A DNA stretch of 64,000 nucleotides, from contig DASPSR010000008.1 in NCBI GenBank assembly GCA_035623825.1, forward strand, positions 30,480 to 94,479. Direction: 5' to 3'. Origin of the DNA: Nitrospirota bacterium (GTDB lineage Bacteria; Nitrospirota; UBA9217). Below are positions 1-64,000 of the stretch, one piece after another; positions within the stretch are counted from its first letter, which is position 1, and every line of letters begins with the position of its first letter. The position numbers were made by a program, and so were the translations under genes. The notes beneath the pieces are model-generated. The model saw nothing but the letters and a program-made list of their open reading frames with translations. It was not told the origin of the DNA and ran no database searches.

Positions 1-215
1 CGGAGCCTCTTAAGAAGCACCTCGCTCCCCGGCGCAGTGCTGGTGATCTTCCTGGCCTGTGACGCAACGAGAACATCCATGCCGAGAGATTTCACGATGT
101 AGTGCCGCGCCGCGCGGTCATAGGATACAGCCGCTGCCCTGCACACGCCGTCCGGCTCCAATGTCGCCAGAATCTCCCACGCCTTATCCTCTCCGGGGTT
201 GTTCGTTTCCGCCAT
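1..215 (-). CDS. Hypothetical protein, DUF3786-like N-terminus (partial, runs off the left edge)
   Basis: Manual translation from ATG at 215: MAETNNPGEDKAWEILATLEPDGVCRAAAVSYD..., open to the window edge; divergent from the operon at 669. Family call is from recollection. Confidence 0.55.
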   Translation of the reverse strand, partial: MAETNNPGEDKAWEILATLEPDGVCRAAAVSYDRAARHYIVKSLGMDVLVASQARKITSTAPGSEVLLKRL

Positions 216-384
216 GGCTACCTTCAAAAAGGACCTTTTCGCCGCTGATATTCACAGATAGACCAGATTTATAAAGGCTGAAGAACAACGAGTCAAATAT
301 TTTCCGCGTTCAATAGCATCTTTTCAGTCGTCATAGTTCTTTTTTCCATAGTATCAGATAAGTTTGATTTTTAAAAGCATAATC

Positions 385-558
385 GTGTTCCAAATTTAAA
401 CACGCATAATCTACCCATCTTTAATGCCACATTTCTGAATAAAACAGGTGCGATGAATGAATCCGACGCTGAAAACTAAGGATTTCCTCGAAATTTGCCA
501 TACTTGATGTTGGCCTTTATCCTCGCATGGTGTTCACCAGTGTTCAAATATGAAACAT
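385..558. promoter_or_regulatory. Two palindromic upstream activator-like sites
   Basis: GTGTTCCAAATTTAAACAC (385-403) and GTGTTCAAATATGAAACAT (540-558) share TGTT-N9-AACA and lie upstream of a sigma54 promoter. Confidence 0.55.
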
Positions 559-611
559 CGCCTGCTCCCTCTATTTTGATATTTTCTTATTAAAAACAAT
601 ATGTTATTTCT

Positions 612-627
612 TGGCATTCACGTTGCT
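612..627 (+). promoter_or_regulatory. Sigma54 (-24/-12) promoter
   Basis: TGGCATTCACGTTGCT has GG and GC separated by exactly 10 nt; an AT-rich IHF-like tract lies just upstream. Confidence 0.8.
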
Positions 628-668
628 ATATAAGTGGCACAGAAGCAAATCATATGAGGAGGTCTGTA

Positions 669-1169
669 ATGGGGAAGAGACAGCTTTTATTCGTCACGTA
701 TCGTGATGAAAATATCGAGGAAGGCGTTTCCTACGCCGTCGAGCTCGCCAAGGCGATGTATGAGGATATCACGCTCCTGTTGGTGCAGAAAAGGAGCAAG
801 CTCATGGAAAAGCTTGGGACCCTGATGACAGCAGTGAGCTTTGCCGAGGCCGATGAACATGATACGGCACGGCAGATCATGGCCGGAGTCACTCATAAAG
901 TGCACGGGAACTATGAGAAGAAGCTCGCGGAAGTCATCAAGAAATGTCACGGGGAAGGCATCCAGGTGAATGTCCATAGCACGGACCTGGACGCTGTTAC
1001 CGGCATCCGCACATTTCTGAAGGCGCACGCGGGGATAGACAAGGTCGTTTTAAGCCCGGCGGTGACCGAGGCAGGGAACGTCACCACCAGAGACCTGAAC
1101 CGTCTCGTGCGGACGGCGTCCCGCCCCATCGTTACCATGACCAGGCAGACGTGCGCCGTTGCCGGATAA
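669..1169 (+). CDS. Degenerate universal-stress-like protein of TSUP operons
   Basis: AGGAGG RBS before ATG 669; MTAVSFAEADEHDTARQIM motif; USP-like pattern (LLFVTY...AVELAK...RPIVT). Confidence 0.6.
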   Translation: MGKRQLLFVTYRDENIEEGVSYAVELAKAMYEDITLLLVQKRSKLMEKLGTLMTAVSFAEADEHDTARQIMAGVTHKVHGNYEKKLAEVIKKCHGEGIQVNVHSTDLDAVTGIRTFLKAHAGIDKVVLSPAVTEAGNVTTRDLNRLVRTASRPIVTMTRQTCAVAG

Positions 1170-1250
1170 TGATCGGCATCGCTTGAACACAAGTTTTACT
1201 GGAAAGTCTTAGCTTGCAGTTTACTTTACTATATGAACAGGAGATGAAAA

Positions 1251-2177
1251 ATGTACCTATATCTACCGGTAGCACTGACCAGCATCAATATCCTCATACC
1301 ACTTGGACTGGGACTGGCCGTGGGATTGCTCTCCGGCCTCTTCGGCGTGGGCGGCGGCTTTCTGATGACGCCTCTGCTCATCATGTTCGGCATCCCGTCA
1401 ACGGTCGCCGCGGCGACTGACTCGAACCAGATCGTGGCTGCATCCACTTCTGGCACCTATGCGCACTGGAAGGTCGGGAACGTGGACTTCAAGATGGGGC
1501 TGTACCTCCTCGCAGGCGGGTTTCTCGGCGGGGTCGTGGGCGTCCAGGCGATCAAGCTGCTGCACGCCATGGGCAACGCCGATTTCGTGATCAAGATGAC
1601 CTATGTGCTCATGCTCGGCATCGTGGGCACCTACATGTTCATCGAGAGCCTCCAGAGCATGAAGAAGAAAAAGGGCCCCGCCGTTGAAGAAGTGAAGGAA
1701 AAAAAGGAATCGGCAGTGGGAAAGTTCCTCAAGGCCCTGCCGCTCCAGACCCATTTTGAAAAGTCAGGGATCACCCATTCGGTCCTGGTCCCGATCGTCC
1801 TCGGCGGCTTCGTGGGCGTGCTCGCGGCGATCATGGGCGTGGGCGGCGGTTTCCTGATGGTGCCGATCATGGTCTACATGCTCAGGATGCCCATGCACGT
1901 CGTTGTCGGCACGAGCCTGTTCCAGATCCTGTTTACCTGCATCGAGGTCACGTTCCTTCAGGCCTATACCAACCACAGCGTGGATTTCATCCTGGCGGTC
2001 CTGCTGCTCCTGGGTTCCACGATCGGCGCCCAGGTGGGAGCGGTTTTCGGCAGGAAACTCAAGGCGGACCAGCTCAAGATCCTCCTCGCGGGCATCGTGC
2101 TGGCCGTAACCGTCAAAATCGTATTCGAGCTGACGCTCACACCGTCGCTACTGATTTCACAGGCAGGAGGACACTAA
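1251..2177 (+). CDS. TSUP/TauE/SafE family permease
   Basis: Two GVGGGF(L) repeats and about 8 hydrophobic helices. Confidence 0.9.
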   Translation: MYLYLPVALTSINILIPLGLGLAVGLLSGLFGVGGGFLMTPLLIMFGIPSTVAAATDSNQIVAASTSGTYAHWKVGNVDFKMGLYLLAGGFLGGVVGVQAIKLLHAMGNADFVIKMTYVLMLGIVGTYMFIESLQSMKKKKGPAVEEVKEKKESAVGKFLKALPLQTHFEKSGITHSVLVPIVLGGFVGVLAAIMGVGGGFLMVPIMVYMLRMPMHVVVGTSLFQILFTCIEVTFLQAYTNHSVDFILAVLLLLGSTIGAQVGAVFGRKLKADQLKILLAGIVLAVTVKIVFELTLTPSLLISQAGGH

Positions 2178-2180
2178 TCC

Positions 2181-2987
2181 ATGAAAACGTTCAACGTGAA
2201 ACGAACAAGGTTCAATGTGAAGGGATTCCTCGCTGTCGCCTTCTTGCTGGTCAATTTAGGAGCCGCGGGCACGGCATCTGCCATGCTCACGGCCAAGGCG
2301 AACCATGACCACATCAGCATCGACTTCTTCTATCACGGCAGCACCGTAAGCATCAAGGGAGAAGCCGACCCGGGCGTCGACCTGGTCATTAAAGTGACCG
2401 ACCGCGCGGGCCATCACGTCATGAAACAAAAAGGAAAGGTTGGCGGGCTTCTGTGGATGAACGTGGGAATGCTCAATTTCGAGCGCACGCCGAACTTCTA
2501 CGCCGTCCATAGCACGAGAAAGCTCGAGGACATCTTAAGCCCGGACGAGATGGAGAAATACACCCTCGGGTATCCCGCCCTGGAAAAGCAGGTTGAGGTT
2601 ACGCCGGCCGTGAACGAGGAAGAGAAGGCCAAGTGGTTTGCCGAGTTCGTAAAATACAAGGAAGCCTCAAAGGTCTATGCCTCTTCATACGGGAACATCA
2701 CGACGACGGACACGAAGGACGGGCACATGGAATATTATATCCTGACGGACTGGCCCTACCAGGCGTCGCCCGGCGATTATCTCGTTACGGTCTATGCGGT
2801 CAAGAACGGCAAGGTCGTGGAACAGGCCGAATCAAAGGTGAACGTCGAACAGGTCGGCACGGTCAAGACGCTGGCGACCATGGCCAAGAACAATGCAGCT
2901 TTCTACGGCATCCTTTCGATCGGGATCGCCTTGGGTGCTGGCTTCGGCGTGGGCATGGTGTTCAGGAAGGGCGGAGGTTCCCATTGA
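2181..2987 (+). CDS. TIGR02186-family (Alph_Pro_TM) membrane-anchored periplasmic protein
   Basis: Signal peptide, KGKVGGLLWMN motif and C-terminal TM; usual partner downstream of TSUP. Confidence 0.8.
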   Translation: MKTFNVKRTRFNVKGFLAVAFLLVNLGAAGTASAMLTAKANHDHISIDFFYHGSTVSIKGEADPGVDLVIKVTDRAGHHVMKQKGKVGGLLWMNVGMLNFERTPNFYAVHSTRKLEDILSPDEMEKYTLGYPALEKQVEVTPAVNEEEKAKWFAEFVKYKEASKVYASSYGNITTTDTKDGHMEYYILTDWPYQASPGDYLVTVYAVKNGKVVEQAESKVNVEQVGTVKTLATMAKNNAAFYGILSIGIALGAGFGVGMVFRKGGGSH

Positions 2988-3850
2988 TGTTCAGCTCGAT
3001 TGTAGTGGGATATGACGAGTCGCCGTCGAGCAGGGCGGCGCTCAAAGAAGCTACCCTCTGGATAAAGAACCACGGGGGACAGCTCTTCCTCGTTCACGCG
3101 GTCTACTTCGACCAGGAGGAGTTCACGACTCTGCCTTCCCAGAGGGAGAAGCGATTCGAGATCGGGACGAAAATATGTCTGGAGGCGAAGAAGAGCCTCC
3201 GCGATGAGTACGGCCTGAACGGCAGCATCGAGTCGCTCATGTGCGAGGGCGAGCCGCACGACGTGATCGTGGACATCGCCCGGGGGAAGGATGCAGACCT
3301 TATTGCTCTCGGCACCTACGGCAGGAAAGGGCTCAAGCGGCTGCTCATGGGCAGCGTGACGTCGCAAGTCATCCTGAATTCACCCTGCGATGTGCTCGTG
3401 GTCAAAAAGCCGTGCTCCCAGTGCAGCGGGAGCTACCATTCCCTGCTGGTCCCCTTCGACGGGTCCGAGATGAGCAAAAAGGCGCTGACCCGCGCCTGCG
3501 AATTGTCGAAGGTTGACGGCGCTGAGATCTCGGTCCTGTACGTGATACCCCGGTACGAGGAGATGATGGATTTCTTCAAGACCGAGAACATTAAGAAGAG
3601 TCTCTACCAGGAGGCGGAGAAGATAGTCGAGGGAGCGAAGAGGCTCGCGGCGGGGCTGGGAGTCCCGATCAAGGCGGTTGTGCAGGAAGGCCATGCCGGG
3701 GACAAGGTCGTGGAGATCGCCGACACGATTAGGCATGATCTCATCGTCGTGGGCACCCACGGATGGCGGGGCGTCAACAAGGCGATCATGGGGAGCACGG
3801 TGGAGCGAATCATTGCCTATGCCTCCTGCCCCACGCTGATCGCGAGGTAG
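2987..3850 (+). CDS. Universal stress protein (tandem USP domains)
   Basis: ATG 2987 overlaps the upstream TGA; IVVGYDES, GTYGRKG..MGSVT and GTHGWRG..MGSTV motifs. Confidence 0.9.
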   Translation: MFSSIVVGYDESPSSRAALKEATLWIKNHGGQLFLVHAVYFDQEEFTTLPSQREKRFEIGTKICLEAKKSLRDEYGLNGSIESLMCEGEPHDVIVDIARGKDADLIALGTYGRKGLKRLLMGSVTSQVILNSPCDVLVVKKPCSQCSGSYHSLLVPFDGSEMSKKALTRACELSKVDGAEISVLYVIPRYEEMMDFFKTENIKKSLYQEAEKIVEGAKRLAAGLGVPIKAVVQEGHAGDKVVEIADTIRHDLIVVGTHGWRGVNKAIMGSTVERIIAYASCPTLIAR

Positions 3851-3953
3851 ACGGCGCCTGGCGGCCCGGACGGTCCTTGACGAGGCGAGATGGCGGTTCG
3901 ATGAACTGCGGTATCAGAAAATCATGGCATCATGAGAAGGAGCGTGATATATT

Positions 3954-4376
3954 ATGAGAGGTTTTAGAAAGGTTCTTATCGCACTGAACGGATCCAAACA
4001 GGTCCTGGAACAGGGCATCAGGCTTGCCAAGGACGAAAAGACATGGATCACGGTCGTGAAGGTTGTCCGGCCCTTTGACGGAGAACTCAACCTGACGGGC
4101 ATCAAGAACCTGGGCGATGTCCTGGACGACGGGGCCGCCGAGGCCGTTTCCGTTATCAATGAGGTAGCCGACGCCGAGGGCGCAATGGTCAAGACGCGGC
4201 TGGAATCGGGCGACGTGCCGGACAGGATCGTGGAGGTCGCGGCTGAAGAAAAGTGCGATCTCATCATCATGGGGTCGAAGAAGAAGAAAGGCATCCTGAG
4301 CAGGCTCTTCGGCGATCATGTCGTGGAGAAGGTGATCGACCGCGCGCCCTGCCCGGTATACGTTGTCGGAGTATAG
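3954..4376 (+). CDS. Universal stress protein
   Basis: VLIALNGS, DLIIMGS and FGDHVVEKVIDRAPCPV motifs. Confidence 0.9.
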   Translation: MRGFRKVLIALNGSKQVLEQGIRLAKDEKTWITVVKVVRPFDGELNLTGIKNLGDVLDDGAAEAVSVINEVADAEGAMVKTRLESGDVPDRIVEVAAEEKCDLIIMGSKKKKGILSRLFGDHVVEKVIDRAPCPVYVVGV

Positions 4377-4519
4377 AGAAAAAGGGGTTTGAGTACGGCG
4401 CGACCACGGCTCTGCGCGGTCGCAGCGGGGGATTTCCGGCACGGCGCATCCGTCCGGCATCATGATGATGCAGCAGCCTGAAGCGCTTTGCCCGCAGAGC
4501 GGCTAAAAAAGGAGCAAGT

Positions 4520-4708
4520 ATGTTCGAAGGCTTGGCACAGCCAATGCACCTTATCCTGATACTGCTCATCGTTTTGATCTTCTTCGGCCCGGGGAAGCTC
4601 CCGGAGCTCGGCGAGGGCCTCGGCAAGAGCATCAAGGCGTTCAAGAAGGCGATGAAAGAGGGGCCGGACGCCCCGGCAATAGAAAAGAAAGAGGATAAGA
4701 AAGCTTAA
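4520..4708 (+). CDS. tatA: Twin-arginine translocase TatA/E subunit
   Basis: LIFFGPGKLPELGEGLGKSIKAFKKAM signature; AAGGAG RBS. Confidence 0.92.
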   Translation: MFEGLAQPMHLILILLIVLIFFGPGKLPELGEGLGKSIKAFKKAMKEGPDAPAIEKKEDKKA

Positions 4709-4957
4709 TCCGCGCGGGCGGGACGTTCAAAGAAGCAGCGGATGAAGAAACAGCGGCCTTAAGGGACAAGCGAACGATTGCGTGATCCTGGCAGCTTACA
4801 TTCGACGGATCATTGATTCGGACGGGCAATGCCACACGCCGAAATAGACCTCGCCAACAGCATCTACCGATTTCTCGACACGCCGGACAGATTTCTTTAC
4901 AAAAACGATTAACCACCGTATTATTATATAGTGAGGCAAGGTCAAGGGGCTATTTCC

Positions 4958-6610
4958 ATGATCAGGGATAAATTCAATAGACTGCTCCGTCTGGGGGTCC
5001 TCTCCGAGGTGGATCTGGACTCGATGGAGCGGGAAACGACAGCCACGGGGATAGCGGTCGAGGAGCTGATGATCCGGCAAGGGATCCCGAAACACGAGGT
5101 CCTCTTCTGCCTTTCGGAATATTACGGCTATCCGTTCGTTGAGTTCGATGAGGACGTGGCCGCATCCTATTATCTGGTCATGCGGCTCGACCTGGAGCAC
5201 CAGAAGAGCGCCCTGTGGTTTCCTCTCTCCGTGCGAGAGAAAAAAGCCGAGGTCATCGCCTGCCGTCCCGACGACGAGCGTGTGATCGAAGACATCAAGA
5301 AAACGCTCGGAGTGGAGCAGATCGACTTCCGCGTGTCGCTTCCGACCGACCTCATCCGCATCATCGAGCATAATTTTGACGTGAACCGCAATTTCCTGAT
5401 CTCCGGGGGCCGGACGCCGCTCGCGCGTGTGAGGACGTTCCTCGCCTACCAGCGGTCGACCTACGCGCATTACCGCACGCACTTCGCCAAAGGGCGGACG
5501 GGTCTCGCCTTCATACGGACCGGCGTCTCCTTCATCGTCATCGCCCTTCTGTTTTTGCGCGTCCTGGGGGCCGGGTTCTACGCGCTCCTGGAAGCACCGC
5601 TCTTCGTTGCAGGCGTCATCATGGTCTACGACGGGATCAAATGGTATCTGCCCGCCCGGAAGGTCGCGGGCAGGCCGGTTGACGCCGCCTGCACGGATCC
5701 GACATGGGGCACCTGCGTGCTGAGCGCGGATGTGAGGGACGGCCGCCCGGTCATCACGCGGACAAAAGAGATTAAGGGGGCGGGGGAGCACAGGGCCGAC
5801 TGGGAGAATCTCTCGCCCGTGATGCGGAGAAGGTTCCTGGCCAGCGACCGGACCGATATGGCCGAGGAGCGGACGTCGCTTGCTGGTCACCGGACGAAGC
5901 TCGCCCGGGCGCGGACGGGACTCGCCTTTACCAGGACCGGCATTGCCTTCACCGGTCTCGGCATAGCGCTGATGCGGCAGTTTGAAGCGAGCCGGTGGTC
6001 GGCGTGGTCGGTCTTGGATGTCGCGCTGATCGTCGCGGGCATTCTCATGTCCGCCGAGGGCTTTTACTGGTATTTCGGCGGGCGCAGGTCCGGGATCGAG
6101 GGCTTCCGGTCCGTCATGGCGGGACTCAACAGGGAAACGATCTGGGACCTCGTGTTTCCGCCTGGCCACAAGCGATCGGGGCCAGGCAAGGACAGGCCGG
6201 GTCCGCCGGTCACCGCGAACCAGAAGCCGGGCATCTGGGCCACGACAGGCCACGCCCTGGAACGGACGGTGCTTGCCGACCGCCGCGGCGTCATGGCAAG
6301 GCTCCGAACCGTCATGGCGGTGGCTCGGACGGGGATGGCGTACATCAGGACGGGTATGAGCATTACGTCCGTCGGCGCGGGACTGATGGCCTATTTCGGC
6401 GTCGCCTCGCCGGGCTGGACCGTCTTCAATGCCCTGCTGATCATAGGCGGGCTTCTCCTGGTCGCGGACGGGTACCGCTGGATGCTTCCCGCCGAGCGCA
6501 TGAGGAAGGAGTACCCGTACTGCTACGGGGATATGGAGATAACGATTCCCGATTACGGAAGACCGAACTCTGAATGGGGAACGGTCGTTTTTAACCAATA
6601 TGACGCATGA
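4958..6610 (+). CDS. GspE/PilB N-terminal (T2SSE_N/MshEN-like) domain plus 3 DUF202-like Arg-heptad/TM-hairpin repeats
   Basis: N-terminal LSEYYGYPF...WFPL...IAC.PDD pattern; three RT.LA..RT.LA..RTGLAFxRTG repeats, each followed by two TM helices; no Walker A. Confidence 0.75.
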   Translation: MIRDKFNRLLRLGVLSEVDLDSMERETTATGIAVEELMIRQGIPKHEVLFCLSEYYGYPFVEFDEDVAASYYLVMRLDLEHQKSALWFPLSVREKKAEVIACRPDDERVIEDIKKTLGVEQIDFRVSLPTDLIRIIEHNFDVNRNFLISGGRTPLARVRTFLAYQRSTYAHYRTHFAKGRTGLAFIRTGVSFIVIALLFLRVLGAGFYALLEAPLFVAGVIMVYDGIKWYLPARKVAGRPVDAACTDPTWGTCVLSADVRDGRPVITRTKEIKGAGEHRADWENLSPVMRRRFLASDRTDMAEERTSLAGHRTKLARARTGLAFTRTGIAFTGLGIALMRQFEASRWSAWSVLDVALIVAGILMSAEGFYWYFGGRRSGIEGFRSVMAGLNRETIWDLVFPPGHKRSGPGKDRPGPPVTANQKPGIWATTGHALERTVLADRRGVMARLRTVMAVARTGMAYIRTGMSITSVGAGLMAYFGVASPGWTVFNALLIIGGLLLVADGYRWMLPAERMRKEYPYCYGDMEITIPDYGRPNSEWGTVVFNQYDA

Positions 6611-7838
6611 ACTGAAAAACGATGACCTTTTGGACGCAGCCGTGCAGCAGGGCGTGGAATTTTCCCTTCTGGTCGAAGGGGGGCTCTTAAGCCCTGCCGC
6701 TCTCGAAGAAGCGGCAAGCAGGGCCCAGGCGAGAGGCATCGCTCTCGAAAGGGTGCTGCACAGGGAATACGGCATAGCCAAGCAGGACCTGCTCAAGGCG
6801 CTTTCCGGATACTATAAATGCGCTTCCATCGAATATGACGAAAGGTTGCCGATCCCGCCGGAACTCTTGAATCTCAGCCCCGACTCGCTCTCGACGTACC
6901 AATGGATGCCCGTCATGAAGGACAAATCCGGCACGGTGGTCATCGCCGCGAGGAATCCCGAAAGCCAGGCGATGCGGTCGGACGTAAAAAGATTGATTGC
7001 GGCTGACAGGTTCGAGTTCCGCGTTTCGCTCGACCCTGACATCCAGTGGTACATCCAGGATTTTCTCCATGCGAAGGTGGGGCTCCTGATCGGAACTGAG
7101 CGGACGGGTCTGGCCTTCTGGCGGAACACGATGGCCCAGTGGCGCACGAGGATGGCCTGCTACCGGACCGATCTTGCGAAAGCAAGGACCGGCCTTGCCT
7201 TCATGCGGTGGGGGTTGGGCATGATCGCGCTCTCGAACGCGCTCCTGCAATCGAAGAGCACGAGCAGCAATCCATACCTGTATTTTTCGGTGCTCATCGC
7301 GGGCATCGTCATTTCCTTTTACGGTCTTCCCCAGTATCTGAACGTCCGGAAATCCCGGCTCACTCCTCCTGGCAACCAGACGCTGGTCGAGGTCACGGCG
7401 GCAACGATCCAATTCCTCGAAAATTATCATTTCATCGAGGGTACGGGTACGAGCCGGGAGACGCAGGGAACGATGCTTGCGCGGATGGGCGATTATCTTG
7501 CCGACCATAGCACCTATCTCAGCCCGACCCCGTCGAGCAAGACGCGCACCATGTTCGCCCGTGAGCGGAACGTATTGGCGGCCCAGCGGACGATCGCGGC
7601 CTGCTATCGCACCATCTATGCCCGGGCAAGGACCGGGCTCGCGTTCATCCGGACCGGAATCTCCTTCACGAGCATCGGCATAGGCATTTTGAGTTATTTC
7701 GGGTTCGGCCTGCTCACCTCGTTCAATATCTTGCTCATCGCAGCGGGGCTTCTGATGCTCGCGGACGGCGCGCTCTGGTACTGGCCCGTCAGAAAGGAGC
7801 AAGCGGAAATTCCGAGGGGCATTGCTTATCCCGAGTGA
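6600..7838 (+). CDS. Paralog: T2SSE_N-like domain plus 2 DUF202-like repeats
   Basis: Overlaps the upstream stop; LSGYY...WMPV...VIAARNP pattern; two Arg-heptad repeats with TM hairpins. Confidence 0.75.
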   Translation: MTHELKNDDLLDAAVQQGVEFSLLVEGGLLSPAALEEAASRAQARGIALERVLHREYGIAKQDLLKALSGYYKCASIEYDERLPIPPELLNLSPDSLSTYQWMPVMKDKSGTVVIAARNPESQAMRSDVKRLIAADRFEFRVSLDPDIQWYIQDFLHAKVGLLIGTERTGLAFWRNTMAQWRTRMACYRTDLAKARTGLAFMRWGLGMIALSNALLQSKSTSSNPYLYFSVLIAGIVISFYGLPQYLNVRKSRLTPPGNQTLVEVTAATIQFLENYHFIEGTGTSRETQGTMLARMGDYLADHSTYLSPTPSSKTRTMFARERNVLAAQRTIAACYRTIYARARTGLAFIRTGISFTSIGIGILSYFGFGLLTSFNILLIAAGLLMLADGALWYWPVRKEQAEIPRGIAYPE

Positions 7839-7984
7839 CGGGGCTCAGGGTGCGGTCCCCTGCCGAATGGGGGCTGATGTCCGCGTGAAGAGGGAATCGA
7901 TACACAATCGCCCGCTGTCATCTGTCGACCGCGAACGCCGCGTGAATCGCAGGACGGGGGCGTAATGGACTATATCCAATCAAG

Positions 7985-9424
7985 ATGAAGATCGAAAAGA
8001 AAATCATCGTTACGAACGCGATCAACGCCGGATTGATCATCCTGATCGGCCTCTTTGCGCTTCAGAACATGAACCATGTTCTTACCAAGCTCAGGTTCGT
8101 GGAGATCGCCGACGATTTGAACGCTTCGTTTCTGGAAATGAGGCTTTCGGAGAAGAATTATTTTCTGTACAAGGACAAGACGGCGCTTCCCGCCATCCAA
8201 AGCAACATAGAAAGGACAGCAGCAACGATCAGGGGCGTACGCGAGGATATCATCCGCGCAATCGGCGAAAGCGAACTCGCGAAGCTGACGGGCCACCTCC
8301 AGTCCTATTCGTATGTCGTCGACGAAGCCGCGAGGGGAAATCCGAGCGACACGGAGCTTGAATCGCGGCTCCGGACCGAGGGGAAGGCGCTGAAGGAATT
8401 TTCAGAATCCATCACGAACCTTGAACGGAAGCGCGTCAACGACATCATCGCGAGTTCGAAGTACATTCTGATCTTCTCCTTCTGGGTGATCCTCGCTTTC
8501 GCGCTGCTGATAAGCCATTTTATTTCGCAGAAGATCGTGCGGTCGCTCCGGGAAATCGAGAAGCTGGCGAAATCGATCTCCGGGGGCAATTTCCACAGGA
8601 TAGAAGGGTTCCAGTCGAACGATGAGCTCGGATCGGTCATCACGGCCATCAACTCCATGTCCGAAGAGCTCGGCCACCGCGAAGAGCAGCTCATCCAGTC
8701 CAAGAAGCTCGCATCGCTCGGCATCCTCACGGCAGGGGTGGCCCATGAGCTCACTAACCCCTTGAACAACATCTCGATGATCGCCCAGACCTATGCGGAA
8801 CTGTACGACAAGCTGAGCGGCAGTGAGCGTGTAGAGTTCATGAGCAAGGTCGAGGAGGAGACGGAGCGGATTCGGAAGATCGTCAAGAACCTCCTCGATT
8901 TTTCCAAACCGAAGGACGCTCATCCGAAGGAAGCGGACATCAACGCGGTCATCCAGAAGACGCTTACCCTGATGCAGAACATGATCGACGTCTCAAACGT
9001 CGAAACGACGGTCAATCTCTATAGCGCATTGCCGCATGTATATGTCGATGAGCATCAGATGCAGCAGGTGCTCGTGAACCTCATCACCAACGCGGTCCAG
9101 GCCATGTCGGCGGGAGGCAGGATCGTCATATCGTCGAGGCTCGGGAAAGGCGGGGAATCCGTCGAGGTCGGAGTGGCGGACACGGGCAAAGGCATCCCGC
9201 CCGAGTTCCTGCCGCATATCTTTGACCCCTTTTTCAGTACCAAGGGCGACGGGGGCACCGGCCTTGGGCTGTCGGTCAGTTACGGGATCATCAAGAACCA
9301 TAAAGGAGACATCCGGGTGGAAAGCAAAGTGGGGGTCGGGACGACCTTCACCATCGAGCTGCCGAGGTACAATCAAACAATAGAGGAGAAGATCGATGAA
9401 CAGTCACAGGATCATGGTCATTGA
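7985..9424 (+). CDS. Membrane HAMP sensor histidine kinase
   Basis: 2 TM, HAMP, H-box GVAHELTNPL, N box, DTGKGI, FDPFFSTK and GTGLGL. Confidence 0.92.
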   Translation: MKIEKKIIVTNAINAGLIILIGLFALQNMNHVLTKLRFVEIADDLNASFLEMRLSEKNYFLYKDKTALPAIQSNIERTAATIRGVREDIIRAIGESELAKLTGHLQSYSYVVDEAARGNPSDTELESRLRTEGKALKEFSESITNLERKRVNDIIASSKYILIFSFWVILAFALLISHFISQKIVRSLREIEKLAKSISGGNFHRIEGFQSNDELGSVITAINSMSEELGHREEQLIQSKKLASLGILTAGVAHELTNPLNNISMIAQTYAELYDKLSGSERVEFMSKVEEETERIRKIVKNLLDFSKPKDAHPKEADINAVIQKTLTLMQNMIDVSNVETTVNLYSALPHVYVDEHQMQQVLVNLITNAVQAMSAGGRIVISSRLGKGGESVEVGVADTGKGIPPEFLPHIFDPFFSTKGDGGTGLGLSVSYGIIKNHKGDIRVESKVGVGTTFTIELPRYNQTIEEKIDEQSQDHGH

Positions 9425-9764
9425 CGACGAAAAGATCGTGGGCGACATGGCAAAGCTGTCGCTCGGGCAGGAAGGCTACATTGTCGAGACCTTCCTCAAT
9501 GCCGAGCCGGCGCTGGCGAGGCTCAAAGAGGAGAAATTCAATGTCGTCGTCACCGACTACAAGATGAAGGGCATAGACGGCATGGAGGTCCTGCGGACGG
9601 TGAAGAAGCTGTACCCCGAGACCAAGGTCATCATGATCACTGCCTTCGCCAACCTCGATGCGGCCATCGAGGCCCTTCGGGGTGACGTGCACGACTTTTT
9701 CCCCAAGCCCGTAAAGATCAAGGAGCTGAAGGAATCCATACGGCGCGCGCTGAGCAAGCCCTAG
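9396..9764 (+). CDS. Single-domain response regulator
   Basis: IMVIDDE, VVTDYKM, MITAF and PKP motifs. Confidence 0.9.
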   Translation: MNSHRIMVIDDEKIVGDMAKLSLGQEGYIVETFLNAEPALARLKEEKFNVVVTDYKMKGIDGMEVLRTVKKLYPETKVIMITAFANLDAAIEALRGDVHDFFPKPVKIKELKESIRRALSKP

Positions 9765-9874
9765 CGCCCGATCAGCCCAGAGCGGTGCGCGGACGCTGGG
9801 CGGTCCGGCATGAATGCATGCGGGACGCCTTGGTGCAAAGACGTCTCACCCGCTCCGGTGAATAGGATCAGAAC

Positions 9875-12457
9875 ATGAAAAGCGGTTTTTTGCAATCTTT
9901 CCTGGCTTCGATGGCCAACGTGTCGGCCTTCAGGAAGTATCCTGCGGACGCCGAGCAGTTCAGGGCCGTGTTCGACCGCTTCAAGAAAGTGCTCGACAGC
10001 AACAACCGGGCGCTCGAAACGATCACGGACATGGGCGAGAAGCTGGGCGGGGACTACCTGTTCGACATCATGTATATCAGGAAGGCCTACTCCGAGCTCA
10101 AGGGCGACCTCGAGCGCTCCATCCGGAATTTCGACGAGCTCACGCACCGCCGGTATGTGCGCCTCCACGACGTGTTCGCACGCATTGACTCCCTGATCCA
10201 GCAGATGGTCTCCGATGCACAGCCGTCCTTACAGGAGCCGCTCCTGTTTTTTGAGGATATCCCCTGGGGGATGGTGCGGGAGGTCGGCGGCAAGAACGCC
10301 CATCTCTCGGAGGTCAAGAACCGGCTGACCCTGTCTGTTCCCGACGCTTTCGTCCTGACGACCGCGGCCTATGATGAATTCATGCGCGCAAACGGGCTCG
10401 AAGAGCGCGTGGCGCGCATCGCACGGGACCCCCTCTCCGCTGCCACCGCGCTCCAGGAACTGCAGGAGCTCGTCATGCACGGGTCTGTCCCTCCCCCCCT
10501 CGGCCGGGCAATCGGGAAGGCGGTGCAGAAGATCAAGAGCCGTAACGGCGATTGCTATCTCGCGGTACGGAGCAGCGCCGAGGAAGAAGACAGCGGCCGT
10601 TCATTCGCAGGGCAGTTTAAGACCATCCTGAACGTCCCGCTCGATATCGAGGCGCTGGAGCGGGCGTATCGGGAGGTCATCGCGAGCCTCTTTTCTGAAA
10701 AAGCCGTGGCCTATGAGCGTCAGATGGGGTACGAGCCGGGGAACCTGAAAATGGCGGCAGGGTGCATGGTCATGGTGGATGCGGTGTCGAGCGGTGTCAT
10801 GTATTCCACGGCGCCCGATGGCGACAGGGACGCCCTCATCATCAGCGCCGCATGGGGACTGGGAGAGGCCGTAGTCGAGGGGAAGACCGATGCCGACCTC
10901 TACAGGGTCAGGAAGGGTCAGCCCCATGATCTCTTAAGCTCGGTGATCGGGAAGAAATCCCTCATGATCTCTGGTTTGGACGGGGGCGGAGTGGCCGAGG
11001 CCGAAACTCCTGATGACCTTCGCGGAAAACCATGCCTGACCGCAGTGCAGGCGGCGGAGCTCGCATCTTCGGCTATCAAGATCGAGAAGTACTTCGGGAG
11101 CCCCCGGGATATCGAATGGGCGATCGGCAAGGACGGGACGATCTTCATTCTCCAGGCGCGCCCGCTCACCATCGCCCGGGAGGACCAGGGCGAGGTACCT
11201 GTGGAGCATCCGGCCCCTGAATCAGGGACAGCGTACCCGGTTCTGATAAGGAACCGTGGCAGCGTGGTGCAAAAAGGGGCGGGCGCGGGGAAGGTCTTTT
11301 TGGTACGGACAAAGGACGATCTGGATGATTTCCCGAAGGGGGCAGTGCTCGTTGCGAAGCACGACTCATCGCTGTACGTCCGGGTCATGCCGTTCGTGGC
11401 CGCGATCATCACCGAAACCGGAACGCAGACCAGCCATATGGCGGCTCTCTGCAGGGAACTCAGGGTCCCGGCGATCGTGAACGCAGCCGGTGTCACGGAG
11501 ATCCTGAAACCGGGACAGGACATCACCCTCGTCGCAGGAGACGATGGCACATCGGCCCTCTATGAGGGGATCATCAGGGATCTCATTGCCGGGGCCGGGC
11601 AGGGCAAAGCGGGGATGGAGGATGTCCATGAATACCGCAGGAAGCGGTACATCCTGCGGTACATCTCCCCCCTTAACCTTGTGGACCCGCTGATGGAGGA
11701 GTTCACTCCGGAGGGGTGCCGGACCCTGCACGACATCCTGAGGTTCATACACGAAAAATCCGTCGCGGAGCTTGTGGACAGCGCGCGCGAGGGGAACGTC
11801 AAATTCAGGAAACAGGGGACGCTCATCCCGTTGGAACTTCCAGTGCCCGCCGGCATCGTGGTGATGGACATGGGCGGCGGTCTGGATATCGGGGGAGACG
11901 GCAGGCGGGCGACATTCGAAGAGATCACGTCAGTCCCTTTCCGGGCGATCATCAGGGGCATGCTGCATCCCGGGGCCTGGCACTCGGAGCCGGTCGCCCT
12001 GAAAGCCCATGATCTTCTTTCGAGCATGATGCGGATGCCGGACATCGACAGCGGGAACCCTGCCGGATACAATCTGGCGGTCATATCCCGCGAGTATGTG
12101 AACCTGAGCATAAGGTTCGGGTACCACTTCAATATGATCGACTGCTACTGCGGCGAGAAAGCGAAGAACAACCACATTTACTTCCGTTTCCTGGGCGGCG
12201 CGACGGACATGGTAAAGCGTTCGAGGAGGCTGGAGCTCATAGCGAGAATCTTGCGGGAGTACGGCTTCAATATCAGGATAAAGGGGGACCTCCTCATCGC
12301 CCGCCTCGCGGGCCTTAACCCGGAAGAGATGGAGAAGGTGCTCGACCAGGCGGGAAGGCTGATATCCTATATGCGGCAGCTGGATGCCGTGATGCACGAT
12401 GATGCGGCCATCGAGCGGCATGCGAAGAATTTTTTAGCAGGCGTATACACGTATTGA
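9875..12457 (+). CDS. PEP-synthase/pyruvate,water dikinase-like protein (nucleotide-binding plus phospho-His swivel domains)
   Basis: VGGKNAHL, AVRSSA.EED...SFAGQF, DIEWA, LQARPL and TSHMAALCRE (phospho-His); the C-terminus is not the canonical PEP-binding barrel. Confidence 0.82.
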   Translation: MKSGFLQSFLASMANVSAFRKYPADAEQFRAVFDRFKKVLDSNNRALETITDMGEKLGGDYLFDIMYIRKAYSELKGDLERSIRNFDELTHRRYVRLHDVFARIDSLIQQMVSDAQPSLQEPLLFFEDIPWGMVREVGGKNAHLSEVKNRLTLSVPDAFVLTTAAYDEFMRANGLEERVARIARDPLSAATALQELQELVMHGSVPPPLGRAIGKAVQKIKSRNGDCYLAVRSSAEEEDSGRSFAGQFKTILNVPLDIEALERAYREVIASLFSEKAVAYERQMGYEPGNLKMAAGCMVMVDAVSSGVMYSTAPDGDRDALIISAAWGLGEAVVEGKTDADLYRVRKGQPHDLLSSVIGKKSLMISGLDGGGVAEAETPDDLRGKPCLTAVQAAELASSAIKIEKYFGSPRDIEWAIGKDGTIFILQARPLTIAREDQGEVPVEHPAPESGTAYPVLIRNRGSVVQKGAGAGKVFLVRTKDDLDDFPKGAVLVAKHDSSLYVRVMPFVAAIITETGTQTSHMAALCRELRVPAIVNAAGVTEILKPGQDITLVAGDDGTSALYEGIIRDLIAGAGQGKAGMEDVHEYRRKRYILRYISPLNLVDPLMEEFTPEGCRTLHDILRFIHEKSVAELVDSAREGNVKFRKQGTLIPLELPVPAGIVVMDMGGGLDIGGDGRRATFEEITSVPFRAIIRGMLHPGAWHSEPVALKAHDLLSSMMRMPDIDSGNPAGYNLAVISREYVNLSIRFGYHFNMIDCYCGEKAKNNHIYFRFLGGATDMVKRSRRLELIARILREYGFNIRIKGDLLIARLAGLNPEEMEKVLDQAGRLISYMRQLDAVMHDDAAIERHAKNFLAGVYTY

Positions 12458-12459
12458 CG

Positions 12460-13518
12460 ATGCCAGAGAAAACTACCGACAAGAAGACTATAACCCTTAC
12501 GAGGTCATTCCTGGCCGTTCTCCTGCTCGCGACCTTTGCGTTCGGGGCGTTCATCGGCAGGGGCACAGGGATGCTCGGGGGCATGTATGAGACGAGCAGC
12601 GAAGAACGGACGGCCGATACGGGCGGCTCGTTCAGGTTCATACGGTCCTCTTCGGTGCACGGCAGTCCCGGCGGAACGCGCGCTTTCCAGGATCTGAAGC
12701 CGTTCCGCTATAAGGTCGATGCGCTCATCCAACGCAAGGTGAGCTCGGGCGATGCGTCGACTGTATCCGTTTTTTTCCGCGACCTGGTCGGCGGACACCG
12801 CTTCGGCATACGGGAGCAGGAGGCCATTGCTCCTGAAAGCCTTCTGAAACTCCCCCTGATGATCGCCTACTTTAAATGGGCGGAGTCAGACCCCCGCGTT
12901 CTTCGGAGAAAGGTCACCTATGCCGGCAGCGATGACAGGTCGGAACAGCAGAGCGTGCACGCCGCCAAGCCTCTCGAGAGGGGCAGGTCCTATTCCATCG
13001 ACGATCTGATCCTCAGGATGATCGCGTATAACGACGGCGATGCCCATGCGCTTCTGATGGCCAACCTGCCGCCGGGCCATCTCGACAGGGTCTATAAGGA
13101 TGTTTACGCAAACTACGACCCGGCAAAAAAGGACGAGGTAGTGACGCTCACCGCATACGCTTCGTTCTTCCGCGTGCTGTACAACGCTTCCTATTTGAAC
13201 AAGAACATGTCCGAGAAGGCCCTCCGCTATCTCTCACGGTCTGCGTTCAGGGACGGTGTCGTCGCGGGCATTCCCTCGAACGTCGACTGTGCGATAAAGT
13301 TCGGCGAGCGGACAGTGCAGGCCGAAGCGGGCGGCGAAAGCGGAGAACGGGCAGTGAAGCAGCTCCATGAGTTCGGGATCATTTACTACCCAAACCGCCC
13401 CTTTCTTATCGGGGTCATGGCGCGCGGCGAGGACCCCGGAAAGCTGGCGAATATCATGCGTGAAATCACCTCCCTTATATACGAAGAGGTGGACCGGCAA
13501 CTGAGGACGTCAGGGTAG
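12460..13518 (+). CDS. Class A beta-lactamase-fold serine hydrolase (membrane-anchored, degenerate motifs)
   Basis: SxxK (SLLK); the SDN position reads NDG and the KTG position reads KFG; N-terminal TM. Confidence 0.7.
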   Translation: MPEKTTDKKTITLTRSFLAVLLLATFAFGAFIGRGTGMLGGMYETSSEERTADTGGSFRFIRSSSVHGSPGGTRAFQDLKPFRYKVDALIQRKVSSGDASTVSVFFRDLVGGHRFGIREQEAIAPESLLKLPLMIAYFKWAESDPRVLRRKVTYAGSDDRSEQQSVHAAKPLERGRSYSIDDLILRMIAYNDGDAHALLMANLPPGHLDRVYKDVYANYDPAKKDEVVTLTAYASFFRVLYNASYLNKNMSEKALRYLSRSAFRDGVVAGIPSNVDCAIKFGERTVQAEAGGESGERAVKQLHEFGIIYYPNRPFLIGVMARGEDPGKLANIMREITSLIYEEVDRQLRTSG

Positions 13519-13877
13519 CGAATGCACGATTCAGCTTGATTTTACGGTTTTGATAGAGTTATCATATGAGGACAAAATCCAGCATGCCAGCGATTACCAT
13601 AGAATAGCGAACCCAAGGAAAGCTGGGCTGTAATCTTTAAACGGCATGGCTCTCAATTTTGAACCGAAAGATACATTGCATGAATATCCGCTGCAGGCCC
13701 TGACCCTTCTTACGGATTCCCCGACGGGTTCCAGCTTGAGAAGCTCATCCCGGAAAAATCAATACATCAGGCTTGTGAGGTCGGGCAGGGAGACTGGGCA
13801 CGCGTCAATCCCTTGCCGCCAAGCGAGCACGCTTTAAAGGGCAGAACCATGTCGTGCGCCAGGAGATCATTTCTAAA

Positions 13878-15095
13878 ATGAATAACGCGTCCCCTTCCTT
13901 TTTTAGGAAGCATAGAAAAATAAACATTTGCTTATTCTTGATGATCGGCATTGTGGGTTTCGTGCTCGTAAACGTGAAGGTGAACATTACCCGCAATTAC
14001 GAGGGCATATTCCTGTTGAAAGGAAAGGACGGTGCCTTCCTGGAAGTGAAGGATGACCTCTTCCTTGGCGAAGAAGACCGGTATATCGCCGGGATCGATC
14101 TTGAGCGGGAAAAGCGTTTTTTGAACAGCCTGTTTGATGCCCACGCCGACTCTACGACAAATGGGCCCTCGTTGTATTATGAATGGAACAAGAAATGGGG
14201 CGAAGGCTTCGTCCGCAACTATCTACCCGGCGGGAAGCAGCTTCTCACCGCGTTCAGCAGATTCATCGACGACGGCGGCAAGGTAGTCCTCGGAGTATTC
14301 GTAGGCGGCGGATTGCCTGCGAACATTCGAGACGACGACATAGTGAAAATGAACGAGACCGGGATGGCTTATTACGACGGTGTGCGATGGTACCACATCT
14401 GGTGCAACGTCAACGAGCTGATCGCGAACTCCCGGAATGAAAGCATATTCCCGTCCGAGTGGAAGTATTTAGGAAGCCGCGTGCTCCATCATAACCCCGA
14501 GGATTTGTTCTTGGAGAGCAGTCATGAAATAATGATCGACGGGGTGCCTCTGAACATGATCCGGACTGCTATTTTCAAGGCCGGTGAAATGTACTTTGTC
14601 CTTACGATCAAGATAACCAACGTGGGCAGCAGGGCCGCAACCTATTACTATCTTTACGGGGACGAGCCGTGGCTGGGTAACTACGGAACGTCGGGAGGTA
14701 ACATCGGCTGGTCTTCGGATGGCGTATCTCAAGAGCTGTTCCAATATAAAGGAAGGATCAACACGAAGAAGCTGCATTACGCCGGATTGTGGGACTATGG
14801 GAACGATGTGATCGGCGAAGGGCATGAATTCACCCGCACCGCTAACTTCATCGAGTGGTTTGGGAATATTAGGCCGGACGTCTTTTTTTCCAATGGACCC
14901 TATGATTTTCCGCAAATCAACGAAAAGCGAGTGCCCCTCTCCAGCAATATGAGATTCCTGGCGGTCCAGTGGGGGCCGCGGACGCTGAAACCGGGGCAGT
15001 CAGAAACATATACCCTGGCGATCGGCATGGCGGGACATGACCCGAAAAGCGGGTTCCCGGTGAAGCCCAAGATAGATCTGAAAAATTTCCCGTAA
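13878..15095 (+). CDS. Conserved hypothetical membrane-anchored periplasmic protein (beta-rich)
   Basis: AGGAG RBS at 13861; single N-terminal TM; 405-aa open frame rich in aromatic residues and Gly. Confidence 0.7.
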   Translation: MNNASPSFFRKHRKINICLFLMIGIVGFVLVNVKVNITRNYEGIFLLKGKDGAFLEVKDDLFLGEEDRYIAGIDLEREKRFLNSLFDAHADSTTNGPSLYYEWNKKWGEGFVRNYLPGGKQLLTAFSRFIDDGGKVVLGVFVGGGLPANIRDDDIVKMNETGMAYYDGVRWYHIWCNVNELIANSRNESIFPSEWKYLGSRVLHHNPEDLFLESSHEIMIDGVPLNMIRTAIFKAGEMYFVLTIKITNVGSRAATYYYLYGDEPWLGNYGTSGGNIGWSSDGVSQELFQYKGRINTKKLHYAGLWDYGNDVIGEGHEFTRTANFIEWFGNIRPDVFFSNGPYDFPQINEKRVPLSSNMRFLAVQWGPRTLKPGQSETYTLAIGMAGHDPKSGFPVKPKIDLKNFP

Positions 15096-15260
15096 GACAT
15101 CTTCTTATCCCGAAAATATGTCCTCTATGGCCATAAGAGCGGAACGATGCCCACCCCCCTTTTCACCTGTTCCCCGGAACGGACGCAACGTGCGCTTTTC
15201 ACGATTCTGCGTCGAAATGAAGCTTAACAGCCGGCTGCATCTGAAGTCAGGCGCTGTGCC

Positions 15261-17063
15261 ATGAGAACCTTTCTCGCCTCCATATCGGAGTCCCTTGCAG
15301 CGAAACTCATTATCGCCCTCCTGTCGCTCGTCATAATCGGCGGGGGCATATCATGGTATGCGCTGATCCACGCAGGCAAGGAAAACCTCATAAACGAAGC
15401 CGTTAAAGACGCCGCCTCGTACTCCGATCTCGTTACAAAGAGCGTACGCCACAGCATGCTCACGTTCAACCGGAAGGCGATCCAGCAGACGGTGGACGAC
15501 CTCAGATCGACAAGGGACGTGAAAGGGATCAAGCTGTTCAACGGCAAAGGAAGGATTTTCGTCTCGTCAAAGCACGAGGAAATCGGGCATCAGGTGGACA
15601 GGACCGCTTCCGTCTGCCAGGGCTGCCATTCCGACCCCGAACGGCCTTCTGAAACGATGACCCAGCAGAGGCAATGGGTCACCTACCGGGGCAGAGAAGG
15701 ATACAATATCCTGACGTTCATTGACCCGATCTACAACGAACCCTCCTGCGCTCAGGCCGCCTGCCATGTCCATTCCCCGAATCAACGGGTACTCGGCGTC
15801 CTCGAAACCGATTTCTCGCTCGCCGCAGTCGACAGAAACATACAAAGACAAACGGTAAACACGACGGTTTACGCTCTTATCTTCATGTGCATCATCTCCG
15901 TCGTCCTCTATGTGATCCTCAGGAAGTTCGTGCTGAAGCCCGTGTCAACACTCTCGAACGCCATGGGCAAGGTCGCGCATGGCGATCTCGGCCGCACCGT
16001 GACTGTCACTTCAGGGGACGAGATCGGTCTGCTTGCCCGCACCTTCAATGAAATGACCCAGGAGCTCAAAACGGCAAGGAAAAAGATGGAAGATTGGACG
16101 GAGAGCCTCGAACGGGAAGTGGCAAAGAAAACGGACGCATTGAAGAAATCCCAGGACAAATTGATCCAGGCGGAGAAGTTCGCGGCGCTCGGAAGGCTTG
16201 TCGCCGATGTTTCCCACGAGATACGGAACCCCCTCACCGCCATCGGAGGATTTGCGCGCAGGCTCCATAGGGGAGCCAGCGGTGAAAAAGAGAAGGAGCG
16301 CGCGGAGATCATCGTCTCCGAAGTCGGCCGGCTCGAGAAGATCCTGCGCGATGTGCTCACATTCACCCAGGATGTGCGGTCCCGGCTTGAAAAGCACCGC
16401 CTGGAGCAGATCGTGTATGACGTGGCAAACATGCATGAACATGCATGCAGCGAGCAATCTATAAGCGTGGAGGTAATGATAGATCGGGACCTTCCTCCTG
16501 TTCTGATAGACAAGGACCAGATCAGGCAGGCGCTCTCCAATCTGTTCACCAATGCACTGGACGCGATGACGCATGGCGGCACATTGAAAATAACCGCGGG
16601 CAGTGAAGACATAAACGATGTGCAGTATGTTTTCCTGAGAGTATCAGATACCGGGCAGGGGATCGATGAGGATAAGCTGCCGCTGATCTTCGATCCCTTC
16701 GTCACCACGAAGCAGATAGGTCACGGTACCGGCCTCGGCCTTTCAGTGACGAAAAAGATCATAGAAGAGCATGGCGGCTTTATCAAGGCAGAGAGCACGA
16801 GGGGGGAAGGCTCGGTCTTCAGCCTGTATTTCCCACGGCAGAGCGACGAGGAATCACGGGAAATAAAGTGCTGGGAATACATGAAATGCGGCAGGGATAG
16901 GGATGCAACGACGAAGTGCCCCGCCTATCCGAACTTCGGGAGGGTCTGCTGGGCGGTGGCGGGCACGTTCTGCGAAGGCAAAGTACAGGGGACCTTCGCG
17001 CAGAAATATGAGGATTGCGGAAAGTGTGATTTCTATAAAATGGCGAGAAAAAGGAGAGAGTAG
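15261..17063 (+). CDS. HAMP histidine kinase with a periplasmic heme-c sensor and a C-terminal two-CW-like Cys-rich domain
   Basis: CQGCH and CAQAACH between the TMs; SHEIRNPL H-box; C-terminal KCWEYMKC...CPAY...RVCWAVAGTFC...CGKCDFY. Confidence 0.88.
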   Translation: MRTFLASISESLAAKLIIALLSLVIIGGGISWYALIHAGKENLINEAVKDAASYSDLVTKSVRHSMLTFNRKAIQQTVDDLRSTRDVKGIKLFNGKGRIFVSSKHEEIGHQVDRTASVCQGCHSDPERPSETMTQQRQWVTYRGREGYNILTFIDPIYNEPSCAQAACHVHSPNQRVLGVLETDFSLAAVDRNIQRQTVNTTVYALIFMCIISVVLYVILRKFVLKPVSTLSNAMGKVAHGDLGRTVTVTSGDEIGLLARTFNEMTQELKTARKKMEDWTESLEREVAKKTDALKKSQDKLIQAEKFAALGRLVADVSHEIRNPLTAIGGFARRLHRGASGEKEKERAEIIVSEVGRLEKILRDVLTFTQDVRSRLEKHRLEQIVYDVANMHEHACSEQSISVEVMIDRDLPPVLIDKDQIRQALSNLFTNALDAMTHGGTLKITAGSEDINDVQYVFLRVSDTGQGIDEDKLPLIFDPFVTTKQIGHGTGLGLSVTKKIIEEHGGFIKAESTRGEGSVFSLYFPRQSDEESREIKCWEYMKCGRDRDATTKCPAYPNFGRVCWAVAGTFCEGKVQGTFAQKYEDCGKCDFYKMARKRRE

Positions 17064-17584
17064 ATCCCGCGACGATGTAAGGACGAAAACGGCCAAAGGC
17101 GCGGAGGTGCGAGGCGTCGCGAGGTTTAAGAAAGTAAAGGCGCTAAGGGTCTTAGTTACTTTTCGTATCTATGAGTTCCATTCGCGAATTACTTTTCGTT
17201 ACATCGGTGTTTGAAAACCTGCTTTCACGCCATATTGTTCATGATGTCGCAAAAAAAAATTTCGGCTAACCGTGTAAATATAATATCCAAATGTTATATA
17301 AATCGTAATTTTGCCTTCCACTTTATCCCCAGATCCATACCGTTTCCAAAACTACACATAGCAATAGAAACTTTTTGATTTCATTGTAATTTCAGGTTCG
17401 TTGTCACATTCTCCCGTTATGGAGCTGTTAACGCGCACCAAGGAAGCTCCTGCCCGAATTTGCACGAAACGCCCTACCGTGTCTAATCTGAGTGCCGGAC
17501 GTCCTCTTTTTTCCAAAAAGTGGTATTTAATTTGCTTAATTTTGAGGCATGCGATCAGCCATAACGCCCGGCAGCGGAAGCAAC

Positions 17585-19486
17585 ATGATCCTCGAAGACG
17601 TGGTGGCCTTTTTGAGGAAGGTGCCGCCGTTCCAGTTCCTCGAAGAAGCCGACCTGTTGGCCGTTGCCAGGAACCTGTACATGGAGTTCTACCCCAAGGA
17701 CATGGTCATCCTGGAACAGGACGGCCCGCCGAGCGACTCTCTCAGGATCATAAAAAAAGGCGGCGTGAAGGTCTACATGGTATCAGAAGACGGCGGCGAG
17801 GTGGTGATCGATTACCGCGGCGAAGGCGATACCTTCGGCTTCCTGTCGCTCGTGGGCAAGGACCGCGTACGGGCGAACATCACGGCTGTTGACGACACGC
17901 TCTGCTACCTCCTCGGGAAGGAGATGCTCCTCAAGCTCCTGGATTCGAACCTTTCGTTTACCGAGTATTTTCTGAAATCGCACATCACGAAGTACATCGA
18001 CCGGACCTACCGCGAGATGCAGGACAAGAGCATATTCTACGGCGGGAGCGACCGCCTCCTGTTCACGACCCGCGTGGGGGACATGGCCATCAAGGAGATC
18101 GTCTCCGTCCAGGAGGAGACATCGATCCGCGAAGCGGCCCAGATCATGTCCGAGAACAGGATCAGCTCGCTCATCGTCATGGACCGGAACAATCTTCCCG
18201 CCGGCATCCTGACGGACCGTGACCTCCGCGAAAAGGTGGTCGCGAAGGGACGGGACACGCAGGAGCCGATCAAGAACATCATGAGCACCACGCTCATCAG
18301 GGTGGACGCCCGGGACTACTGCTTCGAGGCCGTGCTCAAGATGCTCAAGTACAATATCCACCATATCCTCGTGATCAAGGACGGGGACCTCGCTGGCGTG
18401 ATCACGAACCATGATCTGATGCTGCTCCAGGGGACTTCGCCCCTCTCGCTCACGAAGGACATCGAGAGCCAGCAGACGATCGAGGGGCTTATCCCCGTCT
18501 CGAAGAAGATCAACGGCATCGTCGGACTCCTCCTCAAGGAGGGCGCGAAGGCGAGCAATATAGCCAAGGTCATCACCGAGATCAACGACCGGCTCGTGCG
18601 GAAGATCATGGAGTTCGCCGAGCGGAGGTTCGGAAACCCCCCGGTGCCCTACTGCTGGATCGTGTTCGGCAGCGAGGGGCGCAAGGAGCAGACCTTCAAG
18701 ACAGACCAGGACAACGCCATCATCTACGCCGACCCCGAAACGGACGAGATGGCCGAGACGGCGGCGAAATACTTTTCCGCCTTCGCCGAGTTCGTTCGGG
18801 ACGGCCTCATCAGGTGCGGATTCCCGCTCTGCCCGGCCGACTACATGGCGAGCAACCCCAAGTGGTGCCAGCCGCTCAAGGTGTGGAAAAGGTACTTCTC
18901 CGCCTGGGTGTCCGAGCCGAAGCCGGAAGCGATGCTGAACGCCGTGACGTTCTTCGATTTCAGGCCCATGTGCGGCGACGCGGAGCTCTCCGATGCGCTC
19001 CGAGGCCATCTGAAAGAGATCCTGAAGGACGAGAAGATCTTTCTCGGGTTCCTCGCGAACATGGCGATCAAGAACTCGCCTCCCATCGGGTTCCTGAAGT
19101 CCTTCGTCGTGGAGAAGGGCGGCGAGCACAAGGATGAGCTCAACCTGAAGGTGAAAGGCATTGCCCCGCTCGTGGACATCATACGCCTCTTCGCGCTCGA
19201 GAAGGGGGTCCGTGAGACCTCCACCCTCGAGCGGATCGAGACGCTCCGCGACAAGCACACGATCGTGACCGAATACGGCGATGATTTCGAGCACGCCTTC
19301 GAGTTCATCATGCTCCTTCGGATTCATCACCAGTACGAGCAGATCAGCTCGGGCCATGCGCCCGACAATTTCATCAACCCGAACCGGTTGAGCAATCTCG
19401 AGAAGCGGTCGATCAAGGAGGCCTTTCAGCTCGTTTCGAAGGTCCAGGCTCTGATCATCGAGCGGTACAAGTCGCTGATCTGGTGA
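17585..19486 (+). CDS. cNMP-binding/CBS/DUF294 nucleotidyltransferase-like protein
   Basis: PPFQFL cNMP domain; CBS pair (GILTDRDLR); FGSEGRKEQTFKTDQDNAI; FFDFR; NLKVKGIAP. Confidence 0.9.
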   Translation: MILEDVVAFLRKVPPFQFLEEADLLAVARNLYMEFYPKDMVILEQDGPPSDSLRIIKKGGVKVYMVSEDGGEVVIDYRGEGDTFGFLSLVGKDRVRANITAVDDTLCYLLGKEMLLKLLDSNLSFTEYFLKSHITKYIDRTYREMQDKSIFYGGSDRLLFTTRVGDMAIKEIVSVQEETSIREAAQIMSENRISSLIVMDRNNLPAGILTDRDLREKVVAKGRDTQEPIKNIMSTTLIRVDARDYCFEAVLKMLKYNIHHILVIKDGDLAGVITNHDLMLLQGTSPLSLTKDIESQQTIEGLIPVSKKINGIVGLLLKEGAKASNIAKVITEINDRLVRKIMEFAERRFGNPPVPYCWIVFGSEGRKEQTFKTDQDNAIIYADPETDEMAETAAKYFSAFAEFVRDGLIRCGFPLCPADYMASNPKWCQPLKVWKRYFSAWVSEPKPEAMLNAVTFFDFRPMCGDAELSDALRGHLKEILKDEKIFLGFLANMAIKNSPPIGFLKSFVVEKGGEHKDELNLKVKGIAPLVDIIRLFALEKGVRETSTLERIETLRDKHTIVTEYGDDFEHAFEFIMLLRIHHQYEQISSGHAPDNFINPNRLSNLEKRSIKEAFQLVSKVQALIIERYKSLIW

Positions 19487-19493
19487 GGGTGCT

Positions 19494-20195
19494 GTGGGGC
19501 TGCTCAGGGGGATTTATAGGTCGCGGCACGGGATCGACCCGAAAACGCCGATGCTCGATGTCCCGTACGTCGTGCTGGACACGGAGCTTACCGGTCTCGA
19601 CGAGAAAAAAGACTCGATCATATCCGTGGGCGCTGTGCGCATGCGCGGCGGGAAGATCAGCTTGGGCGATACATTCTACCGCCTCGCAAGCCCGAACACG
19701 GAGCTCTCGAAGCAGAGCGTGGTGATCCACGAGATCATGCCGTCGGACGTCGTCGAGAAGCCGGCCATCGATGCCGTCCTCAAGGAGCTTCTGGGTTATT
19801 GCGGGAATGATGTCCTTGTCGGTCATTTCATTTCGATCGACCTCGGTTTCATCAACCGCGAGATGAAGCGGATCTACGGAACGGGGATCAGGAACGCCGC
19901 GCTCGACACCTTCAGCATCCACGAATGGCTCCGGAAGCGCGCCATGACCAGTGACTGTCCCGAGATGCCGCCTGCGCGGTTCCGGCTATTTGATATCGTC
20001 AAGTGCTACGGCATCCCGGTCAACGGCGCACATAATGCTCTGATGGATGCTTATACCACGGCCCAGTTGTTCCAGCGGTTTCTCCCGCTGCTCATCGAGG
20101 CGGGAGCGAAGGACATTGGGGACCTGCTCAAAATAGGGATACCATTCAAAGGGGGTGATCAGTTCGGCCTATCGGGGGAGTTCAGCAACTTTTAG
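19494..20195 (+). CDS. DEDDh 3'-5' exonuclease (Pol III epsilon-like), DUF294 partner
   Basis: VVLDTELTGLD, GHFISIDLGF and HNALMDA motifs. Confidence 0.88.
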   Translation: MGLLRGIYRSRHGIDPKTPMLDVPYVVLDTELTGLDEKKDSIISVGAVRMRGGKISLGDTFYRLASPNTELSKQSVVIHEIMPSDVVEKPAIDAVLKELLGYCGNDVLVGHFISIDLGFINREMKRIYGTGIRNAALDTFSIHEWLRKRAMTSDCPEMPPARFRLFDIVKCYGIPVNGAHNALMDAYTTAQLFQRFLPLLIEAGAKDIGDLLKIGIPFKGGDQFGLSGEFSNF

Positions 20196-20226
20196 GATCA
20201 AACAATAACCTTAAGGAGGATGAACC

Positions 20227-20538
20227 ATGACCAAAATGAAGAAGGAAGACATCTTGAATGACGCCGATTTCAAGGACCTCTCGGGTCAGAAGAACACGAT
20301 ATCGATCATTCTGACGATACTTGAACTGGTGATCTATTTCGGTTTCGTCGGTCTGATCGCCTATAACAAGCCGTTCCTGGCGCAGAAGCTCTCCGAAGGC
20401 GGCGCCGCCACGATCGGGATCCCCATCGCCGTCGGCACGATTGTCCTGTCGTGGGTGCTGACCGGCATCTATATCTGGTGGGCGAATGCGAAGTATGACG
20501 TGCTCGTCAAAAAAGTCAAAGAGAAGATAGGAGGATAA
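20227..20538 (+). CDS. DUF485 (YjcH-like) small membrane protein
   Basis: Two TMs; [17 protein letters not shown]; directly precedes actP. Confidence 0.88.
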
Positions 20539-20540
20539 CC

Positions 20541-22322
20541 ATGCATCAGACGGTCATAGGACAGGCAAATCCGGTCGCAATAGGCTTCTTCGTTCTGTTC
20601 GTTATCACCACGCTCGTCATCACCTACTGGGCGGCAAAACGGACGAGGACCACAAAGGACTTTTACGCAGCGGGGAGAAGCATCACGGGATTCCAGAACG
20701 GGCTCGCGCTCGCGGGCGACTACATGAGCGCGGCATCGTTCTTGGGCATTGCCGGCCTCGTGTCCACGAAAGGCTACGACGGCCTCATCTACTCCGTGGG
20801 CTGGCTCGTGGGATGGCCGATCATCATGTTCCTGATATCCGAACCTCTCCGCAACCTGGGGAAATACACTTTTGCCGATGTCGTTGCCTACCGGCTCCAG
20901 CAGCGTCCAATCCGCGCGGCGGCGGCGGCGGGCTCGATCGTCGTCGTGCTCACCTATCTCATCGCGCAGATGGTGGGCGCAGGCACGCTGATCAAGCTCA
21001 TGTTCGGCCTTCCCTTTGAGCTCGCCATCGTGATAACAGGCGGACTCATGATTTCATATGTGCTCTTCGGCGGCATGATCGCCACCACCTGGGTCCAGAT
21101 CATCAAGGCGGTCCTGCTCCTGGGCGGCGCCACGCTCCTCGTGATCCTGACCCTCGGCCAGTTCGGGTTCAGCTACGGAGCGCTCTTCAGCCAGGCGGAA
21201 AAACTGTACACGAATAAGTTCCTCGAGCCGGGCGGTCTCGTCACGAGTCCCGTAGACGCGTTTTCGCTGGGGCTTGCCCTCATGTTCGGCACGGCCGGCC
21301 TTCCCCATATCCTCATGCGGTTCTACACGGTGCCTGACGCGAAAGAGGCGCGCAAGTCGGTGTTCTACGCTACCGGCTTCATCGGCTACTTCTACATCCT
21401 GACCGTGACCATCGGCTTCGGCGCTGCCGTGCTGGTGGGCCAGAAGGTCATCATGGGCATCGACAAGGGCGGCAACATGGCCGGCCCGCTGCTTGCCGAG
21501 GTGCTGGGCGGGAACGTGTTCCTCGGCTTCCTGTCAGCCGTCGCGTTCGCGACGATCCTTGCCGTGGTGTCCGGCCTGACGCTCGCCGGCGCATCAGCGC
21601 TGTCCCACGACCTCTACGTCGGCGTGATCCGGCGAGGAGTGGCCGCAGAGAAGGAAGAAGTGAAGGTCGCGAAGATCGCCACCGTCGGCCTGGGCATCAC
21701 CGCGATCCTCTTGGGCATCCTGTTCAAGGGGCAGAACGTCGCGTTCCTGGTCGGCTTGACATTCGCGATCGCCGCAAGCGCGAACTTCCCCGCCTTGCTC
21801 ATGTCCATCGTGTGGAAGAAGTTCACGACCGCCGGCGCGGTGATGAGCATCTATACGGGCCTCATCGTGGCGGTCGTGCTCCTCATCCTGAGCCCCACGG
21901 TATGGATCGACATTGTGAAAAAGGATGAAAAGGCGGCGATTGAGAAATCGGTGGCCGATCTCAAGGCCGCGTCAGCCGCCATCGACACGCAGGTCGCCGA
22001 TATGCAGAAACAGATGGTCAGCGCCGACGCCATCGCAGCGATGAAAAAGAAGCAAAAGGCGGCAGCCGAGACGAAGAATGCCGAAATCCAGGCCGCCGTG
22101 GCCGGGAAGGCAAAGGAAAAGGAAGTGTTAACGACCAAGATGAAGGAAGCAAGCGCCAAGATGCCGCAGGCGATATTCCCCTTGAAGAACCCCGGCATCT
22201 ACTCCATGGCGGCCGCGTTCCTGGTCGGCATTCTCATTTCCCTCCTGGCGCCGAACAAGGAAGCGCAGGAAAAATTCGCCGATGAGAAGGTCAGGGAGTA
22301 TATCGGCATCGGCGCAGAGTAG
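20541..22322 (+). CDS. actP: Cation/acetate symporter ActP (SLC5/SSS family)
   Basis: [45 protein letters not shown] and [12 protein letters not shown] motifs. Confidence 0.93.
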
Positions 22323-22379
22323 GAATCGCCATCGGTCGAGGGAGCGGGGGACGCGGCGTTATTTGCGTACCCCTGCCTC

Positions 22380-22408
22380 TTGACAATTCGCCCTCTTTCC
22401 CGTAGAGT
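22380..22408 (+). promoter_or_regulatory. Sigma70-type promoter for acs
   Basis: TTGACA-17 nt-TAGAGT. Confidence 0.55.
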
Positions 22409-22496
22409 TCCGCGTGAGAGAGGGCATCAGCACTCTTCCGCTGCTTGAAGCAGCGGAACCCATACTTAATTGGAGCAGCGAGAAGGAGGACGAGGA

Positions 22497-24473
22497 ATGG
22501 CAAAGGAAAGCTTCGAAGTCCTGTCGACGGAAAAAAGGATATTTCCTCCGTCAAAGGAATTCAGCCAGAAAGCGTATATCAAGAGCATGAAGGAATACGA
22601 GCAGCTTTACAAACGGTCGGTCGACAGCCCCGAGAAGTTCTGGGCAGAGATGGCGGAACAGAACCTCACATGGTATAAAAAGTGGGACAAGGTTCTCGAG
22701 TACGATTTTAACAAGCCCTACATCAGGTATTTCAGCGGCGGCAAGCTGAACGCCTCAGTGAACTGCCTGGACCGTTTCATCAAAACACCAACGCGAAACA
22801 AGGCCGCGCTCATCTGGGAGGCGGACAGCGGCGTGTACAAGACCTATACGTACCAGCAGCTCTATACCGAGGTGAACCGGTTCGCGAACGTGCTGAAGAA
22901 GAAGGGCATCAAGAAGGGTGACCGGGTCACGATCTACCTGCCCATGATCCCGGAGCTCCCCATCGCCATGCTCGCCTGCGCCCGGATCGGCGCGATCCAC
23001 AGCGTGGTGTTCGGCGGGTTCTCCTCGAAATCGCTGAGGGACCGGATCCAGGACTGCAATTCCCAGATGCTCATCACCGCCGACGAAGGTCTCCGCGGCG
23101 GACGGTTCGTGCCGCTGAAATCGAACGCCGACGAGGCGCTTCTCGAATGCCCCTCGGTGAAGGGCGTCGTTGTCGTGTGCCGGGCAGGAACCGGAAAGAT
23201 AAACATGGAGCCCTCGCGGGACGTGTGGTGGCACGAGGAGATGGCCGCCAAGGACATAACCAACTACTGCGAGCCCGAGAAGATGGATGCGGAGGACCCG
23301 CTCTTCATCCTCTACACCTCCGGCTCGACGGGCAAGCCCAAGGGCGTGCTCCACACCACGGGCGGCTACATGCTCTTCACAAACCTCACGTTCAAGTGGA
23401 TCTTCGACTATCACGACGAGGACATCCATTTCTGCACCGCGGACATCGGCTGGGTGACGGGGCACAGCTATATCCTCTACGGACCGCTCTCGGCAGGTGC
23501 CACCTCCCTCATGTTCGAGGGTATTCCCACCTATCCGGACCCGGGCAGGTTCTGGGACATCGTGGACAAGCACGGGGTGAACATCTTCTACACGGCTCCC
23601 ACGGCGATCCGCGCGCTCATGAAAGAGGGCGAGGCCTGGGTAAAGAAGCACGACCTGTCGTCGCTCCGGGTGCTCGGCACCGTCGGTGAACCGATCAACC
23701 CCGAAGCGTGGATGTGGTATCATACGAACGTCGGAAAGGAGAAGCTGCCGATAGTCGATACCTGGTGGCAGACCGAGACGGGGGGCATCCTCATCACGCC
23801 GCTGCCCGGCGCCATGACCACCAAACCGGGTTCGGCAACGAGGCCTTTCCCGGGCGTCGTGCCGAAGGTCGTGAAGGAGAACGGCGCGCCCGCCGGCGTG
23901 AACGAGGGCGGATACCTGGTGATCGAAAAGCCCTGGCCCGGCATGCTCCGCGGGACCTACGGCGATCCCGAGAACAAGCGGATCAAGGAGGTATACTTCA
24001 CCAGGTTCCCCGGCGTGTATTTCACCGGCGACGGCGCGCGCGTCGACGAGGACGGCGATTACTGGCTCATGGGCCGCGTCGATGACGTCATCAACGTTTC
24101 CGGCCACCGGCTCGGGACGGCCGAAGTGGAATCGGCCCTCGTCAGCCATGAAGCTGTGGCGGAGGCGGCCGTGGTCGGCTACCCCCACGAGATCAAGGGC
24201 GAGGGCATTTATGTGTATGTGACCCTCAAAGAGGGCTTCAAATCGAGCGATGACCTGAAGAAGACCCTCGTGGGACACGTGCGCTCGGTGATCGGCCCGA
24301 TCGCGTCGCCCGACAAGCTCCAGTTCGCTCCCGGCCTGCCGAAGACCAGAAGCGGCAAGATCATGAGGCGCATCCTGCGGAAGATCGCCCACAACCAGCT
24401 GGAAGACTTAGGGGATACGTCGACGCTTGCCGATCCGACCGTTGTGGACTCGCTCGTAAAAGGGAGGGTCTGA
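22497..24473 (+). CDS. acs: Acetyl-CoA synthetase (AMP-forming)
   Basis: [20 protein letters not shown] and [12 protein letters not shown]; AAGGAGG RBS before ATG 22497. Confidence 0.96.
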
Positions 24474-24534
24474 CCGCCGCAGAATCGTGTACCTTACTGC
24501 CTGCGCCCATGCCCTCGGACGCAGGAATTTAAGG

Positions 24535-24563
24535 TTGACAGGAGACGATGGCGAAAATATAAT
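24535..24563 (+). promoter_or_regulatory. Consensus sigma70 promoter
   Basis: Exact TTGACA-17 nt-TATAAT. Confidence 0.85.
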
Positions 24564-24569
24564 TGTACA

Positions 24570-24685
24570 GAGAACGTCACCCGGGGTGAGGCGATCACGA
24601 TCCCGTCCCGGCTGACAGGAGGGCGCACAGAAAAACATTCATGCCCATTTGTAGTTTCACAGGCTGCAAATGGGCTTTTTCTTTT
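24570..24685 (+). ncRNA. Candidate small RNA or attenuator leader (~115 nt)
   Basis: Bounded by a consensus promoter and a strong terminator; 5' hairpin GTCA/TGAC plus CCGGGG/TCCCGG; no family recognised. Confidence 0.45.
24643..24685 (+). terminator. Intrinsic terminator
   Basis: 13-bp stem GCCCATTTGTAGT/GCTGCAAATGGGC followed by TTTTTCTTTT. Confidence 0.85.
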
Positions 24686-24746
24686 CCCGCCGGAATCCGG
24701 CCGTCTAAAAGCGGAGCGGAACGCCGGAACCAGAAGGAGGCCTCTC

Positions 24747-25337
24747 ATGAAAAGGCTTACTCTTGTCATGGTGCTCTTCTTTTTCGCCGTCTCTGCATCA
24801 GCCGAGGAGAAGCGGTACACGGTGCCTCTCGGAGACTCGCCGACCAGCGGTCCGCAGGATGCGCCGGTCACTATCATAGAGTTCCTCGATTTCCAATGAC
24901 CGCACTGCGTGGCGGCCGGTCCGACCGTCAAGAAGATCATGGACACGTACAAGGGAAAGATACGGCTCGCGATCAAGAATTATCCGTACATATATCGTGA
25001 CTACTCCTACCTGGCGGCCGAGGCGTCGCTCGCGGCGCGGGACCAGGGCAAATACTGGGAGATGCACGACCTCCTGCTCAAGAGGTCTCCGAAACTCGAC
25101 CGCATGAGCCTCATCGGGTACGCGAAGGAGCTTGGGCTCGATGTAAAGGAGTTCACCGATTCTATCGACAGCGAAAGGCATGCGCAGGACATCGAACGTG
25201 ACGTACAACTCGCTACAGGAATGGACATTTACAATACACCCACGTTTTTCATCAACGGCCTCAAGGTCATAGGAGATCGGCCGTTCGCCGATTTTAAGAA
25301 GATCATCGACCAGGAGTTGAAAAATGCCAAACAATAG
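24747..25337 (+). CDS. DsbA/thioredoxin-fold periplasmic selenoprotein (UxxC; in-frame TGA 24897-24899 read as Sec)
   Basis: AAGGAGG RBS; signal peptide; GPQDAPVTIIEFLDFQ-TGA-PHC; the frame continues to TPTFFING; SECIS-like hairpin at 24910-24930. Confidence 0.85.
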
Positions 25338-26403
25338 GCCTATCCACCGGCTCGTCTTAATGCTGTGTTTTACACTTTCGATCGCCCTCTGCTCCTCATA
25401 TGCCTTTGCCGGGGATCTTGAGCCGTTCAAGGCCGTTCCCGTGCCGGAAGGGAACCTCCAGACGCCGGAGAAGATAGAACTGGGGAAAAAGCTGTTCTTC
25501 GACCGCCGGCTTTCGGGAGACGGGACCATGAACTGCGCGACCTGCCACGATCCGGAACAGGCGTTCACGGACGGGCTCGAGATATCTCTCAGCTATCCCA
25601 CGACGAGAAACTGGCGCAACTCGCCCACGCTCATGAACGTGGCGTTCCAGAAGTACCTGTTCCACGACGGCCGGGCGCGGACCCTCGAGGAGCAGGCGCT
25701 CTTCCCGATGATGTCGGCATTCGAGATGAACAGGAACCTCGATTTCGTCGAAGAGGTGATCAGATCCGTGCCGGAGTACGTTGACGCGTTCCAGAAGGTC
25801 TTCGGCGGCGAGGTCACGCGCGAGCGCATGGCCATGGCGATCGCCGCGTTCGAAAGGACGCTCGTTTCCCGGAACACGCCGCTCGACCGGTTCCTCAAGG
25901 GAGACCAGAAGGCGCTCTCGGAGGACGCGAAAAAAGGCCTGGCCCTGTTCAAGGGGAAGGGCAAATGCACCGAATGCCACTACGGCGTGAGCCTGTCCGA
26001 CGACATGTTCCATGCACTGAATGTACCGGAGGACCCGGAACACCAGAGCGATCCGCGGATAGCCACCACAAGGAGGTTCGTGGCCAAGGTCTATCATTTT
26101 GATGAGTATCGCACGCTCGCGGAGGACCCGGGCAGGTACCTGATCACCAAGGACAAGAAGGACTGGAAGGCGTTTCGGACCCCCACGCTGCTTGAGATAT
26201 CACGGACCGCTCCGTTCATGCATAACGGCATCTTCCCGTCGCTCGATGACGTCATCGATTTCTTCGACAAGGGAGGAGGGCAGGGGAATACAGCGCTCAA
26301 GCCTTTGGGGCTGAGCGCCAGGGAGAAGCAGTATTTGAAGACGTTCCTCATCGAGGCGCTGACCGGCGAGCCGTTCGTCATAGAGTACCCGAAAGTGCCG
26401 TAG
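25324..26403 (+). CDS. Diheme cytochrome c peroxidase/MauG family protein
   Basis: LGKKLFFDRRLS, CATCH, RNSPT, CTECH and AFRTPTL...TAPFMHNG motifs. Confidence 0.9.
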   Translation: MPNNRPIHRLVLMLCFTLSIALCSSYAFAGDLEPFKAVPVPEGNLQTPEKIELGKKLFFDRRLSGDGTMNCATCHDPEQAFTDGLEISLSYPTTRNWRNSPTLMNVAFQKYLFHDGRARTLEEQALFPMMSAFEMNRNLDFVEEVIRSVPEYVDAFQKVFGGEVTRERMAMAIAAFERTLVSRNTPLDRFLKGDQKALSEDAKKGLALFKGKGKCTECHYGVSLSDDMFHALNVPEDPEHQSDPRIATTRRFVAKVYHFDEYRTLAEDPGRYLITKDKKDWKAFRTPTLLEISRTAPFMHNGIFPSLDDVIDFFDKGGGQGNTALKPLGLSAREKQYLKTFLIEALTGEPFVIEYPKVP

Positions 26404-26477
26404 CCGGGAAACGATGTCCCGAGGACGTAGATTTTTCTGTCCCTTATCCTGCCCAAAGAAAAGAGGGGGGAGATCAG

Positions 26478-27239
26478 GTGAAAGTTGCCATCGAGGATAT
26501 CATCAGGGAAAAACCGCATCTCACGGACCCGTTCAGATTCTATCAAAAGGCCGTGAAATTCACGGAGTCGGTCAGGGGACTCCGGCTCCCTGCGCGACTG
26601 GAGATGCATTCCTATCCGCGTGAATCCGTCGACAGGGTATTCGAGATATTCTCCGCCATCTTTGAGTTCCCGGAGGGGACCCTCGCGCCGCTGAAACAGG
26701 CAATGGGGCTAAATGAGATTGACTTGACGCGTCTGCCCCTAGGCGAGATCCCTGCGTTCTCGCTCCCCTATCCCGAGGACGACCTGACAATGCTCCTGTT
26801 CCTCATCGGCAAGCCGTACTTTCTCGGCCTGCGGGAAGCGGTCAGCCTGGACAAGCGGGTATGGGAGGAGGGGAGATGCCCGGTGTGCAGCGCGCAGCCG
26901 TCGATAGCATGGATCGAGGGGGAGGGCCGGCGTCAGATCTCCTGTTCATTCTGCGGTACCGTGGGATATCATGAACGGATCGGTTGCATGATCTGTCAGA
27001 ACAGTGAGGGGCCGAAACAGAATGTTTTCGTCTTCCAGGGCGAATCGGCGTTCAGGCTCAATACGTGCGATGCATGCCGGTCGTATGTAAAGACCATTGA
27101 TGCCGGCATGCTTTCACGCATAGGCCCCGAGGTGGCCGACCTTATGAGCCTTCCTCTTGATATCGTGGTGCAGGAAAAAGGGTTCGAGCGTCGCTCACCG
27201 AACCCGATAGGCATGAGGAAAATATCGACTCACGGCTAG
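26478..27239 (+). CDS. fdhE: Formate dehydrogenase accessory protein FdhE-like
   Basis: CPVC, CSFC, CMIC and CDACRSYVK Cys motifs. Confidence 0.82.
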   Translation: MKVAIEDIIREKPHLTDPFRFYQKAVKFTESVRGLRLPARLEMHSYPRESVDRVFEIFSAIFEFPEGTLAPLKQAMGLNEIDLTRLPLGEIPAFSLPYPEDDLTMLLFLIGKPYFLGLREAVSLDKRVWEEGRCPVCSAQPSIAWIEGEGRRQISCSFCGTVGYHERIGCMICQNSEGPKQNVFVFQGESAFRLNTCDACRSYVKTIDAGMLSRIGPEVADLMSLPLDIVVQEKGFERRSPNPIGMRKISTHG

Positions 27240-27372
27240 AACATGCCTCAACATGCCCACAGGGATCGTCCTACGGCCGCCTCCTCCCGTTCACCCGCTA
27301 ACTCCGGCTAGAGAAACGTCTCCCGCATTCTTTCTGACCTTAAAAAGTCGCGGCAGGTCAAGGACAAGGTTG

Positions 27373-27819
27373 CTACTTCATGATCTGGTCGATCCACTGC
27401 ACCAGATCGATTTTTTCCTTGGGGGCGCCGTCCATGCGCGCGATCTGCGTTCCGTTCTTGAAGACGACAAAGGTGGGCGTGGCCTTCACCATAAAACGCT
27501 GAGACAGGCCCGGTTCCGCGTCCACGTCGACCCTGACCACCTTCAAGCGGCCGGCCTTCCAGGACGCAAGGTCGTTCACGACCGGCTCGACCATACGGCA
27601 GTAGCCGCACCACTTGGCCCAGAATTCCAGAAGCACGAATTCCGGCCACTCGAAGATCTCGCGCTCGAAGGTCGCCGCCGTTGCATTGACGGGCGCCCTG
27701 GGGAACTCGAGGGCTTTCTTGCATTGTCCGCAGGCCGGGTGGCCCTCTAATTTCTCCGGGGGGACCCGGTTGAGCGTCTTGCACGAACTGCAGCGGATGA
27801 TGATCGACCTGTCCGGCAT
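27373..27819 (-). CDS. trxC: Thioredoxin 2 (Zn-finger, TrxC-like)
   Basis: CSSC...CGQC zinc finger; WCGYC active site; TPT cis-Pro loop. Confidence 0.85.
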   Translation of the reverse strand: MPDRSIIIRCSSCKTLNRVPPEKLEGHPACGQCKKALEFPRAPVNATAATFEREIFEWPEFVLLEFWAKWCGYCRMVEPVVNDLASWKAGRLKVVRVDVDAEPGLSQRFMVKATPTFVVFKNGTQIARMDGAPKEKIDLVQWIDQIMK

Positions 27820-27924
27820 ATGCACTCCTCATTTATTATATCATGCCCTCCCGGACATGACGGCGGCGGCCTGCGGACAGGCCTTCTGACTGGCCTCCGG
27901 GCCTTTTTCGGTATAAAATAAAAC

Positions 27925-29019
27925 ATGGATCCGGCATTGCAGAAAAACAGCATACACATAGACGGCTCATACGGCGAGGGCGGGGGGCAGATCCTTCGGA
28001 CCTCACTTGCGCTGTCGTGCGTGCTCGGAAGGCCCGTCGAGATCATCAACATCCGCAGGACGCGCAGGAAGCCGGGACTCCAGCCGCAGCATCTTACCGC
28101 GGTCAAAGCTGCAGCGACGATCAGTCGCGCCCGCGTGGAGGGGGCGGCGCTTTCCTCCACCGCGCTTCGCTTCTCGCCGGGCGCAACCCGCGGAGGCGAC
28201 TATTTTTTCGACGTGTCCGAAACAAAAGGGAGCGCCGGGAGCAGTTCCCTGGTTCTTCAGACGGTCCTGCTTCCGCTCTGTTTTGCCGAAGGTCCCTCCA
28301 CCGTCACGGTGACCGGAGGCACGCACGTGCCCTTGAGCCCGACGTTCCACTATCTGGAGAGGGTATTTCTGCCGACGCTTTCCCGTATCGGCGTCATCGC
28401 TGACATCGGCATCGAACAGTGGGGCTGGTATCCTCGTGGCGGCGGGAAGATCGCTGCAAAGATCGGTGCGAAAAGCGTCCTCAAACCGGTCGAGATCCCG
28501 GCGAGGGGAAAGCTGGTCCGCGTCACCGGGGTCTCGGCAGTCGCAAATCTGCCGAACGACATAGCCGTGCGGCAGCGGAACCAGGCGCTCCATGCGCTCA
28601 GCGAGAGAGGCATTGATGCGGCCGTCGATGTTGTTTCCGCGCCTTCGCCGGGCAAAGGCACGCTCTTCTTTCTGCTCGCGGAGTTTGAAAACATCGCTGC
28701 CGGATTTGACGCCCTCGGGGCGATCGGCAAGCGCGCCGAGGAAGTGGCGGACGAGGCGTGTCATGCGCTGTTTCAATACATGGACGCGGACGGCGCCCTC
28801 GATCCGCACCTTGCGGACCAGTTTATCCCTTACGCTGCGTTCTGTGACGGCACCTCAGAATTCACCACGACCCGCATCACGGGGCATTTGCTCACGAACA
28901 TCTGGGTGGTAAAGCAGTTCATGGTCATGGACACAACGGTTGAAGGCAAGGAAGGCGGGCCGGGCAAAATCACTGTCCGGGGGCACGGGGCGAGGGACCG
29001 GGGTAAGGAGTCACCCTGA
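27925..29019 (+). CDS. rtcA: RNA 3'-terminal phosphate cyclase
   Basis: IDGSYGEGGGQILRTSL, RKPGLQPQH, GWYPRGGG and DPHLADQ motifs. Confidence 0.95.
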   Translation: MDPALQKNSIHIDGSYGEGGGQILRTSLALSCVLGRPVEIINIRRTRRKPGLQPQHLTAVKAAATISRARVEGAALSSTALRFSPGATRGGDYFFDVSETKGSAGSSSLVLQTVLLPLCFAEGPSTVTVTGGTHVPLSPTFHYLERVFLPTLSRIGVIADIGIEQWGWYPRGGGKIAAKIGAKSVLKPVEIPARGKLVRVTGVSAVANLPNDIAVRQRNQALHALSERGIDAAVDVVSAPSPGKGTLFFLLAEFENIAAGFDALGAIGKRAEEVADEACHALFQYMDADGALDPHLADQFIPYAAFCDGTSEFTTTRITGHLLTNIWVVKQFMVMDTTVEGKEGGPGKITVRGHGARDRGKESP

Positions 29020-29129
29020 TACGAGAGACAAGGGGCGAAAAAAAGCGACGATCATGGATGGTGGATGAGAGCTCCCCGGGTATGGTATATTGTAAACGTA
29101 AAATGGATCTTGTGGCCAAGGAGGATTTT

Positions 29130-29426
29130 ATGAAACCCGTTCTGACGTACATTGTGCTGGCGCTTGTTGCGATCTCGCTTGCCGGGTGCCTCTATACCAA
29201 CGTCATTGTCCCTTACGGGACAGAGCTCAACAAGACGGAGCTGGGCCATAAAAAGGGAACGGCTTCCACGTACTCCGTGGTGTGGCTCTTTGCCTGGGGC
29301 GATGCGGGGGCCGCTGCCGCGGCGAAGAACGGAGGTATCACAACGCTGACGCACATGGACCGTGAATTGCATGCCGTTCTGTTCGGCATTTACACGCGGC
29401 AGACCACGATCGTCTACGGCGACTGA
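29130..29426 (+). CDS. TRL-like small lipoprotein
   Basis: AGGAGG RBS; lipobox LAGC; WGDAG..AAAKNGGIT...TIVYGD. Confidence 0.75.
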   Translation: MKPVLTYIVLALVAISLAGCLYTNVIVPYGTELNKTELGHKKGTASTYSVVWLFAWGDAGAAAAAKNGGITTLTHMDRELHAVLFGIYTRQTTIVYGD

Positions 29427-29438
29427 CAGGAGCCCACT

Positions 29439-29774
29439 ATGCGTGCGATCGATCGAATGTCCGTCGTCATCGCTCTGTCCCTGCTCCTGGCGGGATGCGC
29501 TGGCGGCGTGTTGTTCCACAGCGGAATATATTCCCATACGGTGGAGCCGCTCACCTTCAACCGCAATCCGACCGACGTGGAGGGGAGCATGCAGCCGGCA
29601 AAAGGCGACATCAGGGAAATACAGTACTATGTCAGCGTTCAATGGGGAACGAACGGGATCGGCGATGTCGCCAGGAAGAACGGGATCACTACCGTCTATT
29701 ACGCCGATCTTGAAAGGCTGCGAGTACTATTCGGCATATGGCAGCAGGACATCGTGCACGTCTATGGGAGATAG
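29439..29774 (+). CDS. TRL-like small lipoprotein (paralog)
   Basis: Lipobox LAGC; WGTNGIGDVARKNGIT...VHVYGR. Confidence 0.7.
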   Translation: MRAIDRMSVVIALSLLLAGCAGGVLFHSGIYSHTVEPLTFNRNPTDVEGSMQPAKGDIREIQYYVSVQWGTNGIGDVARKNGITTVYYADLERLRVLFGIWQQDIVHVYGR

Positions 29775-29935
29775 CCCGCCATGACCGTTAGATTCCCGCT
29801 GCATCCCGTACTGAAAGTCCAGCGATAAAATGCATACCTTTGTCCGATGCATGTCCCGTGAGCGGGTGGTAAAATAGAGGCAGGGATGAGGAAAGATGCA
29901 CTCAAGAAACATAACGTTCCCTGAAGGAGGCATAT

Positions 29936-30376
29936 ATGCCGATACGTGTATCTGAAGCAATGTGGGAAGGGGATCTGATGAAGGGCAAGGGGAAGATGAG
30001 GCTTGGCAGCGGCGCATTCGAGGGCAGTTATTCCTTCGGGTCCCGTTTCGAGCAGGCGCGAGGCACCAACCCGGAAGAGCTGATCGGAGCGGCGCACGCA
30101 GGCTGTTTCAGCATGGCGCTCTCGATGATGCTGGGCCAGGCAGGATACAAGGTCGAGCAAATCCACACCACTGCGAAGGTGCATATAGATAAGGTCGCCG
30201 AGGGATTCAAGATCACGACCATCGAACTGGAGACCGTGGGTCAGGTGCCGGGAATCGACGAGCGGACATTCAAGGAGAAGGCAGAGGAGGCCAAGAAGGG
30301 ATGCCCCGTCTCCATGGCGCTGACCGGCGTCGATATCAGGCTTACGGCCAGGCTTAAGAAGCTGGCTGCGGCGTGA
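29936..30376 (+). CDS. osmC: OsmC-family peroxiredoxin
   Basis: GTNPEELIGAAHAGCFSMAL and AKKGCPVS motifs. Confidence 0.93.
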   Translation: MPIRVSEAMWEGDLMKGKGKMRLGSGAFEGSYSFGSRFEQARGTNPEELIGAAHAGCFSMALSMMLGQAGYKVEQIHTTAKVHIDKVAEGFKITTIELETVGQVPGIDERTFKEKAEEAKKGCPVSMALTGVDIRLTARLKKLAAA

Positions 30377-30433
30377 GGGCGGATCCGGACGTTCGCCCTC
30401 TTTTCATCATCCGCTGTATATTCACGGACTTTG

Positions 30434-31537
30434 TTACCGCCAGTTTCTTGTGTCGGTGTGACAGCCCGAAGACGTATTCGTGCAGGTAGTTCCGTTATAG
30501 TTCAGCCAGCTATTGGTCGATGCCGAGGCAGTCGCCGAGGAGATCACGTGCGAACGCAGGTCGGGAAAATGGAATGGCGCGTTCGAAAGCTTGATCGTGT
30601 CATGGCAGGAAATGCAGGTAATGCCCTGTTGTACGGCATGAAAGTAATGTTGCCCGGAAAAATAGCCGTTATACAGCGTGTTGCCATAAATATGGCATAA
30701 GAAACACTGTGTCGTGTCGCTGTAATTATAACTGCTCCCATTATACCAGTCCGGCGTCGCGGACGGGTCCGATGTCCAGGTGCTCGACGAGGTGACCTGA
30801 GTAAAAATATCCGGGGGAATCGTACGGATGCTCTGGGCCCTCGGGCCGCCGTGGCAGCTCACGTTTGCGCATGTCGCGCCGGTCCCTGTCCCGAATGACC
30901 CTATCCCTGTTTCCGCGTTATAGGCAGAATCAAAAATGACCTCGACAATCCCGTCCAAATGCTGATCGCATGTCCGGTTATGGCAGGTCTCGCACGTGAC
31001 GCCGGAGAGCGCCATGTGCTTGGCATGTTTGCCAGGAAGGTTCGGGTAGACGTTCCCTGCTGGCGCTAAACCGTCAGGCGGTATCCCATGGCAGGTGCCG
31101 CAGCTTGGTGAGGTCGGGATCGTCGGATGGCACTTCGTGCAGGAGGGGCCGCTTTCCGGAACGCCCGTGAGGTTGGCGCCGTGGCAGTACATGTTTGCAC
31201 AGCCGGTCGTACCGTTCGCCAGTGCGAAAGTGCCATGGTTGGAGCAGGCGTCTCCCATCCACCCGGCCGGGTGGATGTTCGTGACTCCTCCCATGTGGCA
31301 GCTGGTGCAGGAGACACCGGATATCCCGCCGGCAAAATCGGGTCCATGGCAGCCTGAACAAGAATTGAGGTTTGATTCGGCTGCGTCCATATGGGCCGCA
31401 GGAAGCCAGTTGGCCGCGTGGCTGCCCGTGTCCGGATTGAACGGTGATTGCGTGTTCGGGTCGCTGCAGCCGATGAGCAGCGCCGCCAGCACTGGAAGAC
31501 CAAAGGACAGCAACTTCGCCGTTCTTATTTGTGGCAT
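30434..31537 (-). CDS. Multiheme c-type cytochrome lipoprotein (about 10 heme motifs)
   Basis: Lipobox LIGC; 7 CxxCH, 2 CX4CH (CANMYCH, CANVSCH) and 1 CX6CH (CTNTSSGCH). Confidence 0.88.
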   Translation of the reverse strand: MPQIRTAKLLSFGLPVLAALLIGCSDPNTQSPFNPDTGSHAANWLPAAHMDAAESNLNSCSGCHGPDFAGGISGVSCTSCHMGGVTNIHPAGWMGDACSNHGTFALANGTTGCANMYCHGANLTGVPESGPSCTKCHPTIPTSPSCGTCHGIPPDGLAPAGNVYPNLPGKHAKHMALSGVTCETCHNRTCDQHLDGIVEVIFDSAYNAETGIGSFGTGTGATCANVSCHGGPRAQSIRTIPPDIFTQVTSSSTWTSDPSATPDWYNGSSYNYSDTTQCFLCHIYGNTLYNGYFSGQHYFHAVQQGITCISCHDTIKLSNAPFHFPDLRSHVISSATASASTNSWLNYNGTTCTNTSSGCHTDTRNWR

Positions 31538-31974
31538 TCCTTGCACCTCTCGTTGTTCTGGCGGCCGTGGCAGGGGAAACAGGACGCCGGATTGATCCTG
31601 CCATCGATCTGGTGCTGCGTGAGGTAATCGCCCCGGTGGGGCAGAGCCCGATCGGGAGAATCCTTGTACTTATCGCTCGGCTTGACCTCTTCGTTGTTCG
31701 CGTGGCAGTCGGCGCAGAAGGCTTCCGCGTGGCAGATATCGCAGGCCTGTCTCTGCTGGTCCGCGTAGAACTTGTGACGCGTGATGAAGTCCGGGGTGTG
31801 GTTCATCGCCGCGCGCCAGTCTGTGTGACAGTCAGCGCAGATGGGCATGGCCTCCACTTCCACCGGATGTTTTTTCGCGATGCTCGCGGTCTGGACGCAG
31901 GCGGCGAACAGCGTCGCCGCGAGCGCCGCCATCAGAATGCCGAGAGTAAGTAGTTTGGACGGGATGCTCTTCAT
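31525..31974 (-). CDS. Pentaheme cytochrome c lipoprotein (ExtC/ExtF-like)
   Basis: Lipobox FAAC; CADCH, CDICH, CADCH, CFPCH and CKECH. Confidence 0.85.
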   Translation of the reverse strand: MKSIPSKLLTLGILMAALAATLFAACVQTASIAKKHPVEVEAMPICADCHTDWRAAMNHTPDFITRHKFYADQQRQACDICHAEAFCADCHANNEEVKPSDKYKDSPDRALPHRGDYLTQHQIDGRINPASCFPCHGRQNNERCKECHK

Positions 31975-33278
31975 TGATTGTTTCCTCCCTTTGCGCCGGT
32001 CCTGACGTCAAAGTTGTAGACGAACTTCAGGAGTCCTGTGACATTCCTATTGTAGAAGGGGTCCTTTTCGTACTCGACATCGGCGGCCAGACGCGCCTTG
32101 GCCGACAGGGCATATCCGCCGGCAAGCGATGCGGAGTACGCGTTCTTAACGCCGTTGATCTCCACGTCGTACGAAACGGTCAAAAGGTCGATTGCTATGT
32201 CGATCGTGTCGAATTTCTTGGACCCATAGAGCCGGTATTCATCATACTTCAGCGTATCCGTCTGGCCGTCCATCCGGTGGACGGAAAGGCCGGCTGCGAC
32301 GTTGTGCGCACCGGCATAGGTAATCCTCCCACCGTAGTAGCTTGCATCGCCGGCTATGTCATAACTGTATCTTTTGTAGTCCGCCGAGAGTATCGCCTTC
32401 CCGAGACTGAACGATACTTCCTCGCCGATGCTGGAGACCGTTTCCTGGGGGTTGATTATGGCCGGGTCGAGCTTGAAGGCGGTTGTGGTAGCGGCGGTGA
32501 AATAATCCTTGTAGCTGACGTATGTGTATATCGTGCGGAAGGTTACGATGCTGAAGGGGCCGAGCGTCAGGCAGTAATTATGCTGCGCCCAGTCAGAGGT
32601 GATCGCGTTGTAGAGCGACGTGCCCGCGAGTTCGACCTTGTCAACGGGCCGTAACCAGAGATCAAGCCCTTCTTCTTTCCTGAAGTCGGTGCCGCTGTTC
32701 TTCTCCAGGAGATAGGTAAATCCGACCCGGTACAGACCGTAGATCCCCTGGCTGATCCGGCCGCCGTAGAGGGAACCATCTGAGCGGGTAGCGGAACCAG
32801 GCGGAACCGGGCCTCCGCCGGTCGCGTTGACGATCGTCCCCTGCGGCGACACGGGGTGGCCGCCGAAAGCGGCGACAGTGAACCCGCCCATGAAGTCCGT
32901 CCGCCCGTAAGCCCCGTCAATGATCTCCGATGACGTGCCTTCGTTCACATACAGTCTCCCGAGATTCAGGAACGTATTCCCCGTGTCCCGTTTCAAGCTC
33001 AAATACGCGTATTGGAGATCGCTCGATGACTTCACGCCAAAGGTTTCATCTTGAAAATCGTACCGGTACCAGCCGCCGAAATGGATTGAGATGCTCGGTG
33101 AGCCGAGGTCCTCGGCTTTGAAGTTCAAGTATTCATAGAACGGCAGTTGTCGCGTCGAATCTGACGTTTCCCGCGAGAACAGATAGCTGTTTGACTGACC
33201 GGAGAATTCGACGGCGGAGGCAACGGATGAAAAGAACAGTACGAGCAGCACCGATAGAGACGGGCGAACAATTCTCAT
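31971..33278 (-). CDS. Outer-membrane beta-barrel porin of a porin-cytochrome complex (ExtB/ExtE-like)
   Basis: Signal peptide; alternating aromatic beta-strands (PFYEYL, LQYAYL, KFVYNF); overlaps the pentaheme gene. Confidence 0.75.
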   Translation of the reverse strand: MRIVRPSLSVLLVLFFSSVASAVEFSGQSNSYLFSRETSDSTRQLPFYEYLNFKAEDLGSPSISIHFGGWYRYDFQDETFGVKSSSDLQYAYLSLKRDTGNTFLNLGRLYVNEGTSSEIIDGAYGRTDFMGGFTVAAFGGHPVSPQGTIVNATGGGPVPPGSATRSDGSLYGGRISQGIYGLYRVGFTYLLEKNSGTDFRKEEGLDLWLRPVDKVELAGTSLYNAITSDWAQHNYCLTLGPFSIVTFRTIYTYVSYKDYFTAATTTAFKLDPAIINPQETVSSIGEEVSFSLGKAILSADYKRYSYDIAGDASYYGGRITYAGAHNVAAGLSVHRMDGQTDTLKYDEYRLYGSKKFDTIDIAIDLLTVSYDVEINGVKNAYSASLAGGYALSAKARLAADVEYEKDPFYNRNVTGLLKFVYNFDVRTGAKGGNNQ

Positions 33279-33410
33279 GTCCACGCTCCCTGACAAAAAA
33301 TGCAACCAAATAAAGTGGCTCATGATAGCGTAGGGGGGGAAGTTTTGTCAATCAGAATTCCAGTGACCTGAATCACATGGGTGATTCCGGAGAAATGCAT
33401 GATAAGGATG

Positions 33411-34865
33411 CTACAAGGAATCGAGCACGCGCGTCACGCGGTGGAGTTCCTTCCAGCGCCGGTACCGTCGCTCTGCCCCGGGGTTCTCCTCGCCGTTCAC
33501 CGTTTCACCCAGGGATGTGATCCTCTTGATCTCCTCGATGCCCCAGGTGCCTCGCATGAGTCCCGCGAGCAGGGCGGCGCCGAGCGCCGAAACCTCCTGC
33601 TCCCTGCTCACGATGACGTCCTTCCTTAAAATGTCGGCTTGGATCTGGGTCAGGTAGCTCACCGACGACAGTCCTCCCGAGACGGCAAATGCACGCGGCT
33701 CGAGGCCTGCGGACCTCATCGTTTCAACGATGTCCTTCATGAAGAACGCTGTCCCTTCTATGGTCCCGCGGACGATATCCGCAGCCGTGCTCGCGGCGGT
33801 GAGGCCGTGGACGGAAGTCGAGATCCCGCTCTCCCAGTGAGGAGCGCCCGTGCCGTTCAGGCCGACAAAGACCAGAACGTCGGTCGACGCCTTCCAGCAG
33901 AGGTCATCGACCTCGGCGAAGTCGGTGAAGAGACGCAGGTTGTCCCTGAGCCATACGAGGGAGTCGCCGACGGCATTGACGCTCCCTTCGAGCAGGTAGT
34001 GACGCGCCCGGTCCGTGGAATAATGTACGGACGACATCAAGCCCGGCGCCGGGATGAGCTCATGCCCCGTGTTCACCATCAAAAAGCCGCCAGTGCCGTA
34101 ATTGATCCCCCCGTCACCCTTTTCTACCACCCCGAGGCCGATCATGGCCGCCTGCTGGTCGCCGATCGATGCAAGGAGCGGATAGGCTCCTGAAGCTTTT
34201 GGAAGCCGGCCGAACTCCATTGCTGTCGGGGCGATCTCTGGAAGGCGGATGCCGTCCAGTCCGAACAACCTGATAAGATCCTGGTCCCATTCGAGCGACC
34301 GTATGTTCAAAAGCTGGGTGCGTGCGGCATTGGCATGGTCGATCACGGACCGCTCTCTTCCGGTCAGCCGCTGGACCAGGAAGCTGCTCACCGTGCCGAA
34401 GACAGTCGTCTCCTGGCGGGAAGCAGGATTGTTCTCCTTGAGCCAGCGGAGCTTGGATGCGGAATAGTAGGGCGTTAGAGGCAGCCCCGATGTGCTCCAT
34501 ATCGTGGCCTCTTCAGAGGCCATTTGGCGGATGAGGTCATGGCCCCGCGTGTCGCGCCAGCTGATGACCGGCGAAAGAGGCTCTCCTGTCGCCTCGTTCC
34601 AGATCAGGCAGGAGGAGCGCTGGCACGACAGGCCGACCCCCAGGATGTCGAAGCCAGAAGCGCGGGCAGACTCGATGGATTCGTTCAACGCCTCCTCTAC
34701 CGACCGCAGGATCTCGTTCGGGTCATGCTCGATGCGGCCCCCATCCCGTAGCGGAAGAGGAAGGTTTCTTTTCGTCGTATAGAGGACCTGTCCCTCCGTG
34801 CTGATGGCCAGGGCCTTTGTCGAACTGCTGCCCTGGTCTATTCCGATGAAGCAATCTTTTGGCAT
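33411..34865 (-). CDS. FGGY-family carbohydrate kinase (glycerol kinase-like)
   Basis: IGIDQGSSSTK, ISWRDTR, YYSASKLRW, IGDQQAA, YGTGGF and GAPHW motifs. Confidence 0.88.
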   Translation of the reverse strand: MPKDCFIGIDQGSSSTKALAISTEGQVLYTTKRNLPLPLRDGGRIEHDPNEILRSVEEALNESIESARASGFDILGVGLSCQRSSCLIWNEATGEPLSPVISWRDTRGHDLIRQMASEEATIWSTSGLPLTPYYSASKLRWLKENNPASRQETTVFGTVSSFLVQRLTGRERSVIDHANAARTQLLNIRSLEWDQDLIRLFGLDGIRLPEIAPTAMEFGRLPKASGAYPLLASIGDQQAAMIGLGVVEKGDGGINYGTGGFLMVNTGHELIPAPGLMSSVHYSTDRARHYLLEGSVNAVGDSLVWLRDNLRLFTDFAEVDDLCWKASTDVLVFVGLNGTGAPHWESGISTSVHGLTAASTAADIVRGTIEGTAFFMKDIVETMRSAGLEPRAFAVSGGLSSVSYLTQIQADILRKDVIVSREQEVSALGAALLAGLMRGTWGIEEIKRITSLGETVNGEENPGAERRYRRWKELHRVTRVLDSL

Positions 34866-35072
34866 CCCTGCCCCCCTGTGAGGATCTAACGATCGATAGC
34901 TTAAGTTTACACGCCCCGTTGGGTGAGGTCAAATCCCCTGAAGGATTCGTCAAGGCAGGCCGGCTTGATAGAGTATTTCTATATATCATTCGCGTTTCCA
35001 TCGGTATTTGCAATTTGACCATAGGCGGAACCGATGATATCTTTGAACCGGAAAGAGCGGAGGGAAAGGGCC

Positions 35073-36122
35073 ATGGCCGAAGAGAAAAAAGAGGAGAAGT
35101 TCAGGCTTACGGCACTAAGTCATGGGGCAGGCTGAGCGTGCAAGCTCGGTCCACAGGTCCTGGACCAGATACTCAAGTCCCTGCCTGCTGTCTCCGATCC
35201 CCGGGTACTGGTGGGCACCGAGGACGATGCCGGCGTCTATCAGATCACGGACGACCTCGCCATCGTCCAGACCGTGGATTTCTTCACGCCGATCGTCGAC
35301 GATCCCTACGATTTCGGGGCCATAGCCGCGGCCAACGCCCTCTCCGACATCTACGCCATGGGCGCCAAGCCGCTTACCGCGCTCAACCTGGTGGCCTTCC
35401 CGAAGGACGGGCCCCTGGAAGTCCTCGCCGGAATCATGCGGGGCGGTGCCGACAAGGCGATGGAGGCCGGTGCGAGCATCATCGGCGGCCACTCCATCGA
35501 TGACCGTGAGCCGAAGTACGGGATGGCCGTGACCGGCATCGTGGACCCCAAGAAGATGGCGCTCAAGGGAGGCGCGAAGGCAGGAGACGCGCTCGTTCTT
35601 ACCAAGCCGCTCGGCATCGGCATCATCTCAACGGCCATCAAGGCGGGCAGGGCTTCCGGGGAGGTCATCGCAATCGCCACGCGGAACATGAAGGCCCTGA
35701 ACAGAGATGCATCCGATGCGATGGCACGGGCAGGGATTAAGGGGGCGACGGACATCACGGGATTCGGCCTGCTCGGCCACTTGCACGAGATGCTCCATGT
35801 GAGCGGAGTGAGCGCGCGGTTGACGTTCTCCGGCATCCCGTTCATCCCCGGCGTCGGTGAGCTGGTAAAGTTCAGCGTTCCCGGCGGGACACGCGCGAAC
35901 CTCCGGTACATGAGCGACAAGGTAGGATGGGCGGCCGGCATCACCGAGGACGAGAAGCTTATGCTCGCCGACGCCCAGACGTCGGGCGGGCTCCTGATCG
36001 CTGTCCCGCGGGACAGGCTCGAGGGCCTTCTGGCCGAACTCGCCGCGCGGGGCGTTGAGACCCGCTCAGTGATCGGATATGTCACGGAAGGGGACGCGGG
36101 GAAGATATCCGTCGCGCGATAG
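35073..36122 (+). CDS. selD: Selenide,water dikinase SelD (selenoprotein; TGA 35133-35135 read as Sec)
   Basis: MAEEKKEEKFRLTALSHGAG-TGA-ACKLGP; DDAGVY, QTVDFFTP, DITGFGL and DAQTSGGLL; SECIS-like hairpin GGTCCA...TGGACC at 35148-35166. Confidence 0.95.
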
Positions 36123-36129
36123 GGGGAAC

Positions 36130-36678
36130 ATGAAAATCTGTTCGGGCGATGGAGAAAGGATCAGGTTCCTGTACCGCGATCCGCTTTTTGAACGGGGTCT
36201 TGAGGACCTACGTAAAAAGGGCGGTGAAGCCGCTGGCGCCGCAAAAAAAGTTGATGAGTTTGTCTGCGCCCTCACGCAGAGCGAGGGGCGGAATGGCCGG
36301 GAAAAGTTCAGATTTACCCGGAACGGCGAATACCGGATCAGAAACTGCAGGAAAGTCGATCTGGGTAGCGGATACCGGCTCGTCTGCATAAAAAAGGGCC
36401 CGCACCTTTCGCTGCTGTATGTAGGAACACATGACGACTGTTTTCGGTGGATCGAACGCAACATCGGTCTTAAATATGAGTTTGACGCGATGAAAACCGC
36501 TTTGGAGGTCGCGCAGGAGATCGCCCCCGTCAAAGACGACTGTCCAAACGACGCTCTCAACGACCAGCGCATGTTTGAAGAGTATGAGTCGTCGATCATG
36601 AGCCGCGTTGATGATGCCGTTCTGCGTAAAGTATTTTCCGGATTGTGCCAACAACGGCCCTTAAGCAAAAAACGCTGA
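36130..36678 (+). CDS. Hypothetical protein with a RelE/ParE-like N-terminal pattern
   Basis: KVDLGSGYRLV...LLYVGTHDDC resembles the end of the RelE fold; family call tentative. Confidence 0.5.
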   Translation: MKICSGDGERIRFLYRDPLFERGLEDLRKKGGEAAGAAKKVDEFVCALTQSEGRNGREKFRFTRNGEYRIRNCRKVDLGSGYRLVCIKKGPHLSLLYVGTHDDCFRWIERNIGLKYEFDAMKTALEVAQEIAPVKDDCPNDALNDQRMFEEYESSIMSRVDDAVLRKVFSGLCQQRPLSKKR

Positions 36679-36884
36679 AAAGTAGATTCCTGAAGCTTGA
36701 CTGTGCCGGAAAGCCGGACAGGAGAAATAAGATCAACGATCTAAGAATGGAATAATGACAATGGGTAACTTCGAAGTAATGGCCTATCCCGGATGTGGAA
36801 AGAATCTCGGGATGAAGCCCATAGCCAGCATGCCTTATGATATTTTGTGCTGGACGCAAGCAGGGAGATGAGGAGGTAGTCTTT

Positions 36885-37484
36885 ATGCTGATCGATGCGC
36901 GGGGGCAGGGCTGCCCAAAGCCCGTGATGATGGCCGAAGAGGCTCTTTCGAAAATAGGGGAGGGCATCGTCGACGTGCTCGTGGACAATGAGGACTCGGC
37001 GTTAAACGTTTCCGGCTGGGCGGCCCAGAACGGCATGTTCGCGGAAGTACAGAAAGAGGGCAGGGACTGGAAGGTCAAGATCGTCAAAGGCTACACCTGC
37101 GAGACCGGTCTGGAGTCCGGTGTCACGAGTGCTCTGCCAAAAGCGGAAAGGAAGAGCCTTCTCCTCATCGTCGGGAGCGACGTCATGGGCAGGGAAGAGG
37201 ATCTGGGCAAGACCCTGATGAAGGCGTTCTTCGAGACCATGAAAGTGTACAAGCAGCTCCCTCATACGATATTTCTGCTCAATACGGGGGTGAACCTGGC
37301 CACCGTCAATGCCGACATCGTGGGGCTCCTCCGCGAGATCGAGAAAATGGGCGTGGAGATTTATTCCTGCGGCACCTGCCTCACGAAATACAACCTCGAA
37401 TCGGAGCTCAAGGTCGGCCATCGGGGCACCATGAACATCGTCGTGGAAGGGATGCAGGACTTCGAGAAGGTTGTGTGGATGTAG
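36885..37484 (+). CDS. yedF: Selenium metabolism protein YedF (TusA/SirA plus DsrE-like domains)
   Basis: IDARGQGCPKPV, LGKTLMKAFF and SCGTCL motifs; lies near selD. Confidence 0.88.
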   Translation: MLIDARGQGCPKPVMMAEEALSKIGEGIVDVLVDNEDSALNVSGWAAQNGMFAEVQKEGRDWKVKIVKGYTCETGLESGVTSALPKAERKSLLLIVGSDVMGREEDLGKTLMKAFFETMKVYKQLPHTIFLLNTGVNLATVNADIVGLLREIEKMGVEIYSCGTCLTKYNLESELKVGHRGTMNIVVEGMQDFEKVVWM

Positions 37485-37598
37485 GCCAGAGGCCCTGGGG
37501 GTCTTCTCTTTAAGGAACGGAGATACCTTTACGTTACGGTCTTCACATTCGATTCTCGCCGAAATATCCTGCTGTTTCCGGCAAGCGCGTACGCTGCG

Positions 37599-38258
37599 TC
37601 ATAAGTATTCAACCTGAAGCAAAGGCGCGAGGGCCCCTCGGTTCGCGCCGGTCGTGTCGTCGATTTCGATAAGCCCCGGAGCCACCGCGCTGAAATCCTC
37701 CAGTATGCGGATCTGGAAGTCGGGCAGCGCCAGGCTTTGTGCCTGCGCCATCAATGAAGTGACATCGATGAATACGTGGCCGCCGACGTCTGCTGAGGAA
37801 ATCGGCGTTAGAACCGCAAGAGAGGCGAGCGGCGGAAGGCTTGTACGGTCAAAATCATTCGGTATCAGCGGAGGCGTAAAGGAAACGAGATCGATAAGAA
37901 TGGGAACGGTATCGCCCGGTGATTGAAGAACGATATTGTCGATAACTATATCGATGGTTGCCGATACAATGACGGCGTTGAGCGGGATGCCGTTCGGGCC
38001 TGACAGGGGGAAATGCAGGAACGCGCGGGATTCGTCCCCTGAAGCTGGATCGATGCCGGCAAATACGCTCTGTACAGCAGGAGTCATGCCCTCCGTTACG
38101 GTGCCGGGGGGAACCAGGATATCACCATCAATACCCGAGTCGCTCAAAATCTGCGTAAGCGCCGCCGGGGGCGCCGCAGAGCCGCTGCTGCTGTTGCCGC
38201 ACCCTATCAGTGCCATGCTTAGAAGCACTGCCGTTGACGCAAGGAGTGCCCTTTTCAT
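37599..38258 (-). CDS. Lipoprotein of unknown function (beta-sandwich)
   Basis: Lipobox LIGC; SRAFLHFPL and APLLQVEY motifs. Confidence 0.65.
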   Translation of the reverse strand: MKRALLASTAVLLSMALIGCGNSSSGSAAPPAALTQILSDSGIDGDILVPPGTVTEGMTPAVQSVFAGIDPASGDESRAFLHFPLSGPNGIPLNAVIVSATIDIVIDNIVLQSPGDTVPILIDLVSFTPPLIPNDFDRTSLPPLASLAVLTPISSADVGGHVFIDVTSLMAQAQSLALPDFQIRILEDFSAVAPGLIEIDDTTGANRGALAPLLQVEYL

Positions 38259-38524
38259 GACTGCCTCTCCTGTTTTTATTAATGCCCGCCGCCGAACGCT
38301 GCACCGTAAAGTAGAGTTCATTATACCGCAAAGTTTATCATAAATCGATTCGCCATTTTTAAGACATTTCGGAAGGAGATCCGCAAGACCGTATGGAAGG
38401 CGTTCTTCGCAGTGACAGCCTCACGAAAATACAAGTCGAATCGAAGCTCATAGAGGTTATCGGGGCACCGTGAACATGCTGTTAAAAGGGAAGGAGGATT
38501 TCGAGAAGATAACGTAGGTTGAGG

Positions 38525-39298
38525 CTACAGGCCGCTTACAGCCCTTTTCTTCAGGGCTTTGTTCTTATGGTTCGATGGGTCGTCGGTGACCAAGATCGCG
38601 CCGTCTTCTCCGTAGCCCATGTAGATTATGTACTGGTGGCTGTCGGACATCTTACCGGTGCCGTGGTAAAGCTTCATGATCTTCTGGACATATTCCTGCG
38701 TTTCCTTGAACGGAGGGACTGTACCCCAACGCTTTACTGCGGTCTCTCCCGAGTTATAAGCTGCAAGGGCGAGAGAGAGGTTCCCTTCATACCGGTCCAG
38801 CAGGTATCTTAGGTATTTTACCCCACCATCGATGTTCTCATCCGGATCAAATGTGTTCCTGACGTTCATGTCCAGTGCCGTCTGCGGCATGAGCTGCATG
38901 AGTCCCATGGCGCCCTTCTGGGAGAGCGCCAGAGGGTTATAGTCCGATTCCACTTTCACGAGCGCATGCACGAGCGCGGGATCGACGCCATGGCGGTCGC
39001 AGGCGGAATTGATGCGATCCAGATAGGCACTCGGGATGTTCGTAGAGGAAATGTTCGTGGACGAGACTGCGCTTACTGCCGCAAGCGGGGACACTGATTG
39101 CGAGGCCGGCTTGGCTGATGATGGGGTCTTCCTGGATTCGGACTGCACTCGCTGGTATTTTTTACCCTTGACTACATTTACGTTGGTGAAATGCACCACG
39201 CCGTTCTCATCGATATACTTATAGATATCGGCATGGGCCGAATGATACGGCAGGGCCGCCAGCATCGCGGCACAGGTTACGAGGGTTCGTATGTTCAC
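38525..39298 (-). CDS. Lytic transglycosylase (DUF4124 plus SLT domain)
   Basis: IYKYIDENGVVHFTN, KVESDYNP, GAMGLMQLMP, ALAAYNSG and ETQEYV motifs. Confidence 0.92.
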   Translation of the reverse strand: MNIRTLVTCAAMLAALPYHSAHADIYKYIDENGVVHFTNVNVVKGKKYQRVQSESRKTPSSAKPASQSVSPLAAVSAVSSTNISSTNIPSAYLDRINSACDRHGVDPALVHALVKVESDYNPLALSQKGAMGLMQLMPQTALDMNVRNTFDPDENIDGGVKYLRYLLDRYEGNLSLALAAYNSGETAVKRWGTVPPFKETQEYVQKIMKLYHGTGKMSDSHQYIIYMGYGEDGAILVTDDPSNHKNKALKKRAVSGL

Positions 39299-39734
39299 CA
39301 GGAGCCCCTTTAAGCGCCAATTCTACAGCGTATTAATACTAAATTAGCAGAAAAAAACTGTTTTGTCAACATAAGATTGTCAATAACCTTTGTCGCCCAT
39401 CCGTTTCTACTCATCGTCATAAATATCCAGAATCTATAGTTTCTTGGCGCTACGTGGTGATACATTACGTGCGGTGCAATCATTAACGTGGACGCCGCAA
39501 GTGCTGGGTTCTCATTCATTTACGATGTCAGTGCAAAGAGAATTCATTTTATCTGTGAAGATATTGCGTTTCTACAACTTTTGTCCGTCGCCTCGAGCCT
39601 GATTTTTGCCCCGAAGTCTGATGCGGCTGAAGGCGACCGTTTCAGTGTGAAAAAATACCGAATGTAACTTTTTTGCGGTTCCAGCGTCTAACCTTAAAGA
39701 GAACGAATGTCGTACATGAAAGAAGGGGGATAAA

Positions 39735-40814
39735 ATGAAAAAGTGGCTGTCTATTCTGTCGGCAGCCAGCTTACTCCTTTATCCTTTCGCGACCTTTGCA
39801 GAAGACTACGGGTCGCAGACATCGCAAGCACAACAAGTCCCTCCTGTAGCCCAGATTTTGGTACGTGAAGGCGATTTCGCGGTCAAGCTGGCGGCCGAAC
39901 TCGGTTTAGGTAACCCGACGAAAGAAGCGGCGGCAGAGGAGATGCTGGCTCAAGAAGGCATCGAGCCACTGAACGGGTGGATCTCGGATTATCCGATGAC
40001 CCCTCAAATCATCGGGCAGTTGAATGACTCGCTGGTCAAGGCCGCTGCTGGAAACAGAATTCCGATTACCGCTCAGGAGGCCACGCAGAGACTATACGTT
40101 CTGACTGCAGAGCTGAACCTTGCTGCTCCGGCTGGTCCGAGCAGTGCCGCTCCTGCCGCTCAGGCCAACCCCAATTACGTTGACGAGTACTACTATTATC
40201 AGGGGCCTCCTGTCGTAACTTATTATCCACCTCCGGTGGATTACGCTTACCTCTACGACTGGGTGCCTTATCCTGTCGTCTGGTTCGGCTTCTCGTTCCC
40301 GGGTTTTTTCATCTGCCATAACTTCACCACGACGGTCATCGTGACGAACACGAGACTAGTGACGAGAACGGGCATTGTGACCAACCGGATCATCAACCCG
40401 GACACCAGGACCGTCGTTCGGGTCGACCCCGTTGTCAGGACGAGCACGGGAACGATAAGGCCGGAAACCGCGCTCAGGACCGAGAATGACGAGATGTTTA
40501 AGACCTTTGCGGACGTGAGGCAGGGTGTAAATATGGCCGGGGTCAGCGCCATGAGGCCGGGAACTTTGACGAACGCCGCACTTAAAACCCAAGGGTTCAG
40601 GTACTCCGGTGCCAGAGAGAGCGCCCAGGCCATCGTTACAAGGAGCGATCTGGCAGCAAATTCGCATATTGCCAGCGGATTCAGCAGTCGGAGGCAGATT
40701 GCCGCGCCTGCAGCGCCAGCAAGGACGTTCAGGCCTGTCGCGCCTCCCGTGATGCATAGGGGCTTCGCTCCCATGAGACCTTCATCCGGCAACGGATGGC
40801 ATGGAAGAGGGTAA
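39735..40814 (+). CDS. Secreted hypothetical protein with a Tyr/Pro-rich middle and low-complexity tail
   Basis: Signal peptide; AAGGGGG RBS; YYPPPVDYAYLYDWVPYP. Confidence 0.7.
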   Translation: MKKWLSILSAASLLLYPFATFAEDYGSQTSQAQQVPPVAQILVREGDFAVKLAAELGLGNPTKEAAAEEMLAQEGIEPLNGWISDYPMTPQIIGQLNDSLVKAAAGNRIPITAQEATQRLYVLTAELNLAAPAGPSSAAPAAQANPNYVDEYYYYQGPPVVTYYPPPVDYAYLYDWVPYPVVWFGFSFPGFFICHNFTTTVIVTNTRLVTRTGIVTNRIINPDTRTVVRVDPVVRTSTGTIRPETALRTENDEMFKTFADVRQGVNMAGVSAMRPGTLTNAALKTQGFRYSGARESAQAIVTRSDLAANSHIASGFSSRRQIAAPAAPARTFRPVAPPVMHRGFAPMRPSSGNGWHGRG

Positions 40815-40927
40815 AACAAAGGCTGCTTCACATGTGATTTCTGAACAGGGCGACTGAAGAGACAAAGTTAGTTGCCCTGTTCGGGCTACCGAATCATATC
40901 CAACATATTAGGATTTTCTGGCCAATT

Positions 40928-40966
40928 AAAAAAAGAGCCTCCAACTTCAAAATGGTTGAGGCTCTT
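40928..40966 (-). terminator. Intrinsic terminator between convergent genes
   Basis: AAGAGCCTC/GAGGCTCTT stem with an A-tract on the left (U-tract on the minus strand). Confidence 0.7.
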
Positions 40967-40998
40967 CGCTTTGTTGTCCATCTGGCGCCGACAACACG

Positions 40999-41412
40999 TT
41001 ATCCGGTGAAAAATGCAAGGTCAACGAAACCGACGCATTCATCCTGGTACTTGTTAGTTGTCAGCAAGCGGTTTACAATCAGCCTGATTTTGTCCAGTTC
41101 AAAGGGCTTGCACAGCAGACAACTCGCGTTTTCTCTGACAGATTGCATCATACTGTCGCTGACAGCGGAGCCGGTAATGATAACAACCCGGGTTGTTGGA
41201 GAGACAGTCCTGATCAGCTTCATGATTTCCAGTCCGTTCATGTCAGGGAGATGAATATCGAGTATGCAGAGATCAAAACAGTTTTTGTTAATCGCATGTA
41301 ACGCAGTTTGACCGTTTGACGCAGTCATTACCTCCGTCTCATTGTCCCGGAAGGTTCTTGAGAGTGCGCTAAGGATGAGGATCGAATCATCGACTATCAG
41401 GAGCTTTTTCAT
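40999..41412 (-). CDS. Single-domain response regulator
   Basis: MKKLLIVDDS, ILDIHLPDMNG, IITG and KPF motifs. Confidence 0.85.
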   Translation of the reverse strand: MKKLLIVDDSILILSALSRTFRDNETEVMTASNGQTALHAINKNCFDLCILDIHLPDMNGLEIMKLIRTVSPTTRVVIITGSAVSDSMMQSVRENASCLLCKPFELDKIRLIVNRLLTTNKYQDECVGFVDLAFFTG

Positions 41413-41507
41413 ACGATCTCTGGTTATCACAGAGGGAACCGGTATTTTAGGGTTCCTGGCGATTTGCCGTAAATTTGAGCATAATCCTTGCGGATGCGAT
41501 GTGTGCT

Positions 41508-42461
41508 CTACAGAAAGCATTCGACGGCGCTGTCACGATCCAGCCGCGTTATCCCCTTGAGCCGTTCGATGGCCTTCGTTTCGATCTGACGCACCCTTTC
41601 CCGCGTAACGCCGAACTTCCTGCCGATACAGTCGAGGGTCATGGGATCTGCCCCGTCCAGGCCGAAGCGCATCTCAACCACGCTGCGCTCGTCCGCGGGG
41701 AGATGCGTAAGCCACATGTCTATACGGTTGCGCCTGCTGATCTCGTCGGAGAGGTGCTCGGGAGACAACGCATGCGCATCCGGGATCATATCGCCGACCG
41801 TGTCTTCTGTGCTGTCTCCGATCAGCGCATCGAGCGAAAGGATATCCCGCACCAGCCGGGATACAGATCGGATCTTATCGATGTTCGCGTCCATCCTCAG
41901 GGCTATCTCGTCCATCTCCGGCTCACGACCGAGCTCCTGAGTCAGCTTCCGTACGGCGCGCGTGTAACGGTGGACGAGCTCTGCTACGTGGACGGGTAGA
42001 CGGATGATCTTGGTCTGGTTGACGATCGCCCGCTCGATCGACTGCCTTATCCACCATAAAGCGTAGGTGCTGAATTTATGTCCCATCCGGTACTGGAACT
42101 TGTCCACAGCCCTGATCAGTCCGATGTTGCCCTCTTCGATGATGTCCGAAAACGGCAGTCCACGGTTGATGTATCTCCTCCCGATGGCAACGACGAGTCT
42201 CAGATTGGCCTCGATCATTTGCGTTCGGGCCTCTTGGTCCCCCTGTTCTATCCGCTGGCCCAGTTGCTGTTCCTCGTCAAATGTGAGAAGCGGTGTTTTC
42301 CGGATTTCCTTCAGGTAGTAGGTGATGACCTCGATGGCGTCGCTCGCTGACGCATATGGTTTTCGCCGCCGACCCTCACTCTCCCCTTGCTCACCCTCTT
42401 CACGATCACTATCGCGGGCGGCGACGCTAAGATCGTCGATTGGCAGTTCTTCGTTGGTCAT
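41508..42461 (-). CDS. RpoD/RpoS-family sigma factor (RpoS-like, short N-terminus)
   Basis: [42 protein letters not shown] and [10 protein letters not shown] motifs. Confidence 0.9.
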
Positions 42462-42575
42462 AAGCGTTTACCTGACTTTCTGATGGGAATAGCGGTCAAA
42501 GCTCCTGTGAATTTCGACTGCCGTAACGGCATTGTCGCCCTGGGGCCGGGTGAACACTGTACGCGATCCGGCAAT

Positions 42576-42607
42576 AAAAAAAGGGCACACTTGGCATCAG
42601 GTGCGCC
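42576..42607 (-). terminator. Intrinsic terminator between the receiver gene and the sigma gene
   Basis: Minus strand reads GGCGCAC-loop-GTGTGCC followed by CTTTTTTT. Confidence 0.6.
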
Positions 42608-42721
42608 TGCGATTGGTTCCGGTTCAAACTGATGGGCGTCTCGCCTTGCCCGTTCGTACTGCGGGGCGGAGGATACTGAGCCCAAGAAAGATGGTGCACG
42701 TTAACTTCGGCCTTCCGGAAA

Positions 42722-43123
42722 TCATCCGCCGGCTGCGGTGAATCTGCCCGGAGCACGAGGAGATCTTTCTCCCGCCGACATGATCTCCCGCACGATTCCC
42801 CTCAGTTCAAGCGGCTTCTCGAGGTATTGGGTAATGCCCATGTTCCGGAGCCGCTTCTCCGTTTCCGGGTCGCCGTGGGCCGTCATTATTATGATGGGGA
42901 CGTCGGGGCGATACTGTTTCATGTATTTCACGATTTCGTATCCATCGGCTTCCGGCATTTTCAGGTCTGTGACCACCACGTCGATGATAAATGTCTTGAG
43001 AACTTCAATGGCCATTTTGCCGTTGTCTGCTGTTATCACATTGAAATACTTGGAATAAGAGCTCAGTCCCTCGGAAAGTAATTCGAGAAAGGTCTTTTCA
43101 TCATCTACAATAAGGATATCCAT
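42722..43123 (-). CDS. Single-domain response regulator
   Basis: ILIVDDE, VVTDLKMP, IMTAHG and EKP motifs. Confidence 0.9.
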   Translation of the reverse strand: MDILIVDDEKTFLELLSEGLSSYSKYFNVITADNGKMAIEVLKTFIIDVVVTDLKMPEADGYEIVKYMKQYRPDVPIIIMTAHGDPETEKRLRNMGITQYLEKPLELRGIVREIMSAGERSPRAPGRFTAAGG

Positions 43124-43139
43124 AATACTTTATATGTAT

Positions 43140-43156
43140 AGCAAGAATGCTGCCAA
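43140..43156 (-). promoter_or_regulatory. Sigma54 promoter
   Basis: Minus strand TTGGCAGCATTCTTGCT has GG-N10-GC. Confidence 0.8.
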
Positions 43157-43182
43157 CTCTCAGTAAAAAATTTTTTATAAAA

Positions 43183-43195
43183 AATCAAATAATTG
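43183..43195. promoter_or_regulatory. IHF-binding site
   Basis: AATCAAATAATTG matches WATCAANNNNTTR exactly, between the sigma54 promoter and the putative UAS. Confidence 0.65.
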
Positions 43196-43240
43196 AGGAA
43201 ACGATAAAGAGGACTTTCGGGAAAGCGGACATTATGGCTA

Positions 43241-43274
43241 GTTCATTTTGGATAGGATGGCGTTCATTTTAGAC
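43241..43274. promoter_or_regulatory. Tandem putative enhancer (UAS) sites
   Basis: GTTCATTTTGGAT and GTTCATTTTAGAC, 21 bp apart. Confidence 0.5.
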
Positions 43275-44619
43275 TGTATTCCCTGAGTTTTCGTTTGAGC
43301 GTGGAGAGTGAGATGCCGAGGGCTTTGGCGGTCCTCGTGAGATTACCCGAGAGCTGCCCGAGGGCTGAACTGATAAGCTGTTTCTCCGCTTCTTGTAAGG
43401 TCATAATTCCTCCTGCTGAAGTGACCGTTGCCGACGCGGGGCAGTCCGCTTTCGGCGTTTTTTCGAGCAGAAGGGACGGCTGAAGCTCTGAGCCTTTCTG
43501 GACGAACACCGCACGTTCGAGAATGTTCCGAAGTTCCCGCACGTTGCCCGGCCACGGGTAATCCGTGAGTTTTGCGATCTCGGATGCGGGAAGCTCAACG
43601 TCTCTGCACCCGGGAATGCGCTTCAGCAAAAAGGAACTGATTGCGGCGATATCATCTCTGCGCTCACGCAGCGGCGGGATATGGATCCGGACGACGCTGA
43701 GACGATAATAGAGGTCTTTCCGGAAGGTCTTGCCGAGCGTGTTTTCGAGATCCGCGCTCGTGGCCGATAGGATGCGCACGTTTACCTGCTTTGCAGTTGT
43801 TCCGCCGAGCCGCCGGATCATCTTGTCATCGATGGCGCTCAGGAGCTTGGACTGGAGGTGGACGGGCATATCGCCGATCTCGTCTAGGAAAAGCGTCCCT
43901 CCCTCGGCCATTTCAAACACGCCTTTCTTGACGGCCACGGCGCCGGTAAAAGCGCCTTTTTCATGGCCGAAGAGCTCCGATTCGATGAGGCCTTCCGGGA
44001 GTGCAGCGCAGTTTATGCTGATGAAGGCGGCATCGGATGCCTTGCTTTCATAGTGGATCGCTTTGGCCACGAGGTTTTTGCCGGTACCCGTTTCACCGGT
44101 GATCAGGACGGGCGCATCCACGGCAGCGGCAGACTCCACAAGACGTTTCACCTCGGCGATGGCGCGGCTGTTGCCGACCAATACCGCCTCCTCACGGTCT
44201 TTTTCGGCTGCATAGTTCTGGATCTGCTGCACCCGTTCCAGGTCCAGGGTCCGCAGTGCGTTCTCAATGGTCAGTTTCAGCTCGTCGAGGTCGAAAGGCT
44301 TGGAAAGGTAGTCGTGTGCCCCGGCGCGCAGGGCCTTCACGGCGCTCTCGAAAGAAGGAAAGGCGGTAATGAAGATGATCTTGGTCTGATCGTTCCGTTC
44401 GAGGATGGGCCCGGCCAGCCGATGCCCCTCCATATCAGGGAGTTTCTGGTCAAGGAGGACCACGTCCACGTTCCGTAAAGAGCAGATCTCGAGACCCTGG
44501 GCCCCGTTCTGCGCCGTAAGCACTTCCATGGTCTCGCTGGAGAGATATTCCTTGACCGTTTCGCTGAACACCTTCTCATCGTCAATGATGAGGAGTGTTC
44601 TCTTGCCCGCGTGCGTCAT
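43264..44619 (-). CDS. Sigma54-dependent NtrC-family response regulator
   Basis: REC domain, GETGTGK, ESELFGHEKGAFTGA, LFLDEIG, WPGNVREL and C-terminal HTH. Confidence 0.95.
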   Translation of the reverse strand: MTHAGKRTLLIIDDEKVFSETVKEYLSSETMEVLTAQNGAQGLEICSLRNVDVVLLDQKLPDMEGHRLAGPILERNDQTKIIFITAFPSFESAVKALRAGAHDYLSKPFDLDELKLTIENALRTLDLERVQQIQNYAAEKDREEAVLVGNSRAIAEVKRLVESAAAVDAPVLITGETGTGKNLVAKAIHYESKASDAAFISINCAALPEGLIESELFGHEKGAFTGAVAVKKGVFEMAEGGTLFLDEIGDMPVHLQSKLLSAIDDKMIRRLGGTTAKQVNVRILSATSADLENTLGKTFRKDLYYRLSVVRIHIPPLRERRDDIAAISSFLLKRIPGCRDVELPASEIAKLTDYPWPGNVRELRNILERAVFVQKGSELQPSLLLEKTPKADCPASATVTSAGGIMTLQEAEKQLISSALGQLSGNLTRTAKALGISLSTLKRKLREYSLK

Positions 44620-47600
44620 GCCTGCCCTCCGGGATCAGGATATCGACAGTGGTCCCGACGCCGTGCCGGCTCGTTATCGTTATCCCGCCATTCATCTTTG
44701 TCAGCATTTTCTTCACGAGCACAAGGCCGAGGCCCGTGCCGTGTTTTTTCGAAGTGACAAAAGGTCTGAACAGAGTCCTCTGCTCCTTCTCCGTGATGCC
44801 GTTACCATTATCATTGACTTGGATCAGGATCTGATCGTTCTGCCTGGAAATCCCGATATCGATGGCTGGATCCCGCCGTCCCTCGAGGGCATCGATGGCA
44901 TTGGTCACGATATTGAGGAGCGTCTGCTGAAGCGCCCGCGGATCGGCATACGCCCACACGACCTCGGGCTCAAGCTTCACTGCGATCGATATCCCTTTCT
45001 TCCCGATATCCTCGCCCACGAGAGAAAGGAATCGGTCCATGAAGGCGGCCATGTCCATGTTCTCAAGTTCCATGGATTCGTACAGGTTGAAGTTTCTCAG
45101 GGTCTTCAAGTGGTATTCCACCCGGCCCATCTCGCCCAGGGTCCGGTCGATATATTCCCGGATCGTCTCCGTGGAACTCTGCTCCAGCTTATTCCGGAGG
45201 ACGCTCAGGATCATCTTAGCGGTGTTGACTGGATTGCCGATCTCGTGCCGTACCCCCGAGATGACAGAACCGATGTTGTCCATGGTGTTCACCGACTCGG
45301 CAATGGATTCGAGCTTGAGTCTTTCTGTCACGTCGCGTTTAATATAGACGTAATTCATGATTTGCCCGTTCGAGCCCTTTACCGGAGCACAGGTGCAGTC
45401 CTCGAAGTAGAAGGTGCCGTCCTTTTTCTTGTTGATGAGCCTTCCCTGCCAGACGCCGTTATTGGCAAGGGCGTCTCTGAACTCCCGATAGAATCCCTCG
45501 TCATGCTTGCCGCTGTCAAGAAAGTGAAGATCCCGCCACGTGATCTCGTTCCTCGCGTAGCCAGTGATACGTTCAAAGGCCGGGTTGACGTATTCAATGA
45601 GCCCGCGCGTATCGGTGATTACCACGGCATCGACAGCGGACTCCACCGCCAATGCAAGGCGCGCGCGCTCCTCTTCCGCCCGCATGCGCTCGGTGACGTC
45701 AAGCAACGAGAAGATCAGTAATTCAACCTCTCCGTGTTCGTCCAGGATGGGAGCCACGTACAGGTCCCAGTAGGTTGTTCCCCACTCAGGATGGTCGGGG
45801 AAGATGAACGGCCTTTCAAAGACTCTGTAAGGCTCCTTGGTGTCGATCACTTTTTGGAATTTCCCCTTGAGCTCTTCGGAAGGATAGTCCACAAAATGAT
45901 TGTGACCACGGAAGCTAGTCATTTCGCGCGCACATGCCCGGGCATATGCTTCATTTACGCGGATGAAATTGAACTCCCTGTCGAGAAATACCAGACAGGT
46001 CTGCGTATGACTGAAGAATGATTCCAGTATCCTGGACTGCTCCATCACTTCGACGGTCCTGTCTCGGACGAGGAGTTCCAGATCGTCACGGACAGCTTTC
46101 AAGGATGCTTCGACCGCCTTGCGCTCAGTGATATCCTGAACGGCCCCGATGATCCTGGTGGGCCGGCCCTGTTCATCGAATGCGATTTCGGCATATTCTG
46201 CGACCACGATCTCGGTTCCGTCAGGACGATAGACGCGGTGCTCGACGCTATAGGGTTCCTTTCGGACAATGGCGTCGGCTACTGCGTCCATGATCTTTTG
46301 ACGGTCCTCAGGAGGCACTCTCTCGAAGAAAAAGCCGTTTGTCACCTCTATCTGACCCGGCGTATAGCCGAAAATACGATACGTCTCGTCGGACCAGTGT
46401 AGTGGATTAGCGTTCAAGTCCTCCTGGTTCGAGATCTCAATATGCCATGCGCCCAGACGCGCCATTTTCCCGGCGTGAGCCAGGATCGCCTCGTTCCTTC
46501 GCAGGGCCTCCTCGATCCGTTTGCGGTGGGTGATGTCCACGGTCACGGCGACGCCGCCTATGGCATTACCGTTCTGATCCTGGATGGGCGCCCCCGAAGC
46601 CTCCGCAAACCACCGCCGTCCGCTCGGAAGGAGGATCTCCAGTTCCATCGGAGGGACATCATGGTTCAGGGAGCAGGCCCTCTGCAAAGGCAGGTCCGTA
46701 TCCTTCAGTTCCTTACCTTCGTGTAAATAACGGATCTTCCGGCCCTCTGCTTGCGGGACGGGTGCAGATGCGGAGATGTTGTCTTCGGTCCCGATCTCGA
46801 ACTGCGTCATGAGATGCGGGTTTCCCGATATGCGCTGGCAGGCGGTATCGTCGGAGAAGCTGACGCCTACCGGCAGCGCAGTCATCAGCGACTCCAGGCG
46901 TTGACTGGTCGTAAACAGCTCGTCCTCCAAGCGCTTGCGCTCCGTGATGTCATAGCCATAGATGCGCGCAACGTCGAACCCTGGGGCGAAGTGGATGGTC
47001 AAACCGAATACATAATCAGCAATTTTGACCTCGCGATAGGTCGTGTATGTTTCTTTCTCGTTCCACGCGGTTACGAGTTCGTTCATGTCCTGGGGCACGA
47101 ACGCTTTCGTATCCCCAGGGCCCAGGCCAAGCCCTGCCAGGATACTCTGCGTGGCGGTATTCGAGAACGTGACCGTACCAGTACGGTCCACTTCGACGAT
47201 TGGATTCGGATTGAGCAGGGGAAATGATGCCAGATGGGCAAGCCGCTCTACAGCCAGCCTGCGCTCGGTCACATCACTCATTGCCGCGCGTATGCGCGTG
47301 GCGTCGCGTTTGCCCTCCTTGGAAGGTATGCTCTGGAGTTGCGCATGAAACTTCGTTCCGTCCTTTCTCCGCAGGCGGAGTTCGCAGGTTTCCAATGTCT
47401 TTTTCTTGAGGACCGTCGCAAGGTGGGTGGTAAAGACCTTCTGGTCCCTGGTGCCTTCTAAAAAAAGCGAAAAAGGCTGGTCCACGAGCATGCGCTTAGT
47501 GACGCCCATCATGGTTGCTCCCGTAAGGTTCGCCTCCCGTATCAGCCCGTCCTTGTCGAAGGTGAAATAGCCGACGGGAGCAAAATCGTACAGGTCCGCG

Positions 47601-47692
47601 TACTTTCCCCGGGAAGGTTCTTTCCGGTCGGCCGCTCGAGGCAGGCCGGTCGTATTTTCTTTTTTTCTCTTAGTTTTTTTCTTCATGCCCAT
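44582..47692 (-). CDS. Cytoplasmic multi-PAS sensor histidine kinase
   Basis: Several PAS/PAC units ending DVTER/DITER; GVRHEIGNP H-box; DNGNGI and GTGLGL. Start codon uncertain (47686 or 47692). Confidence 0.9.
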   Translation of the reverse strand: MGMKKKTKRKKENTTGLPRAADRKEPSRGKYADLYDFAPVGYFTFDKDGLIREANLTGATMMGVTKRMLVDQPFSLFLEGTRDQKVFTTHLATVLKKKTLETCELRLRRKDGTKFHAQLQSIPSKEGKRDATRIRAAMSDVTERRLAVERLAHLASFPLLNPNPIVEVDRTGTVTFSNTATQSILAGLGLGPGDTKAFVPQDMNELVTAWNEKETYTTYREVKIADYVFGLTIHFAPGFDVARIYGYDITERKRLEDELFTTSQRLESLMTALPVGVSFSDDTACQRISGNPHLMTQFEIGTEDNISASAPVPQAEGRKIRYLHEGKELKDTDLPLQRACSLNHDVPPMELEILLPSGRRWFAEASGAPIQDQNGNAIGGVAVTVDITHRKRIEEALRRNEAILAHAGKMARLGAWHIEISNQEDLNANPLHWSDETYRIFGYTPGQIEVTNGFFFERVPPEDRQKIMDAVADAIVRKEPYSVEHRVYRPDGTEIVVAEYAEIAFDEQGRPTRIIGAVQDITERKAVEASLKAVRDDLELLVRDRTVEVMEQSRILESFFSHTQTCLVFLDREFNFIRVNEAYARACAREMTSFRGHNHFVDYPSEELKGKFQKVIDTKEPYRVFERPFIFPDHPEWGTTYWDLYVAPILDEHGEVELLIFSLLDVTERMRAEEERARLALAVESAVDAVVITDTRGLIEYVNPAFERITGYARNEITWRDLHFLDSGKHDEGFYREFRDALANNGVWQGRLINKKKDGTFYFEDCTCAPVKGSNGQIMNYVYIKRDVTERLKLESIAESVNTMDNIGSVISGVRHEIGNPVNTAKMILSVLRNKLEQSSTETIREYIDRTLGEMGRVEYHLKTLRNFNLYESMELENMDMAAFMDRFLSLVGEDIGKKGISIAVKLEPEVVWAYADPRALQQTLLNIVTNAIDALEGRRDPAIDIGISRQNDQILIQVNDNGNGITEKEQRTLFRPFVTSKKHGTGLGLVLVKKMLTKMNGGITITSRHGVGTTVDILIPEGRHDARGQENTPHH

Positions 47693-48177
47693 GATACCAA
47701 TACATTCTGCAACACGAGGTATCAATATTACTAAAAGTTACAAATAGATTCTTTAGACGTTTTTAGATAATAACATATTCCGAAATTCATACAATGAATT
47801 ATTTCAGAAAATTCTTGAATTAAAAATGAATGCAGAATCATTACCATAGCCCGCCGATCTATGGTGGAGTTCTTGCTTAATTTCGAGTTGATGATAGGAC
47901 CTCAGATTCCGGACAGGATGACGTGAGGTGGGCAAACTTGTGGGAACTCGCCCACATCGAAACCATTTAGTATGATATAATTCTTTAAATCATGCCGATG
48001 TATACCAGGCGACAAAAAAGATCTAATGGTGCAGGTTGCGATTGAATAGCATCGGGCCGTGTGCCCCTTGTCGGTGACTGAGCAGCAGCCCGCAGTTTAA
48101 TGCATAGTTGTCACATGGAACATCAAGATAGCCCAGCACCTCTTAAAGGGTTGATCACGTCAGCCGAGGTGGATTTT

Positions 48178-49086
48178 ATGAGACGTTCGCTACGTTCGAT
48201 CTTCAAAGTGTTCATTGCATCTATTTTTATTATCATGTCAGGATCCATGCCGTTCGCCGGCCCATCACAGGTTTACGCGGGTAGTGAAGCTTTAGCAGAC
48301 CAGGTAGTAAGGATCCTGTCTGATGAATCCGCCCGCGAGAAGATAAAAGTGATCGTCCTGGATTTTCACATGTCATTTCAGAACGCGGACCGGAAGCCGT
48401 CAGAGGGTGAAATAAAAGAGCTAAGCTCCCAATATACGGAAGAGTTTATTGCAGACATTGTGCAGAGGCTCAGCAACGAGGGCAAGCAGAGCCGGATATC
48501 CATCATTGACCGCAGCAAACTGGACGATATCCTCCGAGGCATGAAACCGCAGGAAGCGGCTGCCGCGGAGCGCACCGCAACGGAACTGGGGACACTCGCC
48601 GGCGCAGATGTTGTCGTAACCGGAAGCGTTAAGATAACCGGCGATGCACAGGCGGCAACGGTAAAAGCGGTCAGGGTAAAAGACGGGGAGATCCTCGGCA
48701 TCGCGAAGCAGGACGTCCCCGGGAAGCCGCCGCGTCCTGTGTTTGAGCCGATAACCGTGATCGACGAGGTGGAAAAAATTGAAATTGGAGCCTTGAAGGC
48801 GCTGCCCATGAACCTGGAGCATACAGGGACCCTCCACGTGGCCGTCGATGTTGTGCATGGAAACCCTATGGACGTCATCGTAATCGAAGGCGGGCAGCTG
48901 GAACATCTCCAGAAGAACGAAAAGTTTGATTCAGTGCCCGCATTTAAACCCATGCGGACGAGGCATTACAAGCAAGAGGCTCCGCTTGAAATCGGCAGCT
49001 ATTATCTTGTGCTTAAGGACAGCTCGGTGGGGATCTTTGCCAAAATGCGTAGCGAGATCAAGGTGACGGTCCGGCTGGAACCGTGA
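48178..49086 (+). CDS. Secreted protein with a CsgG/FlgO-like N-terminal domain
   Basis: Signal peptide; IIDRSKLDDIL...ELGTLAGADVVVTG...VRVKDGEIL. Confidence 0.6.
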   Translation: MRRSLRSIFKVFIASIFIIMSGSMPFAGPSQVYAGSEALADQVVRILSDESAREKIKVIVLDFHMSFQNADRKPSEGEIKELSSQYTEEFIADIVQRLSNEGKQSRISIIDRSKLDDILRGMKPQEAAAAERTATELGTLAGADVVVTGSVKITGDAQAATVKAVRVKDGEILGIAKQDVPGKPPRPVFEPITVIDEVEKIEIGALKALPMNLEHTGTLHVAVDVVHGNPMDVIVIEGGQLEHLQKNEKFDSVPAFKPMRTRHYKQEAPLEIGSYYLVLKDSSVGIFAKMRSEIKVTVRLEP

Positions 49087-49101
49087 GGCGGGGACTCGCT
49101 T

Positions 49102-49560
49102 TTACTGCAAATCTTCCCTGGTCGGTTTGTCCGCATGGAACGCGAGGCGATGTCTGTCGTCCTTGAAGAGGGCATGCATGTATTTGTCTTCAAGAACTCC
49201 GCAGGTGTACCAATGCGTGATCTCCCCTTCGGGATCTAACTGGATGATATTCCCATACTGGTCCTTCCATTTCCTCTTCCCCCGTATGATATAGGAGACC
49301 TTCCCCTGCGCGAGGTATACCGTGTCCTGTGCCGTCTCGCTTTTTGAAAGACCGTCTATCGTCAGATCAGTGACCACGACCTTGATATCCATGTTGTGCG
49401 CCCGGTAATCCTTCTCCAGATCGTCGGCAACTTCGCTCTTTATGAACTGCCCTATCTTCCGGGCGGTATCGTTGTTTATCTTTTGCGAAACACAGGCAAA
49501 ACAGCAGGCCGTAGCGGCAATAAACACCAGAGAAAGAAATATGGAACGATGGTTTTTCAT
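49102..49560 (-). CDS. Hypothetical lipoprotein
   Basis: Hydrophobic N-terminus ending in CFAC; open frame. Confidence 0.55.
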   Translation of the reverse strand: MKNHRSIFLSLVFIAATACCFACVSQKINNDTARKIGQFIKSEVADDLEKDYRAHNMDIKVVVTDLTIDGLSKSETAQDTVYLAQGKVSYIIRGKRKWKDQYGNIIQLDPEGEITHWYTCGVLEDKYMHALFKDDRHRLAFHADKPTREDLQ

Positions 49561-49624
49561 CTCAGGCGGCAGTGTGTTGGGAAGCGGTTCCCCGCACAAT
49601 CTTTACCTGTACCTTCAGGCATCA

Positions 49625-49960
49625 TCATCTGCTGCCGACATCGGCGTGGCCGCTCGGATCATCCTGAGTGCCGCCGCTCCGAAAGAGACTTCGGAACCCG
49701 TATTTGCCGGTTAGGTATCCCGCGTGGTCACGGCGCTGCCCCACACGCCCGAACAGCAGACGGGACAACAGCAGAAGTCCGACGGCCTGAAGATAGGTGA
49801 TTTCCCTCAGCCCGAAAATGCCGGGCATGAGCCAGTTCCAGAGCAGCTGTACGAATATGCTGAACAGGAATATGAATACGAGGACCATGGCTATTCCCCA
49901 CACGATGTGTCTAGCCCCCCGCTTCTCGCTTCCTGGCGCGTTGATTTGTTGTTCAGTCAT
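49625..49960 (-). CDS. Small membrane protein
   Basis: AGGAGG RBS; VQLLWNWLMPGIFGLREITYLQAVGLLLLSRLLFG. Confidence 0.7.
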   Translation of the reverse strand: MTEQQINAPGSEKRGARHIVWGIAMVLVFIFLFSIFVQLLWNWLMPGIFGLREITYLQAVGLLLLSRLLFGRVGQRRDHAGYLTGKYGFRSLFRSGGTQDDPSGHADVGSR

Positions 49961-50780
49961 GGCTTCCCTCCTTACCTGGTGCTTGAGTGGCCGGCTTCCA
50001 CGGGTTAACATGCAGTTGTCTGGCGCGGCAATACACGGGAAACCGTTCGTCAGAGAGACTACAATAAACCGACCATCATGGCAAGGGAATTATGCTTGAA
50101 GATTCTTTTGCGCGGCCGCCAATTAATGCAGCGAGCGGCTCAGAAATGTGAGTGCCTCGACTGCGTCTCCCGGGCTAATGCTGCGCCGTGTCTTGTGACT
50201 TTGCTGTTTCGATGAGTCCGCGTCTCATACTATGGGATTAAATCTTCAAATGTGTTTCTTGAGATGATTATTTTTGCCGTTATCTTGCTTTTCCTGAAAT
50301 ATTGCATATAATTGAACCATAGGCTGGGCAATGGCGGATCCGGCTATCCATCCAGGTATTTCTCTCTTTAAACTGACAGGAGATCCTTATCTGTGCCATG
50401 CGGCGTGGAGGAGGATGACACCAAGAAATAACCTTGAACGACTTCCGTACTACGGCTTAAGAACAATCGCATTTCGTACAGCGTCGTCTAATCGAGACCT
50501 TTGGTAAAAATCAGCACAGTAATAAACGTAAAGTTTGAACTTGAAGTTGACAGTCCGCAGCGAATATACTATAAGTCGCGAATACTCTTGATTCCCGATT
50601 CCTTTCCCTGAAGGCACAGAGCACAGCTTGTCCACCGTCAAGAACGATGTGTCTTTAAGAGACGGATAGAGGCGAAGCGTGTATAAGGGAGCAGGCGAAC
50701 AACGGATATCGAAAACACGTGTTGAAATAAGGAAACGGCTGCATGATAAAGAGCTTATCAATGAGGGAGGAGGAACTGTG

Positions 50781-51500
50781 ATGCGAAAAGGAATTGTTTT
50801 TCTCATGATCATGGCGGTATCGGTATATTTCTCTTATGGAGCGACTTCATTTGCTTACGAAACGGTTGAAGTGAAAAATGGAGGGAGCATCGAGGGCGTC
50901 GTGGAATTCACGGGGGCGACGGTTCCGAAGGACCCCATGCTCAAGTTGAGCTCTGAAACAAAATACTGCGGCACAAGCCTTCCAGCAGAGAAATATGTAA
51001 TCAAAGACAAGAAGATCGCAAACGTGGCTGTATATATAACGGAAATCAAATCCGGAAAAGCGATCCCGGCCGAGCCTCTCACGATAACGAATATCAAATG
51101 TCTGTTCAGTCCTCATGTCGCGATCGGATACAAGGGAGGCAAGCTCACCCAGAAAAATGATGACCCCATATTCCACAATATCCATACCTATTTGAACGGC
51201 AAGACGATGTTCAATATCGGCCTTCCTGAAAAAGGGTCATCGGTCACGAAGCCGCTGTTAAGAGACGGCCTTATGGAAGTGACCTGCGACAGTCACCCCT
51301 GGATGCACGGTTTCATCGTGATCCTTGACCATCCCTACGGCGCCGTCACCAACGAGAGCGGTGCGTTTATCATCAAGGACGTTCCTGCCGGAACGTACGC
51401 TGTCGAGGCATGGCACGAAGCGCTCGGCAAGGTGAAGGTCGCCGACGTCAAAGTCGAAAGCGGAAAAGCAACCAAGATAAAAATAGACTATAAAAAATAA
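50781..51500 (+). CDS. Secreted cupredoxin-like/carboxypeptidase-regulatory-like protein
   Basis: Signal peptide; CLFSPHV, HNIH, CDSHPWMHG and PAGTYAVEAWHE motifs. Confidence 0.75.
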   Translation: MRKGIVFLMIMAVSVYFSYGATSFAYETVEVKNGGSIEGVVEFTGATVPKDPMLKLSSETKYCGTSLPAEKYVIKDKKIANVAVYITEIKSGKAIPAEPLTITNIKCLFSPHVAIGYKGGKLTQKNDDPIFHNIHTYLNGKTMFNIGLPEKGSSVTKPLLRDGLMEVTCDSHPWMHGFIVILDHPYGAVTNESGAFIIKDVPAGTYAVEAWHEALGKVKVADVKVESGKATKIKIDYKK

Positions 51501-51657
51501 AGCTTCCGTCCGATTTCATAGCAAGTCGTCCCTGATGATACAGTAGAGGACGACACTCAGTAATTGCACCGGAGGCAAATCGTATCGCGTCGCGGGCTTG
51601 TTTTTCAGAGTGAGAGGTCGGGGATGTGAAATCATCATTAATGTGGGGAGGAGAATT

Positions 51658-52959
51658 ATGAAGACAAAGGGCTTTATCGTTCTGGCAGCCGCAGTTTTGA
51701 CAATTGCTCTCTTCAGTTTCCTTATGCCGCATGAGTCGCAGGCCGTACCGTCCTATGCGCGCCAGGTCAAGAAACCCTGCACCGCCTGTCATACCATGTG
51801 GGCGAACCTGAACCAGTACGGAAGGCAGTTCAAGGTCAAGGCGTACACGGACGTCAGCCAGGACTGGGAGATGATCAACAAGGACAATATGAACCTGCCC
51901 GTGATCGCCCCGTTCTCCACGAGGGTCATTTACGAGGGCCTGGTTCGCGACAGCCAGTCACAGGCATCGAGTTCATCCGATGTCGGCCAGGTCGCGATAT
52001 TCATGGCAGCCAGGGTATTTGACTACGCCGGCGTGTTCACAAGCGCCGAGGCGGATGGCTTCTCCGTCGATTCTGGCGGCGGCACTTTTACGATCCCGAC
52101 CGTTAAAATGGCCTTTCAGTATCCGCTGGGCGAGGGGAATACCCTGGGCCTCGTCGCATTCGCCGGGCTTGCCACTGCCGCGGACCCCTTTAACAGCCTC
52201 GGGGGAAGGGACCGCGACCTGATCTATGATGACGGGCTGCCCTTCATTCTGAACACCGGCTGGACGTTCAACTTCTGGGGCGCGCATAACCAAGGCGCTG
52301 TCCTGCATGGTTACTTCCTGGGCAACCGCCTCTATGCCGCCTACGGCATGATGAGGGGCGGAGAAATAACTGACGGCAGCCTGGCTTCTCCTCCCGCTGG
52401 TACTCTGTCCAACAATGATAGTACAGATCCCTTTGACATGTATTCGCGCGTTGCCTGGGACCAGAAGCTTTCGAACGGCGCGGTCACCTTCGGTCTTGTC
52501 AACTATTACGGCACGCAGCGGATCACTATGCTTGGTACCGGCGTGCCTCTCTATGACTCGAAAGTAACGAGAACCTATGTCGACCTGTCTCTGGAGCAGA
52601 ACTACGGCGAGGACCATATGGTCGAACTTCAGGCCCTCTACGGCGGAGGCAATGACAAGAATGTCTTCGGCAACGGCGAAGAAAGAAAGTTCGACGGCTG
52701 GTATGCCCAGGCTGATTATTACTATGACAGAACGATTGGGGTCATTGGTGTGTTAAACTATGTCAAATATAAAGATGTTGCCGTTGGTGACCCGACCCCC
52801 ATCGATAAAAACTATCAGTGGATCGTGGGAGTGAATTACCTGCCCTGGCTGAACACGAAGATAACCCTCCAATATTCGGATACCATGACTACGAACATAA
52901 ACGGCACGAGCCCCACGGCCGACCGGATCACCAGGATGATCCTGGAAATGCTGTTCTAA
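51658..52959 (+). CDS. Outer-membrane beta-barrel with an N-terminal heme-c motif
   Basis: AVPSYARQ...CTACH...LNQYGRQFK; amphipathic strands; C-terminal Phe (LEMLF). Confidence 0.75.
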   Translation: MKTKGFIVLAAAVLTIALFSFLMPHESQAVPSYARQVKKPCTACHTMWANLNQYGRQFKVKAYTDVSQDWEMINKDNMNLPVIAPFSTRVIYEGLVRDSQSQASSSSDVGQVAIFMAARVFDYAGVFTSAEADGFSVDSGGGTFTIPTVKMAFQYPLGEGNTLGLVAFAGLATAADPFNSLGGRDRDLIYDDGLPFILNTGWTFNFWGAHNQGAVLHGYFLGNRLYAAYGMMRGGEITDGSLASPPAGTLSNNDSTDPFDMYSRVAWDQKLSNGAVTFGLVNYYGTQRITMLGTGVPLYDSKVTRTYVDLSLEQNYGEDHMVELQALYGGGNDKNVFGNGEERKFDGWYAQADYYYDRTIGVIGVLNYVKYKDVAVGDPTPIDKNYQWIVGVNYLPWLNTKITLQYSDTMTTNINGTSPTADRITRMILEMLF

Positions 52960-52972
52960 CCTTTCGAGTGTC

Positions 52973-53008
52973 TCCCCGGGGATGAAGGCGGTCTCCGGGG
53001 ACATTTTT
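52973..53008 (+). terminator. Intergenic hairpin/terminator
   Basis: TCCCCGGGGA/TCTCCGGGGA stem followed by CATTTTT. Confidence 0.5.
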
Positions 53009-53033
53009 CCCCAAGCGATTGTAGGAGGTGGCC

Positions 53034-54779
53034 ATGGAGGGAGCCGGCGTACAAAAAGGCATCCTGAAGGGCATTATAAAATTTACCGCGATTCTCGGGG
53101 CGGGGTTCGTTCTTCTCGCCGTCCTGAACAGGGTACTGCCCATGGCGACAGAGGACGGGTACCGGTTCTTCCCCGTCATCGGCAGCAGGGACTGGATATG
53201 GATCGTCGCGCAGCTGCATCTGAATTTCGCCGCTTTCGTCCTGGGCGTCCCCATCTTCGCGGTGACCATGGAATTCATCGGATGGAGAAACAAGGACGAG
53301 AGGCTCGACCGGATCGCCTACGACTTCACCAAGCTCTTCACGCTCGCCTATACCGTCACGGCGGTGATGGGATCGATGTTCCTCGTGAGCCTGCCGATCC
53401 TGTACCCGAAATTCACCGATTACATGATGAAGATCCTCGGCCCCACCTGGTGGCTGTACCTTGTCGTCATGTACGGTGAGGTGCTCGTCTGCTATTATTA
53501 TTTCTACTCGTGGCAAAAAATGAAGGACCGGAAGGGCTTTCACGTCACCCTTGGGATCCTGCTCAATGTCTTGGGCGCCATGCTGCTTCTCATCACCAGC
53601 GCGTGGGTGGGCTTCATGACCACTCCGGCCGGCGTGAACGCGGAGGGAGGGCTGGTCAGCAGGTGGGCCGCTATCCACACCCATATGTGGATCCCCCTGT
53701 TCCTTCACCGGTTCGTGGCTAACATCGTCTTCGGGGCCGGCATCGCTGCGGCCTATGCGGCGTTCCGGTTCATTACCGCGAAGACGGACGAGGAAAAGGC
53801 ATACTATGACTGGATGGGTTATACGTCGGCGATCATTTCGATCGGGGTTTCCCTGCTCCTGCCGGGCGTGGGCTACCTCCTGGGCGTCGAGATCTATTCG
53901 TTCAATGAGCAGATGGGCATACAGCTCATGGGCGGCTTCTTTGCCTGGCTGTGGGTCATGCAGGCGATCCTGATCGGCGCGATCCTCTTCTTCATCAACT
54001 ACTACCTCTGGATATCCCTGCACAAGATGCCGGGGGCGGAGCGGTACTTCAAGTATGTCAAGTTCTTGTTCATCATACTTCTCATCAGCTACGCTGTCTG
54101 GCTTACCCCGCACGATGTCGCGCTGAGCCTCGAAGAAGCGAGGCGCACGGGCACCTATCACCCCGCCTTGGGCAAGCTGGGCGTCATGGCTGCGAAGAAC
54201 ACGGCGGTCATTCTCTCCTATCTTGCCACGTTCCTGAGCTTCGCGATATTCCGCATGAGCAACAAGGAGCCTGTCGTCTCGTGGGCGAAGCAGGGACATA
54301 CGGCGCGGGCCGTAATCATCGTCGTTTCGGCTCTGGGCGTCTTGCTGCTCGGCATCTACAGCTACGTTGTTCCGGCCGCGGTGAGGGTGAAGGTGCTTTC
54401 CCCCATTCAGTTCGGCCTGTTCTTTGTAGGGCTTATCGCCCTTTACGTGCTGGACAATTACATGTACAAGGGCGCCAGGATCATCGGAGAGCCCCGGTGG
54501 GGCAAGATGCCTGAACGCTCCCAGTACGCGCTCATCGCGATCACGGTGACCTTCACGTGGCTCATGGGGATGCTCGGCTATATGAGGGCCGGCGCCCGGC
54601 AGTACTGGCATGTGTACGGGGTCATGATGAACACGAGCCCCGACAACTATCTCCCCACGCACGGGAAGGCGTCGGTCATCATCACGATCGTCACGCTGCT
54701 TTTCCTCTTTCTCGTTGCCCTGGTCTTCTGGAGCATCATGAAGCTCGAGAAAGTGGTCGAGGAAAGGAGGAAGGGCTGA
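53034..54779 (+). CDS. Cytochrome bd-like oxidase subunit I (non-canonical CydA-like, no CydB)
   Basis: AQLHLNFAAFVLGVP, FMTTPAG, LHRFVAN and GYMRAGARQYW (GRQPW analogue); many TM helices. Confidence 0.82.
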   Translation: MEGAGVQKGILKGIIKFTAILGAGFVLLAVLNRVLPMATEDGYRFFPVIGSRDWIWIVAQLHLNFAAFVLGVPIFAVTMEFIGWRNKDERLDRIAYDFTKLFTLAYTVTAVMGSMFLVSLPILYPKFTDYMMKILGPTWWLYLVVMYGEVLVCYYYFYSWQKMKDRKGFHVTLGILLNVLGAMLLLITSAWVGFMTTPAGVNAEGGLVSRWAAIHTHMWIPLFLHRFVANIVFGAGIAAAYAAFRFITAKTDEEKAYYDWMGYTSAIISIGVSLLLPGVGYLLGVEIYSFNEQMGIQLMGGFFAWLWVMQAILIGAILFFINYYLWISLHKMPGAERYFKYVKFLFIILLISYAVWLTPHDVALSLEEARRTGTYHPALGKLGVMAAKNTAVILSYLATFLSFAIFRMSNKEPVVSWAKQGHTARAVIIVVSALGVLLLGIYSYVVPAAVRVKVLSPIQFGLFFVGLIALYVLDNYMYKGARIIGEPRWGKMPERSQYALIAITVTFTWLMGMLGYMRAGARQYWHVYGVMMNTSPDNYLPTHGKASVIITIVTLLFLFLVALVFWSIMKLEKVVEERRKG

Positions 54780-55294
54780 TGAAGAAGGGCGTCCTGAAGC
54801 TTGCGATCATCGTGATCGGCCTTAATCTCATTTTTGTGTACATCGGCATGGAATTTCTGCCCCAGTCTGAATCAAGACCGCCGAAGGTGATCAAGGTCGA
54901 GGCTGGCATATCCCAGGACGACCTCATCAGCGTCGGCGAAGAGATCGTCTTCGGCAAAGGCCAATGCATGGTCTGTCACGTCGTAAAACCGGAAGCGGGC
55001 ATGAGGGCTCCGGCCATGTCCAGCATCGGTGCGGAAATGGAGCGTGAAGCGAAGGAGCGCGGCATCCCCGTCGAGGACCATGTATTCGAGGCGCTCGTCA
55101 ACCCCTCGAAATATATCGTCAAGGGCTTCGAGGACATGATGTCGCCCGTGCAGACGCCGCCCACGTCGCTTACCGACGGAGAGATCATAGCGGTAGCCGC
55201 CTACCTGCAGAGCAAGGGCGGCAAGGTAACGGTTTCCTATCCTGGCTCTGTGCCGGTCCTGAAAGCCCAGATAGCGAAGGCAGGAGGCAAGTAA
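54779..55294 (+). CDS. Membrane-anchored monoheme cytochrome c
   Basis: ATG overlaps the upstream TGA; N-terminal TM; GKGQCMVCH; distal MM. Confidence 0.85.
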   Translation: MKKGVLKLAIIVIGLNLIFVYIGMEFLPQSESRPPKVIKVEAGISQDDLISVGEEIVFGKGQCMVCHVVKPEAGMRAPAMSSIGAEMEREAKERGIPVEDHVFEALVNPSKYIVKGFEDMMSPVQTPPTSLTDGEIIAVAAYLQSKGGKVTVSYPGSVPVLKAQIAKAGGK

Positions 55295-55295
55295 G

Positions 55296-56099
55296 ATGCA
55301 ATTCATATTCCCCGTCATTACCATCATCGGCGTTGTGGTAGCGATTGCCTCCGGTCTGAAGAAATCGCCGTTCTTCAGCTTCGTGGGCATCCAGGTGGCC
55401 ATTTACGGAGGCCTGAAGAGCCTGTCGCTCATCATGCCGCCGCTCCCCGGACAGGTCATCGTCATGTTCATGATCATGTCCTTCTTCTCGTTCCTCATCT
55501 ACTTCTCGATCGAGGAAGAAACGCTTCAGGCATTTATCAAGCCCCTGAGGGCGCTCTTGGCCGACGATGACAAAAAAGTCCTGCGGTTCGTGATCGTCTA
55601 TCTCCTCGTTCCGCTTTTGGCCGGATATATAACCTTCCTGGAGGTGAAGCCGACCTTCGAACCGCCGCTGTCGCCGAGGATCACCCACCCCGAGCCTCCG
55701 ACGGAGATCGACTTCAGGGGGAACACGATCAAGATCCTGGGGCTCGAAAACCCTCTGCGCAAGGACCCGGCGGCTGTTCCAGGTCTCGTGCAGGAGGGCA
55801 AAGTGATCTATTTCCAGAACTGTTTCTTCTGCCACGGAGCTGACCTGGACGGACGCGGGAACTTTGCCCAGGCGTTCAACCCTCCGCCACCGCCATTCCG
55901 GGGCACAGATACGATCGCGCAGCTGCCTGAATCGTACGTGTTCTGGCGCGTGGCCAAGGGGTGGACAGGGCTGCCGGCGGGCGCTACCCCCTGGGATTCA
56001 GCAATGCCGGCGTTCGAGAACCTGCTGACCCAGGACCAGATATGGAAGGTCATTCTCTACATTTACGATGCCACCGGCAACAAACCAAGGACGTGGTGA
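55296..56099 (+). CDS. Membrane-bound monoheme cytochrome c (3-4 TM)
   Basis: NCFFCHG, WDSAMP and IWKVILY motifs. Confidence 0.85.
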   Translation: MQFIFPVITIIGVVVAIASGLKKSPFFSFVGIQVAIYGGLKSLSLIMPPLPGQVIVMFMIMSFFSFLIYFSIEEETLQAFIKPLRALLADDDKKVLRFVIVYLLVPLLAGYITFLEVKPTFEPPLSPRITHPEPPTEIDFRGNTIKILGLENPLRKDPAAVPGLVQEGKVIYFQNCFFCHGADLDGRGNFAQAFNPPPPPFRGTDTIAQLPESYVFWRVAKGWTGLPAGATPWDSAMPAFENLLTQDQIWKVILYIYDATGNKPRTW

Positions 56100-56121
56100 T
56101 ATGCGGAAAGGGGATTCTACC

Positions 56122-57540
56122 ATGAGGCTCTTCGTAGCCATTGTCTTATTGGTGTCGATACCGCTTATAGCGCTTCCGGAAGAGAGAGGAAAGGTCATTT
56201 ACGACCAGTGGTGCTCCTCGTGCCACGGCGAGAAGGGGGACGGGAAGGGTCCTGCCGCCGATTTCGTCTGGCCGAAACCGAGGGATTTTACGAAGGGAAC
56301 CTACAAATTCAAGTCCACCGGATCCGGCGAGCCGCCCGTTGACTCCGATATCGCGCGGACGATACGGCAGGGGAATCCGGGCACGTCCATGCCGCCCTGG
56401 ACCCGCTTCAGCGACGAAGAGGTGAAGTCCCTCGTCGCCTATCTCAAACAGTTTTCTCCCGATACTTTTTCTATACAGGGCACGCCCATCAAGATCAATC
56501 CTCCGGGCGGAAAAGATAAGCTTATCGCGCTCGGCAAGGAGATGTACCAGTCGGGAAAGTGCTGGGAGTGTCACGGCAAGGCTGGACGCGGCGACGGCGA
56601 GAAGGGGTGGCAGGAAAAATTCAAAGACGATTGGGGCAACCGGATCTATCCGGCTGACCAGACGGCCCCTTGGGAATACCGGGCCGGCAGCGACCTGAAG
56701 GACGTGTTCAAGACGGTCACTGCCGGCTTTGACGGGACACCCATGACCTCCTACGGAGACACGGTCTCAGAGGAGAAAAGATGGGCGCTCGCGTACTTTG
56801 TCGTATCGCAGCAGCTGACGAGGAACTTGGGGCTTTCCCTGCGCGTGAAGAAGGTGAACGCCATTCCGGCAACGACCGACGACGCCGCGTGGAAGGGCGT
56901 CGAATACCTGGATATCCCCATGGCCGGGCAGGTGATCTTCGATCCCCGCGACTTCATGGCCCTTATCACGAACGCCCGGGTGAGGGGTGTGTATACCGGG
57001 TCTGAGCTTGCGGTCATGGTCGAATGGGCCGACAAGCAGCAGAACAAGGGCGGTGGCGGACTGCCCCCCGACGCGGCGCGCATACAGTTCCCCACGAAGA
57101 TGACGGAAGGCGCCCGGCCGTATTTCTTCATGGGGGACAAGAAGCTCGGAGTGAACATGTGGCAGTGGAATGCCGCAGACAACCTCGGAATCGAATATGC
57201 TGCGGCCGGTCAGGAGACCGTGACGAAACAGGAAAAACAGGAAGTGAAGGTCGTCGCCGCGTACACGGACGGCCAGTACAGGATACTGTTCAGGAGAGCG
57301 CTCAATGCGGCTGATGATAAACACACCCGTATCGAGATCGGCAAATTTATGCCCTTTGCGGTCACCCTCTATGACGGCCGGAACAATGAACAGGACAAGA
57401 AGGGGGCGATCTCCGCGTGGTACTATATGATGCTGGAACCGCCGACGCCGGCTACGGTGTATATTCTTCCGCCGGTCGTGTTCTTGATATTCCTAGGCAT
57501 CGGCTTGCTCCTTCACAGGCAGCTTCGGAAGACAGGGTAG
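56122..57540 (+). CDS. Diheme cytochrome c fused to an EbdC/NxrC-like (EB_dh) heme-b domain, with C-terminal TM
   Basis: CSSCH and CWECH; DAARIQFP...YFFMGD...VNMWQW...FRRAL...YDG..EQDKKGAISAW. Confidence 0.8.
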   Translation: MRLFVAIVLLVSIPLIALPEERGKVIYDQWCSSCHGEKGDGKGPAADFVWPKPRDFTKGTYKFKSTGSGEPPVDSDIARTIRQGNPGTSMPPWTRFSDEEVKSLVAYLKQFSPDTFSIQGTPIKINPPGGKDKLIALGKEMYQSGKCWECHGKAGRGDGEKGWQEKFKDDWGNRIYPADQTAPWEYRAGSDLKDVFKTVTAGFDGTPMTSYGDTVSEEKRWALAYFVVSQQLTRNLGLSLRVKKVNAIPATTDDAAWKGVEYLDIPMAGQVIFDPRDFMALITNARVRGVYTGSELAVMVEWADKQQNKGGGGLPPDAARIQFPTKMTEGARPYFFMGDKKLGVNMWQWNAADNLGIEYAAAGQETVTKQEKQEVKVVAAYTDGQYRILFRRALNAADDKHTRIEIGKFMPFAVTLYDGRNNEQDKKGAISAWYYMMLEPPTPATVYILPPVVFLIFLGIGLLLHRQLRKTG

Positions 57541-57545
57541 ACGAG

Positions 57546-58562
57546 ATGGCAAATGACATGTATAAGAAGATCATTGTCCCGGTAGACAACTCGAGCTATT
57601 CGAACTACTGCACCGATATCGCCATTGCGCTGGCGAAGCAATTCGGCTCCGAGCTGACGGGCAGCCACGTGTACAGCGCGAGCCTGCACGACAAGCGGTT
57701 CCGCGACATGGAGGTCGGCCTGCCCGGCCATTACCAGGAAGAGGAGAGGCTCCAAAAGTCGAGGAAGATCCATGATACCCTCATCGGCTCAGGCCTCAGA
57801 ATGATCTCAGACGCCTATCTGGACTCCTTTAAAAAGAGATGTCAGGCATCCGATGTGTCGTTCACGTGCAGTATTACGGAGGGGAAGAACTGGTCAGAGC
57901 TGGTCAAGGAGGTCCGGAAGAACGATTACGACCTCGTGGTCCTTGGCATCCTGGGCCTTGGCGCGGTGAACGGCAACCTCATCGGGAGCGTCTGCGAGCG
58001 GGTCGTCCGAAAAGTCGCCGCCGATGTCCTCGTGGTAAAGAACGACAAACCCCTTGAAGGCAGGATCGTTGTTGCGATTGACGGGAGTCCGGATTCCTTT
58101 GCCGCCTTCAGGAAGGCATTGGACCTCACCAAGCGATTTGGTCTTGCAATCGAAGCCGTGTCCGTCTATGACCCGTACTTCCACAGGCGGGCCTTCCAGG
58201 CACTTGTGGGAGTCCTCTCAGATGAAGCCGGGAAGATGTTCCGGTTCAAGGAGCAGGAGAGAATGCATGATGAGATCATCGACGACGGGTTGGGCAAGAT
58301 TTACCGGGGGCACCTGGATGAGGCGGTCCGGATGGGGCATGACAAGGGGATCGATGTCAAAAGCACCCTGCTCGCGGGTAAAGCCTACCATGAGATAGAG
58401 AAATATCTTGAACAGCAGCCGCCTTCACTCCTCGTAGTAAGCCGTTTCGGCGCGCATAAGACCGACGAGCAGGACATCGGGAACACCACGGAAAACCTGC
58501 TTCGCCTCGCTCCCTGCAATCTGCTCATTACCGGCGCATCGAGCCGGACAGATCCCGTATGA
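57546..58562 (+). CDS. Universal stress protein (tandem, with insertions)
   Basis: IIVPVDNS, LIGSVCERV, VVAIDGS and IGNTTENLL motifs. Confidence 0.85.
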   Translation: MANDMYKKIIVPVDNSSYSNYCTDIAIALAKQFGSELTGSHVYSASLHDKRFRDMEVGLPGHYQEEERLQKSRKIHDTLIGSGLRMISDAYLDSFKKRCQASDVSFTCSITEGKNWSELVKEVRKNDYDLVVLGILGLGAVNGNLIGSVCERVVRKVAADVLVVKNDKPLEGRIVVAIDGSPDSFAAFRKALDLTKRFGLAIEAVSVYDPYFHRRAFQALVGVLSDEAGKMFRFKEQERMHDEIIDDGLGKIYRGHLDEAVRMGHDKGIDVKSTLLAGKAYHEIEKYLEQQPPSLLVVSRFGAHKTDEQDIGNTTENLLRLAPCNLLITGASSRTDPV

Positions 58563-59830
58563 ACGATCTCCACATTGTTTCCTGGAATATCACGAGACGC
58601 TGTAATCTTTCTTGCGCTCACTGCTATCTCCCCGCAGTAACGGGAATGGAGCGACCGGGTCCCGCCTCGGACACGGAACTGGCTGAAAGCGAGGCTTTCC
58701 GGCTCATCGACCAGGTCGCGGAGGTCAGTCCCGAGGTCATGCTGATCATCTCGGGAGGAGAGCCGCTCCTTCGGGAAGATGTCTTCGCCTTATCTGCCTA
58801 TGCCGCGGGAAAAGGCATGATGGTCGTCCTGGGTTCGAGCGGGCTCTTGATCGATGACAAGGTTGCCCGCAGGCTTCGGGAGAGCGGGGTCTCGGGGATA
58901 AGCATCAGCCTTGATTCAATGGATTCCCGCTTGCATGACAGCATCCGCAGGCATCCGGGAGCGTGGAGGAAGGCTGTGGCCGCGATCGAGCGATGCAGAG
59001 ACGCTGGACTATCGGTACAGATCAACACCGTCGTTACCCGAGGCAACTGTGGCGAATTACCGGCACTGATCGATTATTCCCGGAGCCTGGGGGCCAGGGT
59101 CTTCAGCCCATTCTTTCTTGTCTGCACGGGCAGAGGGGAAAAGCTGACGGACCTCTCTCCTTCTCAGCATGAAGAGATCCTATCGTCTGTCGTTGACCTG
59201 CAGGCGAGGTCGGGCGGCATCATGGTGCGGACGCGCTGCGCCCCTACGGTGAGACGGATCCTGTACGACAAGAACCCGGAGTCCCCGTTGCTCAAGCTGG
59301 ACGCCGGACGCTGTCTCGCCGGGCTATCCTACTGCAGGATCTCTCCGGAAGGCGACGTTACTCCCTGTCCTTACATGCCCCTTTCGGCGGGCAATGTCCG
59401 GGCCCGGGCATTCGGGGACATATGGCTGAACTCCGGCCTTCTTCACTCCCTCAGGACGCCTGCTCTCAAGGGAAAATGCAGCGAGTGCGACTACCGCCTG
59501 CTCTGCGGCGGATGCCGCGCAAGGGCGTATGCGGCCTGCAAGGATTATCTGGAGGAAGATCCATGGTGTCACTATGTTCCCAGTGGAGGCAAAATGAAAA
59601 TACCGCCAAGTTTTGAAGGAGAAAAATCGGAGTCAGCCCGAAGCGCCGTGAAACCGATTTGGACGAAAGAGGCCGAAGAGCGGCTCAAAAGGGTCCCCAT
59701 GTTTGTCCGCGGGATGGTGCGGCGCGCGGTCGAACGCCACGCGGAAGTCCGGGGGATGCGGGAAATAACCCCCGCCTTGATGGAGGAAGTGAAGAAGAAA
59801 GGGATGGGAGGGGGATTCGGTGGAAATTGA
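58559..59830 (+). CDS. Radical SAM/SPASM protein (NirJ/AhbC-D-like) with a C-terminal PCP_red-like domain
   Basis: WNITRRCNLSCAHCY, SGGEPL, CX2CX5CX2C SPASM motif and WTKEAEERLKRVPMFVR. Confidence 0.85.
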   Translation: MNDLHIVSWNITRRCNLSCAHCYLPAVTGMERPGPASDTELAESEAFRLIDQVAEVSPEVMLIISGGEPLLREDVFALSAYAAGKGMMVVLGSSGLLIDDKVARRLRESGVSGISISLDSMDSRLHDSIRRHPGAWRKAVAAIERCRDAGLSVQINTVVTRGNCGELPALIDYSRSLGARVFSPFFLVCTGRGEKLTDLSPSQHEEILSSVVDLQARSGGIMVRTRCAPTVRRILYDKNPESPLLKLDAGRCLAGLSYCRISPEGDVTPCPYMPLSAGNVRARAFGDIWLNSGLLHSLRTPALKGKCSECDYRLLCGGCRARAYAACKDYLEEDPWCHYVPSGGKMKIPPSFEGEKSESARSAVKPIWTKEAEERLKRVPMFVRGMVRRAVERHAEVRGMREITPALMEEVKKKGMGGGFGGN

Positions 59831-60110
59831 GAAAACCTTGACAGAGCAGGAACAAAATTTCTTGCGCCGCGCGGCAAAGAGACGGACCCTTTTTCTCCTG
59901 TCCAGCATTGCCACTGTCGTCGTCGCTGCCTTGTTCCTTGCATATCACGGCCTGATCGCGAAAGACCTGAACGGGACCAGGTTCGTAATCATCCTCCTGC
60001 TCCTGCTCTCCGGCCGTTCCTATCTGCGCCTCTACAAGTGCGCTGGCATCTTTGCCAAATTGAATGCCGGTACGGCGCCTGACCGCACGAGACCCGCCTC
60101 CACCTCTTGA
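59820..60110 (+). CDS. Small 2-TM membrane protein
   Basis: GTG start overlapping the radical SAM stop; two hydrophobic helices. Confidence 0.6.
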   Translation: MEIEKTLTEQEQNFLRRAAKRRTLFLLSSIATVVVAALFLAYHGLIAKDLNGTRFVIILLLLLSGRSYLRLYKCAGIFAKLNAGTAPDRTRPASTS

Positions 60111-60245
60111 TCCGTGGAGCAGAGAATGCGGCTTCGGGACAGCTGATCCCCGGCGAGACTCTCAGCAAAGCTCTTTAAAATGCCATTTCGTCTTTAAAAT
60201 GAGGACCATCAAGAAAAACCATCCAGAACAGAATATATAACTCTT

Positions 60246-61919
60246 ATGAAGATGCCCGACAATATATTATTTAATGCTGATGATAAAAAGAAGTTTAACT
60301 ATGAACTGGCAATAATTATTGTTGTGATTGTCGCATGTTTAGTGCCATTTCTAGATAAGGCATTTAATATTGATGACCCACTGTATATATGGGCTGCTCG
60401 TCATATTCAAACTAATCCATTTGATTTTTATGGTTTTACAGTCAATTGGTTCGGGCGGGAAGAGCCCATGTTTGAGGTCATGAAAAATCCTCCTCTTGCG
60501 TCTTATTACATTGCCCTCGTATCTAGCTTATTTGGATGGGCCGAGAGAGCCATGCACTTAGCTTTTCTAATCCCTGCTGTCGCTGCAGTCATGGGAACCT
60601 ATTACTTAGCAGGAGAATTTTGTTCAACACCGCTACTTTCCACACTGTTGAGTTTATTCACCCCAGTTTTTCTCTTATCAAGTACAACCGTTATGTGCGA
60701 CATAATGATGTTATCTTTGTGGGTATGGGCAACACTAATCTGGATACGGGGCCTTAAAAGCGATTCGAATATAAGTTTGATTTGCGCTGCCATTCTTATC
60801 GCTCTTTGCAGCTTAACAAAATATTATGGAATATGCCTAATACCTTTAATACTCGTGTATTCATTAGTAAAAAAACGTAACATAGGGCTCTGGACACTAT
60901 ATTTATTAATTCCAGTTTTTATACTTGCATTGTATCAATGGATCACATTTAATCTTTATGGCAAAGGCCTTCTTATAGATGCATCGTCATATGCTCTTGC
61001 ACACCAAAAGATTGAAGTCATGCAATTATTTTTGAAAAGCATAACAGGCCTTTTTTTTACAGGTGGTTGTTTTATTTCTGTTCTTTTTTTCGTACTATTC
61101 TTGCGACGGAAGATCTTGGTTATAGGCACCTCAATAACATTGCCATTAATTATCTATTATTTTTATGCGCTCGCACCGGATAAGCTTCTGTTTAATCAAA
61201 ATAATAGCACGAATTGGCTTTTTATCACTCAATGTTGTCTGTTTTTAATAACGGGAACGGTCGTTCTTCTTCTTGCCTTTTTTGACCTCTGGCGACATAA
61301 AAACGCTGACTCATTGTTCCTCTTTCTTTGGATAATAGGCACATTTATCTTTTCAACATTCATCAATTGGACAATTAATGGTCGAAGCATTCTGCCGATG
61401 TTCCCGGTTATAGGAATTTTGGTGTTGCGGCACATTGAACAAAAAAGGGCATTTAATGATTTAATGTCAGCTAAGATTTTTTTCTTACCGCTTATTCCAG
61501 CACTTCTGATTGCGCTATCGGTTACCTGGGCAGATTATAAATGGGCAGACAATGCTCGTAAGGAAGCTGCTATGATTAACCATGCTTATCAGAATCAGCA
61601 CGGTAACGTGTGGTTCTCAGGACATTGGGGCTTTCAGTATTACATGGAGACATATGGTGCGAAGGCACTGGATGAAACCAGAAGCATCATTACACGGGGG
61701 GATATAGTAGTTAATCCTTCGGATAATACTAATGCGTATTCTATGCCCGAGGATATGTTCAATATTATTCAAGTGTACAAAATTGCTCCCCTTCGTTGGC
61801 TATCAACATTGAACACTCATACAGGAGCAGGTTTTTACTCTTCCAAATGGGGACCTCTCCCTTTTGTATTTGGTCCCGTTCCGGAGGCAGAGTATTCCGT
61901 TTTTATGGCGAGCACTTAA
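60246..61919 (+). CDS. Glycosyltransferase family 39 (ArnT/PMT-like), AT-rich
   Basis: IDDPLY, KNPPLASYY, many TMs and LTKYYG; visibly lower GC than the flanks. Confidence 0.75.
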   Translation: MKMPDNILFNADDKKKFNYELAIIIVVIVACLVPFLDKAFNIDDPLYIWAARHIQTNPFDFYGFTVNWFGREEPMFEVMKNPPLASYYIALVSSLFGWAERAMHLAFLIPAVAAVMGTYYLAGEFCSTPLLSTLLSLFTPVFLLSSTTVMCDIMMLSLWVWATLIWIRGLKSDSNISLICAAILIALCSLTKYYGICLIPLILVYSLVKKRNIGLWTLYLLIPVFILALYQWITFNLYGKGLLIDASSYALAHQKIEVMQLFLKSITGLFFTGGCFISVLFFVLFLRRKILVIGTSITLPLIIYYFYALAPDKLLFNQNNSTNWLFITQCCLFLITGTVVLLLAFFDLWRHKNADSLFLFLWIIGTFIFSTFINWTINGRSILPMFPVIGILVLRHIEQKRAFNDLMSAKIFFLPLIPALLIALSVTWADYKWADNARKEAAMINHAYQNQHGNVWFSGHWGFQYYMETYGAKALDETRSIITRGDIVVNPSDNTNAYSMPEDMFNIIQVYKIAPLRWLSTLNTHTGAGFYSSKWGPLPFVFGPVPEAEYSVFMAST

Positions 61920-62029
61920 GGGATATCTTTGATTCATTGGTTTCCTGATCTTGAATGTACTTTCGTATCCGACCCTCGTCCAAGTCTACCGTGCTCGCAC
62001 AGTACCCTTGTGCTGAAAATCTATTCAGT

Positions 62030-62767
62030 TCACCGCCGAGTCATGTCGTAAGTGAATTTGATCTTTACGGCGGTGGTCTTTCCGCCCTGTACCGTCACAT
62101 TCGGGATCGTTATGGTTCCCAGCGCCTCATGCCACGCTTCGACCGTGTAGACTCCGGGTACGATGTCCCCGATCGAGAACACACCTTGTTCATCGGTAAG
62201 AGCAGCATAAGGATGGTCCATCACAACGACGAAAGCCTCCATCCAGGGATGGCAATCGCAATTCAGTTCAATCACGCCGGTTCTCGTGAAGGTCTTGGTC
62301 AGGGAAGAGCCTCTCTCGGGCAGTGCGGTGTTGAACATCGTCTTTCCTTTTACCCGGGCATAAACATGTATCGTATGCAGGACGGGATCTTCGTTCTTGA
62401 CGATAAGATTGTTTCCCTTAAACCCTACGCTCACATGGGGTGAAAAAGTGCATTTTGAATCGGTTATCATTACCGGTTCTCCGGGGATCGCTTTCCCGCC
62501 CTTGACATCTTTCAGATAGACAACCGCGTTCTTTATCTTTTTCTCCTTGCTGATAATATATTTTTCAGTCCGTAGCTGTTTCCCGCAGTACAGCACGTCT
62601 GAACTGATCGTGAATGTCTTGTCCATGGGGACTACATCTCCGGCAAACTCGACCGTTCCTTCTATGTTTCCCCCGTTCTTGAAACCGACGGTTTCATACG
62701 CAAAGGAGGGAAATGCATAAGAGAACAACAATGCCAACGCGCTTGCAATAATGTGCGCTTTCTTCAT
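62030..62767 (-). CDS. Secreted cupredoxin-like protein, paralog of 50781-51500
   Basis: SFAYETV..KNGG.IEG.VEF, CTFSPHV, HTIH and CDCHPWM motifs. Confidence 0.75.
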   Translation of the reverse strand: MKKAHIIASALALLFSYAFPSFAYETVGFKNGGNIEGTVEFAGDVVPMDKTFTISSDVLYCGKQLRTEKYIISKEKKIKNAVVYLKDVKGGKAIPGEPVMITDSKCTFSPHVSVGFKGNNLIVKNEDPVLHTIHVYARVKGKTMFNTALPERGSSLTKTFTRTGVIELNCDCHPWMEAFVVVMDHPYAALTDEQGVFSIGDIVPGVYTVEAWHEALGTITIPNVTVQGGKTTAVKIKFTYDMTRR

Positions 62768-63177
62768 AATTTGCCTCCTTATGATATGCGTTTTCCCTTC
62801 TTTATACATAAGAAGTATAGCACACTTATTAGTAAATCCCCGATTTTAGAAATGCTCAAGCTCTAGTTTTGGACGGTAACAGATCATGAGCGACGGGGAA
62901 AATGCTCAGGTTCGAGCCATAGACTCCTTAGGAACGGTTTTAAACTCGATGCCTGCCTCGATGCAGCTTCACCGGAGGGCAGTACCTCGCGGTCGGAAAA
63001 AAAAGAAAGTAATTTGCATAATCAATACCAGATCTGTCCTTTTTTATCCTTGACTCTCTGGGAGGATGTGCTATAGTTTTCTTAAAAGAGGACATATGCT
63101 GTCCCGTATAAAGCGGGAAGCGAGGTCCTGAGAGGATGTTTTTGTATTATGAATCATAAAGAAAGGGGGCAACGACC

Positions 63178-63495
63178 ATGGCGACCGCAAAGGTGATAGA
63201 CGAAAAGGGGTACCTCCTGGAGGTATACCGGGATCTTCATGATATGATAGGGAGAATCGACACACTCCGCAAGGACCTTTTTGCGATTTACGGAGGGGAA
63301 GGCAAGGTGTTCAAAGCTCATGACAGGCAACTGCTAGAATTGGCGGACTATATCGGGTGGAAGCTCATGATCCTGGAGAAGGGCACGGGCTTTGACTGGA
63401 AAGAGGCCGGTGAAAGAGACGTTGAAAGCATTGTTTCCGTACGTCCGCCCGAATTTGCGGGTCTGGACTTCTCCGGCGGGTATATGGGCGGATAG
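63178..63495 (+). CDS. Small helical hypothetical protein
   Basis: AAAGGGGG RBS; upstream TTGACT..TATAGT; followed by a terminator. Confidence 0.7.
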   Translation: MATAKVIDEKGYLLEVYRDLHDMIGRIDTLRKDLFAIYGGEGKVFKAHDRQLLELADYIGWKLMILEKGTGFDWKEAGERDVESIVSVRPPEFAGLDFSGGYMGG

Positions 63496-63526
63496 GGTTA
63501 GGCGGATTTTTTCGTTCCATGGTTTG

Positions 63527-63558
63527 AAGCCGGCGGGATTTTTTCCCGCCGGTTTTTT
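63527..63558 (+). terminator. Intrinsic terminator
   Basis: CCGGCGGGA/TCCCGCCGG stem plus T-tract. Confidence 0.8.
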
Positions 63559-63858
63559 GTTTGCCATCTCGTTAAAGCAGGTTTCTTGATAGAGGCCCTG
63601 TGAAAAGAGGTTTTTTCAAGACTGTCGTTGCAAGAGACAAAAAACAGCGCCTCATCAAACAGCGTGGCGGCGAAGAGGCAAAGAATAGCAAAAAATTTCA
63701 TTGTTTGAACCATGGAATTTCATATCCTTGTGCCAAGTCGGAAGGTAGGATGCTTCAAGATTGAACTGGCAGGGCCAATAGCAAGAAGATGCGCTGCGGG
63801 TGCAGGAGGACCATCTGCAACCAGGGTATTTTCTTTGGAATGTACTGTCGGTGTATCG

Positions 63859-63894
63859 AAAAAAAAGGAGGATCGGCAGGTACCGATCCTCCTT
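63859..63894 (-). terminator. Strong intrinsic terminator after the OmcS-like gene
   Basis: Perfect 12-bp stem AAGGAGGATCGG/CCGATCCTCCTT; U-tract on the minus strand. Confidence 0.85.
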
Positions 63895-63916
63895 AGCACT
63901 ACCGCTTCAGCATGCG

Positions 63917-64000
63917 TTAGTCTTTCGCATGGCACTTGTTGCAGAGCTGGCGCTGATAAGCCGAGAACTTCGTGACGTTATAGTCATAGTAGGCTTTTGC
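63917..64000 (-). CDS. C-terminus of an OmcS/OmcT-like multiheme cytochrome (partial)
   Basis: Manual translation AKAYYDYNVTKFSAYQRQLCNKCHAKD-stop; matches the recalled OmcS C-terminus (AYY...TKF..Y.R.LCNKCHAKD). Confidence 0.8.
   Translation of the reverse strand, partial: AKAYYDYNVTKFSAYQRQLCNKCHAKD

Follow-up and report, generated by a model that had tools for sequence, protein, structure and literature searches.

CorA channels have a cytoplasmic N-domain, a long stalk helix continuous with the pore-lining TM1 and a TM2 hairpin, with five units per axis; the five CorA chains are identical, their funnel for cations is acidic, and TM1 ends in the GMN signature. In the yeast VTC complex, the subunit Vtc1 has three membrane helices. 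The bacterial members of DUF202, a widespread membrane family, have to our knowledge no known function. Overexpression of one of them, YidH, left D-alanine levels undiminished, according to the available text of PMC10299036. The VTC channel is described in the available part of PMC9911596 as made of five TM1 helices and lined by K24/R31, K622/R629 and K698/R705, with 7 residues between the members of each pair; a first-pass annotation of the locus considered here had described the VTC pore as five basic first helices, in agreement with that source. For MshEN domains, the accessible portion of PMC5013675 gives a tandem c-di-GMP motif of 24 residues, RLGxx(L/V/I)(L/V/I)xxG(L/V/I)(L/V/I)xxxxLxxxLxxQ, and places the binding motifs in the N-terminal part.

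We analyzed two adjacent bacterial genes, A and B, in which domains of these kinds are combined. A literature search found no paper describing the A/B pair.

Two overlapping genes with five arginine-ladder units

The window is the whole stretch of DNA analyzed, 64,000 nt from a Nitrospirota bacterium; all features given below lie on its plus strand. Gene A (4958..6610) encodes a protein of 550 aa with an MshEN/GSPII-fold N-domain, three Arg-ladder DUF202 units and a conserved C-terminal tail; its open reading frame spans 4931..6610, and the ATG at 4958 is backed by orthologs. Gene B (6600..7838) encodes 412 aa with an N-domain of the same fold and two Arg-ladder DUF202 units. The overlap is 11 nt, the TGA of A (6608-6610) being downstream of the ATG of B at 6600, and the products align as paralogs over 388 columns with 32% identity (E 6e-49). 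A run of an RNA library gave contigs identical to 5482-5710 and 5811-6099 within A, a weak observation given possible DNA carry-over.

The N-domain of A (residues 1-147; 4958..5398) matches Pfam MshEN at residues 56-141 (E 1.4e-8; 35 bits, cut-off 23.1), and that of B (residues 1-163; 6600..7088) at residues 81-157 (34 bits, above cut-off). In Foldseek searches the A domain hit PilF-GSPII and MshE, both at probability 1.00, with target TM-scores of 0.65-0.67; VIA-align superposed the B domain on MshE 5htl_B with Z 15.0 and rmsd 3.7 over 138 aligned residues. Neither protein gave a Pfam match to an ATPase family, and no T2SSE domain was detected after the N-domain. The score for a GspE/PilB assignment was far too low (TIGR02538, 16.5 bits, cut-off 675.65, N-terminal part only). 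Overlapping paralogs with a GspE-N-type (MshEN) domain and no ATPase, as the first-pass annotation had them, were thus recovered by Pfam and by alignment.

Its assignment of three repeats in A and two in B to DUF202 was confirmed as well: Pfam DUF202 (PF02656) covers three stretches of A (66.9 bits) and two of B (34.4 bits), the cut-off being 23.4. A genome-wide DUF202 scan found the same five places, four of which exceeded the cut-off and one of which scored 23.3 bits. With helix boundaries taken from the predicted models of A and B, the units are A1 (5399..5668; helices 152-203 and 209-237), A2 (5816..6127; 287-341 and 349-390), A3 (6227..6511; 424-480 and 485-518), B1 (7089..7361; 164-217 and 225-254) and B2 (7536..7802; 313-367 and 373-401). 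In all five units two hydrophobic helices follow the Arg run, so that each repeat does lead into a TM hairpin, as had been proposed. The tail of A (residues 519-550; 6512..6607) carries the conserved YPYCYGDMEITIPDYG and two short strands.

Arginines at 7-residue spacing occupy R152-R187 (6), R291-R326 (6) and R436-R464 (5) in A, where the first layer of A3 is Thr429 rather than Arg, and R168-R203 (6) and R316-R351 (6) in B. This makes 29 ladder arginines, all at heptad position a, and an exact match to the counts read from the letters alone (6, 6, 5, 6 and 6); the string quoted with those counts, R-TPLARV-R-TFLAYQ-R-STYAHY-R-THFAKG-R-TGLAFI-R, lies at A 152-187. When the residues of either protein were shuffled (2000 shuffles), the observed Arg-heptad count was never reached. 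In alignments of 64 A and 64 B sequences, 28 of the 29 arginines were invariant, the exception being R189 of B (98%). Across the heptads, position a is Arg (100%), b is Thr (95%), d is hydrophobic and e is Ala (93%), the d-a-e stripe being centred on Arg.

The ladder register continues into TM1 with R201 and R340 (98% conserved) as well as Ser, Thr and Gly; in TM1 the a positions stay least hydrophobic (mean hydropathy -0.35), and the a/e face is rich in small residues. In layers 4-6 the residue preceding Arg is Tyr/His, a small or a hydrophobic one, and never an acid. As these three membrane-proximal layers have no acidic partner, we read them as putative anion-binding rings. The net charge of the five stalk segments is +32. 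Burying 29 arginines at this charge in a bundle requires counter-ions, a point that counts against the reading we favor below.

Conservation of the pair and its genomic partners

We compared 78 sources, that is, 77 related loci and the window. A three-unit gene is directly followed by a two-unit gene in 64/78 of them, across four phyla (Nitrospirota, Thermodesulfobacteriota, Pseudomonadota and Actinomycetota). The remaining 14 represent contig ends, frameshift-like splits, arrangements of 3+3+2 units or, in one locus (L068), a pair whose A has no detectable N-domain. The idea that repeat totals always sum to five therefore stands insofar as the 3+2 pairs predominate and totals do not vary freely, but it is not a strict rule, as five loci have 3+3+2 units; these five loci also weigh against our preferred reading. 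In intact loci neither gene occurs alone, as expected of a pair.

The five positions each form one group when 38 units are placed in a tree, with support of 100/99 for A2, 100/99 for A3, 100/100 for B1, 88/43 for A1 and 93/88 for B2; only 4 label changes are required, which is the minimum, compared with 23.6 for shuffled labels. Five DUF202 units in one chain were seen in P0210 and its only homolog, P0273, which form a separate rare family; the 150 best of 1.84 billion representatives included no long-ladder protein with four or five units. Locus L064 comes from the record of a carrier, Hydrosulfovibrio ferrireducens CB1MN, that is named as a strain and not as a MAG, which may make genetics feasible there.

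Upstream of A (1251..4376) are TauE/TSUP (1251-2177), Alph_Pro_TM and three Usp-domain ORFs including a tandem-Usp one (all by Pfam). Downstream of B we found a sensor histidine kinase (7985..9424; HAMP-HisKA-HATPase_c in Pfam, with an N-terminal region without a family match), a receiver-only response regulator (9396..9764; 122 aa, Pfam) and a PPDK-like phosphotransferase (9875..12457; 860 aa) composed of an N-region, ATP-grasp, a phospho-His swivel and a C-domain of ~290 aa. The first-pass annotation had set the pair between a TSUP operon and a PEP-synthase-like gene; the order is as it stated, but the genes are not directly adjacent, as the kinase and the receiver intervene before the PPDK_N/PEP-utilizers gene.

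Among the 77 related loci the kinase is present in 61, the receiver in 60 (median identity 84%) and the PPDK-like gene in 41. The upstream TauE/TSUP, Alph_Pro_TM and Usp set occurs in 35-39 of them, mostly in Nitrospirota, and is lineage-restricted; linkage of A/B to the receiver and the PPDK-like enzyme is far tighter than to the TSUP genes. In one Gammaproteobacterial locus (L046) the flanks contain no kinase, receiver or PPDK-like gene, which counts against the reading favored below. We also called close orthologs of the PPDK-like enzyme by its C-domain (E <= 1e-99) in a phylum sample of 301 genomes: 46 of the 51 carriers of the pair had one, several of them on another contig, versus 4 of the 250 non-carriers. 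All five carriers without a close ortholog are fragmented assemblies (170-460 contigs).

An independent view of the same association comes from a sister class of proteins, for example P0152, which combines heptads, DUF202 and a receiver domain (E 1.2e-27). In this class a receiver homologous to the free one is fused after the TM hairpin; its position after TM2 establishes an N-in/C-in topology. A full-length PPDK-like gene follows the sister gene in 11/11 loci with downstream DNA, encoding proteins 30-34% identical to that of the window. The sister proteins have 8-20 heptads; stalks of this length are odd for a simple ion channel, contrary to the conduit part of our reading, and fit a stalk or a polymer track better.

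What is new here is the triad of unit, receiver and PPDK-like enzyme, which recurs in two independent architectures. The receiver at 9396..9764 is probably a subunit or a regulator of the A/B complex.

The partner enzyme itself is placed by profiles within the PEP-synthase superfamily at a distance. It scored 312.9 bits against a cut-off of 598 for the NCBIfam PEP synthase NF005057, over residues 123-568 only, and 295.5 against 739.75 for TIGR01418. Its C-terminal 290 aa and N-terminal 120 aa matched no family or solved chain; in the C-domain a Gly-rich and Arg/His/Asp set is invariant.

Predicted assembly and competing readings

Residues 145-550 of A were folded with residues 160-412 of B, 1:1, each with its own alignment. 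The predicted complex had ipSAE 0.72 (runs 0.67, 0.72 and 0.74; at least 82% of contacts common), while the best of three controls had 0.00; 58 of 80 solved complexes attain the mark used for ipSAE, as do 2 of 110 mismatched pairs. In this model A1 (a, b, e, f face) packs against B2 (g, a, d, e face) and A3 (g, a, d, e face) against B1 (a, b, e, f face), with A2 contributing 0/56 helix residues; cross-chain contacts include R173-R337 and R450-R182, and residues 521-540 of the tail of A fall within the B interface. Contacts of A3 with B1 and of A1 with B2, with none for A2, are the pattern expected of a closed five-unit ring. The prediction thus speaks for the suggested 1:1 heterodimer with a five-helix ring and puts Arg on the faces shared by neighbors, so the five units of A and B probably form a single closed ring of positive charge, as in the polyphosphate channel of yeast. 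The direction of the arginines toward the axis is predicted only, from the contact lists that a single predictor gave at a partner pLDDT of 60-62, and the pass of the A+B prediction may reflect learned likeness to public VTC structures rather than binding. Among the matches listed in whole-protein fold searches, the membrane part gave generic helical bundles only.

Taking these data together, we favor, with a probability of about one half, a two-subunit, Arg-lined ring of five units that acts, under phospho-regulation, as a conduit or binding track for an anionic and probably phosphorylated species tied to the partner enzyme. One A and one B would join in an inner-membrane complex with the cyclic unit order A1-A2-A3-B1-B2. 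The five long first helices would form a parallel five-helix bundle, its axis lined by six Arg layers (the 29 position-a arginines) and by alanine at position e; the bundle would project ~50 Å into the cytoplasm and lead to a small, polar-faced ring of TM1 helices in the membrane. The receiver, free here and fused in the sister class, would be phosphorylated by the adjacent sensor kinase and work with A/B, as would the PPDK-like His-phosphotransferase, and the two MshEN-fold N-domains could serve as docking modules. In this picture the anatomy, the conservation, the co-occurrence and the domain fusion are observed, the ring and its inward arginines are predicted, and conduction, cargo and control by the receiver are inferred.

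A non-conducting scaffold or sensor is a possible, if rather unlikely, alternative: the five-helix Arg stalk would bind an anionic ligand or polymer, or simply be rigid, and would both tether the enzyme and the receiver to the membrane and regulate them, with nothing crossing the bilayer. The variation in stalk length, from 5-6 heptads to the 8-20 of the sister class, is like that of signalling or structural stalks; the tight linkage and fusion to a receiver, the adjacent enzyme and the small-residue-rich a/e face of TM1, which also suits tight helix packing, agree with it too, as does the MshEN fold, a known protein-docking module (fold matches include the PilB(N-terminal)-PilZ and EpsE-EpsL complexes). 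It accounts less well for a ladder that runs in register into TM1 with conserved polar and charged residues, and 15 uncompensated arginines beside the membrane would be costly for scaffolding alone. Moreover, the available part of PMC9911596 presents the homologous VTC ring as a channel.

With respect to the cargo of the favored ring, the earlier proposal of a polyanion or oxyanion is retained in general, but its polyphosphate part is weakened. PPK1 was found in 2/51 carriers and PPK2 in 0/51; with neither enzyme in 49/51, ordinary polyphosphate is a doubtful cargo.

The same absence can be turned around, since the usual synthases are missing where an ATP-using phosphotransferase is obligately coupled to a membrane module that resembles VTC, as far as the accessible description of VTC goes, in kind and in the count of five. 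A bacterial counterpart of VTC could then have been assembled independently, in lineages where PPK1/PPK2 are not found: the dikinase-type enzyme would make polyphosphate or another phosphorylated polymer via its phospho-His, and the polymer would be threaded through the Arg tube for export under two-component control. A Ppx/GppA-family gene in the genome and the invariant residue set of the enzyme's C-domain are in keeping with this; Ppx/GppA enzymes may, however, act on (p)ppGpp instead. We know of no dikinase-type polyphosphate polymerase, and the C-domain matches nothing known. The lack of PPK is also a clade trait, as non-carrier relatives in family f1 lack it too (PPK1 1/63, PPK2 0/63, regardless of carrier status). 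We regard such a counterpart as very improbable.

Very improbable too, in our view, is an arrangement in which the Arg-rich helices, as amphipathic anchors for anionic lipids, rest flat against the inner leaflet, with no ring required. The helices are very basic and adjoin the membrane, as such anchors should; their arginines, however, occupy the middle of the d-a-e hydrophobic stripe rather than its edges. Conservation reaches 93-95% for Thr at b and Ala at e, as it would in a packed core, each of the five positions is conserved in its own right, and the helices pack in parallel in the predicted complex.

Least credible of all is a pore opened by c-di-GMP bound to the N-domains, the ligand gating put forward in the first-pass annotation: despite the MshEN fold of both domains and a faint NCBIfam c-di-GMP_motif match in B (20.9 bits, cut-off 38), the motif as given in the available text of PMC5013675 occurs, strict or relaxed, in 0/64 A and 0/64 B sequences, and Thermodesulfobacteriota-type A orthologs (about 507-513 aa) are shortened at the N-terminus, where that text puts the binding motifs, so that, judged by sequence, a c-di-GMP receptor is not supported.

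Comparison with known systems

The N-domains of A and B share their fold with those of MshE, PilF, PilB and XpsE, and differ from them in having no downstream ATPase domain and no c-di-GMP motif. The partner enzyme has in common with PEP synthase, PPDK and rifampin phosphotransferase the ATP-grasp PPDK_N and the TSH-containing phospho-His swivel, whereas Pfam detected no PEP-utilizers_C domain in it; if the ring conducts or binds an anion, A/B would offer a way into a branch of the PEP-synthase superfamily that is as yet uncharacterised.

The architecture of CorA/MRS2 resembles that of A/B by analogy, not homology: the lining is Arg in A/B, the ring would be a 3+2 pseudo-pentamer, and the GMN signature is absent from A and B. 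A superposition of MRS2 (8ts1_A) on B 163-374 (Z 7.3, rmsd 9.4, 140 residues) is within noise for helical proteins.

Single-unit bacterial DUF202 proteins such as YidH belong to the same Pfam family as the A/B units. The canonical copy in this genome (133 aa, ANERTFLAWIRT motif) has one unit, two Arg and three hydrophobic helices, without the N-domain or the tandem repeats of A/B. It reaches Vtc1 only at E 0.75-1.1 over ~25 residues, and a profile of the A/B units found no VTC chain among PDB sequences at E <= 10; direct sequence links to VTC are thus weak, which is, like the two rather than three membrane helices per unit, an observation against our reading. The A/B pair supplies the family with concrete partners, the receiver and the PPDK-like enzyme.

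The closest likeness is to VTC (Vtc1 x3 + Vtc3 or Vtc2 + Vtc4; PDB 7YTJ, 8I6V). Pfam DUF202 and an ERT-type motif are common to both; A+B would likewise have five units per assembly, with the first helix of each predicted to line the axis, and the 29 ladder arginines parallel the basic residues 7 apart on the VTC pore helix (K24/R31 and equivalents) in the description available to us. A/B differ in having two chains (3+2) instead of five, units with two membrane helices in both models, a ladder of 5-6 Arg per helix reaching far into the cytoplasm, and a bacterial host with a receiver and a PPDK-like enzyme as partners; no SPX or TTM polymerase domain was detected by Pfam in A, B or the ten neighbors scanned. 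Should the ring conduct or bind an anion, sulfur-cycling anaerobes would possess a regulated conduit for anions or polymers that is of a new type. We propose five units per ring as a quaternary rule for DUF202, one that is testable and would be realized in three ways: by five subunits in VTC, by 3+2 units in A/B and by five units in one chain.

Two overlapping genes with five arginine ladders

Two overlapping ORFs were called on the plus strand at 4931..6610 and 6600..7838. Orthologs place the start of the first gene, A, at the ATG at 4958, giving a protein of 550 aa; the second gene, B, encodes 412 aa. The overlap is 11 nt long, as the B ATG at 6600 lies inside A, which ends with the TGA at 6608-6610. 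The 580-bp non-coding gap upstream of A (4377-4957) was covered by an Rfam scan of 4200-5100, with nothing found at E <= 1.

The two proteins are paralogous (E 6e-49, 32% identity across 388 columns). Pfam reported in both, above gathering scores, an MshEN domain as well as DUF202 (three stretches in A, 66.9 bits; two in B, 34.4 bits) and no ATPase family; NCBIfam gave no match for A and only sub-threshold matches for B. Runs of Arg spaced by 7 residues contain 6, 6 and 5 Arg in A, 6 and 6 in B; none of 2000 residue shuffles per protein matched the observed count, for A or for B. Thus, the first-pass annotation, which had described five ladders with these very numbers of Arg, an N-terminal MshEN-like domain and no ATPase, was borne out exactly by the Arg-run count and Pfam, and the HMM scan that it had proposed confirmed DUF202 and MshEN in both proteins.

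In the AlphaFold2 models (mean pLDDT 80.5 for A and 75.3 for B) we observed five very long helices (52-57 residues), and a second helix comes after each of them, so that a unit has two membrane helices; A thus has six and B four. The five stalk segments have a summed net charge of +32. In the three Arg layers nearest the membrane the residue preceding Arg is Tyr/His, small or hydrophobic, never an acid; the 15 Arg of these layers are uncompensated.

Among 8000 candidates scored, 992 relatives of A were found at E <= 0.001, named 'YidH/DUF202' or 'hypothetical' where the source gave a name. Units and N-domains were counted with our own HMMs in 77 related loci, 78 sources including the window. 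The survey of repeat totals suggested by the first-pass annotation came out in favour of 3+2: a 3-unit gene was directly followed by a 2-unit gene in 64/78 sources, while five (L015, L016, L017, L044 and L062, one of them split) had a 3+3+2 arrangement with an additional 3-unit paralog, which in L015 is a recent copy. The other nine were contig ends or frameshift-like splits of 3+2, plus L068, an intact 3+2 pair with no detectable N-domain in A.

Across 64 aligned sequences each of A and B, all ladder Arg but one (28 of 29) were invariant, the remaining one, R189 of B, being conserved at 98%. The heptad itself is near-fixed: Arg at position a (100%), Thr at b (95%), a hydrophobic residue at d and Ala at e (93%). 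When 38 units, taken from seven sources in four phyla, were placed in a maximum-likelihood tree, every one of the five positions formed its own group (A2 100/99, A3 100/99, B1 100/100, A1 88/43, B2 93/88), with four label changes, the minimum, versus 23.6 with shuffled labels. Given one group per position, the five distinct unit positions were set before the family spread.

The A profile matched 58 of 301 genomes sampled from the window's phylum; seven of these matches were N-domain only (ORFs of ~770 aa) and were left out. Of the 51 carriers that remain, 37 belong to the window's own family (window's genome counted). Distribution of carriers was patchy inside genera. Where the A match is near-full-length (43 carriers; 500 or more of 547 model positions), a B-type match follows on the same strand of the same contig, 20-70 bases further downstream.

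A unit-profile search of 1.84 billion representative proteins gave 2875 matches at E <= 0.001. The best 150 of these included 10 proteins with three units, 11 with two and many that have a single unit or are fragments; no long-ladder protein with four or five units was among them. We set aside P0207 and P0216, soluble coiled coils of the ER[DE]xLxx type that lack a membrane hairpin. P0154, an apparent single-unit protein, is a fragment of a B-type protein; since other short matches may be fragments too, 13 short 'single-unit' matches (N1U1) were not counted as a real architecture. A metagenomic A-type protein (P0134, 399 aa) has two units only; its unit 1 ladder seems to run straight into the unit 2 hairpin, which points to either a deletion variant or an artefact of assembly.

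Receiver, kinase and PPDK-like enzyme

Neighbours of the pair were surveyed by tblastn against the 77 loci (at least 50% query cover). The histidine kinase (7985-9424) was found in 61/77 loci, the receiver (9396-9764) in 60/77, with median identity 84%, and the PPDK-like gene (9875..12457) in 41/77, a count limited by flank length. The order A-B-kinase-receiver-PPDK-like was kept in the Actinomycetota locus, and in Thermodesulfobacteriota loci the pair is surrounded by up to three PPDK-like paralogs. Locus L064 (881-6007 and 10589-13156; Hydrosulfovibrio ferrireducens CB1MN) has three PPDK-like paralogs (848, 860 and 856 aa) flanking A/B and an extra histidine kinase beside the pair; being recorded as a strain, not a MAG, it may open a route to experiments.

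In the PPDK-like enzyme an ATP-grasp domain is combined with a TSH-containing phospho-His domain, and its scores lie under PEP-synthase cut-offs. For the 290-aa C-domain, a profile of 15 such domains gave nothing meaningful against PDB sequences and Pfam (best matches 2joi_A, E 1.3, and Pfam at E >= 0.05), and a protein-atlas search gave unnamed or 'PEP-utilizing' clusters only. Twenty-five columns of the C-domain are invariant, among them C45, H49, D50, R53, H56, E57 and an FRFKGGAA stretch. Its close orthologs (E <= 1e-99) were present in 46/51 carriers versus 4/250 non-carriers, counts that are descriptive, as related genomes are not independent; in several carriers the ortholog was on a different contig from A/B.

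The unit was also observed in a sister class of single-unit proteins with 8-20 heptads, in one of which (P0152) a full receiver domain is fused after the hairpin (E 1.2e-27). In the sister loci L085-L095 (Desulfobacterales/Desulfobulbia MAGs; match at ~6001-7080) the protein has an N-terminal coiled-coil region, ~12 RT heptads, one DUF202 hairpin and a fused receiver with 34-47% identity to the window's receiver. A full-length PPDK-like gene was next in 11/11 sister loci with downstream DNA (L084 ends too early), with 30-34% identity to the window's enzyme from residues ~20-35 to ~853-859 of 860. As A/B loci and sister loci both carry all three, unit, receiver and enzyme occur together in two architectures. 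The fusion of a receiver after the hairpin also fixes the topology as N-in/C-in, with a cytoplasmic stalk. In our view, this apparently obligate link of the pair to the receiver and the PPDK-like enzyme is the most useful addition of the analysis.

A protein with DUF202, half a receiver and PPDK_N (P0236) has the look of two neighbouring genes joined in frame, and is taken as a hint of adjacency only. At L046, a Gammaproteobacteria MAG locus, the pair is flanked by GMP synthase, IMP dehydrogenase and M23 peptidase genes upstream and by two ORFs of 264 and 949 aa with no Pfam match downstream; kinase, receiver and PPDK-like genes are absent from these flanks.

Other neighbours have a narrower distribution. 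The block at 654-4376, with a 171-aa ORF with no Pfam match, TauE/TSUP, Alph_Pro_TM (TIGR02186 family), a tandem-Usp ORF and a single Usp ORF, is conserved in Nitrospirota (31-39/77 loci; TauE, Alph_Pro_TM and Usp genes in 35-39/77, mostly Nitrospirota) and occurs in one Thermodesulfobacteriota locus (L074). A Beta-lactamase2-family ORF (12454-13518), overlapping the last 4 nt of the PPDK-like gene, and a 413-aa ORF with no Pfam match that follows it (13854-15095) were found in 0/77 related loci.

In metatranscriptome library X1 short contigs were identical to A at 5482-5710 and 5811-6099, and near-identical contigs were seen for the receiver and enzyme genes. The share of words was 0.18, in short contigs only; 7/30 bins, among them all three before 5213, had no cover, and none of the contigs shown spanned two genes. 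Since DNA carry-over is possible in this library, these contigs are weak evidence for expression of the A, receiver and enzyme genes.

The predicted five-unit ring, its N-domains and candidate cargo

Complex prediction for A 145-550 and B 160-412, with their own alignments, gave ipSAE of 0.72 (runs 0.67, 0.72 and 0.74) versus 0.00 for the best of three controls. The ipSAE mark is attained by 58/80 solved complexes and 2/110 mismatched pairs, counts that are only rough here owing to the use of own alignments. At least 82% of contacts were common to the runs, with partner pLDDT of 60-62. A pass may stem from likeness to solved complexes, of which VTC, the yeast polyphosphate polymerase/channel with DUF202 membrane units, is one.

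In the predicted interface A1 meets B2 and A3 meets B1, while 0/56 residues of the A2 helix touch B. The heptad positions involved are a, b, e and f in A1 and B1, and g, a, d and e in A3 and B2. From these faces we infer that the g,a,d,e face of one unit would meet the a,b,e,f face of the next in a single cyclic order, A1-A2-A3-B1-B2-A1. Because positions a (Arg) and e (Ala) occur on both faces in the predicted contact lists, they would point at the axis; the prediction has cross-chain Arg-Arg contacts R173-R337 and R450-R182. In the heptad alignment Arg is central in a d-a-e stripe, which is core geometry, unlike the edge position of a surface amphipathic helix, and in TM1 the a positions are the least hydrophobic (T/G/S/A/S at +7; R201/R340/V/Q/S at +14). 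These sequence features, together with the strongly basic stalks and the uncompensated Arg next to the membrane, agree with a ring that has axis-facing Arg.

Several lines thus favour the pseudo-pentamer of A and B put forward in the first-pass annotation: conservation, the separate divergence of each unit position, a complex prediction that passes its controls and has the contacts of a closed ring, and the comparison with VTC and a five-in-one family. The ring itself remains a prediction.

The MshEN/GSPII fold of the N-domains was recovered in both proteins (A, Foldseek probability 1.00; B, VIA Z 15.0 to MshE 5htl_B). The suggested gating by c-di-GMP is not supported, because the binding motif, in the strict and relaxed forms of PMC5013675, was found in 0/64 A and 0/64 B sequences, and Thermodesulfobacteriota-type A orthologs have a shorter N-terminus. 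As fold-search matches include the PilB-PilZ and EpsE-EpsL complexes, the N-domains may, by analogy, be docking modules.

Polyphosphate, one of the cargoes proposed, became doubtful. Neither PPK1 nor PPK2 was found in the window's genome (89.65% complete), which has one Ppx/GppA-family gene. In the 301-genome sample PPK1 was present in 51 genomes and PPK2 in 90, nearly all in families with no A/B found; carriers had PPK1 in 2/51 and PPK2 in 0/51, a scarcity that argues against ordinary PPK-made polyphosphate. As an argument for gene displacement this absence was rejected as confounded: non-carrier relatives lack the two genes as well (family f1: PPK1 1/63, PPK2 0/63), so the absence is a clade trait. 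A product of the PPDK-like enzyme may be the cargo.

Comparison with VTC and other DUF202 proteins

By Pfam the A/B units belong to DUF202. A direct sequence link to VTC did not emerge: the 38-unit profile against PDB sequences gave no VTC chain at E <= 10, with a TetR regulator as best match (E 0.07). The canonical single-unit DUF202/YidH-like protein of the window's genome, encoded outside the window on the minus strand (contig C48:7490-7732; L078:1393-1794, also minus), has 133 aa, a ANERTFLAWIRT motif, three hydrophobic segments and 77.4 bits to PF02656; compared with Vtc1 it reached only E 0.75-1.1, over the ANERTFL motif. The A/B units have two helices, versus three in Vtc1, and the SPX and TTM domains of VTC are absent here by Pfam. 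In Foldseek (A model) and VIA-align wide (B model) only ABC-exporter or generic helical bundles came up for the membrane parts (for B, syntaxin at Z 10.3 and MRS2 at Z 7.3), with VTC not among the matches listed. Among the papers listed in full-text searches on DUF202/YidH and, from 2019 on, on DUF202 and VTC-like proteins, none was about bacterial proteins of the MshEN-DUF202 or tandem DUF202 kind, judged by title.

A rare family has five shorter DUF202 units in one chain, each with 2-3 RT heptads and a hairpin; its two members found are P0210 (476 aa), one of the unit-profile matches, and P0273 (487 aa, 49% identity), the sole homolog of P0210, both from ~2 kb contigs. The VTC channel, as described in PMC9911596, is made of five TM1 helices, with its upper wall lined by Vtc1 K24/R31, Vtc4 K622/R629 and Vtc3 K698/R705 and an Arg ring at its narrowest point. 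In these pairs the basic residues are 7 apart, and the ladder Arg of A/B are likewise spaced by 7. Comparing VTC, the A/B pair and P0210/P0273, we see that five units per assembly are reached in three ways: by five subunits in VTC, by 3+2 in the pair and by five in one chain.

Follow-up and report, generated by a model that had tools for sequence, protein, structure and literature searches.

The window analysed here (64,000 nt of DNA from a Nitrospirota bacterium) contains three consecutive genes on the plus strand, the first of which is interrupted by an in-frame TGA codon, and a selD gene further downstream. The features referred to below are the following:

24734 to 24740, plus strand: Shine-Dalgarno-like AAGGAGG, 6 nt 5′ of the ATG of the dsbA-like gene (read directly from the sequence)
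24747 to 25337, plus strand: DsbA/Thioredoxin_4-like selenoprotein gene, 196 codons, TAG stop at 25335–25337 (reading frame and Pfam matches across the TGA)
24747 to 24803, plus strand: predicted Sec-type signal peptide MKRLTLVMVLFFFAVSASA, putative cleavage after ASA (judged by eye from the translation)
24897 to 24899, plus strand: UGA within the frame, predicted to encode the selenocysteine that opens the UxxC motif (comparison with homologues and with contigs from other runs)
24910 to 24930, plus strand: SECIS-like hairpin, nine stacked positions (24910–24918 with 24922–24930) including a C·A mismatch, loop G-U-C at +23 to +25 counted from the U of the UGA
25324 to 26403, plus strand: diheme CCP/MauG-family cytochrome c gene, 359 aa with a signal peptide, heme motifs CATCH (residues 71–75) and CTECH (215–219)
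26478 to 27239, plus strand: FdhE-like gene, 253 aa, four CxxC motifs, without a signal peptide
35073 to 36122, plus strand: selD, encoding selenophosphate synthetase, which has a Sec codon too, at 35133–35135; start uncertain, 35034 or 35073
35148 to 35166, plus strand: SECIS-like hairpin of selD, GGUCCA/UGGACC with the loop CAGGUCC (computed fold)

The first gene had been predicted to encode a DsbA-fold protein with TGA exactly at the first Cys position of a CxxC motif, and both the frame and the Pfam domains bear this out. When the TGA is translated as selenocysteine, it becomes U51 of a U-P-H-C motif (context DFQ-U-PHC), and two domain matches run across it, Thioredoxin_4 (PF13462; 5e-28, 98.8 bits versus a gathering threshold of 23.2) and DSBA (PF01323; 1.4e-17, 64.6 bits versus 25.6). 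The predicted signal peptide has neither a twin-arginine motif nor a lipobox. Contigs from three other peat metagenome runs carry the identical TGA at 24897–24899, and none of them has TGC or TGT there. The frame, the domains and the homologues show that 24747–25337 is a single gene, predicted to encode an exported thiol-disulfide oxidoreductase of the DsbA/DsbG type that would have selenocysteine as its active-site nucleophile.

The TGA is retained in 80 of 80 related loci, which span two phyla; close relatives lacking it, a finding that would have spoken against the original prediction, were not seen. In a phylum sample of 301 genomes (82 carriers and 219 non-carriers of the selenoprotein gene) it is present in all of the best 86 rows, at 49–99% identity, and no Cys form was seen among these members of the orthologous clade. 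An orthologue from a genome of the same genus is 79% identical and has the TGA as well. The motif U51-P-H-C54 is invariant in 67 sequences, the clade motif reads U-P-H-C-[VMK]-A-[AV]-G-P, and mean column identity of the protein is 76%. Cysteine is aligned to the UGA in 11 distant homologues (DFQ-C-P[YF]C, 33–44% identity), and five distant loci with six gene copies form a second Sec clade with U at the aligned site. The expected alternation of Cys and UGA thus holds against distant homologues, but not inside the orthologous clade, which is Sec throughout.

The hairpin lies where it had been proposed. It starts 11 nt past the UGA, and the minimum free energy fold of the 25 nt gives the same structure at −8.6 kcal/mol. 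A stem-loop with a small G-containing apical loop just 3′ of the UGA, in the wording of PMC1088965, is found at 24910–24930. Its energy is ordinary (z = −0.70; 46 of 200 shuffled sequences were equally stable), alternative folds are more stable in 40- and 64-nt contexts, and a search of the window against Rfam at gathering thresholds returned nothing. At the codon level the picture is distinct. Normalised synonymous entropy of codons 56–61 is 0.104 versus 0.829 ± 0.152 across the remaining 130 eligible codons, and none of the 131 six-codon windows has a lower value; synonymous variation is present on both sides of the TGA and almost absent at codons 56–61. Synonymous variation suppressed in this way is expected of a SECIS element, here a putative one. 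It is this constraint, together with the TGA kept in 80 of 80 loci, that raises the element above chance, not its fold energy.

The alignment was also compared with the proposed structure. At the hairpin register 88.5% of cells are paired, versus at most 51.5% after sliding. Within the loop region G22, G23, C25, C26 and G27 are invariant, while 7 of 81 sequences have G or A in place of U24 of the loop. The mismatched pair 20–28 shifts only toward pairing (C·A 57, C-G 16, U-A 6). Changes are too rare to establish covariation proper, and 91 of 500 shuffles matched the covariation score. A weak alternative register suggested by RNAalifold (−2.53 kcal/mol) was not adopted, since it would bury the invariant GG. 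These comparisons show a predicted SECIS hairpin at +14 to +34, overlapping codons 55–62, that would help UGA decoding, and the view of a hidden exported UxxC selenoprotein with a SECIS-like element is upheld by its single frame, the conserved TGA and the codon constraint.

Selenocysteine is also encoded elsewhere in this genome. The selD product matches TIGR00476 with 375.7 bits and its gene contains one TGA. As had been proposed, selD has a similarly placed hairpin, at 35148–35166, that shares GGUCC; this hairpin has −15.3 kcal/mol in a 40-nt context and only 3 of 200 shuffles were as stable (z = −2.41). The fdnG gene of the same genome also carries a Sec codon, in the context HQARI-U-HS. 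Absence of selA, selB and tRNA-Sec from the genome had been named as a result that would count against the prediction, and formally none of the three was found in the source assembly, which is 89.65% complete; ARAGORN found no tRNA genes in the window. The selD gene is present, and in genome G002 of the same genus selA, selB and tRNA-Sec share a single contig and a span of about 7.5 kb. Of 18 genomes of the same family, 16 have SelA. Synteny between the contig with the sel cluster and the source genome is not conserved (blastn and tblastn), so that it does not decide between gap and loss. The missing genes are probably explained by the roughly 10% of the genome that is absent from the assembly.

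The second gene starts 14 nt inside the dsbA-like frame and has its own AGGAG 8 nt 5′ of the ATG. Its product had been called a diheme peroxidase. The assignment to the diheme CCP/MauG family stands: the CCP_MauG domain is matched at 8.8e-53 (Pfam), and C71, C74, H75, C215, C218 and H219 of the two heme motifs are invariant in 68 sequences. Peroxidase function is less certain. The top NCBIfam models are MauG (TIGR03791, 241 bits versus a cut-off of 443.85) and MbnH (TIGR04039, 200.1 bits versus 362.85), both below their cut-offs, and in alignments to PDB entries the N-terminal domain is nearest to true CCPs (5.6e-50). In a pairwise alignment with the P. aeruginosa CCP (1eb7), the positions of His71, Trp94 and Met275, which are characteristic of canonical bacterial CCPs, are occupied by Tyr91, His114 and Phe314, with low confidence in the Met275 region. 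Tyr91 is invariant in the 68 sequences, and an invariant Met299-His300 pair is found elsewhere in the protein. With the canonical CCP residues absent, peroxidase activity is uncertain and is an assumption in what follows. The source genome holds a second CCP_MauG gene (C42).

An fdhE gene had been expected behind the CCP/MauG gene, and the frame at 26478–27239 indeed contains an FdhE_C domain (PF24860; 2.1e-11, 44.3 bits versus 27). The match to TIGR01562 reaches 60.1 bits versus a cut-off of 187.65 and is limited to residues 132–244. A role as FdhE is supported by position, because in 33 loci the gene closes an fdnGH(I) cluster. A single 245-nt contig from an RNA library covers 26990–27234, too short a stretch to serve as evidence that the genes are transcribed as an operon or that the selenoprotein is expressed.

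Conservation of the neighbourhood with the CCP gene, proposed as a check, was confirmed. A CCP/MauG gene lies 3′ of the selenoprotein gene in 76 of the 76 loci with DNA at this place, the other four of the 80 being contig ends. The clade is a Sec-only clade of Nitrospirota and Desulfobulbales, invariably with a divergent diheme CCP/MauG-family cytochrome gene downstream. The selenium-dependent translational coupling of the two genes that had originally been proposed remains hypothetical: the ccp gene has an AGGAG of its own, and by tblastn coordinates the stop-start overlap of dsbA and ccp appears in only part of the loci, the others having gaps of about 70–250 nt or toxin-antitoxin-like inserts. 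Such inserts between dsbA and ccp at L025, L033 and L038 appear toxin-antitoxin-like from their first residues only and were set aside. An FdhE-like gene follows the CCP gene in 51 of the 73 loci with at least 900 nt past it. CCP, FdhE and Fdn neighbours are absent at the 16 distant DsbA-like loci, Cys forms and second Sec clade alike (up to about 5 kb on each side, less at contig ends), so the coupling is specific to the clade.

Directly upstream of the selenoprotein gene, 51 of 80 loci encode FdnG and/or FdnH in the same orientation, a link that the original prediction had missed. An acs gene takes this place in 16 of 80, the window included, and 12 loci combine acs upstream with FdhE downstream; nine loci with sufficient room have neither Fdn nor acs upstream. 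In the phylum sample an FdnG match at E ≤ 1e-150 was obtained for 79 of the 82 genomes that carry the selenoprotein gene and for 40 of the 219 that lack it, a difference in which shared ancestry and the Sec trait itself are confounding factors. FdnG is nearest to FdhA of D. gigas (1076 bits) and of D. vulgaris (1033 bits). Both Cys residues of the D. vulgaris switch are kept in 41 of 41 FdnG sequences examined and also in D. gigas FdhA; the pair may be general to the whole FDH clade.

DsbG-like (PF13462) and DsbA-like (PF01323) UxxC selenoprotein families have been catalogued computationally by Kryukov, Zhang and Gladyshev (PMC9312934, PMC13188914, PMC1088965, PMC1794560). According to these descriptions they share with our protein the thioredoxin/DsbA fold, Sec as the first residue of UxxC, Cys homologues, a SECIS element with a small G-containing apical loop 3′ of the UGA, and an uncharacterised function. 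What sets the present clade apart from the families as they are described there is that it is Sec-only down to 49% identity, shows the clade motif U-P-H-C-[VMK]-A-[AV]-G-P, has a fixed diheme CCP/MauG neighbour and is linked to fdnGHI/fdhE. The top NCBIfam match is NF041057 (Rcas_1661 thioredoxin-like (seleno)lipoproteins), a family that can carry Sec, but with 86.6 bits versus a cut-off of 190, no lipobox and 196 aa versus a model of 247 positions our protein is not a member. The nearest solved relatives (9.3e-19 to 1e-9) are likewise exported DsbA-fold proteins, namely BdbD of Bacillus subtilis (3eu3), 3gyk and ScsC/DsbA-like copper-resistance proteins; these are Cys enzymes, and their PDB titles mention no selenium, CCP or FDH context.

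The diheme protein has two CxxCH hemes and the CCP_MauG domain in common with diheme CCPs (P. aeruginosa 1eb7, P. pantotrophus 2c1u, Geobacter MacA 4aal) and with MauG/MbnH-like proteins (3l4m, 6e1c). Its N-terminal domain aligns with the CCPs at about 1e-48 to 1e-50, and it differs from the P. aeruginosa enzyme in the three replaced residues and the displaced Met299-His300. The formate dehydrogenase resembles E. coli fdnGHI with fdhE and the Desulfovibrio W/Sec-FdhAB in a catalytic subunit with a Tat signal and Sec; as in FDH-N systems there is a beta subunit with 4Fe-4S clusters and a Form-deh_trans helix, a cytochrome b (or NrfD) anchor and an FdhE-like protein at the end. What differs is that dsbA(U) and ccp, both for periplasmic proteins, are interposed between the anchor gene and fdhE, and in the literature found this insertion is not described. 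Our literature searches gave no paper describing a pair of this type, as the original prediction had supposed, and the fixed diheme partner, the FDH link and the Sec-only clade appear in no paper found. DsbA/DsbG-like UxxC selenoproteins as such are already known; these three features are the apparently new part.

From this genomic context we infer that the two-gene unit serves as an accessory to the periplasmic formate dehydrogenase FdnGH(I), which is exported by Tat and contains Sec; that the unit belongs with this enzyme would explain the FdhE gene. The order in most lineages appears to be fdnG(U)-fdnH-fdnI/nrfD-dsbA(U)-ccp-fdhE, and in the source lineage fdnGHI is located on a different contig, dsbA(U)-ccp-fdhE having remained together behind acs. 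The whole explanation, a Sec DsbA-like gene with a fixed diheme partner acting as FdnGH(I) accessory, is the one we favour, with moderate confidence. The likeliest mechanism, proposed here with low confidence, is that hydrogen peroxide would be consumed by the diheme enzyme and that the selenoprotein would exchange with a periplasmic client. Metal-dependent FDHs may themselves be a source of H2O2 made from O2, and one FDH is described as able to reduce O2 to H2O2 (PMC11323313). The diheme enzyme could remove this periplasmic H2O2, either as a peroxide-driven oxidant of the selenoprotein or as a parallel scavenger, and the selenoprotein could swap a selenylsulfide or disulfide with its client. 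The best candidate for the client would be the Cys pair of FdnG that matches the allosteric, O2-protective C845–C872 of D. vulgaris FdhAB, a disulfide described as controlling DvFdhAB activity (PMC11323313).

A bolder version of this mechanism, a speculation we hold rather improbable, takes the selenoprotein and its diheme partner as the missing in vivo operators of the O2-protective allosteric disulfide of periplasmic W/Mo-Sec FDHs, in a peroxide-gated selenol relay. In such a relay the diheme enzyme would sense and consume H2O2 and hand oxidising equivalents to the U-P-H-C protein, which would close the switch equivalent to C845–C872 and reopen it under reducing conditions. If this is true, the relay would tune a CO2-reducing enzyme by peroxide.

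One objection to all of this is that the TGA is a true stop, with either a pseudogene or a 50-aa peptide followed by a 142-aa protein from the GTG at 24909, or that a non-standard code is used. The absence of selA, selB and tRNA-Sec from the assembly and the unremarkable energy of the hairpin would fit such a view, but the TGA and both its flanks are kept in 80 of 80 loci of two phyla, synonymous codon changes occur both before and after it, the signal peptide and first strand lie 5′ of the TGA and the remaining fold 3′ of it, distant homologues have Cys there, and selD and fdnG bear TGA at known Sec sites. Ordinary long frames obtained under table 11 elsewhere in the window also speak against it. 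We rejected both a pseudogene and a non-standard code on these grounds and regard a true stop as extremely unlikely. A different division of labour was implied by the original prediction, in which selenoprotein and diheme enzyme form a self-contained periplasmic couple independent of FDH, for instance a peroxide-driven DsbA oxidase replacing DsbB in anaerobes or a selenol-dependent peroxide-reducing pair, with FdhE and fdnGHI as neighbours through co-regulation only. That the pair is the invariant core of all 76 loci, persists where fdnGHI is elsewhere (acs upstream in 16 of 80 loci, neither in nine) and overlaps by 14 nt in the window speaks for such a couple. It leaves the donor and acceptor unnamed, however, and is at odds with the frequency of FDH in carriers (79 of 82 versus 40 of 219 non-carriers) and with the 12 loci in which FdhE accompanies the pair without fdnGHI, behind acs; we consider it unlikely, if worth keeping in mind.

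Two further readings concern the diheme protein itself. It could be a MauG/MbnH-like enzyme that uses H2O2 for an oxidative post-translational modification of the selenoprotein or of FdnG. Genes of MauG-family enzymes typically adjoin the gene of their protein substrate, MauG (241 bits) and MbnH (200 bits) are the top NCBIfam models, and His71, Trp94 and Met275 of CCPs have given way to an invariant Tyr91, to His114 and to Phe314, respectively. Yet both scores are far under the cut-offs of 443.85 and 362.85 bits, the N-terminal domain is nearest to true CCPs (5.6e-50) and there is no candidate for the modified residue, which makes this improbable. Conversely, the diheme cytochrome could be the sole client of the selenoprotein, a dedicated maturation factor that controls the thiols of the CxxCH motifs in the apocytochrome until heme is attached. 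CcmG, ResA and other thioredoxin-fold proteins work on apocytochrome c, and adjacency is strict (76 of 76 loci), but a Sec-only enzyme conserved at 76% would be costly for one substrate and the link to FDH and FdhE would be left unexplained, so that we give this reading very little credence.

Under the favoured reading as an FdnGH(I) accessory, the fixed pairing with an atypical diheme protein and the placement in, or co-occurrence with, a Sec FDH cluster would point to an undescribed accessory system of a periplasmic selenium enzyme. These FDHs are studied as catalysts of CO2 reduction, along with their oxygen sensitivity and redox switch (PMC11323313), and a redox partner dedicated to them in the periplasm could be put to the test directly in carriers that can be cultured, such as Desulfopila aestuarii DSM 18488, the source of locus L077. 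The Sec-only clade also lends itself to the question of why a DsbA-type active site keeps selenium. Because gene callers split the gene at the UGA and none of the curated NCBIfam models scores above its cut-off, annotation will probably overlook this exported selenoprotein of many Nitrospirota and Desulfobulbales.

The original prediction had placed a TGA codon at the first Cys position of a CxxC motif in a DsbA-fold ORF that overlaps a CCP/MauG-family gene followed by fdhE. This observation is confirmed, while its interpretation is partly supported. The features concerned are:

24747-25337, + strand: selenoprotein gene, 196 codons in one frame, the sole interruption being TGA at 24897-24899
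6 nt 5′ of its ATG, + strand: the sequence AAGGAGG
25324-26403, + strand: CCP_MauG diheme gene (Pfam, 8.8e-53) with two CxxCH, overlapping the selenoprotein gene by 14 nt
26478-27239, + strand: FdhE-like ORF with FdhE_C domain, after the diheme gene
35133-35135, + strand: TGA of selD, itself a selenoprotein gene (35073-36122; G-A-G-U-A-C-K)
35148-35166, + strand: well-formed SECIS-like hairpin of selD, GGUCC in the loop, z = -2.41

In the read-through translation of 24747-25337 the redox motif opens with the residue encoded by the TGA (DFQ-U-PHC), and Pfam Thioredoxin_4 (5e-28, residues 31-188) and DSBA (1.4e-17) are matched. Since the match covers both sides of the TGA, the stop lies inside the domain. 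A putative Sec-type signal peptide can be read at the N-terminus (MKRLTLVMVLFFFAVSASA). The sequence evidence shows 24747-25337 to be a Sec-encoding gene whose DsbA-fold product is putatively exported.

Scanning species-representative genomes gave 389 tblastn-confirmed relatives, of which the best 80 loci (63-79% identity) were kept; by record titles, these are mostly Nitrospirota and Desulfobulbales MAGs, with a few isolates. Because one of its search patterns assumed Cys at this position, the scan did not favour TGA. TGA was found in all of these best 80 loci, within the motif DFQ-U-PHC-[VMK]-[AG]-[AVT]-GP. A 301-genome sample of the phylum showed one in-frame TGA in all 86 best rows, which come from 81 genomes and have 49-99% identity, and in one further genome the gene is split across contig ends. 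Cys at the site is limited to distant homologues, with DFQ-C-P[YF]C at 11 loci (33-44% identity). A second Sec clade (D[YF]Q-U-PYC-ARL) has one copy in the own genome, on contig C27. The expected alternation of Cys and Sec is thus seen at the family level, against distant homologues, but not inside the orthologous clade, which is Sec-only. Neither TGC nor TGT was seen at 24897: contigs from three further peat metagenome runs span the codon with zero differences. Contigs of three peat metagenome runs break off or begin inside 24897-24938, the nucleotide-conserved SECIS region, probably because the assembly graph branches here between related strains.

The hairpin proposed 3′ of the TGA is the exact minimum-energy fold of 24908-24932 (-8.6 kcal/mol), but its energy does not surpass that of shuffled sequence (z = -0.70). 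Other folds win once more flanking sequence is included. In this G+C-rich stretch, energy on its own is no proof of a hairpin. The selD hairpin with GGUCC, also predicted, was recovered and scores better. What speaks for the element is the near-frozen third positions: among 81 sequences, codons 56-61 (A-A-G-P-T-V, six four-fold-degenerate codons) are near-invariant there, with a normalised synonymous entropy of 0.104 versus 0.829 +/- 0.152 for the other 130 eligible codons, the lowest among 131 six-codon windows. P52, H53 and C54 just before, and the codons after, vary freely at synonymous positions. These comparisons give a strong signal for a putative SECIS-like element. For helix 14-22/26-34 (numbering from the UGA's U), 88.5% of cells are paired versus at most 51.5% with the partner slid, and the internal C.A position shifts solely towards pairing (to C-G in 16 sequences and to U-A in 6); covariation is too sparse to prove this register, and RNAalifold gives a weak alternative one. 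The loop is G23-U24-C25, with G22 and G23 invariant, and presumably fits the way G23 and U24 are placed in E. coli fdhF.

In the own assembly (67 contigs, 89.65% complete), selD is present, but searches returned no SelA (PF03841), no SelB (PF09107, TIGR00475) and no tRNA-Sec (Rfam below cut-off; ARAGORN, 40 tRNAs, zero Sec). Among 30 relatives examined, SelA occurs in 16 of 18 same-family genomes, and five of five relatives picked from among the SelA-positive ones gave above-cut-off hits to SelB and tRNA-Sec. In G002, a genome of the same genus, selA, selB and tRNA-Sec lie inside about 7.5 kb of one contig, so that a single assembly gap could remove all three; synteny of this contig with the own genome is not conserved. 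Sec codons are also kept in the own selD, fdnG (HQARI-U-HS) and the DsbA-like gene on C27. We conclude that the organism probably decodes Sec and that selA, selB and tRNA-Sec are probably unassembled. In G002 (C81:18798-19707), tRNA-Sec lies directly 5′ of homologues (about 58-59% identity) of window ORFs 29058-29426 and 29439-29774; upstream of these small ORFs (29058-29774) the window has rtcA instead.

As predicted, the neighbourhood with the CCP gene is conserved. The diheme gene lies downstream of the selenoprotein gene in 76 of the best 80 loci, and in the other four the DNA stops within 170 nt, showing that the two form an invariant pair. Of the 73 loci that extend 900 nt or more beyond the diheme gene, 51 have an FdhE-like gene after it. 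Small ORFs inserted between the pair (L025:4879-5592, L033:5049-5459, L038:5058-5405, all homologous loci) look, from their first residues, like toxin-antitoxin components (PIN-like, MazF-like). A thioredoxin-2-type gene with N-terminal zinc ribbon (27373-27825, - strand) adjoins the FdhE-like gene, and such a neighbour occurs in 7 of the best 80 loci. Selenium-dependent translational coupling of the diheme gene, as originally proposed, is possible; it is not needed, since an AGGAG of its own precedes the diheme gene and the loci do not share the overlap consistently.

Upstream, ORF clustering in the best 80 loci revealed an association absent from the original prediction: same-strand genes for a molybdopterin oxidoreductase, a 4Fe-4S protein with a Form-deh_trans helix, and cytochrome b561 (38 loci) or NrfD (14). 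A tblastn search with the own genome's proteins places FdnG, FdnH or both upstream in 51 of these 80, together with a downstream FdhE-like gene in 33; acs, as in the window, is upstream in 16, and nine loci with room have neither. The own fdnG(U)-fdnH-fdnI, fdnI being a cytochrome b gene, is on contig C39 (37074-41639, locus L120) with no fdhE behind, and FdnG has a twin-arginine signal. Of the 82 genomes in the phylum sample that carry the selenoprotein, 79 have an FdnG match (E<=1e-150), versus 40 of the 219 that lack it, a co-occurrence inflated by relatedness and by the Sec trait itself; the three carriers without match are fragmented assemblies (83-90% complete). By hand count, 31 genomes have both genes on one contig, within a few kb. 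None of 16 distant DsbA-like loci, Cys and Sec forms, has CCP, FdhE or Fdn neighbours in the flanks covered (up to about 5 kb per side). Gene order and co-occurrence thus argue strongly for a tie to periplasmic Sec-containing FDH and FdhE. In another relative (G012:C8:21971-31703) the selenoprotein gene is flanked by two FdnG genes, 78-79% identical to the own FdnG. The match of the FdhE-like protein to FdhE is confined to the latter's C-terminal half; a second FdhE fragment lies at an end of own contig C16.

From this tie we infer that the pair serves the periplasmic FDH. Tentatively, we prefer a periplasmic peroxide/redox module in which the diheme enzyme would remove periplasmic H2O2 and the selenoprotein would undergo selenylsulfide or disulfide exchange with a client, for which the switch cysteines of FdnG are the most plausible candidates. 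As described in PMC11323313, an FDH can reduce O2 to H2O2, and the C845-C872 disulfide is an allosteric switch of DvFdhAB activity and part of O2 protection. The own FdnG scores highest against FdhA of D. gigas (1076 bits) and of D. vulgaris (1033 bits), then against E. coli FdnG, and has both equivalent cysteines, as do 40 of 40 FdnG adjoining the module. This is compatible with a switch role and is not proof, since the FdnG compared all come from genomes with the module.

That selenoprotein and diheme enzyme are a self-contained couple is rather unlikely; the invariant pairing speaks for it, the co-occurrence with FDH against it. Peroxidase activity itself is assumed: the diheme protein aligns to true CCPs mostly through its N-terminal domain, and P. 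aeruginosa His71, Trp94 and Met275 correspond to Tyr91, His114 and Phe314. Among 68 sequences Tyr91 is invariant, as is Met299-His300, located elsewhere. NCBIfam MauG and MbnH are the best matches, yet far below cut-offs; a MauG-like protein-modifying enzyme is improbable, and a role of the selenoprotein in cytochrome maturation slightly more so. The diheme protein is best described as a distinct member of the CCP/MauG superfamily.

The kind of selenoprotein is already known. Catalogues from 2004-2006 onwards contain UxxC selenoproteins of the DsbA-like and DsbG-like (PF13462) types (PMC1088965, PMC1794560), which reviews of 2022 and 2026 include as functionally uncharacterised (PMC9312934, PMC13188914). 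A DsbA-like TGA gene of Desulfovibrio is in the list of PMC1914089. The window protein stays below the cut-off of the closest curated model, NF041057. Searches of openly accessible papers gave none joining such a selenoprotein with an fdn operon, FdhE or cytochrome c peroxidase, which agrees with the earlier statement that no characterised pair of this type was known. The Sec-only clade, the fixed diheme partner and the tie to periplasmic FDH seem not to have been described before; culturable carriers would allow them to be tested.

The second, putatively exported DsbA-like selenoprotein (SDYQ-U-PYC-ARL; C27, about 129601-130458; locus L148:4647-5501) is extended by an additional N-terminal domain (about 115 aa) and reaches only 63 bits against NF041057. 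Its clade, with TGA also in five further relatives' loci, had no CCP or Fdn neighbours there. Some relatives have tandem pairs of UxxC DsbA-like genes (L044:2858 and G016:C249:5416-6727); in L044 the second copy (LDYQ-U-PLC) is sited between the first copy and the diheme gene.
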